Origin: Callorhinchus milii | Taxonomy: Eukaryota | DNA: 64,000 nucleotides | Direction: 5' to 3' | Assembly: GCF_018977255.1 (NCBI RefSeq) | Contig: NW_024704742.1 | Span: 10,480,001 to 10,544,000, forward strand | In this document: positions 1-64,000 of the stretch, in pieces | How positions within the stretch are numbered: position 1 is the first letter of the stretch | How the letters are laid out: each line of letters starts with the position of its first letter | Position numbers and translations under genes: made by a program | Notes under the pieces: generated by a model | The model's database searches: none | What the model was told of the DNA's origin: nothing | What the model saw: only the letters and a program-made list of their open reading frames with translations

Positions 1-994
1 TTGGTATGGTAGAAGTGTACGGGTGAAATCAGCCATTGTTTAACTTGAAAACAAGAACTTTAAATGATCTAAACTGAAGTATGGTTTGAAACGATTGCTA
101 GATGTCCGTACTCAAGCAATTCCTAACTCAAGCTCACAGTAGGTTCAAAACCATGCCTTCTGGGCCTGTTAGTCCCTCTGCAGGGACTCCAGTCCTAGCA
201 AGCCTGCAGGGTACACAGACTTCTGCTGTTTTGCTGAAGTCTCCCGATTTTCCTCTCTTTGGCAACAGTCCTTTGAGATCTTGTAATTCTTATTGGGTCT
301 GTCCTCTGTCTTGCTGGGCCCAAATTTGGGGTTTTGCAGCAGGTTATCCAGCAGGGCAACTCATTATACACACTAATCTGTGTAAGCTTGAAGCTGTGTT
401 CTGGCACTCCATGGGACAACATTAGTACTGATGTGCTGTGCTACTGGACCACTATATAACTTGCTTGACTTGGAGCTGTTGTATTTAAGCAAGTCCAGTT
501 CTAACTGTATAGATACAGAAAGCAGCTTAATGACTGAGCAATATAGTAATGTGTTTTTCACATCAGTGACCCCGATCAGTCTTTTCCTTGCAGCCAGAAA
601 ATTGGAAGTTTCCCAATTAATTTGGAGCTTTTCTGTATTGCTATTCATTCTGTCTTTTAACAGAAGTTTGATATAAGATATGGGTTGTATTTTGCTGAGA
701 TCTCAGGCTTCTTTTTTTAATGGGGTGGGGGTCCTTTTGTATAATGTATATTTTCTAATAGTTCAACATTTCACAGGTGCAGTTGTATATTTAGAGCTGT
801 GGGATCATTTTTGGTATTAGTACATTCGATTTGTAAATATCCTTTTTTGGCATGTGAGTGATGCGTATATGTCCTTGTTCAGGTTTGTATTCAAAATATG
901 CAGTGTTCAGTTTGTGTGATGTGTTTTGCTTTTTGGGGGGTTGGGGGGATAGTGTATATCGTGTTCAATGGGATAAGGTGGTGTATGTGAGTGA

Positions 995-1231
<237 letters not shown>

Positions 1232-1289
1232 TAATCTGCTATCCATTTTTCAATCAGCTGTGACTCCAGGTCCATTGCTGTCAGCTTGT

Positions 1290-1810
1290 CTGTCAGACAT
1301 CAAGGCTTGGATGACCGCAAATTTATAATAATAATCCTTGCATTTGATATAGCGTCTTATCACGTGTTTGAGATGTTTGAAAGCTTTTCCCTAAGACTTA
1401 CTGAACCAAACCTGTACGTAACCCGGGTGTCGGGTTTGACCTCCAGCTGACCTTCTTCCCCCACATCTGGTCCCTAACCAAGACTACTTTCCTCCATCCA
1501 CCTTTGTCACATTGCCTGCCTCCAACTGCCCCTTTACGCACTGCACCTCTCTGACTTGCTTTTTCCCCACTCCATTGCCTGCTGCCTCCACTTATGCCTT
1601 CCGCTCCACTATCAGTGGCCTTGTCTTCAGCCACTACATCCCCGAAGCTTTGAAACTCTCTCCTTCAATCCCTCCGTCTTGCCCCCGCCTTCCCCTCTTT
1701 CACTTCACGGCTGAAAACTTCCTCTTCGACCGTGCTTACACAGTCACCTCTCTACCCCCGATTCAGTATTGTGCTGCATTACTGTTAAGTGCTCAGGCGC
1801 ATCCCGCGTG
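1290..1810 (+). mobile_element. Degraded L2 LINE fragments with an inserted SINE tail
   Basis: tgtctgtcagacatcaaggcttggatgacc and ccttcagccactac...ctctctccttcaatccc match L2 pieces elsewhere in the window. Confidence 0.7.
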
Positions 1811-2039
1811 ATTTCAGATTTATTTCAGGAAAGTTAAATGATTACAGAACAATTTAGTTTGCAGTACTTGTAACTTCCAAAACAAAAGTAATAAGTCATG
1901 CTTTGATGTCTTTAAGTAATTTATTAGATTTTGTTTCTTGAAAGAGTTTGATTCCTATTGAAACATGGTTCCACTAGTGCAGGTAGATATTTAATACGTC
2001 AACCAACCCAAGCGCCCATCAATCTTGTTTGAACCTTGA

Positions 2040-2310
2040 CAGTGGATACATTTACACCATTAGTCTGTGGGGACATCACAATTGAGCCTCCTGCCTCATC
2101 TAATATCTGAACATACACACACCATCTAGCAGCGCCTTTATCCAATAGGGAACCGGATTGATCTTCCCCTCCCTAACCCAGAAACACTGTAGCCTTGGCT
2201 AGTATCCACTGACTCAGCACAGACCGGAGTTTAATGTTACATCCTTCTAGCTGCATGGCCAAGTACTGCACCAAGGAATACCTTTACCTACAAGATGATC
2301 AGGGAAGCTG
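2040..2310 (-). mobile_element. Old SINE fragment (AmnSINE2-like); related pieces near 5800-6070, 16980-17120, 24340-24520, 36590-36760 and 38570-38800
   Basis: Recurrent ggggacatcacaattgagcc...actcagcacagacc motif. The family name is from recollection. Confidence 0.45.
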
Positions 2311-2719
2311 AGTTTATTGGATTATAGGGTTATATCTGAAGTATACAGTTTTCAAAGTAATATGCAATAGTCAGTACACCAGAAATTTCATTTCTAATCA
2401 TTCTTGCGTTTTATATAGCACTTTTCATGCTAGGAAGAAGTTTCAAGAACAGACATTCTTATGAAGTGTAGTGACTATTTTGTAAGTAAATGCGGCAGCC
2501 AATTTGTACACAACAATTCCACTCCCACAAACAACCAAAAAGTAAATGAATTTTATCTGGAAAATTATTGGCCAGAACACGAGGAGAAATTACTTTCTCT
2601 TTTTGAATAGAGCTATGGTATCTTTAACATCAACCCAAACAGGCAAACTATAAACACAGGCAAATTATCAATACAGTAACTGCTTAAAAAGTACTATAGT
2701 AATGAGGGTTATAGCAGCA

Positions 2720-3060
2720 ATAACCCTTGTTTTGATATAGCGGCTTATTACGTCTTCGAGACGTCTCAAAACGCTTTACAGAATATACTGTCAAATGAAT
2801 TCACTGTATATTTTGTGGGTGAAACATGGCAACCAATTGAGCACAGCAGTGTCACACAAACAGTCGTGAATTGAAGTGATCAATTTAATATTAATATTAT
2901 TTTAAAATTTATTTTTATTTTGTATGGATTATTACCCCCAGAAAAACGATCAGACAATCGACTAGCAACCGGGTTCCTACTTAGTAGGTAAACAGGAGTT
3001 TGGAGTAAGGAAACTTGCTTGTGAGAGGCGAGTGTTCTAACCATTAAGCTACAGGACTCC
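2720..3060 (-). mobile_element. tRNA-derived Deu-type SINE, long (older) subfamily
   Basis: Reverse complement of the ggagtcctgtagct head, the central gtaagtaggaacc block, the Deu-like core and the tail. Confidence 0.85.
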
Positions 3061-3093
3061 AATAGTTTTATTGATGTGGAGATGAGGCGACTA

Positions 3094-3206
3094 TTTCCAG
3101 GAAACCTGTTTTAAAGCATCTGTAATTTCATGATCATTTTAACCCAGGGTTAACAAGGTTAAAATGATCACGTGACTAGAGATGCTTTAAACTGGTTTCC
3201 TGGAAA
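3094..3206. repeat. 113 bp near-perfect palindrome (MITE/foldback-like) in PP2Ac intron 4
   Basis: tttccaggaaacc..tttaaagcatct..tgatcattttaacc pairs with ggttaaaatgatca..agatgctttaaa..ggtttcctggaaa. Confidence 0.85.
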
Positions 3207-3826
3207 CCGTAGCTGTATTGTTTACTTTCATTCAGAAGATTACATTGCAATAAAGATTCACTTCTTTTAGAGAAGAGCCCTTTTGTTCTAAATATGATTT
3301 TGGTCAATAATTTTAATTGCTTGTATAGAAAATGAATTAATTATTGGGACCTAAGAAAACGTTTGCTTGCAATGAAACTAAGTTTTTGTGTTTCTGATAT
3401 TGACTAAGCACTACTACGAATTCCAGTTCCAAATACTAGGATTCTAATGTTTCATTAGCTCTGAATATTGTGTATTCAACTGGTTTGAAAATGAGTTTTT
3501 CATATTATGGATTTTAGATACCCACAACAATAATTTACACTTATATAGCAACCTCCATGCAGGGTAATATCTCAGAGGCTTAACAGTGGCGGAGCCTGAA
3601 TCTGAGCCAGGGTTTTGGATGGGGTGGGGGAGGTGGCTGTAAGCACAGTTGGAGAGGAAAGTTTTCAGGTGAATTTGAAAAAGGGGAGAGAGGGGGCAAG
3701 GCGGAGGGATTAAGGGAGAGTATTCCAGAGTTTCAGGGTGTGGTAGCTGAAAGCTCGACCTCCGATGGTGGGACGGAGGGTGCAATTCTTTCTGAGGAAA
3801 TGTTGATACTGTAATGAAGATTTTAG

Positions 3827-4108
<282 letters not shown>

Positions 4109-5149
4109 TAAATTCAAGTTCTGCCTTGAAGACTTAAGTATGCTACTCAGTAGGTGGATGTGTGTGTTCAGGTTATGAGCATAATGATGCTCAGCTACTC
4201 ACTTCATGCTATTCTGCTGCTCACCGAGTGGCTTGTGAGAGGTTCCTGCTCCCTGCTATCCAGCTAGCAAAGACTCCAATCAAACCTGTGCTTATCAGTT
4301 GTCTTAACCCACTCATGACTATACTTTTGCGGGGGAGGGAGGGAAATGGGGATTTCTTTGGGCTGAGTTTGTTCCACGATGCTTGGCAATGGCATATCAA
4401 GTTGATCTTCTGATGAAATCAGTAGTCCAGTTCCTGAACCACGCATGTCTGCAGTACTCCAAGACACTGTTGATTACAGAACAACCAGTACGATTCATTA
4501 GCAAGATGTGCAAAAGAAGACCAGTCTCTAGAGTGTCTAACGGGTAAGTTGTCTCTAGCTGGAGAAGTGGAAACTTGCCAGTCAGTGTTTGCAAAACAAG
4601 CTGTGCAGTTTCAGCTGGTGGAACCCCAGTTAACATTCTTGGGTCCCATGCCTTGGCTCTTGCTAATCTGCACCTAATGCTTTCTGGGATTAGGTGAACA
4701 TGTTCTATCTGTGGGAAGAGTGTATACTTCATTTCAGCGAAACAGAAGTTTTATGCAAATGTGAAGCTCTTGCTAGTTTTGTTTGAGTACTCTTGTGCGT
4801 GTGTTGCAATTTCCGCATGTAAAACTATTGACTGATCCCCCAAAAGTATTCTATTTATAGGTGTTTTGCTAAATTGTGGCACAACATCATAACTAGTGAA
4901 GCAGGTAGACATGTAATCAAATTGTTCACAAGCAGCAAATTATTCTTGTGTCTGTTGAAAGATGCTTTTTATGAAATGTATAAAACTTCCAAGTTTTTCT
5001 TAAAAAGAACACATGCATTTAGTTTGATGGGCCACAGAAAATAAGGGGCAGTACTTTTAAAAAAAGTTCGTCCAGTCATACATCCATTTATATATGTGTG
5101 GCTGCTAAGTTTTTTTACACTGTCAAGGAACCAATAGAAACTTCTTAAA

Positions 5150-5291
5150 AGGCAAAATACTGCAGATGCTGATAATCTGAAATAAAAACAGAAGTCGCTG
5201 GGAGGTCATCAACCTGGACCGTTAACTCATTTTCTTCTCTCCATAGATGCTGCCTGACCGGCTGTGTGTTCCCAGCGACTTCTGTTTTTAT
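5150..5291. mobile_element. Shark-type palindromic repeat element (internally deleted) with a perfect 22 bp inverted repeat; partial relatives near 36815-36905 and 49955
   Basis: ataaaaacagaagtcgctggga (5182-5203) is the exact reverse complement of tcccagcgacttctgtttttat (5270-5291); aaatactgcagatgctg end motif. Confidence 0.7.
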
Positions 5292-6688
5292 AATAGAAAT
5301 GTCTTATCTGTTTTCTTTATTCAGTTCTCAGTCCAGTTAATACATTCTGGCATGGTGTGCAGGCCTGACTCCGTTGGTATCACTTTCATCTCTGTCAGAA
5401 GATCCTGGGTTTAAGTCACCTTGGGACTTGGAACTCAACTGGTGTAAGATGACACACCAATGCTAACAAACACTGTAATGATGTTAAACCAGTCCTCTCT
5501 GCTAGTCCAGATGGACGTTAACAATCCCATTGCACTATTTGGAAAGAGAAGGGAGTTTCTCCCAGTGTCCTGGCCAACAATCCTCCAGATAAAATTGTTC
5601 ATCCATTTTACAGCTGTTTGTGGGACATTGTTGTGTGCAAATTAGTTACCAGGTTTGCCCACAAAAAATACACAGTCACTCTACTTTACAGTGTATCCTG
5701 TGAAGTGCTTTGAGGTGCCTTCCCAATATGAAAGGCACTGTATTAAATAAAAAGGTTATTATAATATTTATTATTAATACTAGAATTCCATGTCTGGATG
5801 TCCTCTGATATATCTTAATTGCTTATGTCCTGGCTATTTGACAATGGGGACATCAAAGCCATGCTTGGTCCTTTTCAAGTGATGGTCGAACTGCTAGCTA
5901 AATAGCAGTTGATCATAAACTTCATTGTACCTTTCCCTCTAACTATCTAAGATGTGGCAGACAAGTGTAGCATCCTTGCAGTCACGTCATCTAAGATTAG
6001 CCAACTCAACACAGACCAGGGAATCAGGCCTAGGGTCTGTTTGTTTGTATGGCACAGGTACTAACTGGATGAAGTCTGCTACTGCAGTAGCAGACACTGC
6101 TATTGATAAGTCCTAAAAAGTAAGGAACATTTTTGTTGTGATTTGAGGTTCCCACGTGAAAAATAATTCTCATCCTGGGGCAGCACTTCGAATTTCTGAA
6201 GTCAAATTATGGGTGTTTCTAAAATAGCTGCCAATGATAATAATAATCCTTACATTTGATATAGCGCCTTATGTCGTTGAGACGTCTCAAAGCACTTCGC
6301 AAAATATATTGTAAGGTGAATTAACTGTATTTTGTAGGTGAAATTAAAATGCTTTTTCACTTGTGTGAGGTTGTCACATCTTGAATCAGTCTTTTTAGGG
6401 TTGGTGAGAATTGAAAGAAAGTTGATATTTTCTTTTTAAGTATGAGATAAAATATTAATCCTTGCATTTGATATGGTGCCTTGTCACGTTGTTGAGATAT
6501 AAATTTAGAAAACCTTCGTGCAAACTTATCATGGGGTGAAGTTTAAGGGAGTGGTGACCGTGTGAGTCATTTATAACAAGCATTCTGGAGATAATGCTGA
6601 GAATTGTGTGAAATTAATACTAGCACCTTTGTACTCTGAATAATTAAACTAGGTTGCACAATGCTAAGCTGTTTGTGTTTTGCCCTAG

Positions 6689-6808
<120 letters not shown>

Positions 6809-7893
6809 TAAGTATAATAATAAGTATAAATACATTTTTTAAAAAAGCTAGATATAAAGATTTCTTATTGCATAATTTCTTTGTTATTTAGACCACTTTT
6901 ATAATTAATTTGGATAAAACTGCTTTGTGCAATTTTTCTGTGACCTACCCAGTACAAATATGGAAAAGCAAGGTGATGATGACTGTTTGGTTGTGCCGTG
7001 TGTTCTTAGAAATTCAGACAAGGCATATTTTGGTTCAGCTGAAGTCACACGAGGAAAGGAAAGATCATTTTTTAAAAAAAATTCAATTTTGTGTTGTTTT
7101 TCAAATTTTCTTCCCGCTGGCATATGAATCCCTTTGTGTTCATACACTGTAGCTCTTCCACTACACATTTGGGGCTATCCCATGAGAATAAAGATTGCCC
7201 TGATATATTTTCTGCCTCCAAAGTGACTAACTACAAAGTACAACAACAATAATAATGGCAATGCTATTGCAGATGTCTTTTCAGGTGAAATGTATTGGTT
7301 TTGAGTGAAAATTTATTTCATAAAGTAATTGAATATGTGTCAGTGTCATCTAAAAGAACTTTCAGAAGCATAGTTTTCAAAAATGCTATCGCATCTCCCA
7401 ACGACAGTGTGATTCATGCTGTGGGGTGGTTCACAGGCTCTGGTACATCTCTAGGTCCTTGCCCACATGGTCATTCTAACAATTAGCTCAGATCAGGCAA
7501 TCACTCCCTACAACATGGTTATATAAGATGTCACTGAAAAAGACTATTTTTGAATTGTACAGTTTTTCCACTCGAAAGTTCTAGGGTTTTCAAGTATTCC
7601 CTTCTTTTCCTTTTTAAAATATTAAAAAATGTATCATCTCTTATTGCCTGGTTAATCTTTGCTACAATTAATTTCAAGATTGCTTTCCTTGAGATTTTCA
7701 ACAATTCCAAAGATTTGTTGAGGTGCAAACAGATTTAATTGCAGAAAAATTAGCAACTTGTAAACAAGATATAAATTGCTGCCTACTTAAAGCTGAAAAT
7801 CCAAATTGCAAGTGGAATCATAGAAATTTACAGCATAGAATACTATTCAGCTAGTTCTCTCAGAGCAAGCAGATGTGTTTGTAGCTTTCATGA

Positions 7894-8097
<204 letters not shown>

Positions 8098-8715
8098 ATT
8101 TATTTGTACACTACATCCACGTCAGCAGTTCACCTGCTCTAGAAAAGCAACAATATTTAAATGTTTTTCTAAACTTATTTGGGTTTGTCCAACTTCAAAG
8201 CATTAACATGGACCAAAATGTGCCATATACTGAAGGCATCTGTATGCCTAGGAGCTTTGAGCACAATTTGACAGTGGTTATTTGTTTCAGAAACGGTATT
8301 GTGCAGTCCCAACAGTCAAAATTTTTTGCCTGCTGTACCGTTTGTAGTTACTTGTCATTTTGTTTTATCCAGACTGTGAAATATCGATGTACAAATGGTA
8401 TGATTAAAACAGCTACAAATGCAATAGTCATGACATTTTTAGTTGTAGTTTTATCAGGCATGTATTTGGTTTCAGTACATTTTTTGGTTTTGAAAGAGAC
8501 ACAACCTGCTCCATTTTGAATGTATAGTGTGAAGGTTTAAAAGAGGGTGAAATGGCTCTTGGAATGTCTGCTGGAGTGTTGGAGAAAATACCCCCCTTTT
8601 TCAATGTTTGAATCACTGTTCTGTGTTACTGTACCTTATTTCTGTATATTTGTCATGAAAGTGCTTGCAGCTTATTTGGTGTATTTCAAAAAATAAAACA
8701 ACTTCAAATCATCAG
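8098..8715 (+). other. PP2Ac 3' UTR (approximate end)
   Basis: Repeat-free AT-rich stretch after the stop. It contains CATGGACCAAAATGTGCCATA, a block I recall from mammalian PPP2CA/CB UTRs, and ends near AATAAA. Confidence 0.7.
8692..8697 (+). terminator. Polyadenylation signal AATAAA of the PP2Ac gene
   Basis: AATAAA about 600 nt after the stop, followed by T/GT-rich sequence; repeats resume shortly after. Confidence 0.65.
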
Positions 8716-10239
8716 TCGTAAATTGTTATGATTCTGTGATTATCTGAGTTTTTTTTAAAAAAATTGAATTGAGCGGCAGAATTTTTAAGCTCAAGCCATT
8801 TTGCCCTGCTCTTTTCCCCACACCTTTCAATTTCCTTGTGAATTTATCCTTTTTGAATAGTACCATGGGATCTTTAAGATCTACCTAAGCAGGAAGACGG
8901 GACCTCGGATTAATGTCTCATCTGAAGAATAGCACCACCCCCCACAGCGGATTGGGGTGTCACCTTAGATTATGTGAGTTCAAGTCCTGACGTGGCATTT
9001 GACCTACAACCTTCTGACCGAATTCCAACTGATGTCAAAGCCAATTACCAGCAGAAGCAGTCTGGAAAGAGTGGAAGTTCAGCCACTTGACGAGAGCACT
9101 GTTGGGTGCGTCAATTCCTAAACAGGTCCTATCTGGGTAAACGTTAAAAGATCCAAGGGCATTATTAAAAAGGAGTTTCTCCGAGTGTCCTGACCAACAA
9201 TCTCCCAAATAGAATTGATCATTCACTTCATGGCTTTCTGTGAGACAGTGCACAAATTGGCTGCCGTGTTCATCCACAAAAGGCATCAGTCATTGCAATT
9301 TACAGTAAATCCTGCGAAGCTCTTTAGTGTGTCCTAAAGTGAAACATGCTGTACCAAATACAAGGAATATTATTAAAATAGTTTTTGAATTTTGAATTAT
9401 TCTCGCATGTAACATCGTGCCTTTCACTGTAATGTGTAGTAACTGCATTTTGTGGGAAAATGCTTTCTTGAATACATTTTTGGTGTTTTCCACGTTAATG
9501 GAGTTTTTGCTATTAATTGTTCTTCACCTTCAATCCTTGACTGGGACACTGCTGTGCACAATTGGCTGCCGCATGTCACCCACAAAGTATAATTGATTCA
9601 CTTTACACTATATTCTGTGAAGTGCTTTGAGATGTCTTGAAGACTTGATATGGTGCTATATCAAATGCAAAATTATTTTTATTATGCATTATAATTGCAG
9701 ATAATTATACACTGATTCAAAGAGAAAATAAATGTGGATAACAAGGAATAATAATCTTTGTATTTGATATAGTGCTTTTCACGTCTTGTAGACGTCTCAA
9801 CGTGCTTCACAGAATATACTGTAAGGTGAATTGACTATTTTTTGGCGAAATGCAACAGCCAATTGCACACAACAGTGTCCCAAAAACAGTCGTGGATTGA
9901 AGTGACCAATTTTATTATGTTTTTCTTGGATTATTATTAGGAAACTTGCCCAAGGTTTCGCCCTGCCGGGAATCGAACCCAGGTCTCTCACTTGCGAGGT
10001 GAGCACTCTAACCACTGAGCTACAGGACTGTACAGGATGTTACAGGCTAAGCATAGCATTTAGGATATAAAGTTCTAAATGAAGTTCCAAATCTTTCTGA
10101 ACAATTGTAAAAGTTGTTCTGGGAAGTTGGCTACAGATTATTCAAGAACATTTACATTTGCTCTCTTCCTCTGGTTTAGCGAAGGCAATGTCTAAAATCA
10201 AATCTACCAACACTTGCTGCTCAGGGTGTCCACGTGCTT

Positions 10240-10700
10240 CAGCAATTCACAGAGCAATACTGATGACCTATCATTGGACAATGAATTGTATATGGCAAGC
10301 ATTATCAAAGCTGGATTGATTTCAGTTAACTTGGAAAGGGTAGACTTGTCACTGGGGGCAGGGAGTCATCCCACTCAGCTTCCGTTAACCCTGCAAGCCA
10401 AAGCCCTAATGGGTATGGTGGTCCCAGCTGGACAAGCAATGGGAAAACAAACAGCGATATCAATGGTAAGCTATGCATTTTTAGCTGGTTAGTGTCCAGC
10501 AGTTACCCCAATGCACACTCTAGTGTCTCCAAGCCTTATCTCTTGCCAACCTGTGCCTAATTCTGGAATTTGGTAAGCAGGATGTGTCCCTCCAGGAATT
10601 CCATTCCAACGATCTATCTCTGGGATTTCCATGTGTAGGTGGATGCATGGAAATCTCAGCTTGGTTTGGATACTCACAGGTGATGGGTTTCTGCATGTGT
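10240..10700. repeat. Unclassified old interspersed repeat; copies at about 11240-11480, 29260-29800 (opposite strand), 29890-29960 and 4500-4720
   Basis: Shared sequence also shows in the ORF track (PGGTHPAY...GWQE.RLGD in ORFs 10489-, 11355- and 29263+). Confidence 0.75.
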
Positions 10701-12139
10701 CAGACACCCGGCCGACCAAAAAAAATTAACATAAAGTGATTTCCTGTTACCAGGTATTGTTAGGTGGCATATGTAGAATTCACAAATCCATCATGCGCAT
10801 TTCTGGTACCCACGCTTTTGTAGTGTTGCGGCGGCATAAAAGACCTATCACCTATTGTGTTTATATATCTACCAGATACTGGGGGATATGCTCGGTCTTG
10901 TTCACAAGCAAAAGTATCACAACTTGTTCAAGTATAGCCAAAATGAGTTATGGGCAAGGAAACACAAGCATATAACTAATGTTATGTAACCAAAACACAC
11001 AAGCTCTAGGAGATACTTGCCTCTTAAACCCCCACTGTGCATATGCAGATCAGAAATCTTTGTTGAATACTGTGCTTGGTTCAAATGAGGGTTAGTGAGG
11101 CCTTCTGGGAGACTGGCTATCTGTTTGTACGTAGATGCCAACACATTGGGATGCTAATGTTCTTACATACATATGCAGGCAAATCAGCTGGGGACAATTC
11201 GATCTAGAATCAGAATATTACCATAGAGGCTATCTTCCTCATAGGGGTGGTGTCCCAGCTGGACAAGCAGCAGGAAAGCTTACCAGGCAGTGCTCTCAAT
11301 GGTAAGCTATTTGGTTTTGGCTGGATAAACTCCAGCAGTTATTCCATTGCACACTCAGGGGTCCCCAAGCCTTGGCTCCTGCCAACCTGCGCCAAATGCT
11401 TTGGGAATTAGATAAGCAGGATGGGTCCCTCCAGGGAAAGAGTGCATGTTCCATTCCAACAATCTATCTCTTTTTTTCTCCACATGAGCCACTTTGTCTA
11501 ATCTGAGTCTCCACTTGACTCTGACATCCTTTAATATTCCTAAAACGGAACAACTTGCATTTATATAACACCCTTCACATAGGTGCACTGCAAACTAATA
11601 ATACTTACATTTGATGCAACAGCTTAAATGTCAGCAGGGACGTCTCAAAAGTGTTTCAAAAGATATACTTTAAAGTCTAATGACTGTATTTTGTGGATAA
11701 ACAATCCATATATCGACAGACTTACAAAAGAGCCTCTTACTATTCCTCTTACCACTCACCTTTGTGTGATCCAGCTCTACAGATAGAACTGAATCATTTA
11801 ACAATTTCAATACACCAATTAGTTCTGCTACAGCGCTGTTTACTGTATGTCATATTGGGAAAGGATCTGGGGCAGATAGTTTCCAAGCAACTGCATGGAA
11901 GTGTTTGATGCTGAGCTAATTTTAGCTGTAATTAGTGGAATGTTCCAAGCTACTATTAATAAACAGCAAATATTGTGCATCTAACCCAGAGTTCAAATGT
12001 TGTGCTAGAGGATAAATAATACAGTGGAGGTGAGAAATGCACCATTAGATACTATAATTATCACTGGTGATGATTATCTATAACTATTGATAAATTAGGG
12101 AGTGAATTTCCTTCCCCTGAACGTCAACATAATTCACTT

Positions 12140-12420
12140 TGCAAGCGAGAGTCCTGAGTTCAATTCCAGGCAGGGCGAAACCTTGGGCAAGTTTCCTTAC
12201 TCCACATGCTTGATAATAATCCCTCCAAAACCCAAAACAATAATAAAATTGGTCATTTTCAATCTAAGACTGTTTGTGGGACATTGCTGTGCGCAATTGG
12301 CTGCCGCGTTCGCCCACAAATACACAGTCAATTCACTTTACAGTGTGTTCTGTGAAGCGCTTTGGGACGTCCTCCCGACATGAAAAGCGCTATATCAAAT
12401 GCAAGGATTATTATTATTAT
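12140..12420 (+). mobile_element. Deu-type tRNA SINE, short young subfamily, 5'-truncated; followed by an L2 3' fragment (to about 12735)
   Basis: B box gttcaattcc, Deu-like core, gggacgtcctcccgac tail, (att)n end. Confidence 0.88.
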
Positions 12421-13199
12421 TCCACCTTACTAAGCCAGTCCAGAACCTTGGCATCTTGTTTGACTCTCAACAATTCTTTCTACCCCACATCCGTGCCATG
12501 ACCCTACCCTCTGGAACTCCATTCCGCTGTCCCTCTGCCTCGCCCCCTCCCTTGCCTTCTTCAAGACCCATCTCAAGACCCTCCTCTTCAAGCGTGCTTT
12601 CGATCACCCTACTTCCCCCCCACCCTCCCTCCCGAATCCCAACCCCCAGCTTGGGTCCGAAACACGGACTGTCCAGCACCTTGGGACGTCCTCCCGATGT
12701 GAAAGGCGCTATACAAATGTAATTTTGTTGTTGTTAAATTCTGTGAAGCACATTTATCATGATAAGGTGTGCAGCATATTAAATGTAAGATTATTAATGC
12801 AAACGAGTTGGCAGAGGTCTTTTCATGCAGCTTGCTTTTTACATGAGCGCCTGGAATGCATACAGACAATCTTGAAATCACACCAGCACACTGAGACACT
12901 AGAGCATTCAGTCAGAGTCATTCATTTCATTTATTCTCTCCTCCACTCTTTTTGAAACCGAATGGAAAATCCCCACATTAATTCTAGCTTTGTTGCCTCT
13001 GACTGGCCCCTTTGTAACAAATGTGTTGGGAATTACTGGAAACTGGCTGTAACTGGCTGGCACGATGCATGCTCGGTGTGAAGCTGAGATTTGGAACCAT
13101 TTGAATTCTTCCAGTGCACATAGTTAGCATGACAATATTGAGGAACAGGGGATACAAAGGCAAAATGTACACATCAGTACTGTCATTTCAATCTTTAGA

Positions 13200-13551
13200 A
13201 TAATCCTTGCATTAGATTGAGCGCCTTATCACATTGTTGAGATGTCTCAAAATGCTTTACAGAATATACTGTAAAGTGGATTGGACTATGTATTTTGTGG
13301 GTGAAATGCAGCAGCCAATTACGCACAGCAGCGTTCCCCAAACAGTCATGGATTGACTGACCAATTTTTTTGGGGGGAGGGATTATTAACCCCAGAAAGC
13401 AATCCGCCAATCGACTAACAATTGGGTTCCTACTTACTGCTAGGTAAACAGGCATGTGGAATAAGGAAACTTGTCTAAGGTTTCGCCCTGCACAGGAATT
13501 GAACTGGGTCTTCTTGCTTTCAAGCTCTAACCCCTAAGCTACAGGACTCCA
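13200..13551 (-). mobile_element. Deu-type tRNA SINE, long subfamily
   Basis: Reverse-complement copy including the central block. Confidence 0.85.
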
Positions 13552-13962
13552 TGTTATTATCCTCAACAATAATGGCAGAATGTACACAAAGGGCTAAACA
13601 AAAATTCAGCATTCTGCAACAGGATTTGAAAAGGATTTACAAATATCGACTCTTGTAGATAATCCGAGACCTTCAGTCTCTTTGCCCCCATCCTTTGAAA
13701 CTCCATCCAATAATCCCTTCACCTTGCTCCCTCCCTTGTCTCCTTCAAGGCCCATCTCAAGAACCTCCTCTTTGACCTTGCCTTTGCCCACCCTCCTACC
13801 CCTACCTTCCCTACTCTCCACCCCTCCTGATCTCAACCCTCCACTTGGGTCCAAATTCCTGACTGCCCAGCATCTTGGGACGTCCTCCCGACGTGAAAGG
13901 TGCTACACAAACATAATTTGTTGTTGTACCACATATGAAACGTAAGCAACCCTTTTGGGAAA

Positions 13963-14303
13963 GTGGAGTCCTGTAGCTCAGTGGTTAGAGCACTCGCCTT
14001 GCAAGCGAGAGACCTGAGTTCAATTCCAGGCAGGTCAGGGCGAAACCTTGGGTAAGTTTCCTTACTCCACACAAAGCCTAATAATAATCCCTCCAAAACC
14101 CAAAACAATAATAAATTGGTCATTTTCAATCTACGACTGTTTGTGGGACATTGCTGTGTGCAATTGGCTGCCGCGTTCGCCCACAAATATACAGTCAATT
14201 CACTTTACAGTGTGTTCTGTGAAGCACTTTGGGACGTCCTCCTGACGTGAAAAGCGCTATATCAAAATGCAAGGATTATTATTATTATTATTATTATTAT
14301 TAT
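13963..14303 (+). mobile_element. Full-length young tRNA(Ala-like)-derived Deu-type SINE just upstream of the MAT start codon
   Basis: A box tagctcagtgg, anticodon-like arm cgccttgcaagcg, B box gttcaattcc, Deu-like core tgtttgtgggacattgctgtgtgcaattggctgccgcg, L2-type tail, long (att)n. Confidence 0.92.
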
Positions 14304-14587
14304 AATCAATGGATAAAGCATAGATGGCAGTCAGGGACTGAAAGCCCAGAAGCCAGGTTAGGGCTCCACTGAACAACTATTTCAGGTCTTGAGAGGGGAT
14401 TTAATATCCACACAGCAGCTGATGTAGAAATAACTTTCTGAGTTCAGATAAGCATTGTTCAAGTGCTGTAAATGATTGACCATGTGACTGAACAAAAATT
14501 CTGCTGAGTGTCCAGCCTCTTTTTTTAGTTCAGCCGTGCTATTCGATCAACTCTGACTCGCTGGAGACTTACAGCAAAGTTAAAGAA

Positions 14588-14675
14588 ATGGAGAATATTT
14601 ATGGGTTGCAGGATTATTCCAGTGATGGAAACACTTTTCTGTTCACTTCTGAATCGGTCGGGGAAGGACACCCAG
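14588..14675 (+). CDS. mat2al: S-adenosylmethionine synthetase (MAT2A-like paralog) coding exon 1 (MENIYGLQDYSSDGNTFLFTSESVGEGHP)
   Basis: ATG in gaaATGG context; FLFTSESVGEGHP MAT motif; donor G|gtaaag. Confidence 0.92.
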
Positions 14676-14870
14676 GTAAAGAGCAAACCTTATTTTATTG
14701 TGTAACACAAACAGCTTCCGACTTTACGTCGGTTAAAGTGTCAGCAAGTTGCAGGCACAGCTGCATAGCCGTTCTCTGTCGATAGCTGATTACAGCCAGG
14801 CCTGAAGTGGGGAAGCCTCAATTGGTCTGTATCTATGAGAGAGATTTTAGGGAGGGAGGGCAAAGAAAGA

Positions 14871-15257
14871 ACAGCATTCAATGAACAGGGGAGAGAGAGA
14901 GGAACAGAATTCAGAGACCAGGAAAGAAAGGGGAAAAGCATTCAATGGCAGGAGAGAGAGAGAGGGAGGGAGGGGGGAAAAGCGTTCAATGAACACAGCA
15001 ACAACAACTTGCATTTATAAAGCACCCACATGATAGAAAGGGCAGCCGGGGTGGGGTGAGGGACAGAGTTCAGTGACTAGGTCAGATTGGAGGGTTCGGG
15101 GGGACAGCATTCAGTGACCATGGTTGGGGTAGGGGGCAGGAAGAGAGCATTCAGTTAGTAGAATACAGAAATGGAGGATGGGGGGGGACCAGGTTACAGT
15201 GGGGAATAGCAGGAGTGACCAGGAAAGAGAGCGGGAAATGGTGTTCAGTGACCAGGA
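14871..15257. repeat. Degenerate array of about 9 units (consensus near ACAGCATTCAGTGACCAGG) with purine/G-rich spacers in MAT intron 1
   Basis: Units at about 14871, 14904, 14936, 14980, 15063, 15104, 15144, 15207 and 15240. Confidence 0.7.
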
Positions 15258-16184
15258 GATTGAGGGGGGGGGGAAATACATGTACCCCATCCTAACATCC
15301 CCCAGACATTTGGCATTTGGGGGAAGAGATAGTGTTTAAGGCACCTTCTATCATCATGGATTTTTTAAACAAGTCTTGAAAGAAATTCAGGTGTGTATGT
15401 CTTGAACATTAGAGTCATTAGAGATTAGAGTCTCAGACATACACAAGTCAGAAAAGGTAGATAAAGGTAAGTCTGTTTTAGCTCCATTAAACAAAGGTTT
15501 AATTACATCACTGCTTATAGAACTAACTGTTCCCATTCTCATGATACCAGAATGAACAAGGCTGTTCTGCCCTCCCCTCTCTCAGACAGATCGAAACTGA
15601 CTTACTGATGTAACCAGCTGGTCATGTACGATTAATGCAGAACTGAGATAATCTCCGTTATGAATTTGGCCAGTGTGGATTGAGAGTATCTTGTTGGATA
15701 TTCCTCTTAGAATAAATTGGCAATTAACAAAAGGACCAACAAGAAGAAGGACACGAAGTACAAAAGGGCAATGGGAGTGGGACAAAGTGGGTGGATTATT
15801 GAGAGTTTGGATTGACAAATTAACACACTCTTGATTTGAGTTATATTACACATCTGTTTCAAAAGCAGACTATCTTTTGTGGTTGCAACAATGTTAAAAA
15901 AAAAACTTAAAAACTGATCTTATTTTGTGGGGATAGGTGAAGACGTGACAAACAAACAATAATGTGCTTTCTAAATTCACTTAAACTACAAACAATGCTG
16001 ACTATTCTTATTCCCTGCTGTAAGGTTTAATTGGGTGCTTCTCACCCCTCAGCTGGGATTTCAATCTCTCCCTTTCTCAGGAAGGATTCTACTGTAAACA
16101 AAATTGTATTGAACACCATCCCTCAATTACAGACACTGACAATCCAACCTCAAATGCATGGTTCACTTACTATTCAGTAAAAAA

Positions 16185-16750
16185 GGTGGAGGCCTTGTTA
16201 GGTTAGGCCTCAGCTGGAATATTGTGTCCAATTCTGGGCACCACACTTTATGAAGGATGTCAAGGCCTTGGAAAGAGTGCAAAGGAGATTTACCAGAATG
16301 ATATCAGGGATGAGGAACTTTAACTATGTGGAGAAACAAGAGAAGCTGGGATTGTTCTCCTTAAAGCAGAGAAGGTTGAGGGGAGATTTAATAGAGGTGA
16401 TCAAAATTATGAAATGTTTTGATAGAGTGAATAGGAGAAAATGTTTTCACTGGTCGGTAACCAGAGGACACAGATTCAAGATAATTGGCAAAAGAACTAG
16501 ACGGGAGACGAGGAAACATGTTTTTTTATACAGCGAGTTTTTACGGTCTGGAATGCAATGCCTGAAAGGGTGGTGGAAGCAGATTCAATAATAACTTTCA
16601 AAAGGGAATTGGATATGTACTTGAAAAGAAAAAAAATTGCAAGTCCATGGAGAAAGAGTGTGGCAAATTGATAGCTCTTTCCAAGACCTGGCACAGGCAA
16701 GGTGGGTCGAATGGTCTCCTTCTGTGCTGTAGGATTCTATGATTTTATGA
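16185..16750 (+). mobile_element. CR1 LINE 3' fragment (ORF2 C-terminus plus tail)
   Basis: ORF 16250..16591 LERVQRRFTRMI...LGLFSLKQRRLRGDLIEV is a typical CR1 C-terminus; ends in a ttctatga-type tail. Confidence 0.92.
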
Positions 16751-17839
16751 TCAAGCTAGTGCCAACATTTACGTAAAGTACTTTACCTAAAGTTCCATAT
16801 AGAGCGTAAGCAGACGAAATAGATTAGAACCAAACATTCCCCAGAATCAACACTTGAACATATCTAAAGTACAACAGATGACCCTCAATAAAAGGAGAAC
16901 AGAACCATTCAAAGCATTTCAGAAAAACAAACTGCTACAATCCCCACATAGACAGCAGACAAACGGGATTTGTGACAGCGGCTAACATCTATCTCTGATT
17001 TTCCCTTGATGATATTGACTCTTCTCTCGGCTGGAGTTCCATAAGTACAAGTTACTGTCCAATTAGCAGTTGTTTATGTGTGAACCCGGACCCTGAGTGT
17101 TTAGCTCTGCCTCCGTTTGATGTCCATAGACATCACCTTTCCAAACAGTTTTTCTTCAGGGAAGGCTTCCATCTTCACATTATTTCCCCTTTCTAATCTA
17201 TGAATTCACTGGTTTGGGGGAATTCATTCAAATCTACTTTCAGATAGTAAGAGAATATAGAAAAGGAGGGCACAGGTTCAGGGTGGTGAAGGGCAATTTG
17301 AAGGTAGACTCCAAGATGTATTTATTTATGCACAGGATAAGTAATGGCTTGAATGAGTTATCAGAAAGAGTAATAGAGGCCAGGACACTATACAATTTAA
17401 GAAATGGCTCAATGTTGTAATGGGACAGTTGGGTTGGTATTCTGCAAGGACGAGATGAAATAAACCAAAGTGCCTTTTTTATCTTGTGATGGATATGATA
17501 TATGTTAGTTTCTTAATCCGTTCCTCGACATGAGGAATGAGTTAAGAAACACTGGAAAACTGTTCCCGATACATAAATTAACAACAACAACATTCTTTAG
17601 TCAGGCCTGCATTCAGTTGATAGCCTCTAATCCCACTGTTCATAGCCTCTAATCCCATTGCAGCTGCTCTTCCTGAACAGTCCAATAAAAACACAGGCAT
17701 CTGATTTTAGTCAATTCATGTTAGAACTCGAATAGTAGAGTTATAAATTTGGGGTAAGGGAGCAGAGGCCAGGATCAGCACATTGGTGACTGAGGAATAC
17801 TGCCACTGGTGTACGCTGATTGTAATTTGCAATAAAAGA

Positions 17840-18132
17840 GACTCCACAAGCCTCCGTTTACCTAGTAGTAAGTAGGAACCTGATTGTTGGATGACTGGCA
17901 GATCGCTTTTCTGGGGGGTAATAATCCCTTCAAAAAACAAATAAATAAAATAATAATAATTGGATTGTTCAATACACAACTGTTTGTGGGACACTGCTGT
18001 GCGCAATTGGCTGCTGTGTTTTGCCCACAAAATATAGTCAATTCACTTTACAGTATATTCTGTGAAGTGCTTTGAAATGTCTCGCAGACATGATAAGGCG
18101 CTATATCAAATGCCAGGATTATTATTATTATT
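17840..18132 (+). mobile_element. Deu-type SINE, long subfamily, 5'-truncated
   Basis: Central block, Deu-like core, (att)n tail. Confidence 0.85.
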
Positions 18133-18301
18133 ACTTTATTGAACTGTCAGCCTGGACTATGAGCCGAATGTTCCAATGTGGGGCTTGAATACACAACTTT
18201 CTGACTCAGAGGCTAGAGTGCTATCAACTGAACCAGGCTGACACACACATCTAGCTCTCATTCTCACCCATACTCTCTAATTTTATCAACCCCCCCCCCA
18301 T

Positions 18302-18845
18302 ACAACAACAACAAGATTACATTTGTATAGCGCCTTTCGTGTTGGGAGGACGTCCCAAGGCACAGCATTTCAGACCCAAACTGGGGTCAGGGAGGGAAAG
18401 GGAGGGGAGGGGAAGGGGGTGACCAATGGCATGGTCGAAGAGGAGGGCCTTGAGCTGGGACTTGAAGGAGGCTAAGGAGGGGGTGAGGCGGAGTAATTAG
18501 GGGATGGAATTCTGGAGATTGGGGCAGAATGGCTGAAGGCTCTCCCACTAATGGTGGGGCGGGTGGGTCGGGGACATGGAGCAGGCTGGAGCCGGCTGAG
18601 CGGAGGGAGTGGGCGGGTTGGTAGGGGGTTAGGAGGTCTCAGAGGTAGGGTCGGGCGAAGCCATGGAGGGCTTTGTAGGTGAGGACCAGGATCTTGAACT
18701 GGATCCTCTGAAGGATAGGGAGCCAATGGAGTCGGGCGAGAATGGGGGAGATGGGGTCACGGAGTTTGGTGCGGGAGAGGACACGGGCTGCAGAGTTCTG
18801 GATTATCTGCAGCCTGTGGAGGGAGGAGTTGGGAAGGCCGACAAG
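18302..18845 (-). mobile_element. L2 LINE 3' fragment
   Basis: (caa)n tail; the minus strand encodes LQIIQNSAAR...LHWLP-type L2 sequence. Confidence 0.88.
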
Positions 18846-18942
18846 CAGGCAAGAGACAAGAGTCCATATGGAACTACTTGCTTAAACTGAAAGTTGGAGA
18901 TAATTATTAAATATAACATTGATTTTTGACCTATGTCTTCAG

Positions 18943-19020
18943 ACAAAATGTGTGACCAAATCAGTGATGCAGTCCTCGATGCCTACCTGAAATTAGACCC
19001 AGATGCCAAAGTTGCTTGTG
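18943..19020 (+). CDS. mat2al: MAT exon 2 ([26 protein letters not shown])
   Basis: 78 nt, cttcag| ... |gtaagt; completes the GHPDK motif. Confidence 0.94.
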
Positions 19021-20189
19021 GTAAGTGCCAAGCAGTGCCCTCATTACCTCCGCAAAAGTAAATGCTATCAAACAATGCAAACATAATTCATCATAACAAG
19101 TTATTTTTAGATGCTACTCTGAAGGGGGCTATATCAATGCAAATTGTTGTAGTTTTTGCAGAGTGCCATTCACATAAAAGAACATTGAAAAAAGGTGCAT
19201 GAACTAAGCAGGATAACTGCAACTCTTTCAGGTATTTTATGGTCTAAATGAACAAATGGGAAGAGGGCAGGAAATAGAAGAAATATTATAAAAGGAAAAT
19301 TCTGCATAATGATTCTGTGGAACATTAGAGCTGTTGGTCTCTCTATTGAAAGATATGTAAATGATGAAAATGTAATTACCCCCTTAAACACATATTTAAA
19401 TTAACAGTGAAATTTGCAAGTATCCAGAACTCTGGAGAAATGGAACTCCGGCCATTTGATTAGCTTCAAACAGCTTCCTCATCACCCTCCCATATTTGCT
19501 ATAGCCCCTGCAATGCACAGTTACTATACTTATTAATAAGTATGTAAGCAGTGAAAATGTAATGGTCCCGCCTCACATTTAATGCGATGTTCTGTATGGT
19601 AAACATTTGGGATTTCCAGATATTTATGGAGAAGAGGGGGGAAGGAGAAGAAGAGAAAATTAACCTAACTTTTTTTCTAATTTTCTTGCCTGCATTGATG
19701 CTGTGAGCCAGCTGGAAGGAAGAAGACAGATATCTCATTTAGATTTTCTCTTTCTTCCAATTGGAGCATCCCTATAGCAGAAACAATGGCAAACAAGATA
19801 AAAGCTTCGAATGGCCACCTAATCACTCTCCCATACTTGCTATAGACCCTGCATTGCAATAAAGTACAATGCAATTTACATCTATGCAACACCTTTCACA
19901 TCAAGAAGATGTACGTGTCAAAGCACTTCACGCAGCTGGCTTGACAGTGGAAGAGAGTGATGGGGGGAATCAATGTGTGTTCATTCATCCCTTGTTGATT
20001 TCCACTTCATTAAGTGGAAGTTAGACAAAATGCTTTCTGCACAACAGCTGAAAGTCATAGACTTATTCCCTGCATTTTAACCCATTGATGATGTTCATGC
20101 ATCTTTAAGGATAACACCCAACTTAATTAGACCTTCACTACAATGAGGAAAATGCATCCACATGTTGTTCACTGTTCCTTCCAAACTAG

Positions 20190-20312
20190 AATGTGTGGTG
20201 AAGACTGGCATGATATTACTGTGTGGGGAGATAACGTCCAAAGCTACAGTGGATCATCAGAAGATAGTCCGGGACACCATTGCCAAGATCGGCTATGATA
20301 GCTCCATTAAAG
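20190..20312 (+). CDS. mat2al: MAT exon 3 ([41 protein letters not shown])
   Basis: 123 nt, actag| ... |gtgagc; lies within ORF 20162..20566. Confidence 0.94.
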
Positions 20313-20586
20313 GTGAGCAAGTGGGTCACACCCAGCCCCAGCCCCTCAGCCCTCCACCACTCCTGACCCCAACTCCCAGCTCGGGTCCCAAACCCCTGAT
20401 TGTCCAGTGCCCTGGGACGTCGTTCTGCCGTGAAGGGCGTTATACAAGTGTAATTTGTTGTGGTTGTAGGATTATCCTTATATTTGCTACAGCATCTTTC
20501 ATGTTGGGAAGATGTCTCAAATACTTCACAGGATATGTTGTAAAGTGTAATGTCTGTAATTTGTAGACTAATGAGGCAGCCAATTT

Positions 20587-20810
20587 GTGCACAGCAACAT
20601 CCCACAAACAGCCATGAAGTGAATAAATCTATCTGTGGGATTTTTGGCTAGGACACCAGGAGAGACTCCTTTCTTTTTTTGGAATAGAGCCGTGGGATCT
20701 TTAATCCACCTGAAAAGGACTTTAGTTTAACATCTCATCCGGAAATAGCACCTCACATCCACAAGATTAGCACTCACCCCCCACACAACAACTCATAGAC
20801 ATGAGCTTAG
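20587..20810. repeat. Donor of an inverted duplication (old SINE plus flank), copied at 22168-22392
   Basis: Reverse-complement match includes the idiosyncratic cacaacaactcatagacatgagcttag. Confidence 0.85.
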
Positions 20811-20849
20811 TGTCCATCTCACACAGCCTGTAGCTTATTGGCTCAGACC

Positions 20850-21210
20850 AATAATAATAATAATAATCCTTGCATTTGATATAGCGCCTCATCATGTCTT
20901 CTAGACATCTCAAAGCGCGTCACAGAATGTACTGTAAAGTGAACTGACTGTATATTTTGTGGGCAAAATGCGGGAGCCAATCGTGCACACCAGTGTCCCA
21001 CAAACAGTCATGGATTGATTGACAAAATTATTTTTATTTATTTTGAAGGGATTATCACCCCCAGAAAAGCGATCTGCCAATCGACTAACAACGGGGTTCC
21101 AACTTACTGCTAGGTAAACAAAGGCGTGTGTAGTAAGGAAACTTGTTCATCAAACCCAGGTCCTCTCGCTTGCAAGGCAAGTGATCTAACCACTGAGCTA
21201 CAAGACTCCA
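20850..21210 (-). mobile_element. Deu-type SINE, long subfamily
   Basis: Reverse-complement copy with head and (aat)n tail. Confidence 0.87.
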
Positions 21211-22167
21211 TGATGTCTTCTCAGTTGCACTTTTGACCTCCACAATCCCTCCAGCCTTCGTCTCAAACTCACCAAACTCGTGTACAACCTTGCTGTTTGG
21301 TTTGATCCTCATCTTTCCTTTCTTCTTTATATTTGGACCCTGACCAAGACTGCCTTTCTTCACCTTAAGCATGTTGTTTACCTATGCCTCGCTCACCAAA
21401 GGCCTCCAAAACTCTCATTCACTCCTTTGTTACCTCTCCACCAGACTTAAAACACAGCCTGACATTCAAGGCACATCTCAAAACATACCTGTGACTGATT
21501 GCACTCCACACCCCAGCCTTTTCAGCTCCCACTCCTAACTTTGGTGCCCAGCCAGCAATGTCAAGCACTTTGAGACGTCCTCTCAATGAGTCAGGCACTA
21601 TATAAGTGCAAATTGTAATTTATACAAATGTAATTAGTTACCTCAACAAACATTGGACTAATTTACCATACAGCAGCAACAACGAATTTGCACTTGTATA
21701 GCGCCCTTCATGTTGGAAAGTCATACGATTGCGTATCTGGATAACCTCTGGGATCATTTAGCAACATGTAGAGAGCCAGGTTGCTAAATGCCTCTAGTTT
21801 CTTTGCCAATCACCAATAGACTCAGAAAAGGTACTCTCAGAGATTTGCTCTTCAGAAATCTTTCTCTCAGAGCTAGCTTCTTCACATATTGAACATTAAA
21901 TATCTTTCCAAACGTAATAATACTTATATTTGGTATAGCGCCTTTCACATCGGAAAGACAACAATGTTCCACAACCAACTATGAAGTGAATAACCAATTT
22001 TAGTGAGGGATTTTGCCTGTCTAGCCCCTTATACATATATTAAAGCTGTTTACAAAAGGTAGAATACAATGAATGTTGTTATATAGATAAATCTGGCAGC
22101 TACACTGTGCCAGCAATGTCCACAAACAAATGATTCGGATGAACTTTGGGGAAAAGAGGAAATCCAT

Positions 22168-22392
22168 CTAAGCTCATGTCTATGAGTTGTTGTGTGAGGG
22201 GGAGTGCTAATCCTGTGGATGTGAGGTGCTATTTCCGGATGAGATGTTAAACTAAAGTCCTTTTCAGGTGGATATTAAAGATCACACGGCTCTATTCAAA
22301 AAAACGAAAGGAGTTTCTCCTGGTGTCCTAGCCCAAAATCCCATGGATAGAATTATTCACTTCATGGCTGTTTGTGGGATGTTGCTGTGCAC
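22168..22392. repeat. Inverted copy of 20587-20810 flanked by the direct repeat AAATCCAT (22160-22167 and 22397-22404)
   Basis: Direct sequence comparison. Confidence 0.85.
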
Positions 22393-23342
22393 CTCTAAAT
22401 CCATATGAATCACAAAGCAGGCCTTCAGCCTCTCTGCCCCCACCTTTTGGAACTCCATCCCATAGTTCCTTCACCTCACTCCCTCCCTTGCCTCCTTCAA
22501 GGCACGTCTCAAGACCCTCCTCTTCAACCGCGCCTTTGGCCACCCTCCCTGATCCCTACCTCCAGCTCGGGTCCAAATCCCTGACTGTCCAGCACCTTGG
22601 GACGTCCTCCCGACATGAACGGTGCTATACAAATATAATTTTGTATTGTACAATCTAAATTTATATTAATGACAGTCCACAAAAGAATAATCTAGAATTT
22701 AATGTTGAGTATTACATAGGCAGCATCCAATCAGTGACAACAATGTTACATAAAAAGTCAAATTACTTGTTTTATGGGTGAATTTTCTACATTTAAACTT
22801 AAATCTCGTGTTTGTTGAAGAAACCGAAATAAGTCTACAAAGAACACAATCTCTGTTACGAGCCAAAGATAAGCAGAATAACCAGGTGGCATTTGATCTT
22901 GTGCCTTATCACGTCGCTGAAATGGTGCAAAGTGCTTCGCAAAATGTGCAGTGCAGTGCAGTGACTACTCGTAGAAAAAAGTGGCAGCTGGTTTGCTCAC
23001 AGCAATGTTCTCGACACAGCCATGAAGTGGATTCCCAGAATGTTGGCTGGGACATTGGGAGAAACTCCCTTCTCTTTTTCAATAGTGTCATAAAATGTTT
23101 AATATCCAGTTAAACAGGCAGATAGGACCTCGATTTTAATGTCTCATTGGTGCAAAAACATAGAATATGTAATTATTGGTAAAGAAATCACTACCAAGTA
23201 AAAAAAATCTATAAGGCACTATATCAAATGTAAGGATTATTATTATGGCAAACTTTTCTACTGTGGGGAGGGGAGTGTGGGGGACAATCGAGTTTCACCG
23301 CACTTCAAAAGAGAATAAAGATGCTTCCAAAGGAGAGTGGTT

Positions 23343-23358
23343 TACCACCTAGTGGCCA
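23343..23358 (-). promoter_or_regulatory. Candidate CTCF site (TGGCCACTAGGTGGTA)
   Basis: Close match to the CTCF core consensus, in sequence I cannot assign to a repeat; motif match only. Confidence 0.35.
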
Positions 23359-25264
23359 TTGCTTATAAACATGCTATCATTGCTGCAGCCACAATCTTCC
23401 TGAAGTTTCTATTTAATAATCATAATAATGTTTGCATTTGAGACCAGGCTTCTTGTGTTAGGAAGACATCTCAGAGTGCTTCACAGGATTTACTGTGAAT
23501 TGGGGTGAGTGTATTTGTAGGAGAAGGTGGTAGCTGATTAGTACAATGCAATCTGCCAAAACAGCCATAAAGTGAATGAACAATATTATCTGGGGGATTA
23601 TTGGCCAGGACACCGGGAGAAACTCCCTTCTCTTTTCAAATAGTGCCATGGGATCTTTAACGTCCACCTGAACAGACAGAGGGGACCCCAGTTTAATGTA
23701 TCATCCAAAAGACGTCACCTCCGACAGTGTAACACCCTCAGCACTGCACTGGAGTGTCATCAGAGACTCCTTTGTGGGAGTTCCAATGTGCGGTTTGAAC
23801 CCACTAACTTCTGTGTCAGAAGTGAGAGTGCTACTAACTGAGCCAGCCTGATACCCTATTTGAATGTTGTAAGATAATATGCTGTATTAGATAATAGGTA
23901 AAATAATATGCTGTAAAAACAGAGACCACGGACACATACAAAGTCACAGTTCCAGCAAAATAACTTATCTAAGAAACTAACTAAATATCCTGTTCCTGGA
24001 TAGTCCTAAAATAAAAGTGACACTTAGTCTCCTCTCTTCTACTTTCAAAATAGTCACAGGAGTAATGCAAGGCTGAAAATAGAGACAGTCGGTCACACTC
24101 TCCCTCTATGATTTATACTCCGCGCTAGTTCAAGAAATAAATCTTGCCCCAACACTGAAGAATATTTTGAAAACTTTTAAAATGTTTTTTGAAGGACTGT
24201 AACTCAAACAAATAGCAAAAGATTGGCAGTCAAATTGAAAAATCATTATTCCTGAAGGAAAGAATAAGTACTTAATAGTATCTGAATTGAGGCCTCAGAT
24301 ATCATTCCTTGTCCTGCCTTCATGAACTCCAGTCCTTACACTAGCTGTCAAACCAAATGGCTAATATGGTAATGTCCCTGACATTGCTGAACCAATCAAA
24401 GTAGGAACATATGGTCTGTGCTGAATTAGCTGATCTCAACCTGGACATCAATAAGAGTGTTACAAAAGACCTCAGCATCCCTCGGGCTAGGAAAGCTGGA
24501 GGGAGTGGATGAAAAATCAAGGTACCTATTGTCCCTATTGAATAGGTGTGCATTCTCCAATGAATGGATAATACTATGCATTTCTCCCACAAAACGTGCA
24601 GTCGCTTCACTTTACAGTTTTTTCTGTGAAGCACTTTGAGACGTCTCAAAGTCATGATAATGGGCTATATCAAATGCAAGGACTACTATTATTATTATCT
24701 CTCTTCTCCTCCCTCCGCAACATCATATAGTCTGCTGATATTCATTGCTCAGACTTGCATGGAAATAACAGCTGCTCAGGTACGAGAAGGCAGGGGCCAC
24801 CTGTGAACTATATGTATGCAATTCACTACCACAAATCACCATTGAAGCCGGATCGACAGAACCATTGAGAAGGGTTCTGGATAAGGACCTGAGCAGCAGA
24901 AATGTTAAAGGTGATGGGGAAAGTAGAAAATGATAATAGGTGATAATACAAGAAGCAGTAGCACAGACAATATGGAACAAGTGGTCTTTATCTATGTTTG
25001 GGACTTCCTCCCGACATGAAAGGTGCCATATAGGTGCAATCTGCTGTTGTTGTTTTTGTTGAAAGTATCTGAGCTTCTACATCTACATCGGCTTGGTGTC
25101 AACTGGTAGCATTCTCACCCCTGAGCAAGAAAGTTGCTGATTTAAGTCCCATTTTGAGTCTTTGAACCCAGTCTAGCCTGACACTCCAGTGCAGTGCTGG
25201 GAGGATGACTGCATTGTTGGAGATGTTGTTCTTTGGATGAGATACTGAACCGAGGTCCCATCTA

Positions 25265-25725
25265 GTCCTATGGCTCAGTGGTTAGAGCACTCACCTTGCA
25301 AGTGAGAGACCTGGGTTTGATTCCCGGCAGGGTGAAATGTTGGGTAAGTTTCCTTTTCCCCCCTGCTTGGGTCATGACCCAACTGTGCAGCGCCTTGGGA
25401 CGTCCTCCTGACGTGAAAGGCGCTTTATAAATGGAATCTTGTTGTTGTTGTTGCTCCACACGCCTGTGTTTACCTAGCAGTAAGTAGGAATCTGGCTGTT
25501 TGTCGATTGGCGGATCGTTTTTCCGGGGATAATAATTCCTTCAAAAAAAAAATTGGTCACTCAATCCATGATTGTTTGTAGGACACCGCTGTGCACAATT
25601 GGCTGCAGAGTTTCACCCACAAAATGTAGAGTCAATTCATTTTACAGTATATTCTGTGAAGCGCTTTAAGACATGAAGACATGATAAGGTGCTATACCAA
25701 TTGCAAGGATTATTATTATTATATT
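25265..25725 (+). mobile_element. Deu-type SINE (long subfamily) interrupted by an L2 3' tail at about 25354-25454
   Basis: The SINE is split at gtttcctt|ctccacac by a segment ending in (ttg)n. Confidence 0.85.
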
Positions 25726-25797
25726 TATAAGAACATCTCAAAAACATTGTTCCCTTTTATTCCGCTTACTGATTGCTTTTTTGGTGTGGGTGCATAG

Positions 25798-25910
25798 GCT
25801 TTGATTACAAGACCTGTAATATCCTGGTCGCTCTGGAACAGCAGTCCCCGGACATTGCCCAAAGTGTCTACAAAGACAAGGCTGAGGAGAACATTGGAGC
25901 CGGTGACCAG
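25798..25910 (+). CDS. mat2al: MAT exon 4 ([38 protein letters not shown])
   Basis: 113 nt, gcatag| ... |gtaata; gating loop and GAGDQ signature. Confidence 0.94.
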
Positions 25911-26344
25911 GTAATATTGAAACACAATAATTTTGACTAAGGAAGAAACTGAGACTTTTCTATTGTCTCATTTCAAAACAGGATTATTATGTTCGGTTGT
26001 GAATGAATACATTATACTTCTGCACATGAATTTAGAAGCAAGTCACAACCAAGAAAGAATTAGTGTTTGGGATGAGTGAAACTTCTGATGGGTTGCCGAT
26101 GCTCACCTTTAAAGCCCTCCAAGGCCTTGCCCTCCCTACTTCTGTGACCTCTTAACCGCCCCCCACCAATCTGTCCGCTCCCCCTGCCTTGTCCATCCCA
26201 CCATTGGTGGGCCGAACCTTCAGCCTCTCTGCCCCCACCCTCTGGAACTCCATCCCACAGTCCCTTCAGCTCACCCACTCCCTTGTCTCATTCAAGACCT
26301 GTCTCAAGACCTTCCTCTTCAACCATGCCTTCAGGCACCCTCCT

Positions 26345-26675
26345 ATAATAATAATAATAATAATCCTTGCATTTGATATAGCGCTTTTCACGTCTTCTAA
26401 ACGTCCCAAAGCACTTCACAGAATATACTGTAAAGTGAATTGACTGTATATTTGTGGGCGAACGCGTCAGCCAATTGCGCACAGCAATGTCCCACAAACA
26501 GTTATAGATTGAAAATGACCAATTTATTATTGTTTTTGGTTTTGGAGGGATTATTATTAGGCTATGTGTGGAGTAAGGAAACTTGGCCAAGGTTTCGCCC
26601 TGACCTGCCTGGAATTGAACTCAGGTTTCTCGCTTGCAAAGCGAGTGCTCTAACCACTGATCTACAGGACTCCAC
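26345..26675 (-). mobile_element. Full-length young Deu-type SINE inserted in an L2 3' fragment (about 26100-26810)
   Basis: L2 sequence continues on both sides of the SINE. Confidence 0.9.
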
Positions 26676-27407
26676 ACTACCCTCTCTGCCCTCCACCCCT
26701 CCTGATCCCAACCACCAGCTCGGGTGCGGATCCCTGACTATCCAACGCCTTGAGATGTTCTCCTGACTTGAAAGGCGCTATAGAAATGTAATTTGTTGTT
26801 GTTGTTGATGCTATCCACATAAATCTACCCACAAGAAAAGTGACCCTAGTGAGGTTGAAACTACAAAGGGAGTTCACTGATTTTGATAGCTCTTAAAGTG
26901 GTGTTTCAGGTAGTCACTGTACATTTAGCACAGTCATTGGAGGCTGGTGGTTTGATCGGAAGGAGCTGGCTGGTTTCCATTCTCGCTAGGAATGTGTGGA
27001 ATTGGATAAAGCTTTGCATGAGATCGGAGAACGTCGTAAGGCTGAAGGGAAATCCACCCATGTTGCATTCATCAAATTCCGTAAGGTTTTTGACTTAGAG
27101 CCAAAATTAAGCCCTCATGATAAAACTGGAAACCTTGGGAATACATGGCCACATCTTAGATTTTATCTGGATCTGTATTCCAGCTCCAACATCCGTATAA
27201 GCGTTGACAGTGGACTAACTCACTGACCCTCTTGAAAGGGAGGTAAGGCAATACTGTCCATTGTCACGCACCCCAGGGCTAGATTAGCCAACGGGCCAGG
27301 TAAGCCATGGCTTAGGGTCCTGAGTTCTGAGGGCAGCTTCCAATGTCTGAAGGACCACGGGTATGATTGATTCCTTTACTTCCCGATTGCACCTCTCTTC
27401 CTGTCGC

Positions 27408-27426
27408 TCTCCACTAGGAGGCAGCT
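27408..27426 (+). promoter_or_regulatory. Candidate CTCF site (TCTCCACTAGGAGGCAGCT)
   Basis: Good match to the CCACYAGRKGGCR core; motif match only. Confidence 0.35.
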
Positions 27427-27564
27427 CGCAGAGTGTTGGGAGAGCAATGGACCTGGAGGTAGGAGTCACAACATGTAGATCAGCAGTTAGAGCAGTCACC
27501 TTGCAAGCAAGAGGACCTGGGTTTGATTCCCGGCAGGGCGAAACGTTGGGCAAGTTTCCTTAGA

Positions 27565-28481
27565 ACAAACAGCAACAACAAAATTAAATTTATAGAGCGC
27601 CTTTCACGTCGGGAGGACTTCCCAAAGTGCTGAACTTTGGGACGTCCAAAGGTGTCGGAGCCTGAATATGGGGGAGGGGTAGGGTAGGGGTGAGGGAAGG
27701 CAGAGATGTGGGAGGGAGACCAAAGGCACGGTCGAAGAGAAGGGTCTTGAGGCCGGCCTTGAAGGAGGCAAGGTAGGAAGCGAGGCGAAGGGACCGTGGG
27801 ATGGAGTTCCAGTGTGGGGGCAGAGAGGCTGAAAGCCCGGCCACCGATGGTAGAGTGGGTCGGGAGGGAGACATGGAGCAGGCCGGAGCCCGATTAACAG
27901 AAGGAGCGGGCAGGTTGGTAGGGAGTCAGCGATCAGGTCAGAGAGGTAGGAGGGGGCAAGGCTATGGATGGTCTTCAAGGTGAGGATGAGGATCTTGAAC
28001 TCGATCCTCTGGGGGATGGAGAGCCAGTGGAGTTGGACAAGGGTGGGAATAATAGGGTCACGGAGTACATGAGCTGCAGAGTTTTGGATGATCTGCAGCT
28101 TGTGAAGGGAAGAGTTAGGAAGATCAATGAGGAGGGAGTTCCCGTAATGAAGCCTTGAGGTGACGAATGCGTGGGTGAGGGTTTCGGCAGCCTGAGGGGT
28201 GAGGCAGTGGTGGAGTCTGGCAATATTGCGGAGGTGGTGTTAGGCAGTGCCGGTCATGATGTGGATGTGGGGGAGAAAGGACAGTTCAGTGTCAAACAAG
28301 ATACCCAGGTTCCTGACTGGCTTAGTGAGGTTGAGTGTGCAGTCATGGAGGCTGATACTGTCAGCGCCTGAGGTGCGGAGGTGCTGGTCTGAGCCAATCA
28401 GGAGGGCCTTGGTCTTGCTGATGTTGAGTTGGAGAAAGTTGGCCCTCGTCCAGGACTTGATGTTGGACAGGCAGTCGGTCA
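27565..28481 (-). mobile_element. L2 LINE 3' fragment (about 0.9 kb), abutted by SINE pieces (27478-27562 +; 28482-28802 -)
   Basis: Minus-strand ORF text DCLSNIKSWTRANFLQLNISKTKALL...VRNLGILFD is typical of the L2 RT C-terminus. Confidence 0.9.
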
Positions 28482-30280
28482 CATAGCGCCTTATCATGTC
28501 TTCGAGACATCTCAAAGGCTTCACAGAATATACTGTAAAGTGAATTGACTGCATATTTTGTGGGCAAAACGCACAGCAGTGTTGCACAAACAGTTGTGGA
28601 TTGAAGTGACCAATTTTTTTTAAAGGAATTATTACCCTTGGAAAAGTGATCCACCAATAGACTAACAATCGGGTTCCTACGTACTCTTAGGTAGAGGTGT
28701 GTGGAGTAAGGCAACTTGCCCAACATTTTGTCTTGCTTGGGAATCGAACCCAAGTCTCTCGCTTGCCAGGTTAGTGCTCTAACCATTGAGCAACAGGACT
28801 CCAAACTTGTTCTGCAGGTGTTCTTAACATGACCAATAACAGTCTGTGAAGTTGAACGCTCGTTCTCAAGATGAGGCTCATCAAAAACTCACTCAGACCT
28901 ACAATGTTCCAGGATAGATTGAATTCATTTGCAATACTGTCTATTGAGCACTATTTGACAAGTACACTAAGTTTTGATCATGTCGTTGAATGAATGCATT
29001 TATGAAGTCGCGCAAGTAAGTATTTTAAAATTGTATTGTTGCAAATTTTGTGCGCATAGTTCAAATGGCCCCCACAAAACCCTTAATCTGGGCCTGACCC
29101 ACTCTATTTGATGTATTCATCAATGACGTATTGGTTGGCATCGAGGGGGACAGACTTGGTGAATCTGTTCCAGGCCTTTCTGACAGAAATGTCAGTTTGC
29201 AGGCCATAAACATGGCCAATAGTTAAATTGGTAACCAGTGTAATAGCTTTTTTTTTGGTCACATGCAGAAAACCATCACCGTGCTTAAGGGTATCCAAAC
29301 CAAGCTGAGAATTCCATGCATCCCACCTACACATGGAAATCCCAGAGATAGATTGTTGGAATGGAATGCGCACTCTCTCCCTGGAGGGATGCATCCTACT
29401 TACCTAATTCTGGACAGTATTAGGCAAGAGCCAAGGCTTAGGGACCCCAGAGTGTGCATTGGGGTACTGCTGGAGTCTAATCAGCTAAAATCACATAGGT
29501 TGCCATTGATATTGCTGTCCGGCAAACTTTCCCGCTGCTTGTCCAGCTAAGACCACACTATCCGTTAGGACTTTGGCATGCAGAGCTAACAGGAGCTGAG
29601 TGGGATGATTCCCTTCCCCCAGTGACTGGTCTGCCCTTCCAGGTCCTGCCAATGAGCCATCTGCAGATCTGCCTGGCTCTGGAACCGGACTACAGAGATC
29701 ACCACAGAGGGCTGGCTCGATTCAGACATACTAAGTGAACTGAAATCAACCCAACTTCAATAATGCATCATCCAATAATGCAGACATAGGTCAGCAATAG
29801 TGCTCTGCGAGGGCTGATTAAGGCCACTGGGGTAACCTTGCACAATTAACAGAGATAGAGAAAGGGCCTTTGTGTTGAAGAGAAATGCTTGTCTTGCTAG
29901 GACCACCCTCTCCGTTAAGGTTTTGAATTGCAGAGTTAACAGGAGCTGAGTGCAATAGCTCTTTCGCTATCGATTTGCTAAAGTTTTAGTGGAATTACTT
30001 CTTTCTGCCACTGGAGAGCTGTCCTACCTTTCCTGCTCTACCAGGCTATGGAGTTGACAAGATCGAAAACTATGAAAATGAGAATTACATAAAATGTTTG
30101 ATTGTATTTGCCCCTTCTTTTTTGCCAGTGAAATAAATATGTCGTTTTCATCCTGCACATGAAAAACATTATATTTCAGTAGCACAAAAGAAGACTAAAA
30201 GACTAGATGAATTGATATCACGGGTAAAATTATATAGAACTGGGTGACTGAGGTCCAAATTGAAATGGTTTATAATAAAT

Positions 30281-30592
30281 ATAATAATCCTTGCATTTGA
30301 TATAGCGCTTTTCACATTTTCTCGACATCTCAAAGGGCTTCACAGAATAGACTGTAAAGTGAATTGACCTTATATTTGTGGGCGAAACACGGCAGCCAAT
30401 TTTGCACAGCAGTGTCCCACAAACAGTCGTGGATTGAAAATGACCAATTTATTATTGTTTTATTTTGGAGGGATTATTATTAGGTGTGTGGAGTAAGGAA
30501 ACTTGCCCAAGGTTTCGCCCTCTGCCTGGAATTGAACCCAGGTGTCTCGCTTGCAAAGCGAGTGCTCTAACCACTGGGCTACACGACTCCAC
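30281..30592 (-). mobile_element. Full-length Deu-type SINE, short subfamily
   Basis: Reverse-complement head-to-tail copy. Confidence 0.9.
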
Positions 30593-30829
30593 ATTGTGCT
30601 ACAGGACTTTACAAGTCTGTAGTCGTTTTTTTGCATCTCAGCTGTTTTTATTTTGAGGTGGCAACGGGCATTTATTTATTGCGTCTCAGAGGTGACAACC
30701 CTAGGAGAGGATTGCTGTTCTTCACAGTTTAAGGGATCATTGTTGTCATCAATAAACATTTGCCAAATATTCATGTGATGAGAATAGTGTCGCACGTCAC
30801 TTTCCTCCCATTAAAGTCAAAATAGTGAC

Positions 30830-31050
30830 ATAGAATCAGAATTATGCAGCACAGAAAGAAGACATTTGGCCCATCGTATCTGTGCTGGCTCTTTGAAAGA
30901 CTTATCCAAACTAATCCCACTCCCTTACTCTCTCCCCATAGCCCTGCAAACTTGAACTCCCCAAATATCTATCTACTTCGCTCTTGAAAGTTGTTATTGA
31001 ATCAGCTTCCACCAAACTTTCAGGCAGTGCATTCCAGATCCGAACAACTG
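30830..31050 (-). mobile_element. CR1 3' fragment
   Basis: ORF 30911- VVRIWNALPESLVEADSITTFKSEVDRYL. Confidence 0.85.
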
Positions 31051-31219
31051 GCTGTGTGGATGTTGATAGGTTTGTCATCGTGACATTTTTGTGAACGAAT
31101 CTCAAAAGAGGAATTTTCCTAATGCTTTTGGCATAATAATGGTGATCCTTTTTACACCATGCAATCTTTCAGAGCATGGTTTTGTAATCCCTGACCCCCA
31201 CTGGAATGCTTAATTTCAG

Positions 31220-31363
31220 GGTTTAATGTTTGGATACGCCACAGACGAGACTGAGGAATCCATGCCGTTGACCATTTTGCTCGCTCACAAGCTAAATGCA
31301 AAGATAAGGGAACTGGAGAGGAGTGGAATACTACTTTGGGTTATGCCTGATTGTAAAACGCAG
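31220..31363 (+). CDS. mat2al: MAT exon 5 ([48 protein letters not shown])
   Basis: 144 nt, tttcag| ... |gtaagt. Confidence 0.94.
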
Positions 31364-32652
31364 GTAAGTACAGTTAAATAAAACAAGGTTCAGGATAAGG
31401 CTAGTCAAGATATTTGCGCATAACCCGATATCAAAGTTTACAAACATAGAGAATGAGGTGATGGGCCACCTTCTCCCCAGTGGATCACAGCTTTGAACCT
31501 CGTGCTACATGTCAAGAAAGAGCAGAGATATGGAAATAGTAGTCAGCATCCAGGTCAATGTAGACAAAACATTGGCTGGTGATCTGGTGATATCATTGTA
31601 CCACCACCAGCCCTCCCCAACCCACCACACACACACACACATACGCTAAGCATTTGTGATACCAAGATATCAAACTACATAAATGATAATGTTCATTTAT
31701 GGGGAGGATTGTCTGGACAAGATTCCCAACAGGTCTCACGGATAGGAAATATAGGAAATGATCATAATAATCTTGCATTTGATACAGCGTCTGACCACAT
31801 CTCCGAGATGTCTCAAAGCACTTCACAAAATATACTGTAAAGCGTAGTGACTATATTTTGCGGGTAAAACACAGCAGCCAATCGTGCAGAACAATGTCCC
31901 ACAAACAGCCATGGATTGAGTGACCACATTATTATTAATGTTGGTTTTCGAAGGGATTCTTTTGAATCCTTACAACAATTTACAACAGAATGAGCGGACT
32001 GTCATATTGATCAATCAATTATCAACCAAGCTTTCCAGGGCACAGAAAGGTAAACCTTCTTCTGGTATAAAGAAAGAAGCTGCCCCACTCCCCTTCCCCC
32101 ACCCCCCACATCCAAGGCTACTGTTTACCAGCAATAAGTAGGAACCTGATAGTTAGTCATTTGGGGTAATAATCCCTTCAAAAAAAATTGGGTTACTCAA
32201 TTCACAACTGTTTGTGGGACACTGATATGCACAATTTGCTGCTGAGTTTTGCCCACAAAACATACAGTCAATTAGCTTTACAGCATGTTCTGTAAAGCGC
32301 TTTGAGACATCTCAACAACGTGATAAGGCTTTATATTAAATGCAAGGATTATTATTATTTTTATTGTAACCGTAAAAAGATCCACGCTTGGATTCTAACC
32401 CTATAACTGCTCAAACCAAGGCCATTGTGTTACTGATATAATACCAAGAAAACGACCTCCCAGTGAGAATAAACTCTGCAGCAGTTTAAATAGGAAAAGG
32501 CTGAGCAGCAGTGACTGTACTGAGGCACTCAGCCAACACCATTAGTAACAGCTCTTCAGACATTAGGCCATGAGACTGGTGTAGCAGCACCTGGAAAGGA
32601 GGATATATAGCACAGTGACAGTGAAATGAACGTTACATGTCAAATTTTGCAG

Positions 32653-32871
32653 GTGACTGTGGAGTACAAGGACAGCAACGGTGCCATGGAACCCCTGCGT
32701 GTCCACACTGTGGTCATCTCCGTCCAGCACAAGCCCAGTACCCCACTCGAGCAGATACAGCAAGACCTCAGAGAAAAAGTTATCAAGGAAGTTATTCCTA
32801 CAAAGTATCTCGACAGCAGGACAGTTTATCACCTGCAGCCCAGTGGGCGATTTGTCCACGGTGGACCACAG
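32653..32871 (+). CDS. mat2al: MAT exon 6 ([26 protein letters not shown]...[15 protein letters not shown])
   Basis: 219 nt, ttgcag| ... |gtaact; lies within ORF 32626..32883. Confidence 0.95.
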
Positions 32872-32979
32872 GTAACTAAGTAAAAATAGCTTTACAGTGG
32901 AACCCTGATCATCCACCAGAAGGCACTGCGTTAAGCTGGATCCTATAGGTGTGTTTCACTACAGTGCACGTGTTGATAG

Positions 32980-33395
32980 TGGTTCATTGGTTTATCTGCT
33001 TCTTCGATTTCAAAATCCTCTCACTCGTGTTCAAATCACTTCTTGGCCTGGCACCTCCCTACCTCTCCAACCTGCTTATCCCCCCTACTCCACCAACCAC
33101 TGCCTGCGCTCAGCTAGCTCCGGCCTCCTGTTCGTACCTCGTGCCCTCCGCTCCACTATTGGTAGCTGTACCTTCAACCACTGCACGCTGGATCTCTCTC
33201 CCTCATTCCCTTTGCCTTGCGCCCTCCCTCCACACCTTCAAATCCCACATAAAGCAACCTTTTTTTGCTACCTTTTTGCTCGTACTTGCGGTCACTTCCG
33301 CCAGGCCCGGGGTCAAATTCTGCCACTGTGAAGTGCTCCGGGATGCTATCCCCGCGTGAAAGGCGCCATTTAAATGCAAGTTATTGTTGTTGTCG
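32980..33395 (+). mobile_element. L2 3' fragment
   Basis: DFKILSLVFKSLLGLAPPYLSNLL; (ttg)n tail. Confidence 0.85.
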
Positions 33396-34599
33396 ATTTA
33401 GGCTTGGTGATGTAACACTAAGTTAGAATTATAAAGCTATACCTTGACATATAGAAGAAAGTGAACCTGCATATAACCAAATCCAGGGCAAAGTCCTAGA
33501 ACTCATCCATCACTTTCTTAGTAAATAGGAAAATATTGAGTTCAACATTTAATAGTGTCTTACTCTGGGATATGCATTTATATATGGATTTAAATATATT
33601 CAAACGTACTTACTTCCCTTCGCCTCGCTCCCACCCTTGCCTCCTTCAAGGTGCTTCTAAAACCCTCCTCTTTGACTGAGCCTTCGGCCCTCCGCCTCCC
33701 TGATCCCAACCCACTGGACTGCCCAGCGCCTTGGGACGTTCCCCTGACGTGAAAGGTGCTATACAAATGTAATTTTGTATTGTATTGGGATGAAAGGACT
33801 TAGGAGGTACATTGATTTGCAATAGTCAGTTTTGTGCTCTGCATATCAAAAGCAGCAGAAATTGAGAAAGACAGAACAGTATTGTCATTTAGATGAAAGA
33901 GGCAGCAGTGAGCTGAACTAACTTTGAGAACTACAGCCGCATTCTGCACGAAAATAGAACGAACGGTTTAGAAACAATTTTTTAACAATATGCACTAATA
34001 TGGCCCTTTTCACATAAGGCAACGTCGCAAAGCGCTTTATAGAGATGGAGTATAAAATTGGAAAAACAGCTTTGAGGTTCACCTGGCTAAAGACTTTGCT
34101 TTTAAAAAATTATATACTGTCTCACATGCCCACAACATACAGTCAATTCACTTTACAGTATTTTCTGTGAAGCGCTTTGAGACGCCTTGAAGATGTGATA
34201 AGATGCTATATCAAATACAAGAATTATTATTATTTATATTATACATAATTCACTTCACAATATTGACCATATTAAACCCATTAAGTGGGAGGGAAGCAAA
34301 GGAAGAGAACACCAGCTTGCGTTCAGAGTTGCTAACAGGGATTCTTGCCAGAAACAGCCAATATACTTTGTCCAACTCACAGGATATTGCTCCGAAAACT
34401 TGAACTCTATTCTGGTTCTTGTCAATCTCCCGTGAGCAACCGTATAAATCAACAGGATTCCTTCATTGGCAATTCTGAGAAACTAGCAATGACTCATGTT
34501 ACAAATCATTGCTTTTCAACCTTATGAGGGTTTAGTAGACTTTGCAATGTGGAATGCTTCAATAAGCTGACCCCTGAACCTTCTTAGCTCTGGCATGAG

Positions 34600-35220
34600 C
34601 ATTTGCACTGTTTCAGACCTCTCCCCACGGACCTGACCATGTCCCACTAAACTGCAATTTGTCTTGGTATGGGGCTTGGCTGCCACTCCTGACCTGAGCT
34701 CCCCATCTCCTGTCCCTCCACTGGCCTCCCATCTGCTCTCCTTTCCTCAGTCACCATGCCCCAGTTTGCGACATTAACCCACCTCTTGCTCACTCCTCTA
34801 GCTTCTCTATTGCTCTCCTTGTTTCTCTATTGTACCCTCTCATGGCTTCTCTCTGCTCCAGTCTGCTCCCTCCACCATGCTCACCATGGCACCCGCCAAT
34901 GGCCTGCTCAGAGAAGCCATCCTGACTTCCCAATTCACTTAATCTTACTGCAAGTGCCACCTGTCTTGCCCCTTGGGAACAAATCTCATCTCGCTCATCC
35001 ACATCCCTGCCTTTCCCAATCAGTCCTCCCCATCCCCCATGCAAACTGCTCAGTTATCTCTGCTCTACCCATTCACCTCCAAGACACCAGCAAAGTTCCC
35101 TCCACATCCACAGTCTCATCCTGGACAAAGACAGACATTGTTAGCCTCATTGAAACCTGCCTCATGCCTGACGACACCTTCCCTCTCAGATGCTGCCCCA
35201 CCATATTGTTCACTATAGCC
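34600..35220 (+). mobile_element. Degraded L2 segment near the endonuclease N-terminus
   Basis: C-rich; DIVSLIETCL resembles the DILALTETWL motif of APE endonucleases. Confidence 0.5.
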
Positions 35221-35316
35221 CTTGCATCTGCCCAAATCAGTCTACAGGAGTATGGGGAAAAGGCAGGGAAATGGGACTGAAGAGATTACTGTTAAAAGAG
35301 CCAGCACAGACACAAT

Positions 35317-35648
35317 AATAATAATAATAATAATAATCCTTGCATTTGATATAGCGCTTTTCACGTCGGGAGGACGTCCCAAAGCGCTTCACAGAACAAA
35401 CTGTAAAGTGAATTGACTGTATATTTGTGGGCGAACGCGGCAGCCAATTGCGCACAGCAATGTCCCACAAACAGTCGTAGATTGAAAATGACCAATTTTT
35501 TAATTATTGTTTTTTTTTTTTTGGAGGGATTATTATTAGGCGTGTGGAGTAAGGAAACTTGCCCAAGGTTTCGCCCTCTGCCTGGAATTGAACTCAGGTC
35601 TCTCACTTGCAAAGCGAGTGCTCTAACCACTGAGCTACAGGACTCCAC
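35317..35648 (-). mobile_element. Full-length, very young Deu-type SINE inserted in a CR1 tail, with a CACAAT target-site duplication
   Basis: gagccagcacagaCACAAT ... ctcCACAATgggctgaatgg restores the CR1 tail when the SINE is removed. Confidence 0.92.
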
Positions 35649-36194
35649 AATGGGCTGAATGGTGTTTCAGGCCTGCAAATTTCTATGGTTCTATCCTCTT
35701 ATTCCTCTGGTATTTTCTCTTTTGAGCATCTCATGCTCTACCATCCTTCTAATCTCCCTCAACATCTAGATTGTCTCCCAGTTTCCCAAGCTTCCCTGCA
35801 GGTTTCTCCCTGACATTTATCTTCCCTCAACTTCTGTTCCGAATGCCTCATCACCTTGGGTCTCACCCAAAGGCTAGTGGAAATCTGGATCCATTCCCAT
35901 CTTTAAGACGGAGGTGGATAGATATTCGTTAGGTCAGGGTATTAAGGATATGGGGCAAGGGCTTCACCAATGCCAAGATGCCCTTACAGTAACAACTTGC
36001 ACTTAATATAATGCATTGGCCAAAATAGTAAATGGTTCTCCAGGTAGGGCCAGACAATGCCCTGTATTAGTATGGCTTCCTGTGACGTGTGCTCTAAACT
36101 TTAACAATGCACACAGAGATCCCATTTGCTTTCTTTACTGCTGTTGCCCGCTGTGCTAAAGGTTTCAGGCATCTATCTGACAGTGCTCCCAAAT

Positions 36195-36512
36195 CCGAGT
36201 TGTTCGCATCTGGAATGCACTGCCTGAAAGGGAGGTGGAAGCAAATTTGATAACAACTTTCAAGAGAGAAGTGGGTAGATATTTGGGGAGGACAAATTTG
36301 CAAGGGAGAGAGCGGGAGAGTGGGATAGCTCTTTCAAAGAGGCGGCGTCCATTCTATTCTTCTGTTCTACTCCGCGCTGTCCATGATTACAGAATGGTTT
36401 CAATTGAGAAGCTCAAATTTTTGAGAGCTGAACCCTCTGCCATTGCTCGAAGGGTTAAGAACACGATGGGCCGAATGGCCTCCTTCGGTGCTGTGTAATT
36501 CTATGTTTCCAT
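36195..36512 (+). mobile_element. CR1 3' fragment interrupted by a 116 bp copy (36347-36462) of 36983-37098
   Basis: CR1 tail reads ctttcaaagaggcggc | insert | acgatgggccgaatggcc. Confidence 0.85.
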
Positions 36513-36982
36513 GAATCCCTCTTGGATCATATGGGCTACCACTGTCTTTTTTCCTTCCCGACTCTCACCCTCTGCATTTCTGCTTGTCAAATGGCAATTG
36601 CCACTAGTTAGTCAGGCCGGCTCCCCAATCTATTCAGAAATACTGGAAATGAAGAACAAATCAGCCCAGTCTAATCCTGTCCTCATCCAGTGTCCATATT
36701 CATAGACATCCAGCAGGGGTCACTGCATACCTATCAAAAGCAGAGACCTTCACTAATTTTTCCCTAACTCAGTTCCCAAAGAGTCATACTCACACTAAGC
36801 CCCTGTCACTCGCTCTCTCTCTCTCTCTTTCAGATTGTAATTGCTGCCCTCTCCATTTCCAACATTTTCTGGCTTTATTTCAGATTTCCAGGATCAGCTG
36901 ATTTTTCTTATTCTCTCTAATTCTCCCAACTAACAAATCATTTAGCTTAAAATGATATTATAAAGTGAGGAATTTTCCGCGG

Positions 36983-37098
36983 GTCCATTCTATTCTTCTG
37001 TTATACTCCGCGCTGTCCATGATTACAGAATGGTTTCAATTGAGAAGCTCAAATTCTTGAGAGCTGAACCCTCTGCCATTGCTCAACGGGTTAAGAAC
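36983..37098. repeat. Donor sequence of a 116 bp direct duplication
   Basis: Near-identical to 36347-36462 (about 4 differences by eye). Confidence 0.9.
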
Positions 37099-38848
37099 CA
37101 TTTCCTTTCATGTTGATTTATTTTGATTTATTGATTTATTTCACACTCCGCCCTTGTGTGTAATATTACTGTTTTAGTGGAAATACAGCGTTTTTAGGTT
37201 AAAAGAATACAAAAAGATAAAATAGAATGAATATCAAAGGAATTGCCTGTTCAAGGCATGAATCAATATGAGCCTTCTGAATTATTTAGAATACTGTAGT
37301 TCTGTTTAGCATTACTTTTAACACACAGCATAAGGGAACATTTGAAATCACAGCTCACAAGCTGTGAGGGAATCATTCCAGTCAAATGTTCCATTTTCTT
37401 CCTCTCCTTCGCATCTTCCTCTTTTTCTCCCATCCACATCTTCAAATTTGTTTACTCCCCAGTTTCTAAAGAACTGCTGGGAATTTGGCTCCTATCAGCT
37501 GGCTCCAGCCTCCTGTTCGTACCCCGTACCCTACGCTCCACCATTGGTGGCAGTGCCGTCAGCCACTACGCCCCGAAACTCCGGAACTCTCTCCCTCAAT
37601 CCCTCCACCTTGCCCCCTTCCCCCACCTTCAAATCCCGCCTAAAGACCTTCCTTTTTGATCGTGCTTGCCGTCACCTCCCTCCTTTCCCTTCCCTTGGCT
37701 CATTGTCACACTCCGCTACTGTCAAGCGCTCCAGTATGCTACTGCACATGAAGGGCTTTATATAAATGCAAGTTGAAACTGTTTCCCAAAACCTTACTGT
37801 GCCTTTGTTAAGGTCTTTGGTTTGATCTTTAGTCTTTACTAGAGATCAAACCAGGCTGGTGTAATGATAATGATGCTACAATTGACCTCAAGACTGATGA
37901 GTTGGGGAGGAGGGGAAGGGGGAATGTTCTGCTTTATTTTGATGCTAGGCTGTTCTCATTTACCTTCTATTAAACCAAGTTAGACTGAATCCTGTTCCTC
38001 AAATGAGAAGGTAGGTTGTCCCCCAGACAACCAATTTCCTCCCCAAATCTGCATCCCAAATCATCAAATGACAATAAGGACCCAATTCCTTACTCACGAC
38101 CACTTGACCAAGTCAAGTGGCTGGATGGCCTCCCTGGCCTGGGCAAGCCTGGTCTCACCCTGGTGATCAAGGGCTCAGGTTAGAGTCATATTCCAGTTTC
38201 TCCACACCTCTTTGAAAGCAGATCAAGACCCTCTGACATCCCAAACCAACAGAGGACCGAAGGCTTAGTATTCCTGGCAGTAGCTCTGCACCACACAGAT
38301 AAACCATGGGGCAGTTCAGATCGAGGTACATCTATATCCCATATCCTTATATGGTATCTGAACTTCTGTCAGGCATTATCAAGTGCACAGCCCAAGGAGC
38401 AACTGTTAACAACAGATGGCCTACACTTAATCTTCCATTTTGATTGTGCTTACAGTCACCTTCCCACTCCCTCCCCCTGGCTTGGGGTCCACCACTATCA
38501 AGCACTCTGGGATGCCATCCCGTGTGAAAGACTTATATAAATGTAAATTGTTGTTTTGTAATCTTAGCTAAAAGGGCAACTTATCACACTCCAGTGTTCA
38601 CAGGTACAAACTGCTGATAAGGTTGAGCTGAACTGGAATATCTGTGTCTTCCTTCCCATGACCCCTCCAGCTGTAAATAGTCGGTTGGCACTCACTATCC
38701 TCTATCCTAAGCATACACATGAAGAATTGTCACTTGGCCAGCAGACCTGCCAATGAATATAGAACTGGAGCAAAGCAAGAGTTTCTGATCCTCGGGCGAG
38801 GAGGAGGAGAGAAGAGTAAGGAAAGTCTAACTCTTGCCTCTTTTCAAG

Positions 38849-39031
38849 GGTGATGCAGGGCTCACAGGACGGAAGATCATCGTTGACACTTATGGAGGAT
38901 GGGGTGCTCACGGTGGGGGTGCTTTTTCTGGGAAGGACTTTTCCAAAGTTGATCGCTCTGCTGCCTATGCTGCACGCTGGGTGGCAAAATCCTTGGTAAA
39001 GGCTGGGCTGTGCAGGAGAGTTTTAATTCAG
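38849..39031 (+). CDS. mat2al: MAT exon 7 ([61 protein letters not shown])
   Basis: 183 nt, ttcaag| ... |gtaagc; GGGAFSGKD signature. Confidence 0.96.
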
Positions 39032-39864
39032 GTAAGCCTGTTTGTGCTTATAACAAACAAGAAGTTGCAAGATTATTATAATGATCCCTGCATTTGATAT
39101 AGTGCTTTATCATGCTGTCGAGACATCTCAGAGTGCTTTACATCATCGACTGTTAAGTGTAGTGAATGGAGGCGAATGTGCATCCGATTTGCACACAGCC
39201 ATGTTCCACAAACAGCTATGAAGTCAATGACCAATTTTATTTGGGGTCTTGATGGCCAAGACATCAGGAGAAACTCCCTTTTGTTTTCAAATAGTGCTAT
39301 GGGATCTTTAATGTCTACTTGAACAGGCAGATGGGGCATCAGTTTAACATGTCATCTGAAGGTCAGCAGCTCCATCTATGCAGAACTCCCCCAGCATGTC
39401 AGCCGTGACTGAGTTCAATATTCACAACGTGGCCAATTCACTCAGAGCCAACAGTACTACCAACTGAGCCATTGTGAGATGTTTCGATGCAATGAGGTGC
39501 TTTAAAACAACAAATTACACTTGTATAGCATCCTTTATACTGGAAAGACGTCCCAGGGTGCTGGACAGTCAGGAGTTTTGGACCCGAGCTGGGAGGGGTG
39601 CAGGACAGGGGGGATGGGGGTGGGAGGGTGGCTGAAGGTACAGTTGAAGAGGAAGGTCTTTAGACAGGACTTGAAGGAGGCAAGAGAGGGGATAAGGTGG
39701 AGGGATTGCGGGATAGAGTTCCAGAGTGTGAGGGCTGAGAAGCTGAACGGTAGGATGCAAGCTATAAGAATGCAAATTCTCTCTTTTACCATATCCAGAA
39801 AGAAACAAAACATAATGCAAGTAGACCTCAGTTAAAAAAAATCACTGTTTTATTCTTCTATTAG

Positions 39865-39998
39865 TTATCGTATGCAATTGGCATCAGCTACCCGCTGTCG
39901 ATCTCGATCTTCCATTACGGGACCTCAACCAAATCAGAATACGAGTTGCTGGAGATTGTGAACACCAACTTTGATCTGCGCCCCGGAGTCATTGTCAG
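39865..39998 (+). CDS. mat2al: MAT exon 8 (LSYAIGISYPLSISIFHYGTSTKSEYELLEIVNTNFDLRPGVIV)
   Basis: 134 nt, tattag| ... |gtttgt. Confidence 0.94.
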
Positions 39999-40024
39999 GT
40001 TTGTCTCATTCACTACTTGGCGCG

Positions 40025-40941
40025 ACTGATTAAACATTCCGTCATAACTGTAGTCAGCAGCACAGTCTAATGGTCCAGGTTCAGAGCAGAAGCTGACTAA
40101 CAACGAGGTGATCACTGGTTAATGTCCCAGAGCCCCAGAGCTGTTTGTCATTTGACCAATTGTGCATCACATGCAAATCCAAGCCAATAATGGCATATCT
40201 TCCAACAGACCCTTTGCCTGACTGTCAGCCCCCGAACCTTCAGTCACCATGCCTCTACCCTTTGGATCACTCTCCCTAAATCCTGCCGCCTCACCTTCTG
40301 CCTTTGAAAACCTCCTGAAAATCCACTACTTCAACTGTACCTGCATTCAACTACCCCAACTTCCCTGCTCAGTGTCTGGCAGTCACTGTAAAGGACTGTA
40401 TAAAAACAAGTTCCTTTACTATCTGGGAATGAAGAAATAATAAGCAGATAATTAACTTTAATCATTAGTTAGAAACGTGGTGTGCACAAGAGGAAATTGA
40501 GTTTATAGATAACTGATGGCGCACAGCAGTACCCCACAAATAGTCGTGCATTGAATGACCAATTGACTATCGACTAACAACCAGGTTCCTACTTACTGCT
40601 AGGTAAACAGAGGTGTGTGGAGTAAGGAAACTTGCCCAACATTTCACCCTGTCCGGGAATCAAAGCTATGTCTCTCGCTTGTGAGGTGAGTGCTCTGATC
40701 ACTGAGCTACAGGACTACAGAATAAGCCAATTGAGTGGGGATCCTATACATATGAAAAGGGGCCCCACTTCTCCTAGTACTTTCCCCATTTGTGCTCTGT
40801 GCAAATTGGCCAACGTGTTCACCCATGGAATACTCAGTCACTGCACTGTATTTGAGATGTTCTCCTTATATGGAAGACGCAGTATGAAATTCAAGGATTA
40901 TTATATTCTCTTTTAAATGGAAAATGATTGTCCAATAAACT
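40025..40941 (+). repeat. Donor: most of MAT intron 8 (39999-40982), duplicated at 42073-42990
   Basis: Direct comparison; also seen as twin ORFs 40249/42297 and 40632/42680. Confidence 0.95.
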
Positions 40942-40982
40942 TCAAGCAATGTCTTTGACATCTCTGCTCTTATTCACATCAG

Positions 40983-41085
40983 GGAGTTGGACCTGAAGAA
41001 GCCCATCTATCAAAAGACAGCTTGTTATGGACATTTCGGCAGAGAGGAATTCTCTTGGGAAAAACCAAAGAACTTGGTTTTTTAA
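40983..41085 (+). CDS. mat2al: MAT terminal coding exon 9 ([34 protein letters not shown])
   Basis: Acceptor catcag|; YGHFGR motif; TAA at 41083-41085. The nine exons sum to 1185 nt (394 aa plus stop) with no frameshift. Confidence 0.95.
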
Positions 41086-41438
41086 CGGTACCTGCCGCAC
41101 ATATGTGCACAAAACGTACCGGTTGATAGGTTTGCAAGGCAGTACGTGAAAAACCCAACCTTCCTCGAATTGGTGGTGAAATCTGGTTTAGAGTTGCACT
41201 CAGGTTTACTGGCCTGCAGGTTCGAGTTGTCACACCAATAATTTGAATTTTATTTGAAAACTACAAACCAGTGCAAAAATCACAGACTTTTACATCCCAG
41301 TGGCACCATTATAGCAACATTCTACAGTGAATTTTACAGCATCGTTGCCTGAGTGTTTGAGATTTGTTGTAAAACACTTCCACAAAGACTGCATTCAGAC
41401 AGTTTTATTACCTTAAATAGTTGTGCCATGACCAACAC

Positions 41439-41444
41439 ATTAAA
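41439..41444 (+). terminator. Candidate polyadenylation signal ATTAAA for the MAT gene
   Basis: First hexamer-like signal I see after the stop. Alternatives are AATAAA at about 42983 (inside the duplicated segment) and about 43569. Confidence 0.35.
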
Positions 41445-41679
41445 TAACAAGGTCAAATTCACAATAGTTTTGAAGCATTTTATTTAAGGAACCTTTTGAT
41501 AACTTCCAATAGTTGGTGCAATTCTTTCCAGGCTAAGTGGTTTGCTCCTCTTCCAGGTTCCAGCACCACTATTGTTTTTGACCCCGAAGCAAGTTTTTTT
41601 GTTAGTCCTTTCACAGCATTGCTATTTTAAGAGTGGAAATCCATGCTCAGTCCCCCAAAAATGACCATTGTAGGGCCAC

Positions 41680-43185
41680 ATCCACAGCAGCCGAAACCCT
41701 TGTCCACACCTTTGTCACTTACCGGCTTGACTTTTCAAATGCCCTCCCCAGCTCCACCATACACAAAATACAATTAATTCAGAATTCCACCGCCTAGATA
41801 CTCACCCGCACAAAACTCTGTACCCCCATCACACAGCCGTTGTTATGCTCCACTGGTTCCCAATTACTGAACAGATCGATTTCAAGATCCTCTTACTCGT
41901 TTTCAAATCCCTTCATGCCCTCGCACCTCCCTACCTCTCCAATTTGCTTACTCCCCACACTCCACCACCTTCTGCTGCCCCTTGGCCGGTTCTGACCTCC
42001 TATTCGTTCCTCGGCACCTCCGCTCCACCAACGGTGGCCATACTTTCAGCCACTACGCCCCGAAGCTCTGGAACTGATTAAACATTCCGTCATAACTGTA
42101 GTCAGCAGCACAGTCTAATGGTCCAGGTTCAGAGCAGAAGCTGACTAACAACGAGGTGATCACTGGTTAATGTCCCAGAGCCCCAGAGCTGTTTGTCATT
42201 TGACCAATTGTGCATCACATGCAAATCCAAGCCAATAATGGCATATCTTCCAACAGACCCTTTGCCTGACTGTCAGCCCCCGAACCTTCAGTCACTATGC
42301 CTCTACCCTTTGGATCACTCTCCCTAAATCCTGCCGCCTCACCTTCTGCCTTTGAAAACCTCCTGAAAATCCACGACTTCAACTGTACCTGCATTCAACT
42401 ACCCCAACTTCCCTGCTCAGTGTCTGGCAGTCACTGTAAAGGACTGTATAAAAACAAGTTCCTTTACTATCTGGGAATGAAGAAATAATAAGCAGATAAT
42501 TAACTTTGATCATTAGTTAGAAACGTGGTGTGCACAAGAGGAAATTGAGTTTATAGATAACTGATGGCGCACAGCAGTACCCCACAAATAGTCGTGCATT
42601 GAATGACCAACAGACTATCGACTAACAACCAGGTTCCTACTTACTGCTAGGTAAACAGAGGTGTGTGGAGTAAGGAAACTTGCCCAACATTTCACCCTGT
42701 CCGGGAATCAAAGCCATGTCTCTCGCTTGTGCGGTGAGTGCTCTGATCACTGAGCTACAGGACTACAGAATAAGCCAATTGAGTGGGGATCCTATACATA
42801 TGAAAAGGGGCCCCACTTCTCCTAGTACTTTCCCCATTTGTGCTCTGTGCAAATTGGCCAACGTGTTCACCCATGGAATACTCAGTCACTGCACTGTATT
42901 TGAGATGTTCTCCTTACATTGGAAGGCGCAGTATGAAATTCAAGGATTATTATATTCTCCTTTAAATGGAAAACGATTGTCCAATAAACTCTCTCCCTCA
43001 ATCCATCCACCTTGTCCGCTCCCTCCCCACTTTCAAATGCCAGCCAGATCTTCCTTTTTGATCGTGCTTACGGTGACCTTCCCCCACCCTCTCCCCCAGC
43101 TCGGGGTCAGACTCCGCCACTGTCAAGCGCTCCTGGACGCTACCCCTCGTGAAGGGCATTATATAAATGCAAGTTGTTGTTGTTG
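41680..43185 (+). mobile_element. L2 3' fragment split by the 918 bp intron-8 copy (42073-42990)
   Basis: Removing the insert restores gaagctctggaact|ctctccctcaatcc, as in the intact L2 copy at about 37570-37610. Confidence 0.9.
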
Positions 43186-45834
43186 TAAACCATTACAAAC
43201 ATCAAATGCACACCTCGGGTTAAACAGTAGTGGCATTAAGACTTGGCCATTGGCAAACCGTTTAATTGGAGAGGACTTTTTGTACCATTTTTTGTTTGTT
43301 ATCTAAGGCTCTGAAATAAGACTGAGAATATTTCAAATGTTACCACAAATTTTGCTTCAGTTTTGCAGTCCTGAGTAGACCTAACTTTCAGTTACCTAGT
43401 ATATGTGTACTGCTCACATGTGGGGCGGGGGAGTGCAGGAGTGAATTACAGATGCCCTCATGCCCTGTGTCCGGGAGTTAATGGGGACAGAAAAATATGT
43501 CAGTTGAAGATGTTGGGTTCTGAACAATGAACAGAATAAGACTGACTTATTCTACTCAGTCCTCTTTTAATAAAGGACCTGAGAACAGATGAACCGAAGA
43601 CACTCAGCAAAATGCTTTAAAAATTCTTTACTTGATGAGAAATGTGAAGTTTGTTTGTTCAATTATCACAAATACAACAGACAGGTCAATAGCATAGACA
43701 CATACCTGTATCAAAATCAGTTGGTAAGTTCACAAACAGCAGGCAAAAGTCTTACATCAATGAAAGGTCTTTTGATTCAGACCTGAAACCTCTTGCTTGG
43801 GTTCAGTGATTACAAAGTCAAAGTTGAATCTTTAAGAGTGTACAGCTGAGCTGTGTACTTTACTCGCCAGTTGTTATATGTTGTTATTCTTCTCCTCCCT
43901 TTCCAAATGATTTCAACATTCTAGAATTTCTGCAGTTTTACTTCTTCCTGAAATTGCTGAAAGTTGATGAAACGATGGAACAGTACAAGTCTGATGGATT
44001 TTAATCCCGAAGACAACACATTTGCTTCACCACTTCATGGCTCTTGTGTGGACAGAACCTGATATGCTCTGTCCTAGGTTGAACAAAGTGTAGTTAAGCC
44101 ATACATCTATTATAATTGATTTTCCACAGAACATTCTCATGTCCATGAAGCAATTATCTTACATAAAAATAATAATAAAATATAATCTGCAGAATTGTCG
44201 CTGCACCTGTAGAATTGTTATTGAAGAACATCCTCAACAAACACCAATGAAAAACACCAATTGTTATATAAAAACATGAATTGTTATAAAACTTGAATTG
44301 TTATAGAAAACATCTTTAACACAAAACTAATTAAAACAAGAATTTGTTATGGGAAAACATCTTCAGCTACAAAAATGAAATTAAAGAAAATATTAAAGAT
44401 TAAAGAAAAAATTGCCTACTTCAAATCGTAATCCAAACAAAATCAAAATGGTGGGAACTTGCATCAAACCATGTCAGGACCTCAGTTTCGGCTGACACTC
44501 CATTGCAATGTTCTCAACATAATGTTATTTGGGATCTAAAGCAAATCAATTAATGTGATATACTGAGAAGTTTGTACCATTTGTTCCTTGAATGTATGTG
44601 AGTCTACAAAATATAGTTACTACAGTTTGATGTACTACACTTTGATGTCCTGGCACAGGACACATTCAACTGCTAACTTAATCACTGGAGTCTTTATTAA
44701 ACCTCCCTAACATTATAAATCAAAACAGCATTGCCCTGAACTAGTTGGTGCACAGAAAGTTCACTAATTTCATATGAAGGACGCAACCAAGTAAGGGGAA
44801 ACTGATTGCAGATTCACACCAAATGTTTTTTCTAGAGGTGAGCTGGACCACAAAATTCACAAGATTGCAAAATGGTTGCAGTAGAATCAGAAAGTTTGTA
44901 GCACAGAAATAAACCATTCAGCCATTAAATGTGCTGGTATTGGTTCCTCCATACTCTTAATATTATTTTCCTCAAGTAATTGTCCAATTCCCTTTCAAAT
45001 GCTATTTTGGACTTTGCTTCAGACAATTTGGATTAAAATGTAAAACATTCATATTGTCAGTAATTAATTAGTGTATAGTCAGTCATTCATAAATTGCATT
45101 GGTAATCACTGAAAAATCTGGCTGTTATTTCTATTGCTGTGCAATTTTTTTTATTTTCACACTTTATCAGAATGATAAAGCTATCAAAAATAATTATGTG
45201 CTCTAAACATATTTTTTAGAAACAGTAGAATATCAAGATCTTAAATATGCTTTTACCATCATTTTGTACTTCATGCTAAAATATTACATTGTGGAGCTAC
45301 GTTCGTGAGATATTGTGGATGTGAATTATTACTGGCTAATAAATATTCAAAAGAACATTGGAAGAACTCAAGTCTTCTACAAGACACAGTTTTGCTGGCT
45401 TGTGTGTTGAACACTGCAGAGGGAGCGCTCATAAGTACTTTCAGATGTAAATGACTGCCTAAGTCTGGATGAAGCCAGCCTCTCATGTGGCACATTAAAA
45501 AATACAGCTCCAACTGTAAACTTTGCAATAGACATAACTCAATTGGTTCCTCATTACAAGAATGCCAGCAATTCAAAATGTTATTTCACATGAGGAAAAA
45601 ATAATCCTGCTTTGTCTTTTTTAAAAAAACTGCTGGTATATTTTTAAGCAAGACATTTGTGCTGACTAGTAGACATTATTTACATCTCTGTAGAGGAAAC
45701 AAGAGCAAAACTACCTAAAATGGTGCATGGAACCCAGAAAGCACAAGACAACAAGACCAGACAACCATGCAGGAAGGTTAAAGGGGAAAAGAGTAAAAAT
45801 AGGTGCATATATTTGAATTTTCTGAGGGTAATAA

Positions 45835-45926
45835 CCAGCTTGGGTCCGAAACACTGACTGTCCAGTGCCTTGGGACATCCTCCCAACACAAGAGGTGCTA
45901 TACAAATGTTTCTCTTGTTGTAATAA
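45835..45926 (+). mobile_element. Short L2 3' tail inserted into a Deu-type SINE with a GTAATAA target-site duplication; the host SINE continues to about 46142 with a tandemly duplicated tail
   Basis: gggGTAATAA|ccagcttggg...ttgttGTAATAA|tccc; tatcaaatgcaaggattattatt occurs twice. Confidence 0.8.
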
Positions 45927-46449
45927 TCCCTTAAAAAGAAATTTGGTCACTCAATCCATGACTATTTGTGGGACACTGCTGTGCGGAATTGGCTGCTGCG
46001 TTTCGCCCACAAAATATACAGTCAATTCACTTTACAGTATATTCTGTGAAGCGTTTTGAGACGTATCGAAGACGTGATAAAGCGCTATATCAAATGCAAG
46101 GATTATTATTATTATTATATCAAATGCAAGGATTATTATTATGATAAATGCTAGAAGCATCCAAAATAAAATGGTGGAACACAGAAAGTAGGAGCATTTA
46201 TTTTGTTTCTTTTGAATTAAGATGCGCATTAATACCCTAATCCATGCCTAAATTTGAGCTTTGGAGTCTGAACTGTAAATCACTGGCGGTAGAGCAATCT
46301 GGGACTTGTCTTGTGCCCTTTTAATGCTGCAGTTCCAGAGAACCACCAGATGGGGGCAGTTTACGTGTTCTGGCTGGAACAATGTTGAATAAAGTGATTA
46401 GTAACTCTCTTGTAAATCAAAGCCTTTCTCATTGCAGACCTTTTTCATG

Positions 46450-47280
46450 GGAGCTAAGATGACAGGTTTAAAAGGTCTTCAAGCAAGGGTAAATAGGAAT
46501 AGATTACTTTCATTGGTCGGGGCATAATGGCTGAAAGCTCAGCCACCAATGGCGGAATGGAGGGCATGAGGGACATGCAGAAGCCCGTAGCCAGTTGAGC
46601 AGAGGCAGCGGGTTGTGGGTTGGAGTGTAAGCAGGTCAGAGAGGTAGGGAGTTGCCAGGGCAAGAAGATTTGGAAATGAGTGTGAGGATCTTGAAATTGA
46701 TCCGTTCAGCGATAGGGAGCCAGTGACGCCTAGCTAGAACTGGTGTGATGGGGGTACGGAGTTTAAAGTGGGCGAGTATGCGGGTAACAGAGTTTTGGAT
46801 CAGCTGAATCTTGTGCATGGTGGAGCTGGGGAGACCGGCAAAGAGGGAATTTGAAAAGTCAAGCCGGGAAGTGATGAATGCATGGACGAGTGTTTCAGCT
46901 GTATCTGGGGTGAGGTCTGGTCGGAGGTGAGCAACATAATAATAATAATAATAATAATAATAATCCTTGCATTTGATATAGCGCTTTTCATGTCGGGAGG
47001 ATGTCCCAAAGCACTTCACAGAACACACTGTAAAGTGAATTGACTGTATATTTGTGGACGAACGCGGCAGCCAATTGCGCACAGCAATGTCCCACAAACA
47101 GTCGTAGATTGAAAATGACCAATTCGTTATTGTTTTGGGTTTTTGGAGGGATTATTATTAGGCGTGTGGAGTAAGGAACTTGCCCAAGGTTTCACCCTGC
47201 CTGGAATTAAACCCAGGTGTCTCGCTTGCAAAGCGTGGTGGAAATGGAGGAAGGCGGTCCTGGTCAGGACATTCCCCTTT
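46450..47280 (-). mobile_element. L2 fragment with a nested young SINE (about 46937-47235)
   Basis: TAETLVHAFITSRLDFSNSLFAGLP... in ORF 46636-; SINE on the minus strand. Confidence 0.88.
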
Positions 47281-47654
47281 AAGGAAAGCGGAAGTTAGAG
47301 AATATTTCTTTAATCATAGGTAATTGGAATAGAATTCTGATCCATTGCAGTTGTGACTGAATTCTGGATGTATGCCCTCTCACGAATGCCTCAATACTGC
47401 TGATCAACAGTAAACAAATAACCAAGTCCAGGACTGAAGCAGAACTTCAAATTTACAAATAAAATTGTATCCTTGGGGCAAACACACAATGACTGGGACT
47501 CTGAGTGGAACGCACCGCTTAGCCAACTGGTGTTGCTGAAGTCAGAAATTGAATGTATTTAGGAATACTGCAAACTTCACCCCTATGAATGTGTGATTGG
47601 CTTTGAGTAACCAACACCAACACTTTGAATCGTAAGCAGCAACAGCAGCAACAG

Positions 47655-48730
47655 ACAACAACAACAAAATTACATTTGGAAAGCGCCTTTCACTTCGAGA
47701 GGACGTCCCAAGGCCGCTGAACAGTCAGGGATTAGGACCCAAGTATGGGGGCAGGGTTGGGATGAGGGAGGGCAGAAGGGTTTAGGAGAGTGGCTGAAGG
47801 CATGGTCAAAAAGAAAGGTTTTGAGTCGTGCCTTGAAAGAGGCAAGAGAGGGAGCAAGGCGAAGGGATTGTGGGATGGAGTTCCAAAGAGTGGGGGCAGA
47901 GAGGCTGAAAACCCAGCTGTCGATGGTAGGGCGGGTCGGGCGGGAGACATGGAGCAGGCCGGAGTCTGCTGAGCGGAGGGAGTGGACAGATTGATTGGAC
48001 GTCAGCAGGTCAGAGAAGTAGGAAGGGGAAGGCCATGGATGGCCTTGAAAGTGAGGACGAGGATTTTGAATTCTATCCTCTGAGGGATGAGGAGCCAGTG
48101 GAGCTGGGCAAGGGTGGGAGTGATGGGGTCACGGAGACTGGTGCGGGAGAGGACACGAGCTGCAGAGTTCCGGATGATCTGCAGGTTATGGAGGGAAGAG
48201 TTGGGGAGGGCAACAGAGCCCTGAGGAACACCACACTGTGTGGGGCCAGGAAGAAAAAACGTTGGCGGAGACAAATTGGAGGTGGTGTGAAAGATAAGAC
48301 CTGAACCATTAAAGGATAGAACCTTGAAGGTTGCGGTGAGAGGAGAGGTGGTGGAGGAGGATGGAGTGGTCTACGGTATTGAAGACAGCAGAGAGGTCGA
48401 GGAGGATGAGGAGGCAGAGGGATCCCTGGTCACAAATGGACAAAATGTTGTTTGTCACCTTGACCAGAGCAGTTTCTGTGCGCTGAGCTGCACAGAAACC
48501 TGATTGGAGGGGCTTGTGAAGGGAATGGTAGGAGTGGAATGAGCGAAGCTAGGAGGCAATGACTCTTTCAAGGAACTTCAAAAGAAAAGGGAGGTTGAAG
48601 ATGGGTCAGTAGTTAGAAGGCAGGGATGGGTCCAGGTATGTTTTTTTCAGGATGAGGGTGATTATCGCTGTTTTTAAGGGGATGGGAACAGTGCAGATGA
48701 AAGGGAGAGATTGATGGTATTGGAGACCTT
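47655..48730 (-). mobile_element. L2 LINE fragment with internal deletions (RT region plus 3' end)
   Basis: CGVPQGS, LHNLQIIRNSAARVL...LHWL motifs; (caa)n tail. Confidence 0.88.
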
Positions 48731-48973
48731 CAACAACGTCAGTTTACTTGACAAATTAGAAAACAGCGGGGAAAGCAACAGTACCACTGATTAGTTTAAT
48801 TAAAAACTCTGAAGAAATCTACACAGGAGTGGCACAAAGTCACAGCTGCATTTCTGCACCCACAGCAGTGGGTTTAAGAGCCAAAGGTTGATTGCTCTCT
48901 TGCATATTCTCCTCAAACCTGCATTGACTATTTTCCAATTTAAAGCTGAAAGGTTGAATTACCAAGACAGGAT

Positions 48974-49290
48974 GTGGAGTCCTGTGGCTCAGTGGTTAGA
49001 GCACTCGCTTTGCAAGCGAGAGACCTGAGTTCAATTCCAGGCAGAGGGCGAAACCTTGGGCAAGTTTCCTTACTCCACACACCTAATAATAATCCCTCCA
49101 AAACCCAAAACAATAATAAATTGGTTATTTTCAATCCATGACTGTTTGTGGGACACTGCTGTGCGCAATTGGCTGCCGCGTTCGCCCACAAATATACAGT
49201 CAATTCACTTTACAGTGTGTTCTGTGAAGCGCTTTGGGACGTCTAGAAGTCGTGAAAAGCGCTATATCAAATGCAAGGGTTATTATTATT
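48974..49290 (+). mobile_element. Full-length Deu-type SINE, short subfamily
   Basis: A and B boxes, Deu-like core, tail. Confidence 0.92.
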
Positions 49291-52200
49291 AATAGCCACT
49301 CTGCCTTATTGAAATCTAGTGGTAAAATTTGTGGTATTCCTTAAAACTTCTTTAACCTATTCAAGGGACGCTTTAAGAAATATCAGTAAGTGGCGACCCC
49401 GCTAGGCAAATGGTTTGCTACTTTCAGCATCCTAGTGCCACCTTTTTGTGTGACTCTGAGCTACGCGATTTTTACTTTGTAAATCTGAAGCCCCACCTAA
49501 GCCTTAATTTACGTTTTGCTCATTATTGCTTTCTCATAGTCCCAGGAAAGCAATATTGAGCAAATCATCGGCCGCCTGCTTGTCTCTCATTCCTTCTGTT
49601 CCACCATCGGTGGCCGTGCCTTCAGCCACTGTGCCTTCAGCCATACACCCTGAAATTCTGGAGCATTCTCCCTCAATCCATCCATCTTGCCCCCTCCTTC
49701 CCAATCTTTAGGTCGTGCCTGAAGACCTTCTTCTTCCACCGTGCTTACGGTCACTTCCCCCCGCCCCGGCTCAGAGTCATGCTTCACCACTGTTAAGCGC
49801 TCTGGGGTGCTACTCTGTGTGAGCAATGTGTGTAAATTCAAGTTGTTGTTGCCAAAAATTTACTTTGAGAGATCAGTTTCTTGGGCTTTTGAGCCTAGTC
49901 TGCTTTATCAATAAAAGTTCATTTTTTTAATCTAGAAGTGAGGATTCAGGATAGCATAAAAACAGAAAATGCGGTTAAAACATGTCTTTAGGATGGGGAA
50001 GACGGGTTTGCAGGCTTATGGGGAGAAAGCTGGTGATTGGGGTTAGTGAAAGTGACTTGCTCTGTCAAACAGCCGGCACAGACTCGATGGGCCGAATGAC
50101 CTCCTTCTGTGCCGTAACTTCTATGAATCTATGAATATCTGGAGCTTACCTGGAGAGCAGCACAGCCTTGTTTGAATAAGAACTGATTGGTTATAATAAC
50201 TTGTAAGTGTCTGATAGAAACATCTTGAATCACAAGAAGCAACAGCAGCAGCAAGACCTCCAATAAATCTGACAACAGTCAGAAGCCCATCTGGACAATG
50301 GTTTTATTATCACAATAGTAATGCACCTTCCATTTGATATAACCGTGGAATAACCAATTGTACTTGGGGGATTGCTGGGCTGAACACTGTGAGAAATTCC
50401 TTTCTCTTTTCAAATAGCCCCATGGGATCTTTAACGTTCACCTGAACAGGCAGACCGGACCTCAGTTTAGTGTCTCATGCAAAGGACTGCATTTCCGACA
50501 ATGCAGCACTGCCCCAGCAATGCACAGGAGTATCAACCTCAATACTCAACTGTTTGAGGGACACTGCTGACATTGGCTGCTGAATTTCGTCCACAAAATA
50601 CACAGTGAATTCATTGACAGTATGTACTGTGTAGTGCTTTGAAACGTCTCGAAGATGTGATAAGGCGCTATATCAAATGCAATTATTATTATCGATTGTG
50701 AGTTCATAGTCCTTAACTCACATACCTCTGAATCAGATGTCCGTAGCTTCTGCCGATTGATTTTATGTTTGATTTTAGCATGCATGGTTTTGGGCCCAAA
50801 GTGATTCCATCTGTGAACTCACATACTCTTGTCTGACACTGCAGTGCAGTGCTGGGGAGTTTTGGATTGTTGGAGGAGCATGGAAGAGATACTAAAAACC
50901 AAGGTGGACCTTAAAGATCCCATTGCACTATTCAAAAAGAATTTTTTGATAACTGGCCAACAATCCCCCCCACCAATTAAAAATAAATGGTCATTCACTT
51001 CATGTCTGTTTATGGGACATTGCTGCATGCAATGCTGCATGTGTTCACCTACAAATATGCATTAACTACACTTCACTATATGGCTTGTGAACAATTTGAG
51101 GTGTTCTCCTTATGTGAAAGTTTCTATACCAAATGCAAGGATTATTTTAACAAGAAACTAAGAAAGTCAAGAATGACAAAGATAATAAAAAAGTAAGGGA
51201 AGGGAAATGGAACAAAAGACAGAACGCTGAGGCGAGCAGAGAACTGTTAAAGCTAAAGGGTTTCTTTGGAATCAAACCTCAGTGTTGATTCATATTGTGT
51301 GTTATAATAATAATAATCCTTGCATTTGATATAGTGCCTTATCATGTCGCTGAGACGTCTCAAAGCTCTTCACAGGATATATTGTAAAGTGGATTGACTG
51401 TATTTTATGACCATGTTGGGTCCGTCTTCTAATAGGGAGGGGATAGCGCCCCTATATTTTATTTCTAAGTTTTATTTACAATATTCTAAAATTGCTTAAA
51501 ATGTAAAATTAAAGGTTGAGTTGAAATTGAGCCCTTGAGACAAATTTCAGTAATTCTATTTTTGAAAACAAGGTCAGGAAAGGACTCAGGAGTGAGGAGA
51601 GTGCTCAAAGGAAATATAGCATACTTTTACAATATTTAAAAAGAGTTTTGAAAGATTAAATATTTGTCTGAAAGTTCTTTGTGTTGGTTAAAAAAAACGC
51701 TTTGCAGTGCTGTGGGGTGGGGTGGGGGGTGGGTGGTGTTGCATTGTTGGAGGTACTGTCCTTTGTAAGAGATATTAAACCAAGGTCCCATCTTCCTGAT
51801 CGTTAAAGATCCCATGGCACTATTAGAAAAGAGAAAGGAGTTTCTCCCAGTGACCTGGCCAACTATCCCCCAAATGAAATTAAAATTGGCCATTGACTTC
51901 ATTGGCTGTTTGTGGGACATTACTGCACACAAACGAATATTTTCTGATTAATCTAGGTTTATATATAAATTATGGGATGCAAGTGGGGTGACGGTAAACA
52001 AGCTTGTCTTACTTCATTCTGTTGATCCTCTCTGTGGCCTAGAGACTCTCTCTAGAGAATTAGTACCTTTTACACGAGGTAACGATAGTCATCTCCATTC
52101 AGTTGATAGCATTTTCCCTTATGGGCTACATGGTTGTTTGTTTATACAAAATACATGTTGTGACTTTGAGCTCACAGGAGAATACTGCATTGTCGGAAGG

Positions 52201-52631
52201 TGCGATTTTTCAGATGAAATGTTAAACCCATTCCGTTAGGTGATATATCATATCATTTAAAGAGAGTTCTGAGACTCTGTCCAGTGTGAAAGATGCCATA
52301 TGAATACAATTTATTGTTGTTGTTGTTGTAGAGTTTCTACTGGTGTTCTTGCCAACATTCCTTCAGACAAATTTGTTATTTCATGGTGGTAGTCGTGTGT
52401 TGACCATGCGGTGTGCAAAACAGCTGCACCACTTACCTCCTAATTTACACTCATCACACTTGGCAGCAGTTACGTGTGAAGTGTTTTGACATTATAGATA
52501 TTTTATCAAATGCCAAGATTCATATTTATGATCTAACGTACAGAATATAGCAACCAGAGGCTCTAAATTCCATCTTGTCTGAGTCTGTAAAATTGTTTTA
52601 TTTCAAAGTTTAAGATTGTGTAGAATTAATC

Positions 52632-52997
52632 ATAATAATAATCTTTGCATTTGATATAGTGCCTTATCACATCTTCGGTACATCTCAAAGCGTATGACAT
52701 GAATTCACTATAAAGTGAATTCACTGTGTATTTTGTGGGCGAAACATGGCAACTAATTGCACACAGCAGTGTCCCAAAAACAGTTTTGGATTGAGTGACC
52801 AAATTATTATCATTTATTTATTTCAGAGGGATTATTATCCCCGGAAAAGCGATCCGCCAATCGACTAACAGCTGGGTTCCTATTTATTGCTAGGTAAACA
52901 GGCGTGTGGATTAAGGAAACTTGCCCAACATTTCACCCTGCCAGGAATCAAACCCAGATCCACTCGTTTGCTCTAATCACTGAGCGACAGGACTCCA
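52632..52997 (-). mobile_element. Deu-type SINE, long subfamily; followed by an L2 fragment (about 53020-53465, -)
   Basis: Reverse-complement copy with the central block. Confidence 0.85.
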
Positions 52998-53465
52998 TAG
53001 GAATTCTGGAAAGTGTCTTCACAACAACAACTTGCATTTATATAGCGACCTCCACGCCAGGTGGCGTCCCAAAGAGCTTAACAATGGCGGAGCCCGATGT
53101 TAATCCAGGGAGAGGGGGAAGGTGACCATAGGCATGGTTGAAGAGGAAGATCTTCAGGCGCAACCTGAAAATGGAGAAAGAGGGCAAGGTGAAGGGATTG
53201 ATCGAGGGAGTTCAATAGCTTCGGGGCGTAGTGGCTGAAGGCATGGCCGCCGATAGTGGAGCGGAGTATTCGAGGGACAAGGAGGAGGCCGGAGCCAGTA
53301 GAGCTGAGGCAGCGGGCAGTGCTGTGAAGAGAAAGGAGGCTGGAGAGATAGGGGCTGCCAAGGCTTGGAGGGATTTAAACACGAGAGTGAAGTCGACCCG
53401 TTCTGTGACAGGGAGCTAGTGGAGTTTGGCAAGGACTAGGGTAATCGGGGTGCAGAGAATGCGGA

Positions 53466-53724
53466 CAGCATTTAGAAGTTGTTTTCCCTCAGTCCTTATA
53501 AAAAGTTTCCAAATGATCAAACTGAACAATAATTTTGTATTAACAATATTTGTTCATTTTCAGATGAGGGAAAAAGACCTTGAGGCCCCAAATGCTACTT
53601 TGGCTTTGCTTGTAAGACCATTTGTCTAACATTTAAAATTGTTGGAATTCTAGACAATTCTTCAATTCATTTATAATTTGGAAACTTTTTATAAGGACTG
53701 AGGAAAGACAACTTCTACATGTTG
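53466..53724. repeat. Inverted repeat with about 49 bp arms and a 160 bp spacer (MITE-like)
   Basis: tagaagttgttttccctcagtccttataaaaagtttccaaat pairs with atttggaaactttttataaggactgaggaaagacaacttcta. Confidence 0.8.
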
Positions 53725-55719
53725 TGTGAATTATCATCAGTGTAAAGTATTTCACGCTCTGAGACATTGCGTGAAGGGTGCAAGTTGTTATTGCTATTGT
53801 ATTAGTACTGGTGTATAACATCCCCAATGTGTAAAACCCGTTTTTTCTTCCTACCAGATTGAGATTGAAGCTCAGATTCGTCTAATAAAATTCCTAGCTG
53901 ACTATGTTCAATAAAAGAATAACATATCTGTCTGCAGCTTTTTTTGTAAAATGCATTAGAAATTCGAAAATCACATTTTGCTTGCGCTGAGGGCTCAAAT
54001 TATTCTGTGTGTTTGAGTATTTATAAAGGTCAGGCAAGTTGTTAGGTTAGGATATCATATGGGACCAGACCATGTCAAAATTTCTCAAATGTTTTTCAGC
54101 AGTTAGTATCAAGTGTAGTAACTTTTTTTAAAAACTATCTCTGGATGCGAGACTGAATACACCCAACTGTGTTCTTTATTTTGTACTGAGAATAGGTGGG
54201 AAAATACTATTGCAACAGACCTTGGCTTAATCTGAAAGTCAGGGCTTCTGACAATACTTGTCCAATATTACACAGGTTGGATTAGATTTTGGGCTCAAGG
54301 TCCAACCTGCAACCTTTTGACCCAGAGCTAAGCTGCCACCTCTATACATATTAAAATAATTCATAGAAAGCATTAAACAATTTAAGAACAAGGAAAGGTC
54401 ATTTAACTCTCTCAGTTATTTAGTTCTTACCTAAGAAATCAATCTGAGCTATATTATTTTTTTTCCCTCTAATGTCTTCTAACGTTGGCATTGAGGTTTC
54501 CTTGGGTGAGGTTAACTATGTCTTTTGAGAAGATTTTAGTCCAGCATCAAACAAATATCTCCAGTGGATTCCAATCACTAATTGCCTATCATTAAAGGAG
54601 GGCAGATCCAATTTACATCAGTAATGATGCAGATTTCAATGTTGCCTATTACACAATAAGCCTCCTTTGGGCCTGGCTCTAACACTGCTACGCATCCATG
54701 GCAATATGTTTCCTTTCAGTATTTTACACAGTAAACAGAATTTCCCAACTGTATCGACTGTGTGTACAGTGTGAGTGAATAATGTTGATCAAGCAATTCA
54801 AATAATATCTCTGCGTGATATTTCTAATGAACCCATTTGCATTATGTTATATTTCTTCAGCCTTTCCGATGGGGAAATCTGCAACATCATTGAGTGAAAG
54901 ATTTTTTTTAGATATTGTCTGCATGAATATATTTGTGAAAGTGGCACCCCAGAGAGCCAACATGAAATAAAAGAGCACCACGTGTATGAGAATCTTCCAG
55001 GCACTAACAGTCCTTGTCCTGGGGGAGATGAGCCATCTGTTGTGAATTTGTTTATAAAATTGGAGTAAAGAATGGAACAAATAGTGACGGAGATCAGGGA
55101 CAGGATTCTCTATTCACACTATCACAGCAATAATAATTCTTGCATTTGATATAGCGCCTTATCACGTCTTCGAGACGTCTCAAAGCGTTTCACAGAATGC
55201 ACTGTAGGATAGTGACTGTATATTTTATGGGCGAAGCACGGCAACCAATTGCGCACAGCAAATGTGGGTGATATGCAAAATGTTTGCTCCCCGGCTAATC
55301 CTAAGAAATAATTTCAAATCACAGCACAATGTACTCTGGGTGTCCAGGTAGGAGTGTAAAGCAATTTGAAACGTCCTCCCGACATGAAAGGAGCTACATA
55401 AATGTAAATGTAGATTTTAAGAGATGAAGGAGTGACACTCTGAAGTGTACAGGTAACTTTAATCGTAAGATCTTGCTATAGAGTAATTCAACGAACAAGC
55501 CTCCTATTTAAATTTCTGCCAAAGATTAATAAAATAGCTGATGCTGAAAATAAGTGCAATTGACATGATGGTAACTACATCGTTTCTGTACTCAAGTGCT
55601 TTCAGGCCAAACACTTCAATAGACTCCAGTGACTTTTGCCTGGGGTTAACTTCCACACGTAGGCGGATGACACCCAACTCTATCTCTATGCCTCCACCCT
55701 CGATTCCAGAACCACTGCT

Positions 55720-56635
55720 GTCATGACAAAATGTCTGTCAGATATCAAGTCCTGGATGAGAGTTAACTTTCTACAGTTGAACGTCAACAAGACCGAGGCC
55801 CTCCTGATTGGCTCCCATCAACGTCTCCACACCTCAGGTGCTGACAGCATCACTATTCATAGATACACACTCCTCCTTACTGAACCAGTTCGGAACCTTG
55901 TTGTCTTGTTTGACCCTCAACTTTCCTTTAAACCCCACATCCATGCCAAGACCCATTCTGCCTTTTCCCCACCTCCGCAACATTGCTCGGCTCTGCCACT
56001 GCCTCTCCCCTCAGGCTGCTGGGACACTCATCCACACTTTCATTACGTCCAGGCTTGACTACACCAACTTCCTGCTTGTCGGCCTTCCCAACTTTTTCCT
56101 CTACCAACTGCAGGGTTATTCAGAACTCTGCAGCTCATGTACTCTCCTGCACTAAGTTTCCTGAGTCCATTACTACTGTCCTTGCTTGGCTTCACTGCCT
56201 TCCCATCCCCCAGAGGTTCGAGATCAAGATCCTTGCTTCACCTTTAAAGCCCTCCAGGGTCTTCCTCCTCCTTACCTCTAGGACCTATTAAAACTTCACC
56301 AACCTGTCTGCTTTCTCTGCTCTGCAGGCATTCTGGCCTGCTCCACAGCCCCCGCTCTGCCTGCTCCACGATTGGTGGTTGGGTCATCAGCCTTTCGGCC
56401 CCCATCCTCTGGAACTCCATCCCCCCATCTTGCCTCTTCCCTTGCCTCCTTGAAAGCCTGTCTTATGACCTTCCTTTTTGTTCGGTCATCTTCCCTCATC
56501 CAAACCCCCCTTGCCCTCTATCGATCTCTGATCCTAACCCGCAGCTCAGGCGTAAACCCCCGATAGTCCAACACCTTGGGACGTCCGCCTGACGTGAAAG
56601 ATGCTATGTAAATGCAATTTTTTCTTCTTCTTGTA
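55720..56635 (+). mobile_element. L2 LINE 3' fragment (about 0.9 kb)
   Basis: ORF 55723 CLSDIKSWMRVNFLQLNVNKTEALL... Confidence 0.9.
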
Positions 56636-57156
56636 AAGTAGACATAGAGCAAGTAGAATAGACAAGGAGCACCATCTGCTGTTTGCATCGGAACCTACTG
56701 TTTGCTTGAAAGAAGAGCTGAAGTCTTCATGAAATACTTCGAGATGTTCAACCTACAGGAATATGCTATAGAAGTGAAGTTTTACTGTAGCTTGAGAAGC
56801 ATTATGAGCAAGTTAGTCCCGCCAGATGAAATGATAAGTGTTGCCAGCAATTGTAATTACTTTAGTGCTGTAGATTAATGAAATATTGACTAGTATACTT
56901 CTGTAACTATATATTTTTCCTGCAGTGGAAATTATTGAACATTTGTAGTATTGTATCTTTAAGTGAAATTTTGTCAATGATTGGACTTTGTAACTTTTGT
57001 AACCTTGCTGGGAATGAATGGTGTCTGCCTTATCTCTCTCTATGTAATGTCTTTGATGTATCTGCCTAGTACTTTTAAGCGGATCGTATTGATAAGTTTG
57101 TGAAATTTCACTTTCCTGACTTGGTTGAGTATATTAATGAGGAAAAATGTCATTGA

Positions 57157-57490
57157 ATCATAGAATTTTACAGCACAGAAGGAGGCCATCATGCTTGAAA
57201 GAGTTATCCAAATAGTCCCACTTCCCCGCTCCAACGCCAGAGCCCTGCAAATTCTTCCTTTTCAAGTACTTATCCAATTCCTCTTTGAAAGCTATTATTA
57301 CATCTGCTTCCACCACCCTTTCAGGCAGTTCTGTGCGTCTCCCATCTGGTTCTTTTGCCAATTATCTTAAATCTGTGTGTTCTGCTTACCGACCCACCTG
57401 CCAATGGAAACAGTTTCTCCTTACTTACTCTTCAAAACCCCTCATCATGTTGAACATCTCTATTAAAGCTCCCCTTAACCTTCTCTACTA
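57157..57490 (-). mobile_element. CR1 3' fragment
   Basis: LPERVVEADVIIAFKEELDKYLKRKNLQG; tcatagaa tail. Confidence 0.85.
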
Positions 57491-57647
57491 TTGTGAGAGA
57501 CCCTGCTGATGCAAAGGTATTTCCTTTAAAAAAATGTCGATGCATTTGATAGTAATTGCTTGTGAAGTGCTTTAAAATGTTTTAACATGCTCTAAAAATA
57601 TATATTCCTTCTATGTAGTCTAGTTACTTATATTTTGGTTATATCTG

Positions 57648-58307
57648 TGTTGGGATTTCTGATCCCGAGGTTCAAATAATGACCCGACAATCCAATTAAG
57701 GTGTGATAGAGATTTATTAATCAAAGTAACACATACAAAACTAGTAAAATAATACTGCCACTACAAGTGACAGAACTTATACTACCAGTTTTGGAGCAGT
57801 CAGTCAGTCAGCTGCGATGGTTTCAGCACACCTTCTCTCCGATGGTTCGGTTGCCCTCTTTGTCTGGCTGGATCTACTGTCTTACTTGCCTAAAGTCAGG
57901 GTAGTTATACTTTTTCCACCTAGGGATTTTCCCTCCCTTCTTCTCCAATCAAGCATCTTAGCACGTACCCAACGTACTCGACCCTTGCACATTCTTGTAC
58001 CCGTATCTTTTAGATAAGCAGCCCCTTTTGAGACAAAGCAGCTTGCTCATTATTCCTCAACACACAACATCTTACTTTTTCCTTCCAAGGCCAGGGACTT
58101 TATCTGTCTGTTTTATGTCTTCCCTCCCCATCACAACTGACTGACCATTGACCTTTTAGAACCAGGATGGCTTATTGTGCAAATTCTTAAAATGTTAGTA
58201 AAACAGTTTCTAATTACGACTAACAGTTTCTTTCTCTCCCTATTTGTTACCGTCATGCATATATGGGTATTGATATACACCATTAAATCCTTTCTATTCT
58301 TCTTACA
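57648..58307 (-). mobile_element. Probable solo LTR (660 bp)
   Basis: TGTT...TACA ends; flanks atctg/aactg (5 bp TSD with one mismatch); AATAAA on the minus strand about 70 bp from the left end; TATA-like tataac upstream of it. Confidence 0.6.
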
Positions 58308-61300
58308 AACTGTATTAAAATCAACCTTTTTTTAAGATCTGTGAAAATCTAGCTTCTTCTTTGAGACTGAATTTAAGAATTTTACCAATTTCTGTGCAAT
58401 CTTTAATTTTAATACNAAAAAATCGTAAAGGTAAATTACTTGATGTTATTTTGGGTCAGTGAAATGAAGGGCATATTGCTGGGAAAAGTAGAGGAAGCTC
58501 AACCCTCCAATTAGCCAAGCTATAATGGATTTGACACATGGATTTTAATACTGTCCCTGGGTGGAAACAGGAAAAGAGAAAATTTTCAAAACAAAATCAA
58601 GAGCTTTCATACACTTTAATAACCGACTTGGCACCTTCTGTAATAAACAAAATGGAAAGCTGAATACCAATTTGTATGTATCATCCATTTACAATTGTTA
58701 TTTTGGATGATGCAGCACAAAGTGGCCTTATGTGGAGAAGGAACAGCATAAATGAATGTATTTACTGCAAAGTGCTCTGGGGTTTTGATCATGTTGGTGA
58801 CTTAGAAATAGTAAATGAGGACATTGTCTAATTCGCCTCAAGTCTTTTCTCAAGTATTTGTAGAGAGCGATGAAAACAATATGACCAGGTTACAACTATA
58901 AATGGCACTTCAGCTGTCAGTCGCATGGATTTTTAAAGAGCCAATGGCTCTGATTTCAGTTTGGAAGAAAAAACTGTATAAACTACAAGCAATTTAATAG
59001 CTGTTACTACTCTCTGTGGTAATGTCGAGAGGTACAGTGAATTAAAGGGTCCAATGAGATTTTGGAGGGGTTAGGAAAAGCGTTGTCGATACCATAGTGG
59101 AAATTTCGCCCATGAAATATACAGTTAATTCACGTGATGGTATATTCTGTGAAGTGCTTTGAGACGTCTCAAAGACATGATAAGGTGCTATATCAAATGC
59201 AAGGATTATTATTATAATTTAAATTCAATATGCGAGGGCTATCCTGCGATACTAATCAGATCAGATTAGTTGTGGTCCAAATCTAATTTTACACAAAAGA
59301 AATGGAGAAAAATATAAAATCAAAGACAGAGACCACACCCTCTACACCAGGGTATAACCACACCAGGGAACAGACCACACTGATTGAACTATCCTTGAAC
59401 ATATCCAGAATAGTCTCTCAGAATGAGGACCTGGAGTCTAGAGTAGGCGAGCTGATAATTGATGGTAGCTGCTGCTGCTCACGATATAATCAATCTGGGG
59501 GCTGCACCATGAATTCTAACCCAACATTGAGTATGGCAGCCACAATACAGCTTCTTTTCTCTTTGTCCACCCCCTGGATTTTATCTTCAGTCATCAGCAA
59601 TGAATCTAAGTGTGAGTTGCGGACTTTTGACTTTTGCCTGATGAAACAACCTCATCTGCATTTGATTTTTTGACAATCTTTCAAAGGTGACTGGGCAATA
59701 AACAACTATTGTCAAAAGATAACTTGTGTGTGTGTGTGTGTTGGGGGGAGGAGGGGAATAAGATCCACTGTGTTTAAATATAAATTGTTATTTACTCTAT
59801 TAATATGGCATTTCAGAGTCTCCAGTCTTTCTGTCTTACCTTTGAAGCTAGTTTTCTGTAGTTTTGAAAAGACCTTCAAAATTAAAGCTTTCTTTTAAGA
59901 ATTTACAAATCCTGTACTCTGTGAAATGTTATTCAATAGAATAAATCTAGATCTGTGTCCATTTTGCCGCTCAATTGTATTATGAAATGTCACAAATCTC
60001 CCCTGCACCAATATAATCTTACACGTTATATATTATCACTATTAGACTACAAGAGGCTGCTTTTGCTGGATAAAGGGTATTGTTTTTTGTTGTTGCCTGA
60101 CTGTATGAACATCTAAGGATCATTAAGCTTTTTATCTGACTTCTAACTCACCATGTCATTTATTTGACCTTAACCCATACTCTCAGCTATCATGTGTGAT
60201 TGTCACGTGTTATGTCACTCTGCCATCCCCGAGAGCAAGGACACACATATCCACTTAAGAAAATGTAGCTTTGAAGCCCCTGGAAAGGGTGTCCAGAGCT
60301 GGCCAGATGAGCAACAATAATATTAAATCCTCAGAGCAACTGAATGGAAGCAAGGCAGCTCAAAACAGACCATGTACACACATTCACTGAAGCAGATCCA
60401 TCTTTTAAAATACTTCATGGTTTTGCAGCTTCTTTTCCAATGTTTTCTCAGTCTTCACCAGGCAAATCTGTTAGCCATTCAGCATAATCTTCTTGAGCCA
60501 ATTGTTATGTAAGCGAGCAGGATTATCCAGTTTAAAATAACACTTCTGAATTTTTACCACAGTCCACAGTCAGTATAATGTTTCCTATTACAAGAATATG
60601 TTGTCATCTTAATTGATTTTTTTCTCTGAGTGATTTGAGAGAACTGTTCGAAAACACTTCTTCAGGAATAATGCAAACTGACTCCCTGCAGTCTAATATT
60701 TTTCAGTACTACTCTGTATCTGACTCATGGTAGAGCTGGCAAAAAAGTGGTTTGATGCACTGACATTTTTTGAAGTGAAAGTAAGACACAGCGACTGGGG
60801 TTTTATTATACCCAAGGGCAATTTTTGGAGGGTTTCCTGGACAAAAGTGGTGGGTGGTGGGGGGGAGGTTGAGGGGTGAGGGGAAAGACTTTGATGAACC
60901 CTCTTTTATTTCCACAGCTTGGCTGCAGAGCAACTTTGTGCTACAGCAGATGGAGTATTTAGTGCAGCATAAAACTATTGGAACATAATTTCACAGGTCT
61001 GTTTTAAATAAATGTTAAAATTGTATTTTTAGCATGAATTATCTGACGGCATCAATGCATAAAGATAAAATCCTTACATTTGATCACCATCATGAACTGA
61101 ACCCTCCCTGTACATGTTTACTGTAAGCACCAGTAAGTCAGCAACTGGAGCATTTTTCCAGCATGAAACTGACTTGTTCAACAGCATAAATGTACCAAAC
61201 GCAATCTTTATCTGACTTACCCTTAACTGTATTTTCATTTTATTGACCCTTTTGGTGAAATCAGTCAATTAATAATCCCTCAAGAAAACAAACAATAATA

Positions 61301-61624
61301 ATTTGGTCACTCAATCCATGATTGTTTGTGGGACACTGCTGTGCACAATTGGCTGCCGTGTTGCGCCCCACAAAATATACAGTCAATTCACTTTACAATA
61401 TATTCTGTGAAGTGCTTTAGACGTCAAGAAGACATGAAAAGCGCTATATCAAATGCAAGGATTATTATTATTATTAATTCAATGTATCTGATACAACAAC
61501 AGCAACAACAAAATTACATTTGTAAAACACCTTTCACGTCAGGATAATGGAAGTGTTTTACACTCTTGTGAGATCAGTGATTGGAGATTGAGAGAGATTG
61601 GACATCCAAGCCCATTGTCCGAAA

Positions 61625-63140
61625 ATACAATGCAATATTACATTTGTAAAGCGCCTTTCATGTCAGGAAAATGTCCCAAGGTGCTGGACAGTCAAGGATT
61701 GGACCCAAGTAGGGGGTTGGGATCAGGGAGGGTGGAGGGCAGAGAGGGTAGGAGGGTGACCAAAGGCGTGATTGAAGAGGATGGTCTTGAGACATGCCTT
61801 GGAGAAAGCAAGCGAGGGAGCAAGGCAAAGGGATTGTGGGATGGAATTCCAAAGGATGGGGGTAGAGAGGCTGAAGGCCCGACTGCCGATGGTGGGAAGG
61901 GCTGGGCGGGGGATGTGGAGCAGGCCAGAGCCTGTTGAATGGAGGGAGCGGACAGGTTGATATGGGGTTAGCAGATCACAGAGATAGGAAAGAGCAAGGC
62001 CATGGAGGGCCTTGAAGGCGACAATGAGGATTTTGAACTGTATCCTCTGGGAGGTGGGAAGCCAGTGGAGCCGGGCAAGGTTGGGGGTGATAGAGTCACG
62101 AAGCCTGGTGTGGGAAAGAACACAAGCTTCTGAGTTCTGGATGATCTGCAGCTTATGGATGGAAGAGATGGGAAGGCCGACAATCAGGGAGTTTGATTAG
62201 TCGATCTGGATGTGATAAATGCATGGTTGAGGGTTTCAGCGACCTGCGATGTGAGGCAGTAGCAGAGCCGGGCGATGTTGGGGAGGTGGGGGAAGGCAGA
62301 ACTGATTATGGCATTGATGGTACGGCCTTGTAGAGTTCTGTAGCTCAGTGGTTAGAGCACTCATTTTGCAAGCGAGACACCTGGGATCAATTCCAGGCAG
62401 GGCGAAACCTTGGGCAAGTTTCCTTACTCCACACACCTAATAATAATCCCTCCAGAAAATAAAAAAATAATAAATTGGTCATTTTCAATCCACAACTGTT
62501 TGTGGGACACTCTGTGCGCAATTGGCTACTGGATTTCGCCCACAAATATACAGTCAATTCACTTTACAGCATATTCTATGAAGTGCTTTGAGACATCGAG
62601 AAGATGTGAAAAGCGCTATATCAAATGCAAGGATTATTATTATTAATATTATTATTATTATAATAGAAAGCACTGTTGAGGGTGAAACAAGATACCAAGG
62701 TTCTGGACTGGCTTAGAGAGGTGGAGTGTGCATCCTTGGATGATGATGCTGCCAGCGACTGAGGTGTGGAGGTGCTGACGGAAGCCAATCAGGAGAGCCT
62801 TGGTCTTGTAGACGTTCAACTGTAAAAAGTTAGCTCTCATCAGGATTTGTTGTCTGACAAACATTATGTCAAGAGTTAAGGGTCGAGGCAGAGAGGTACA
62901 GTTGGGTATCATCATATGTGGAAGTTGACCCCATGTCTACGGATGTTGTCACCAGAGGTAGCATATAGATTTGAGGATAGGAGTGATCATAGCTGTTTTT
63001 AAGGGGGTGGGAATGGTGCCAGTGGACAGGGAGAAGTTGATGAGGTCTGTGAGTAGAGGGGCAAGGATGTGGAGCTGGAAGGTAAGGAGAGGGTTAGGAA
63101 TGGGGTTGAGGGAGCAGATAGTGGGTTTCATATGTATGAT
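61625..63140 (-). mobile_element. L2 LINE fragment split by a full-length + strand Deu-type SINE (about 62330-62660)
   Basis: L2 RT-region text on both sides (MRANFLQLNVYKTKALL; INFSLSTGTIPTPLKTAMITPILK). Confidence 0.88.
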
Positions 63141-64000
63141 GTGTTCATATGTTTCAAAATGTGCAATCATGCAACATTTTGGAAAATTCTGAATTTAGTT
63201 TTCACTTATAAGCTGATTTTCTGCAGGACTTTTTAAATTTCACCCCCACAATCACAAGATCACAAGGGAGGTTTGGATGTAGAAGGCTCCTTAACCTTCC
63301 AAAAATCAATTGTCTTCCCAATACAAGCAATTGTAATGCATTGTGACAGAAGTGTGTGTTTGTGTATTTAATATAGCACCTTATCACAGCGTTGAGATGG
63401 CTCAAAGCGCTTCGAAGAATGTATTGTAAAGTGAATTGACTGTGTACTTTGTGAGCGATTATACATGAAAGTACCTGGTGGAGTCAGCCTGAGACTGAGT
63501 AGAGGAAGATTGAACGGAGCTGAATCTATCTGTTTGCTGCTTGAAGATCTCCTCCAGTTCCTGACCATTAGGTATTTTATTGACCATGTATTACATATTT
63601 TATTCTTTATTTAATGCACCTTTTGAGAATTGTCAGGATTTAAATGAGTGATCTTGCCTGATGCACTGCTCGCTATGCGATGGGGAGCTGTGGGGTTCAA
63701 TGCCAGATGCCTAGGTCCTTGTTCCTCTTGAGGAAAGGCGGAGGGGCAGGAGCTAAGTAGGATTTCCTTAGAGCTGATTTGCTCAAAGGCAATTTTTTTG
63801 GCAATAGAACATCAGAATTAAGTCAATCCTATATGGTAAACTTGGTAGTCTGCTTCCTGAACCAGGGCAGAATGTTGGGAAAGTTTCCTTACTCCACACA
63901 CACACCTCTGTTTACATAGCAGTAAGTAGGAACCCAATTGTTAGTCAATTGGCGGATGGATCACTTTTCCAGGGGTAATAATTCCTTCGAAAAAAAATAA

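Follow-up and report, generated by a model that had tools for sequence, protein, structure and literature searches.

Most likely a repair-mediated duplication: a young and unusually long copy of the last intron in the probable 3' UTR of a putative mat2al-type gene of the elephant shark

How did almost the whole of an intron come to lie a second time beyond the stop codon of its own gene? This question is raised by a 64-kb window of the Callorhinchus milii genome (the whole stretch of DNA that was analysed), which carries a methionine adenosyltransferase (MAT) gene on its forward strand. After comparing the window to itself by BLAST and aligning the resulting pair, we found that positions 40025-40941 recur on the same strand at 42073-42990, over 918 alignment columns with 11 mismatches and 1 gap (98.7% identity). 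This is the strongest self-match in the window, neither of its ends could be extended by even one base, and the window contains two copies only. The duplication is real, confirming that a second copy of the intron 8 segment exists; an earlier note on this DNA had reported 917 of the 984 nt of intron 8 recurring with about a dozen differences, and the alignment bears this out.

The donor segment (40025-40941, 917 nt, starting with ACT and ending with AACT) represents 93% of intron 8, which is the last of eight introns (39999-40982, 984 nt, GT-AG). Approximately 60% of it consists of old repeat fragments and approximately 39% has no paralogue in the window. Both splice signals lie outside the copied part, and our coordinates agree with the previous description of a copy which is short of the first 26 and the last 41 nt of the intron and contains no exon sequence. 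The copy itself (42073-42990, forward strand) is 918 nt long counting the shared ACT and AACT, adds a net 915 nt and is separated from its donor by 1132 nt. The insert follows about 990 nt after the stop codon, the last base of which is 41085, in line with the distance of about 1 kb given earlier. A weak tRNA-like match (22.5 bits, under the gathering score) was also seen at 40649-40716 on the reverse strand, in a SINE fragment within the donor.

The intact 394-aa frame of the MAT gene is divided over nine coding exons by eight GT-AG introns, and the protein is identical to RefSeq XP_007904126.1 from Callorhinchus milii at 394/394 residues. Exon 9, the coding part of which (including the stop codon) lies at 40983-41085, scored nearer to MAT1A (54.7 bits vs 46.3 bits for MAT2A), exon 8 (39865-39998) scored nearer to MAT2A (66.6 bits vs 56.1 bits for MAT1A) and exon 6 was level (89 vs 88). 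The closest non-self proteins are those of fish, and those with paralogue names are mostly called "methionine adenosyltransferase II, alpha-like" (up to about 79%). Judging from these database matches and names, the gene is probably the Callorhinchus milii mat2al-type paralogue and not MAT2A. Zebrafish mat2al is described, in the available text of one study, as approximately equidistant from both human genes (PMC3410756). Our literature search on the MAT gene in Callorhinchus found nothing. Upstream of the MAT gene, at 1064-8100, are exons of a gene which we take to be PP2A catalytic subunit-like and which is useful for synteny.

This likely identity bears on the proposal that the copied intron corresponds to the SAM-regulated last intron of MAT2A. 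Rfam includes MAT2A hairpin families; a search of 38800-46500, up to an E value of 5, gave 3 matches, none of which was to a MAT2A family. The METTL16 consensus nonamer UACAGAGAA was absent from the window, the closest sequence being TACAGTGAA at 41323, with a folding z of +1.26. According to the accessible part of a review on mammalian MAT2A, whose last intron is detained and regulated by SAM, this regulation requires UACAGAGAA hairpins in the 3' UTR (PMC9778287). Our locus is similar in gene family and in last-intron position, but the gene appears to be a mat2al-type paralogue, and its 3' UTR is without UACAGAGAA hairpins. The argument from a SAM-regulated intron is therefore unsupported.

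The copy was found to split a LINE relic into a 5' part (41688-42075), which ends in AACT and is 78% identical to its closest paralogue in the window, and a 3' part (42991-43188), which includes a short TTG-repeat tail and is 80% identical to its closest paralogue; both are on the forward strand. From its look we call the relic (41688-43188) an L2. Pfam returned 0 families for the split relic, which neither confirms nor denies this label, and across six pieces of the relics it gave no family and 2 weak matches. When the insert and one AACT were deleted in silico, the site became gap-free at the junction against 12/12 spanning paralogous repeats from the window, one of which sits within the copy itself. 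No bases were lost from the target and AACT was duplicated; the donor shares ACT with the left junction and AACT with the right, and there is no filler and no poly(A). Thus the split at AACT, the duplication of this motif, the microhomology and the lack of poly(A), all described before, hold; the name L2 goes by likeness. Because the emptied site aligns gap-free to all of the spanning paralogues, the intron is the donor. The target is the relic, which is far older. The relic has diverged by about 20% from its closest paralogues and donor and copy are merely 1.3% apart, indicating that the copy entered an element which was already dead. Homeologous recombination between relics was rejected, as the 75% alike L2 fragment in the donor (copy positions 42284-42339) coincides with neither junction.

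We compared four of 24 sequencing runs (X1, X2, X8 and X17) over 40942-45500. X2 and X8 were taken as RNA by guess and not by record, and are hence referred to as probable RNA. Both junctions are bridged by four contigs from these two runs, which belong to two studies. In X8, record 27 (41760-42606) and record 31 (42672-43128) link the copy to its LINE flanks; in X2, record 20 (42045-42646; 31 letters left of the junction, at the detection threshold) bridges the left junction and record 21 (42672-43127) the right. The earlier note had proposed to confirm both junctions by spanning long reads or PCR; here it is assembled contigs which span them. The copy is present in other individuals. An assembly or haplotype artefact might still be suspected, as among the contigs listed none covers the whole region and none of the 8 pieces listed for X1 bridges a copy junction. 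However, the copy is tied to its LINE flanks in two studies, X1 contains both the donor and the copy letter at 42960 and the junctions fall cleanly within the repeat, and we consider an artefact scarcely credible. No joint skipping the insert exactly was found among the best 15 of 726 joints, and the loose ends at 42075 (X8) and the joint 42061-42987 (X17) resemble paralogous LINE copies. The 8 pieces listed for X17 (organism B) are all repeat fragments and leave exon 9 uncovered. It should be noted that the k-mer depths in X1 (16.0 and 17.9, where a two-copy model expects 16.3 and 19.6) measure depth and not copy number, and were given no weight.

The contigs of X2 and X8 overlap or nearly abut and extend over the copy, interrupted at about 42607-42671, where a repeat fragment lies. 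They cross the AATAAA carried in by the copy (42983-42988, ending 2 nt before the right junction) unbroken and continue for 1.9-2.3 kb, reaching 44923 and 45301. As these contigs run past the new AATAAA, the copy lies within the 3' UTR if the two runs are RNA, as is probable. The copy also brought in ATTAAA (42077) and TATAAA (42447). The claim that the copy supplies an AATAAA therefore stands; as for the suggestion that it could alter the choice of 3' end, the contigs continue through the new AATAAA, which is not an obligatory end. No poly(A) site was deduced, since the contigs of the two runs stop at different points. X2 record 24 ends 10 nt past an AATAAA at 44908-44913 and X8 stops short of an AATAAA at 45338, although contig ends do not show RNA ends. 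All 4 substitutions in X8 record 32 (43240-45144) are G or C in the window and A or T in X8.

X2 record 17 comprises exon 9 and UTR and departs from the genome at 40979 with 1100 more letters; exons 1-8 hold 1082 coding bases. From this length and the departure at the exon edge we read it as spliced mRNA. With regard to intron 8 retention, there is this spliced-looking contig in X2, and in X8 the donor letters are ambiguous. As a passenger, the copy lengthens the 3' UTR by 915 nt.

Seven of the 12 differences between donor and copy could be polarised by paralogous repeats: 4 are derived in the donor (at copy positions 42296, 42715, 42917 and 42926) and 3 in the copy (42611, 42612 and 42732). 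Derived changes are thus found on both sides, and there is no one-sided signature of copying error. A bias towards G/C in the copy (9/10, P = 0.02) was considered as such a signature and, with the changes polarised, turned out not to be one. The difference at 42926 is allelic, as the donor contig of X1 has the copy letter there. In X8, copy contigs which are joined to the flanks have donor letters at 42375, 42508, 42715 and 42732 and copy letters at 42917-42974, and record 31 runs unbroken across 42960 without the donor letter. An older allele alone does not account for this pattern, since at 42715 it is the donor that has the derived letter (paralogues 14 to 1). A donor-to-copy gene conversion tract is the likelier explanation; the alternative is an assembly path which mixed in intron-8 RNA, and this would favour an RNA template. 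Over the final 80 nt the differences are bunched (4-5 events, P = 0.001-0.008, for a span picked post hoc; clustered at 42917-42974) and the first 223 nt are identical, both of which also fit conversion. Donor and copy have probably partly converted each other since the event, and due to this the divergence of 1.3% may understate its age. Nevertheless, it is comparable in magnitude to what is seen between alleles (5 differences in 3096 flanking bases in X8), and the event is therefore young.

The window holds 7 two-copy pairs, and one other of these is young. This second local copy (36342-36462, forward strand, 121 nt, 96% identity) lies in another retroelement tail, presumably CR1-like, of which about 11 nt are missing. 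Its donor (36979-37098, forward strand) is located in the middle of intron 6 of the same MAT gene, 517 nt downstream of the acceptor, 4107 nt from the 5' splice site and 1750 nt from the 3' splice site. The 121-nt copy is an event of the same kind which is unrelated to splice sites, so that 1/2 of the young local copies in the window fits an intron. An older pair is found in intron 2 (19462-19517 and 19803-19858; 56 nt, 82% identity, 286 nt apart).

We favour a DNA-templated, repair-mediated local duplication, to which we assign a probability of roughly 0.8. A germ-line break or stalled fork would have occurred at an AACT in the long-dead LINE relic, 1 kb beyond the stop codon, and one broken end would have paired, through 3-4 nt of microhomology, with the chromosome 1-2 kb further upstream. 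This end would then have copied about 915 nt of intron 8, been released and rejoined the other end at the same AACT, by synthesis-dependent strand annealing or by out-and-back template switching. Either a staggered break with strand annealing or an out-and-back switch would leave one short motif at both junctions without deletion, because the strand comes back to the bases that immediately precede the point at which it left. The earlier note had already proposed that microhomology mediated a templated insertion into the old LINE relic, and the junction structure and the contigs agree with this; the break, the enzymes and the DNA nature of the template are what we infer.

Events of this kind are known. 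In the available text of Pace, Sen, Batzer and Feschotte 2009 (PMC2671141), a repair-mediated duplication (RD) is a TE interrupted by a copy of neighbouring DNA. RDs are defined there by an insert of at least 50 bp in a TE, the halves of which are contiguous within 30 bp, by a donor at a distance of between 50 bp and 5 kb, by the insert being found at one other genomic place and by an outgroup with the site empty or, failing an outgroup, by comparison with the TE consensus. Their junctions show microhomology with or without deletion, filler or target duplication, and no poly(A/T) tail. Here the TE is split with contiguous halves, the donor is 1.1 kb away, and the junctions share 3-4 nt of microhomology with a 4-nt target duplication and no poly(A). 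Within the 64-kb window the insert has one other place. The emptied site agrees with paralogous copies, and in the runs compared no orthologous empty site was seen. In the same text 824/1136 donors were less than 5 kb away (with a peak near 1.2 kb), microhomology was 2-9 nt, poly(A/T) was found in 0/39 inspected proximal cases and microhomology together with target duplication in 3/39. Our case differs in having a near-whole intron as donor, a 3' UTR as acceptor and a chondrichthyan host. Two of the acceptors in that study lie in a 3' UTR; zebrafish accounts for a further 80 cases, and chondrichthyans are not among the animals surveyed in the available text. Our case is also longer: 917 nt exceeds the observed range, a descriptive one, of proximal human inserts (mean 162, longest 619 bp), and this counts against DNA repair, as does the finding that both ends of the copied segment are no more than 45 nt away from those of a single intron.

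Two further classes are set out in the accessible part of Onozawa and Aplan 2016 (PMC5110952). Class 1 TSIPs, of LINE-1 type, have a target duplication of at least 5 bp, poly(A) 10-20 nt after AATAAA and a TTTT/A site; our copy does not match such a retrocopy, having a 4-nt duplication, no tail, an AATAAA 2 nt from the junction and AACT as its site. With class 2 TSIs/TSIPs it shares the patching of a break, microhomology, the lack of poly(A) and an intronic donor, but it does not match these either, as they have distant donors and no target duplication, whereas our donor lies close by and there is a duplication of AACT.

The close fit to one intron may instead be due to RNA-templated repair in cis, in which a break in the gene was filled by reverse transcription of its own intron 8, either as an excised lariat or as a nascent intron still bound by the spliceosome. 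Priming would have been from the right-hand end, at the AACU just upstream of the branch point, with joining at the ACT near the 5' end. The insert would then be a germ-line fossil of the spliced-out intron, its ends would delimit what the machinery at the 5' splice site and the branch point left free, and a stable intron-8 RNA, mixed into the assembly, would account for the donor letters that X8 shows within the copy. In favour of this, almost an entire intron was copied with no exon and neither splice signal, between the 5' splice site and three branch-point-like words (at 40955, 40969 and 40973, spanning 40955-40973; motif matches and not a mapped branch point). The right end uses the most 3' of the 8 AACT in the intron, 5' of all three words, and the longer microhomology is on the side which, as we infer, a sense RNA template would need. 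Such a fit is rare by chance. With the length fixed at 917, 68/5902 positions within 3 kb, or 68/9902 within 5 kb, lie wholly in one intron; with the ends tied to ACT/AACT, 0.2-1.0% of pairs come to no more than 45 nt from both ends of one intron. Of the gene's introns, these calculations involve introns 6-8 only. The chance is therefore 0.2-1.2% under length-flat position or microhomology nulls, and 2e-6 to 2e-4 with exponential lengths of mean 162-500. The available texts also describe RNA at the break site as the better repair template in yeast (PMC12686478), RNA-derived patches at breaks (PMC5110952) and stable lariats of short introns in vertebrate oocytes (PMC6112733). However, this is a single case, chosen post hoc out of some 250,000 scanned windows; the second event in the same gene shows no intron fit. 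The left end uses the third ACT of the intron and not the first, bypassing two sites nearer to the 5' end (40012 and 40015). The gene is probably not MAT2A and is without its hairpins, X2 record 17 leaves the genome at the edge of exon 9 as a spliced mRNA would, and X8 record 31 lacks a donor letter at 42960. In the same sources, the experimental templated insertions for which an RNA origin is argued came from distant loci (PMC5110952), just 13 stable lariats were found in zebrafish eggs (PMC6112733) and the RT-PCR profile of zebrafish mat2al resembles that of mat1a, starting after gastrulation begins (PMC3410756). RNA-templated repair in cis is similar in that a gene's own RNA could template repair of its own locus, although its signature, as described in the available text, is deletion of a whole intron (PMC12686478), whereas here an intron copy was inserted. 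Our literature search found no precedent for a local insertion templated by a lariat or an intron, with most subscription papers outside its coverage. The idea of an RNA template, raised by the earlier note, thus gains from a fit which is rare by chance and loses from there being one event, a second event blind to introns and nearer ACT sites left unused. We consider it unlikely, but because the fit is so uncommon it retains an appreciable share of the probability, a weight which is a judgement and was not computed.

Two DNA-based alternatives were also weighed. A small circle, closed at the ACT/AACT direct repeat on the sister chromatid or homologue, could have re-integrated at the AACT of the relic; ACT and AACT mark the two ends of the donor, and crossing over at the junction of the circle yields the exact product, as a matter of geometry only. 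Such a circle must open at its own junction and not at any of 7 other AACT, and must land 1 kb from its source, neither of which is required by the template-switch model, making it very improbable. Still harder to believe is a mobile element of 915 nt which inserted at both places and duplicated 3 nt of its target. Both copies are flanked by ACT, but there is no terminal inverted repeat (6-11 of 20 matches), and the unit is a mosaic of old repeat fragments and unique DNA, present in two copies only in the window, in which the old fragments hold changes private to each copy.

The locus is therefore most likely to contain a real, young and unusually long repair-mediated duplication in the 3' UTR of the elephant shark mat2al-type gene, a clean scar of repair in a lineage outside the survey of Pace et al. 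A living mRNA has been changed by it, the UTR having gained 915 bases and further poly(A)-like signals. The last exon, exon 9, is now flanked by direct repeats of 98.7% identity, 2048 nt apart, and unequal crossing-over between these would delete or double this exon. If the template was RNA, the copy would be direct evidence that excised spliceosomal introns are written back into DNA, relevant to how introns are gained and to germ-line repair from RNA templates, and would reveal a route for excised introns back to the chromosomes, the mirror image of whole-intron deletion. The presence of two young events in one gene suggests that such copies are common in this genome, which is slow-evolving according to the available text of its description (PMC3964593), and as local copies seem common it would be a good place for a genome-wide test.
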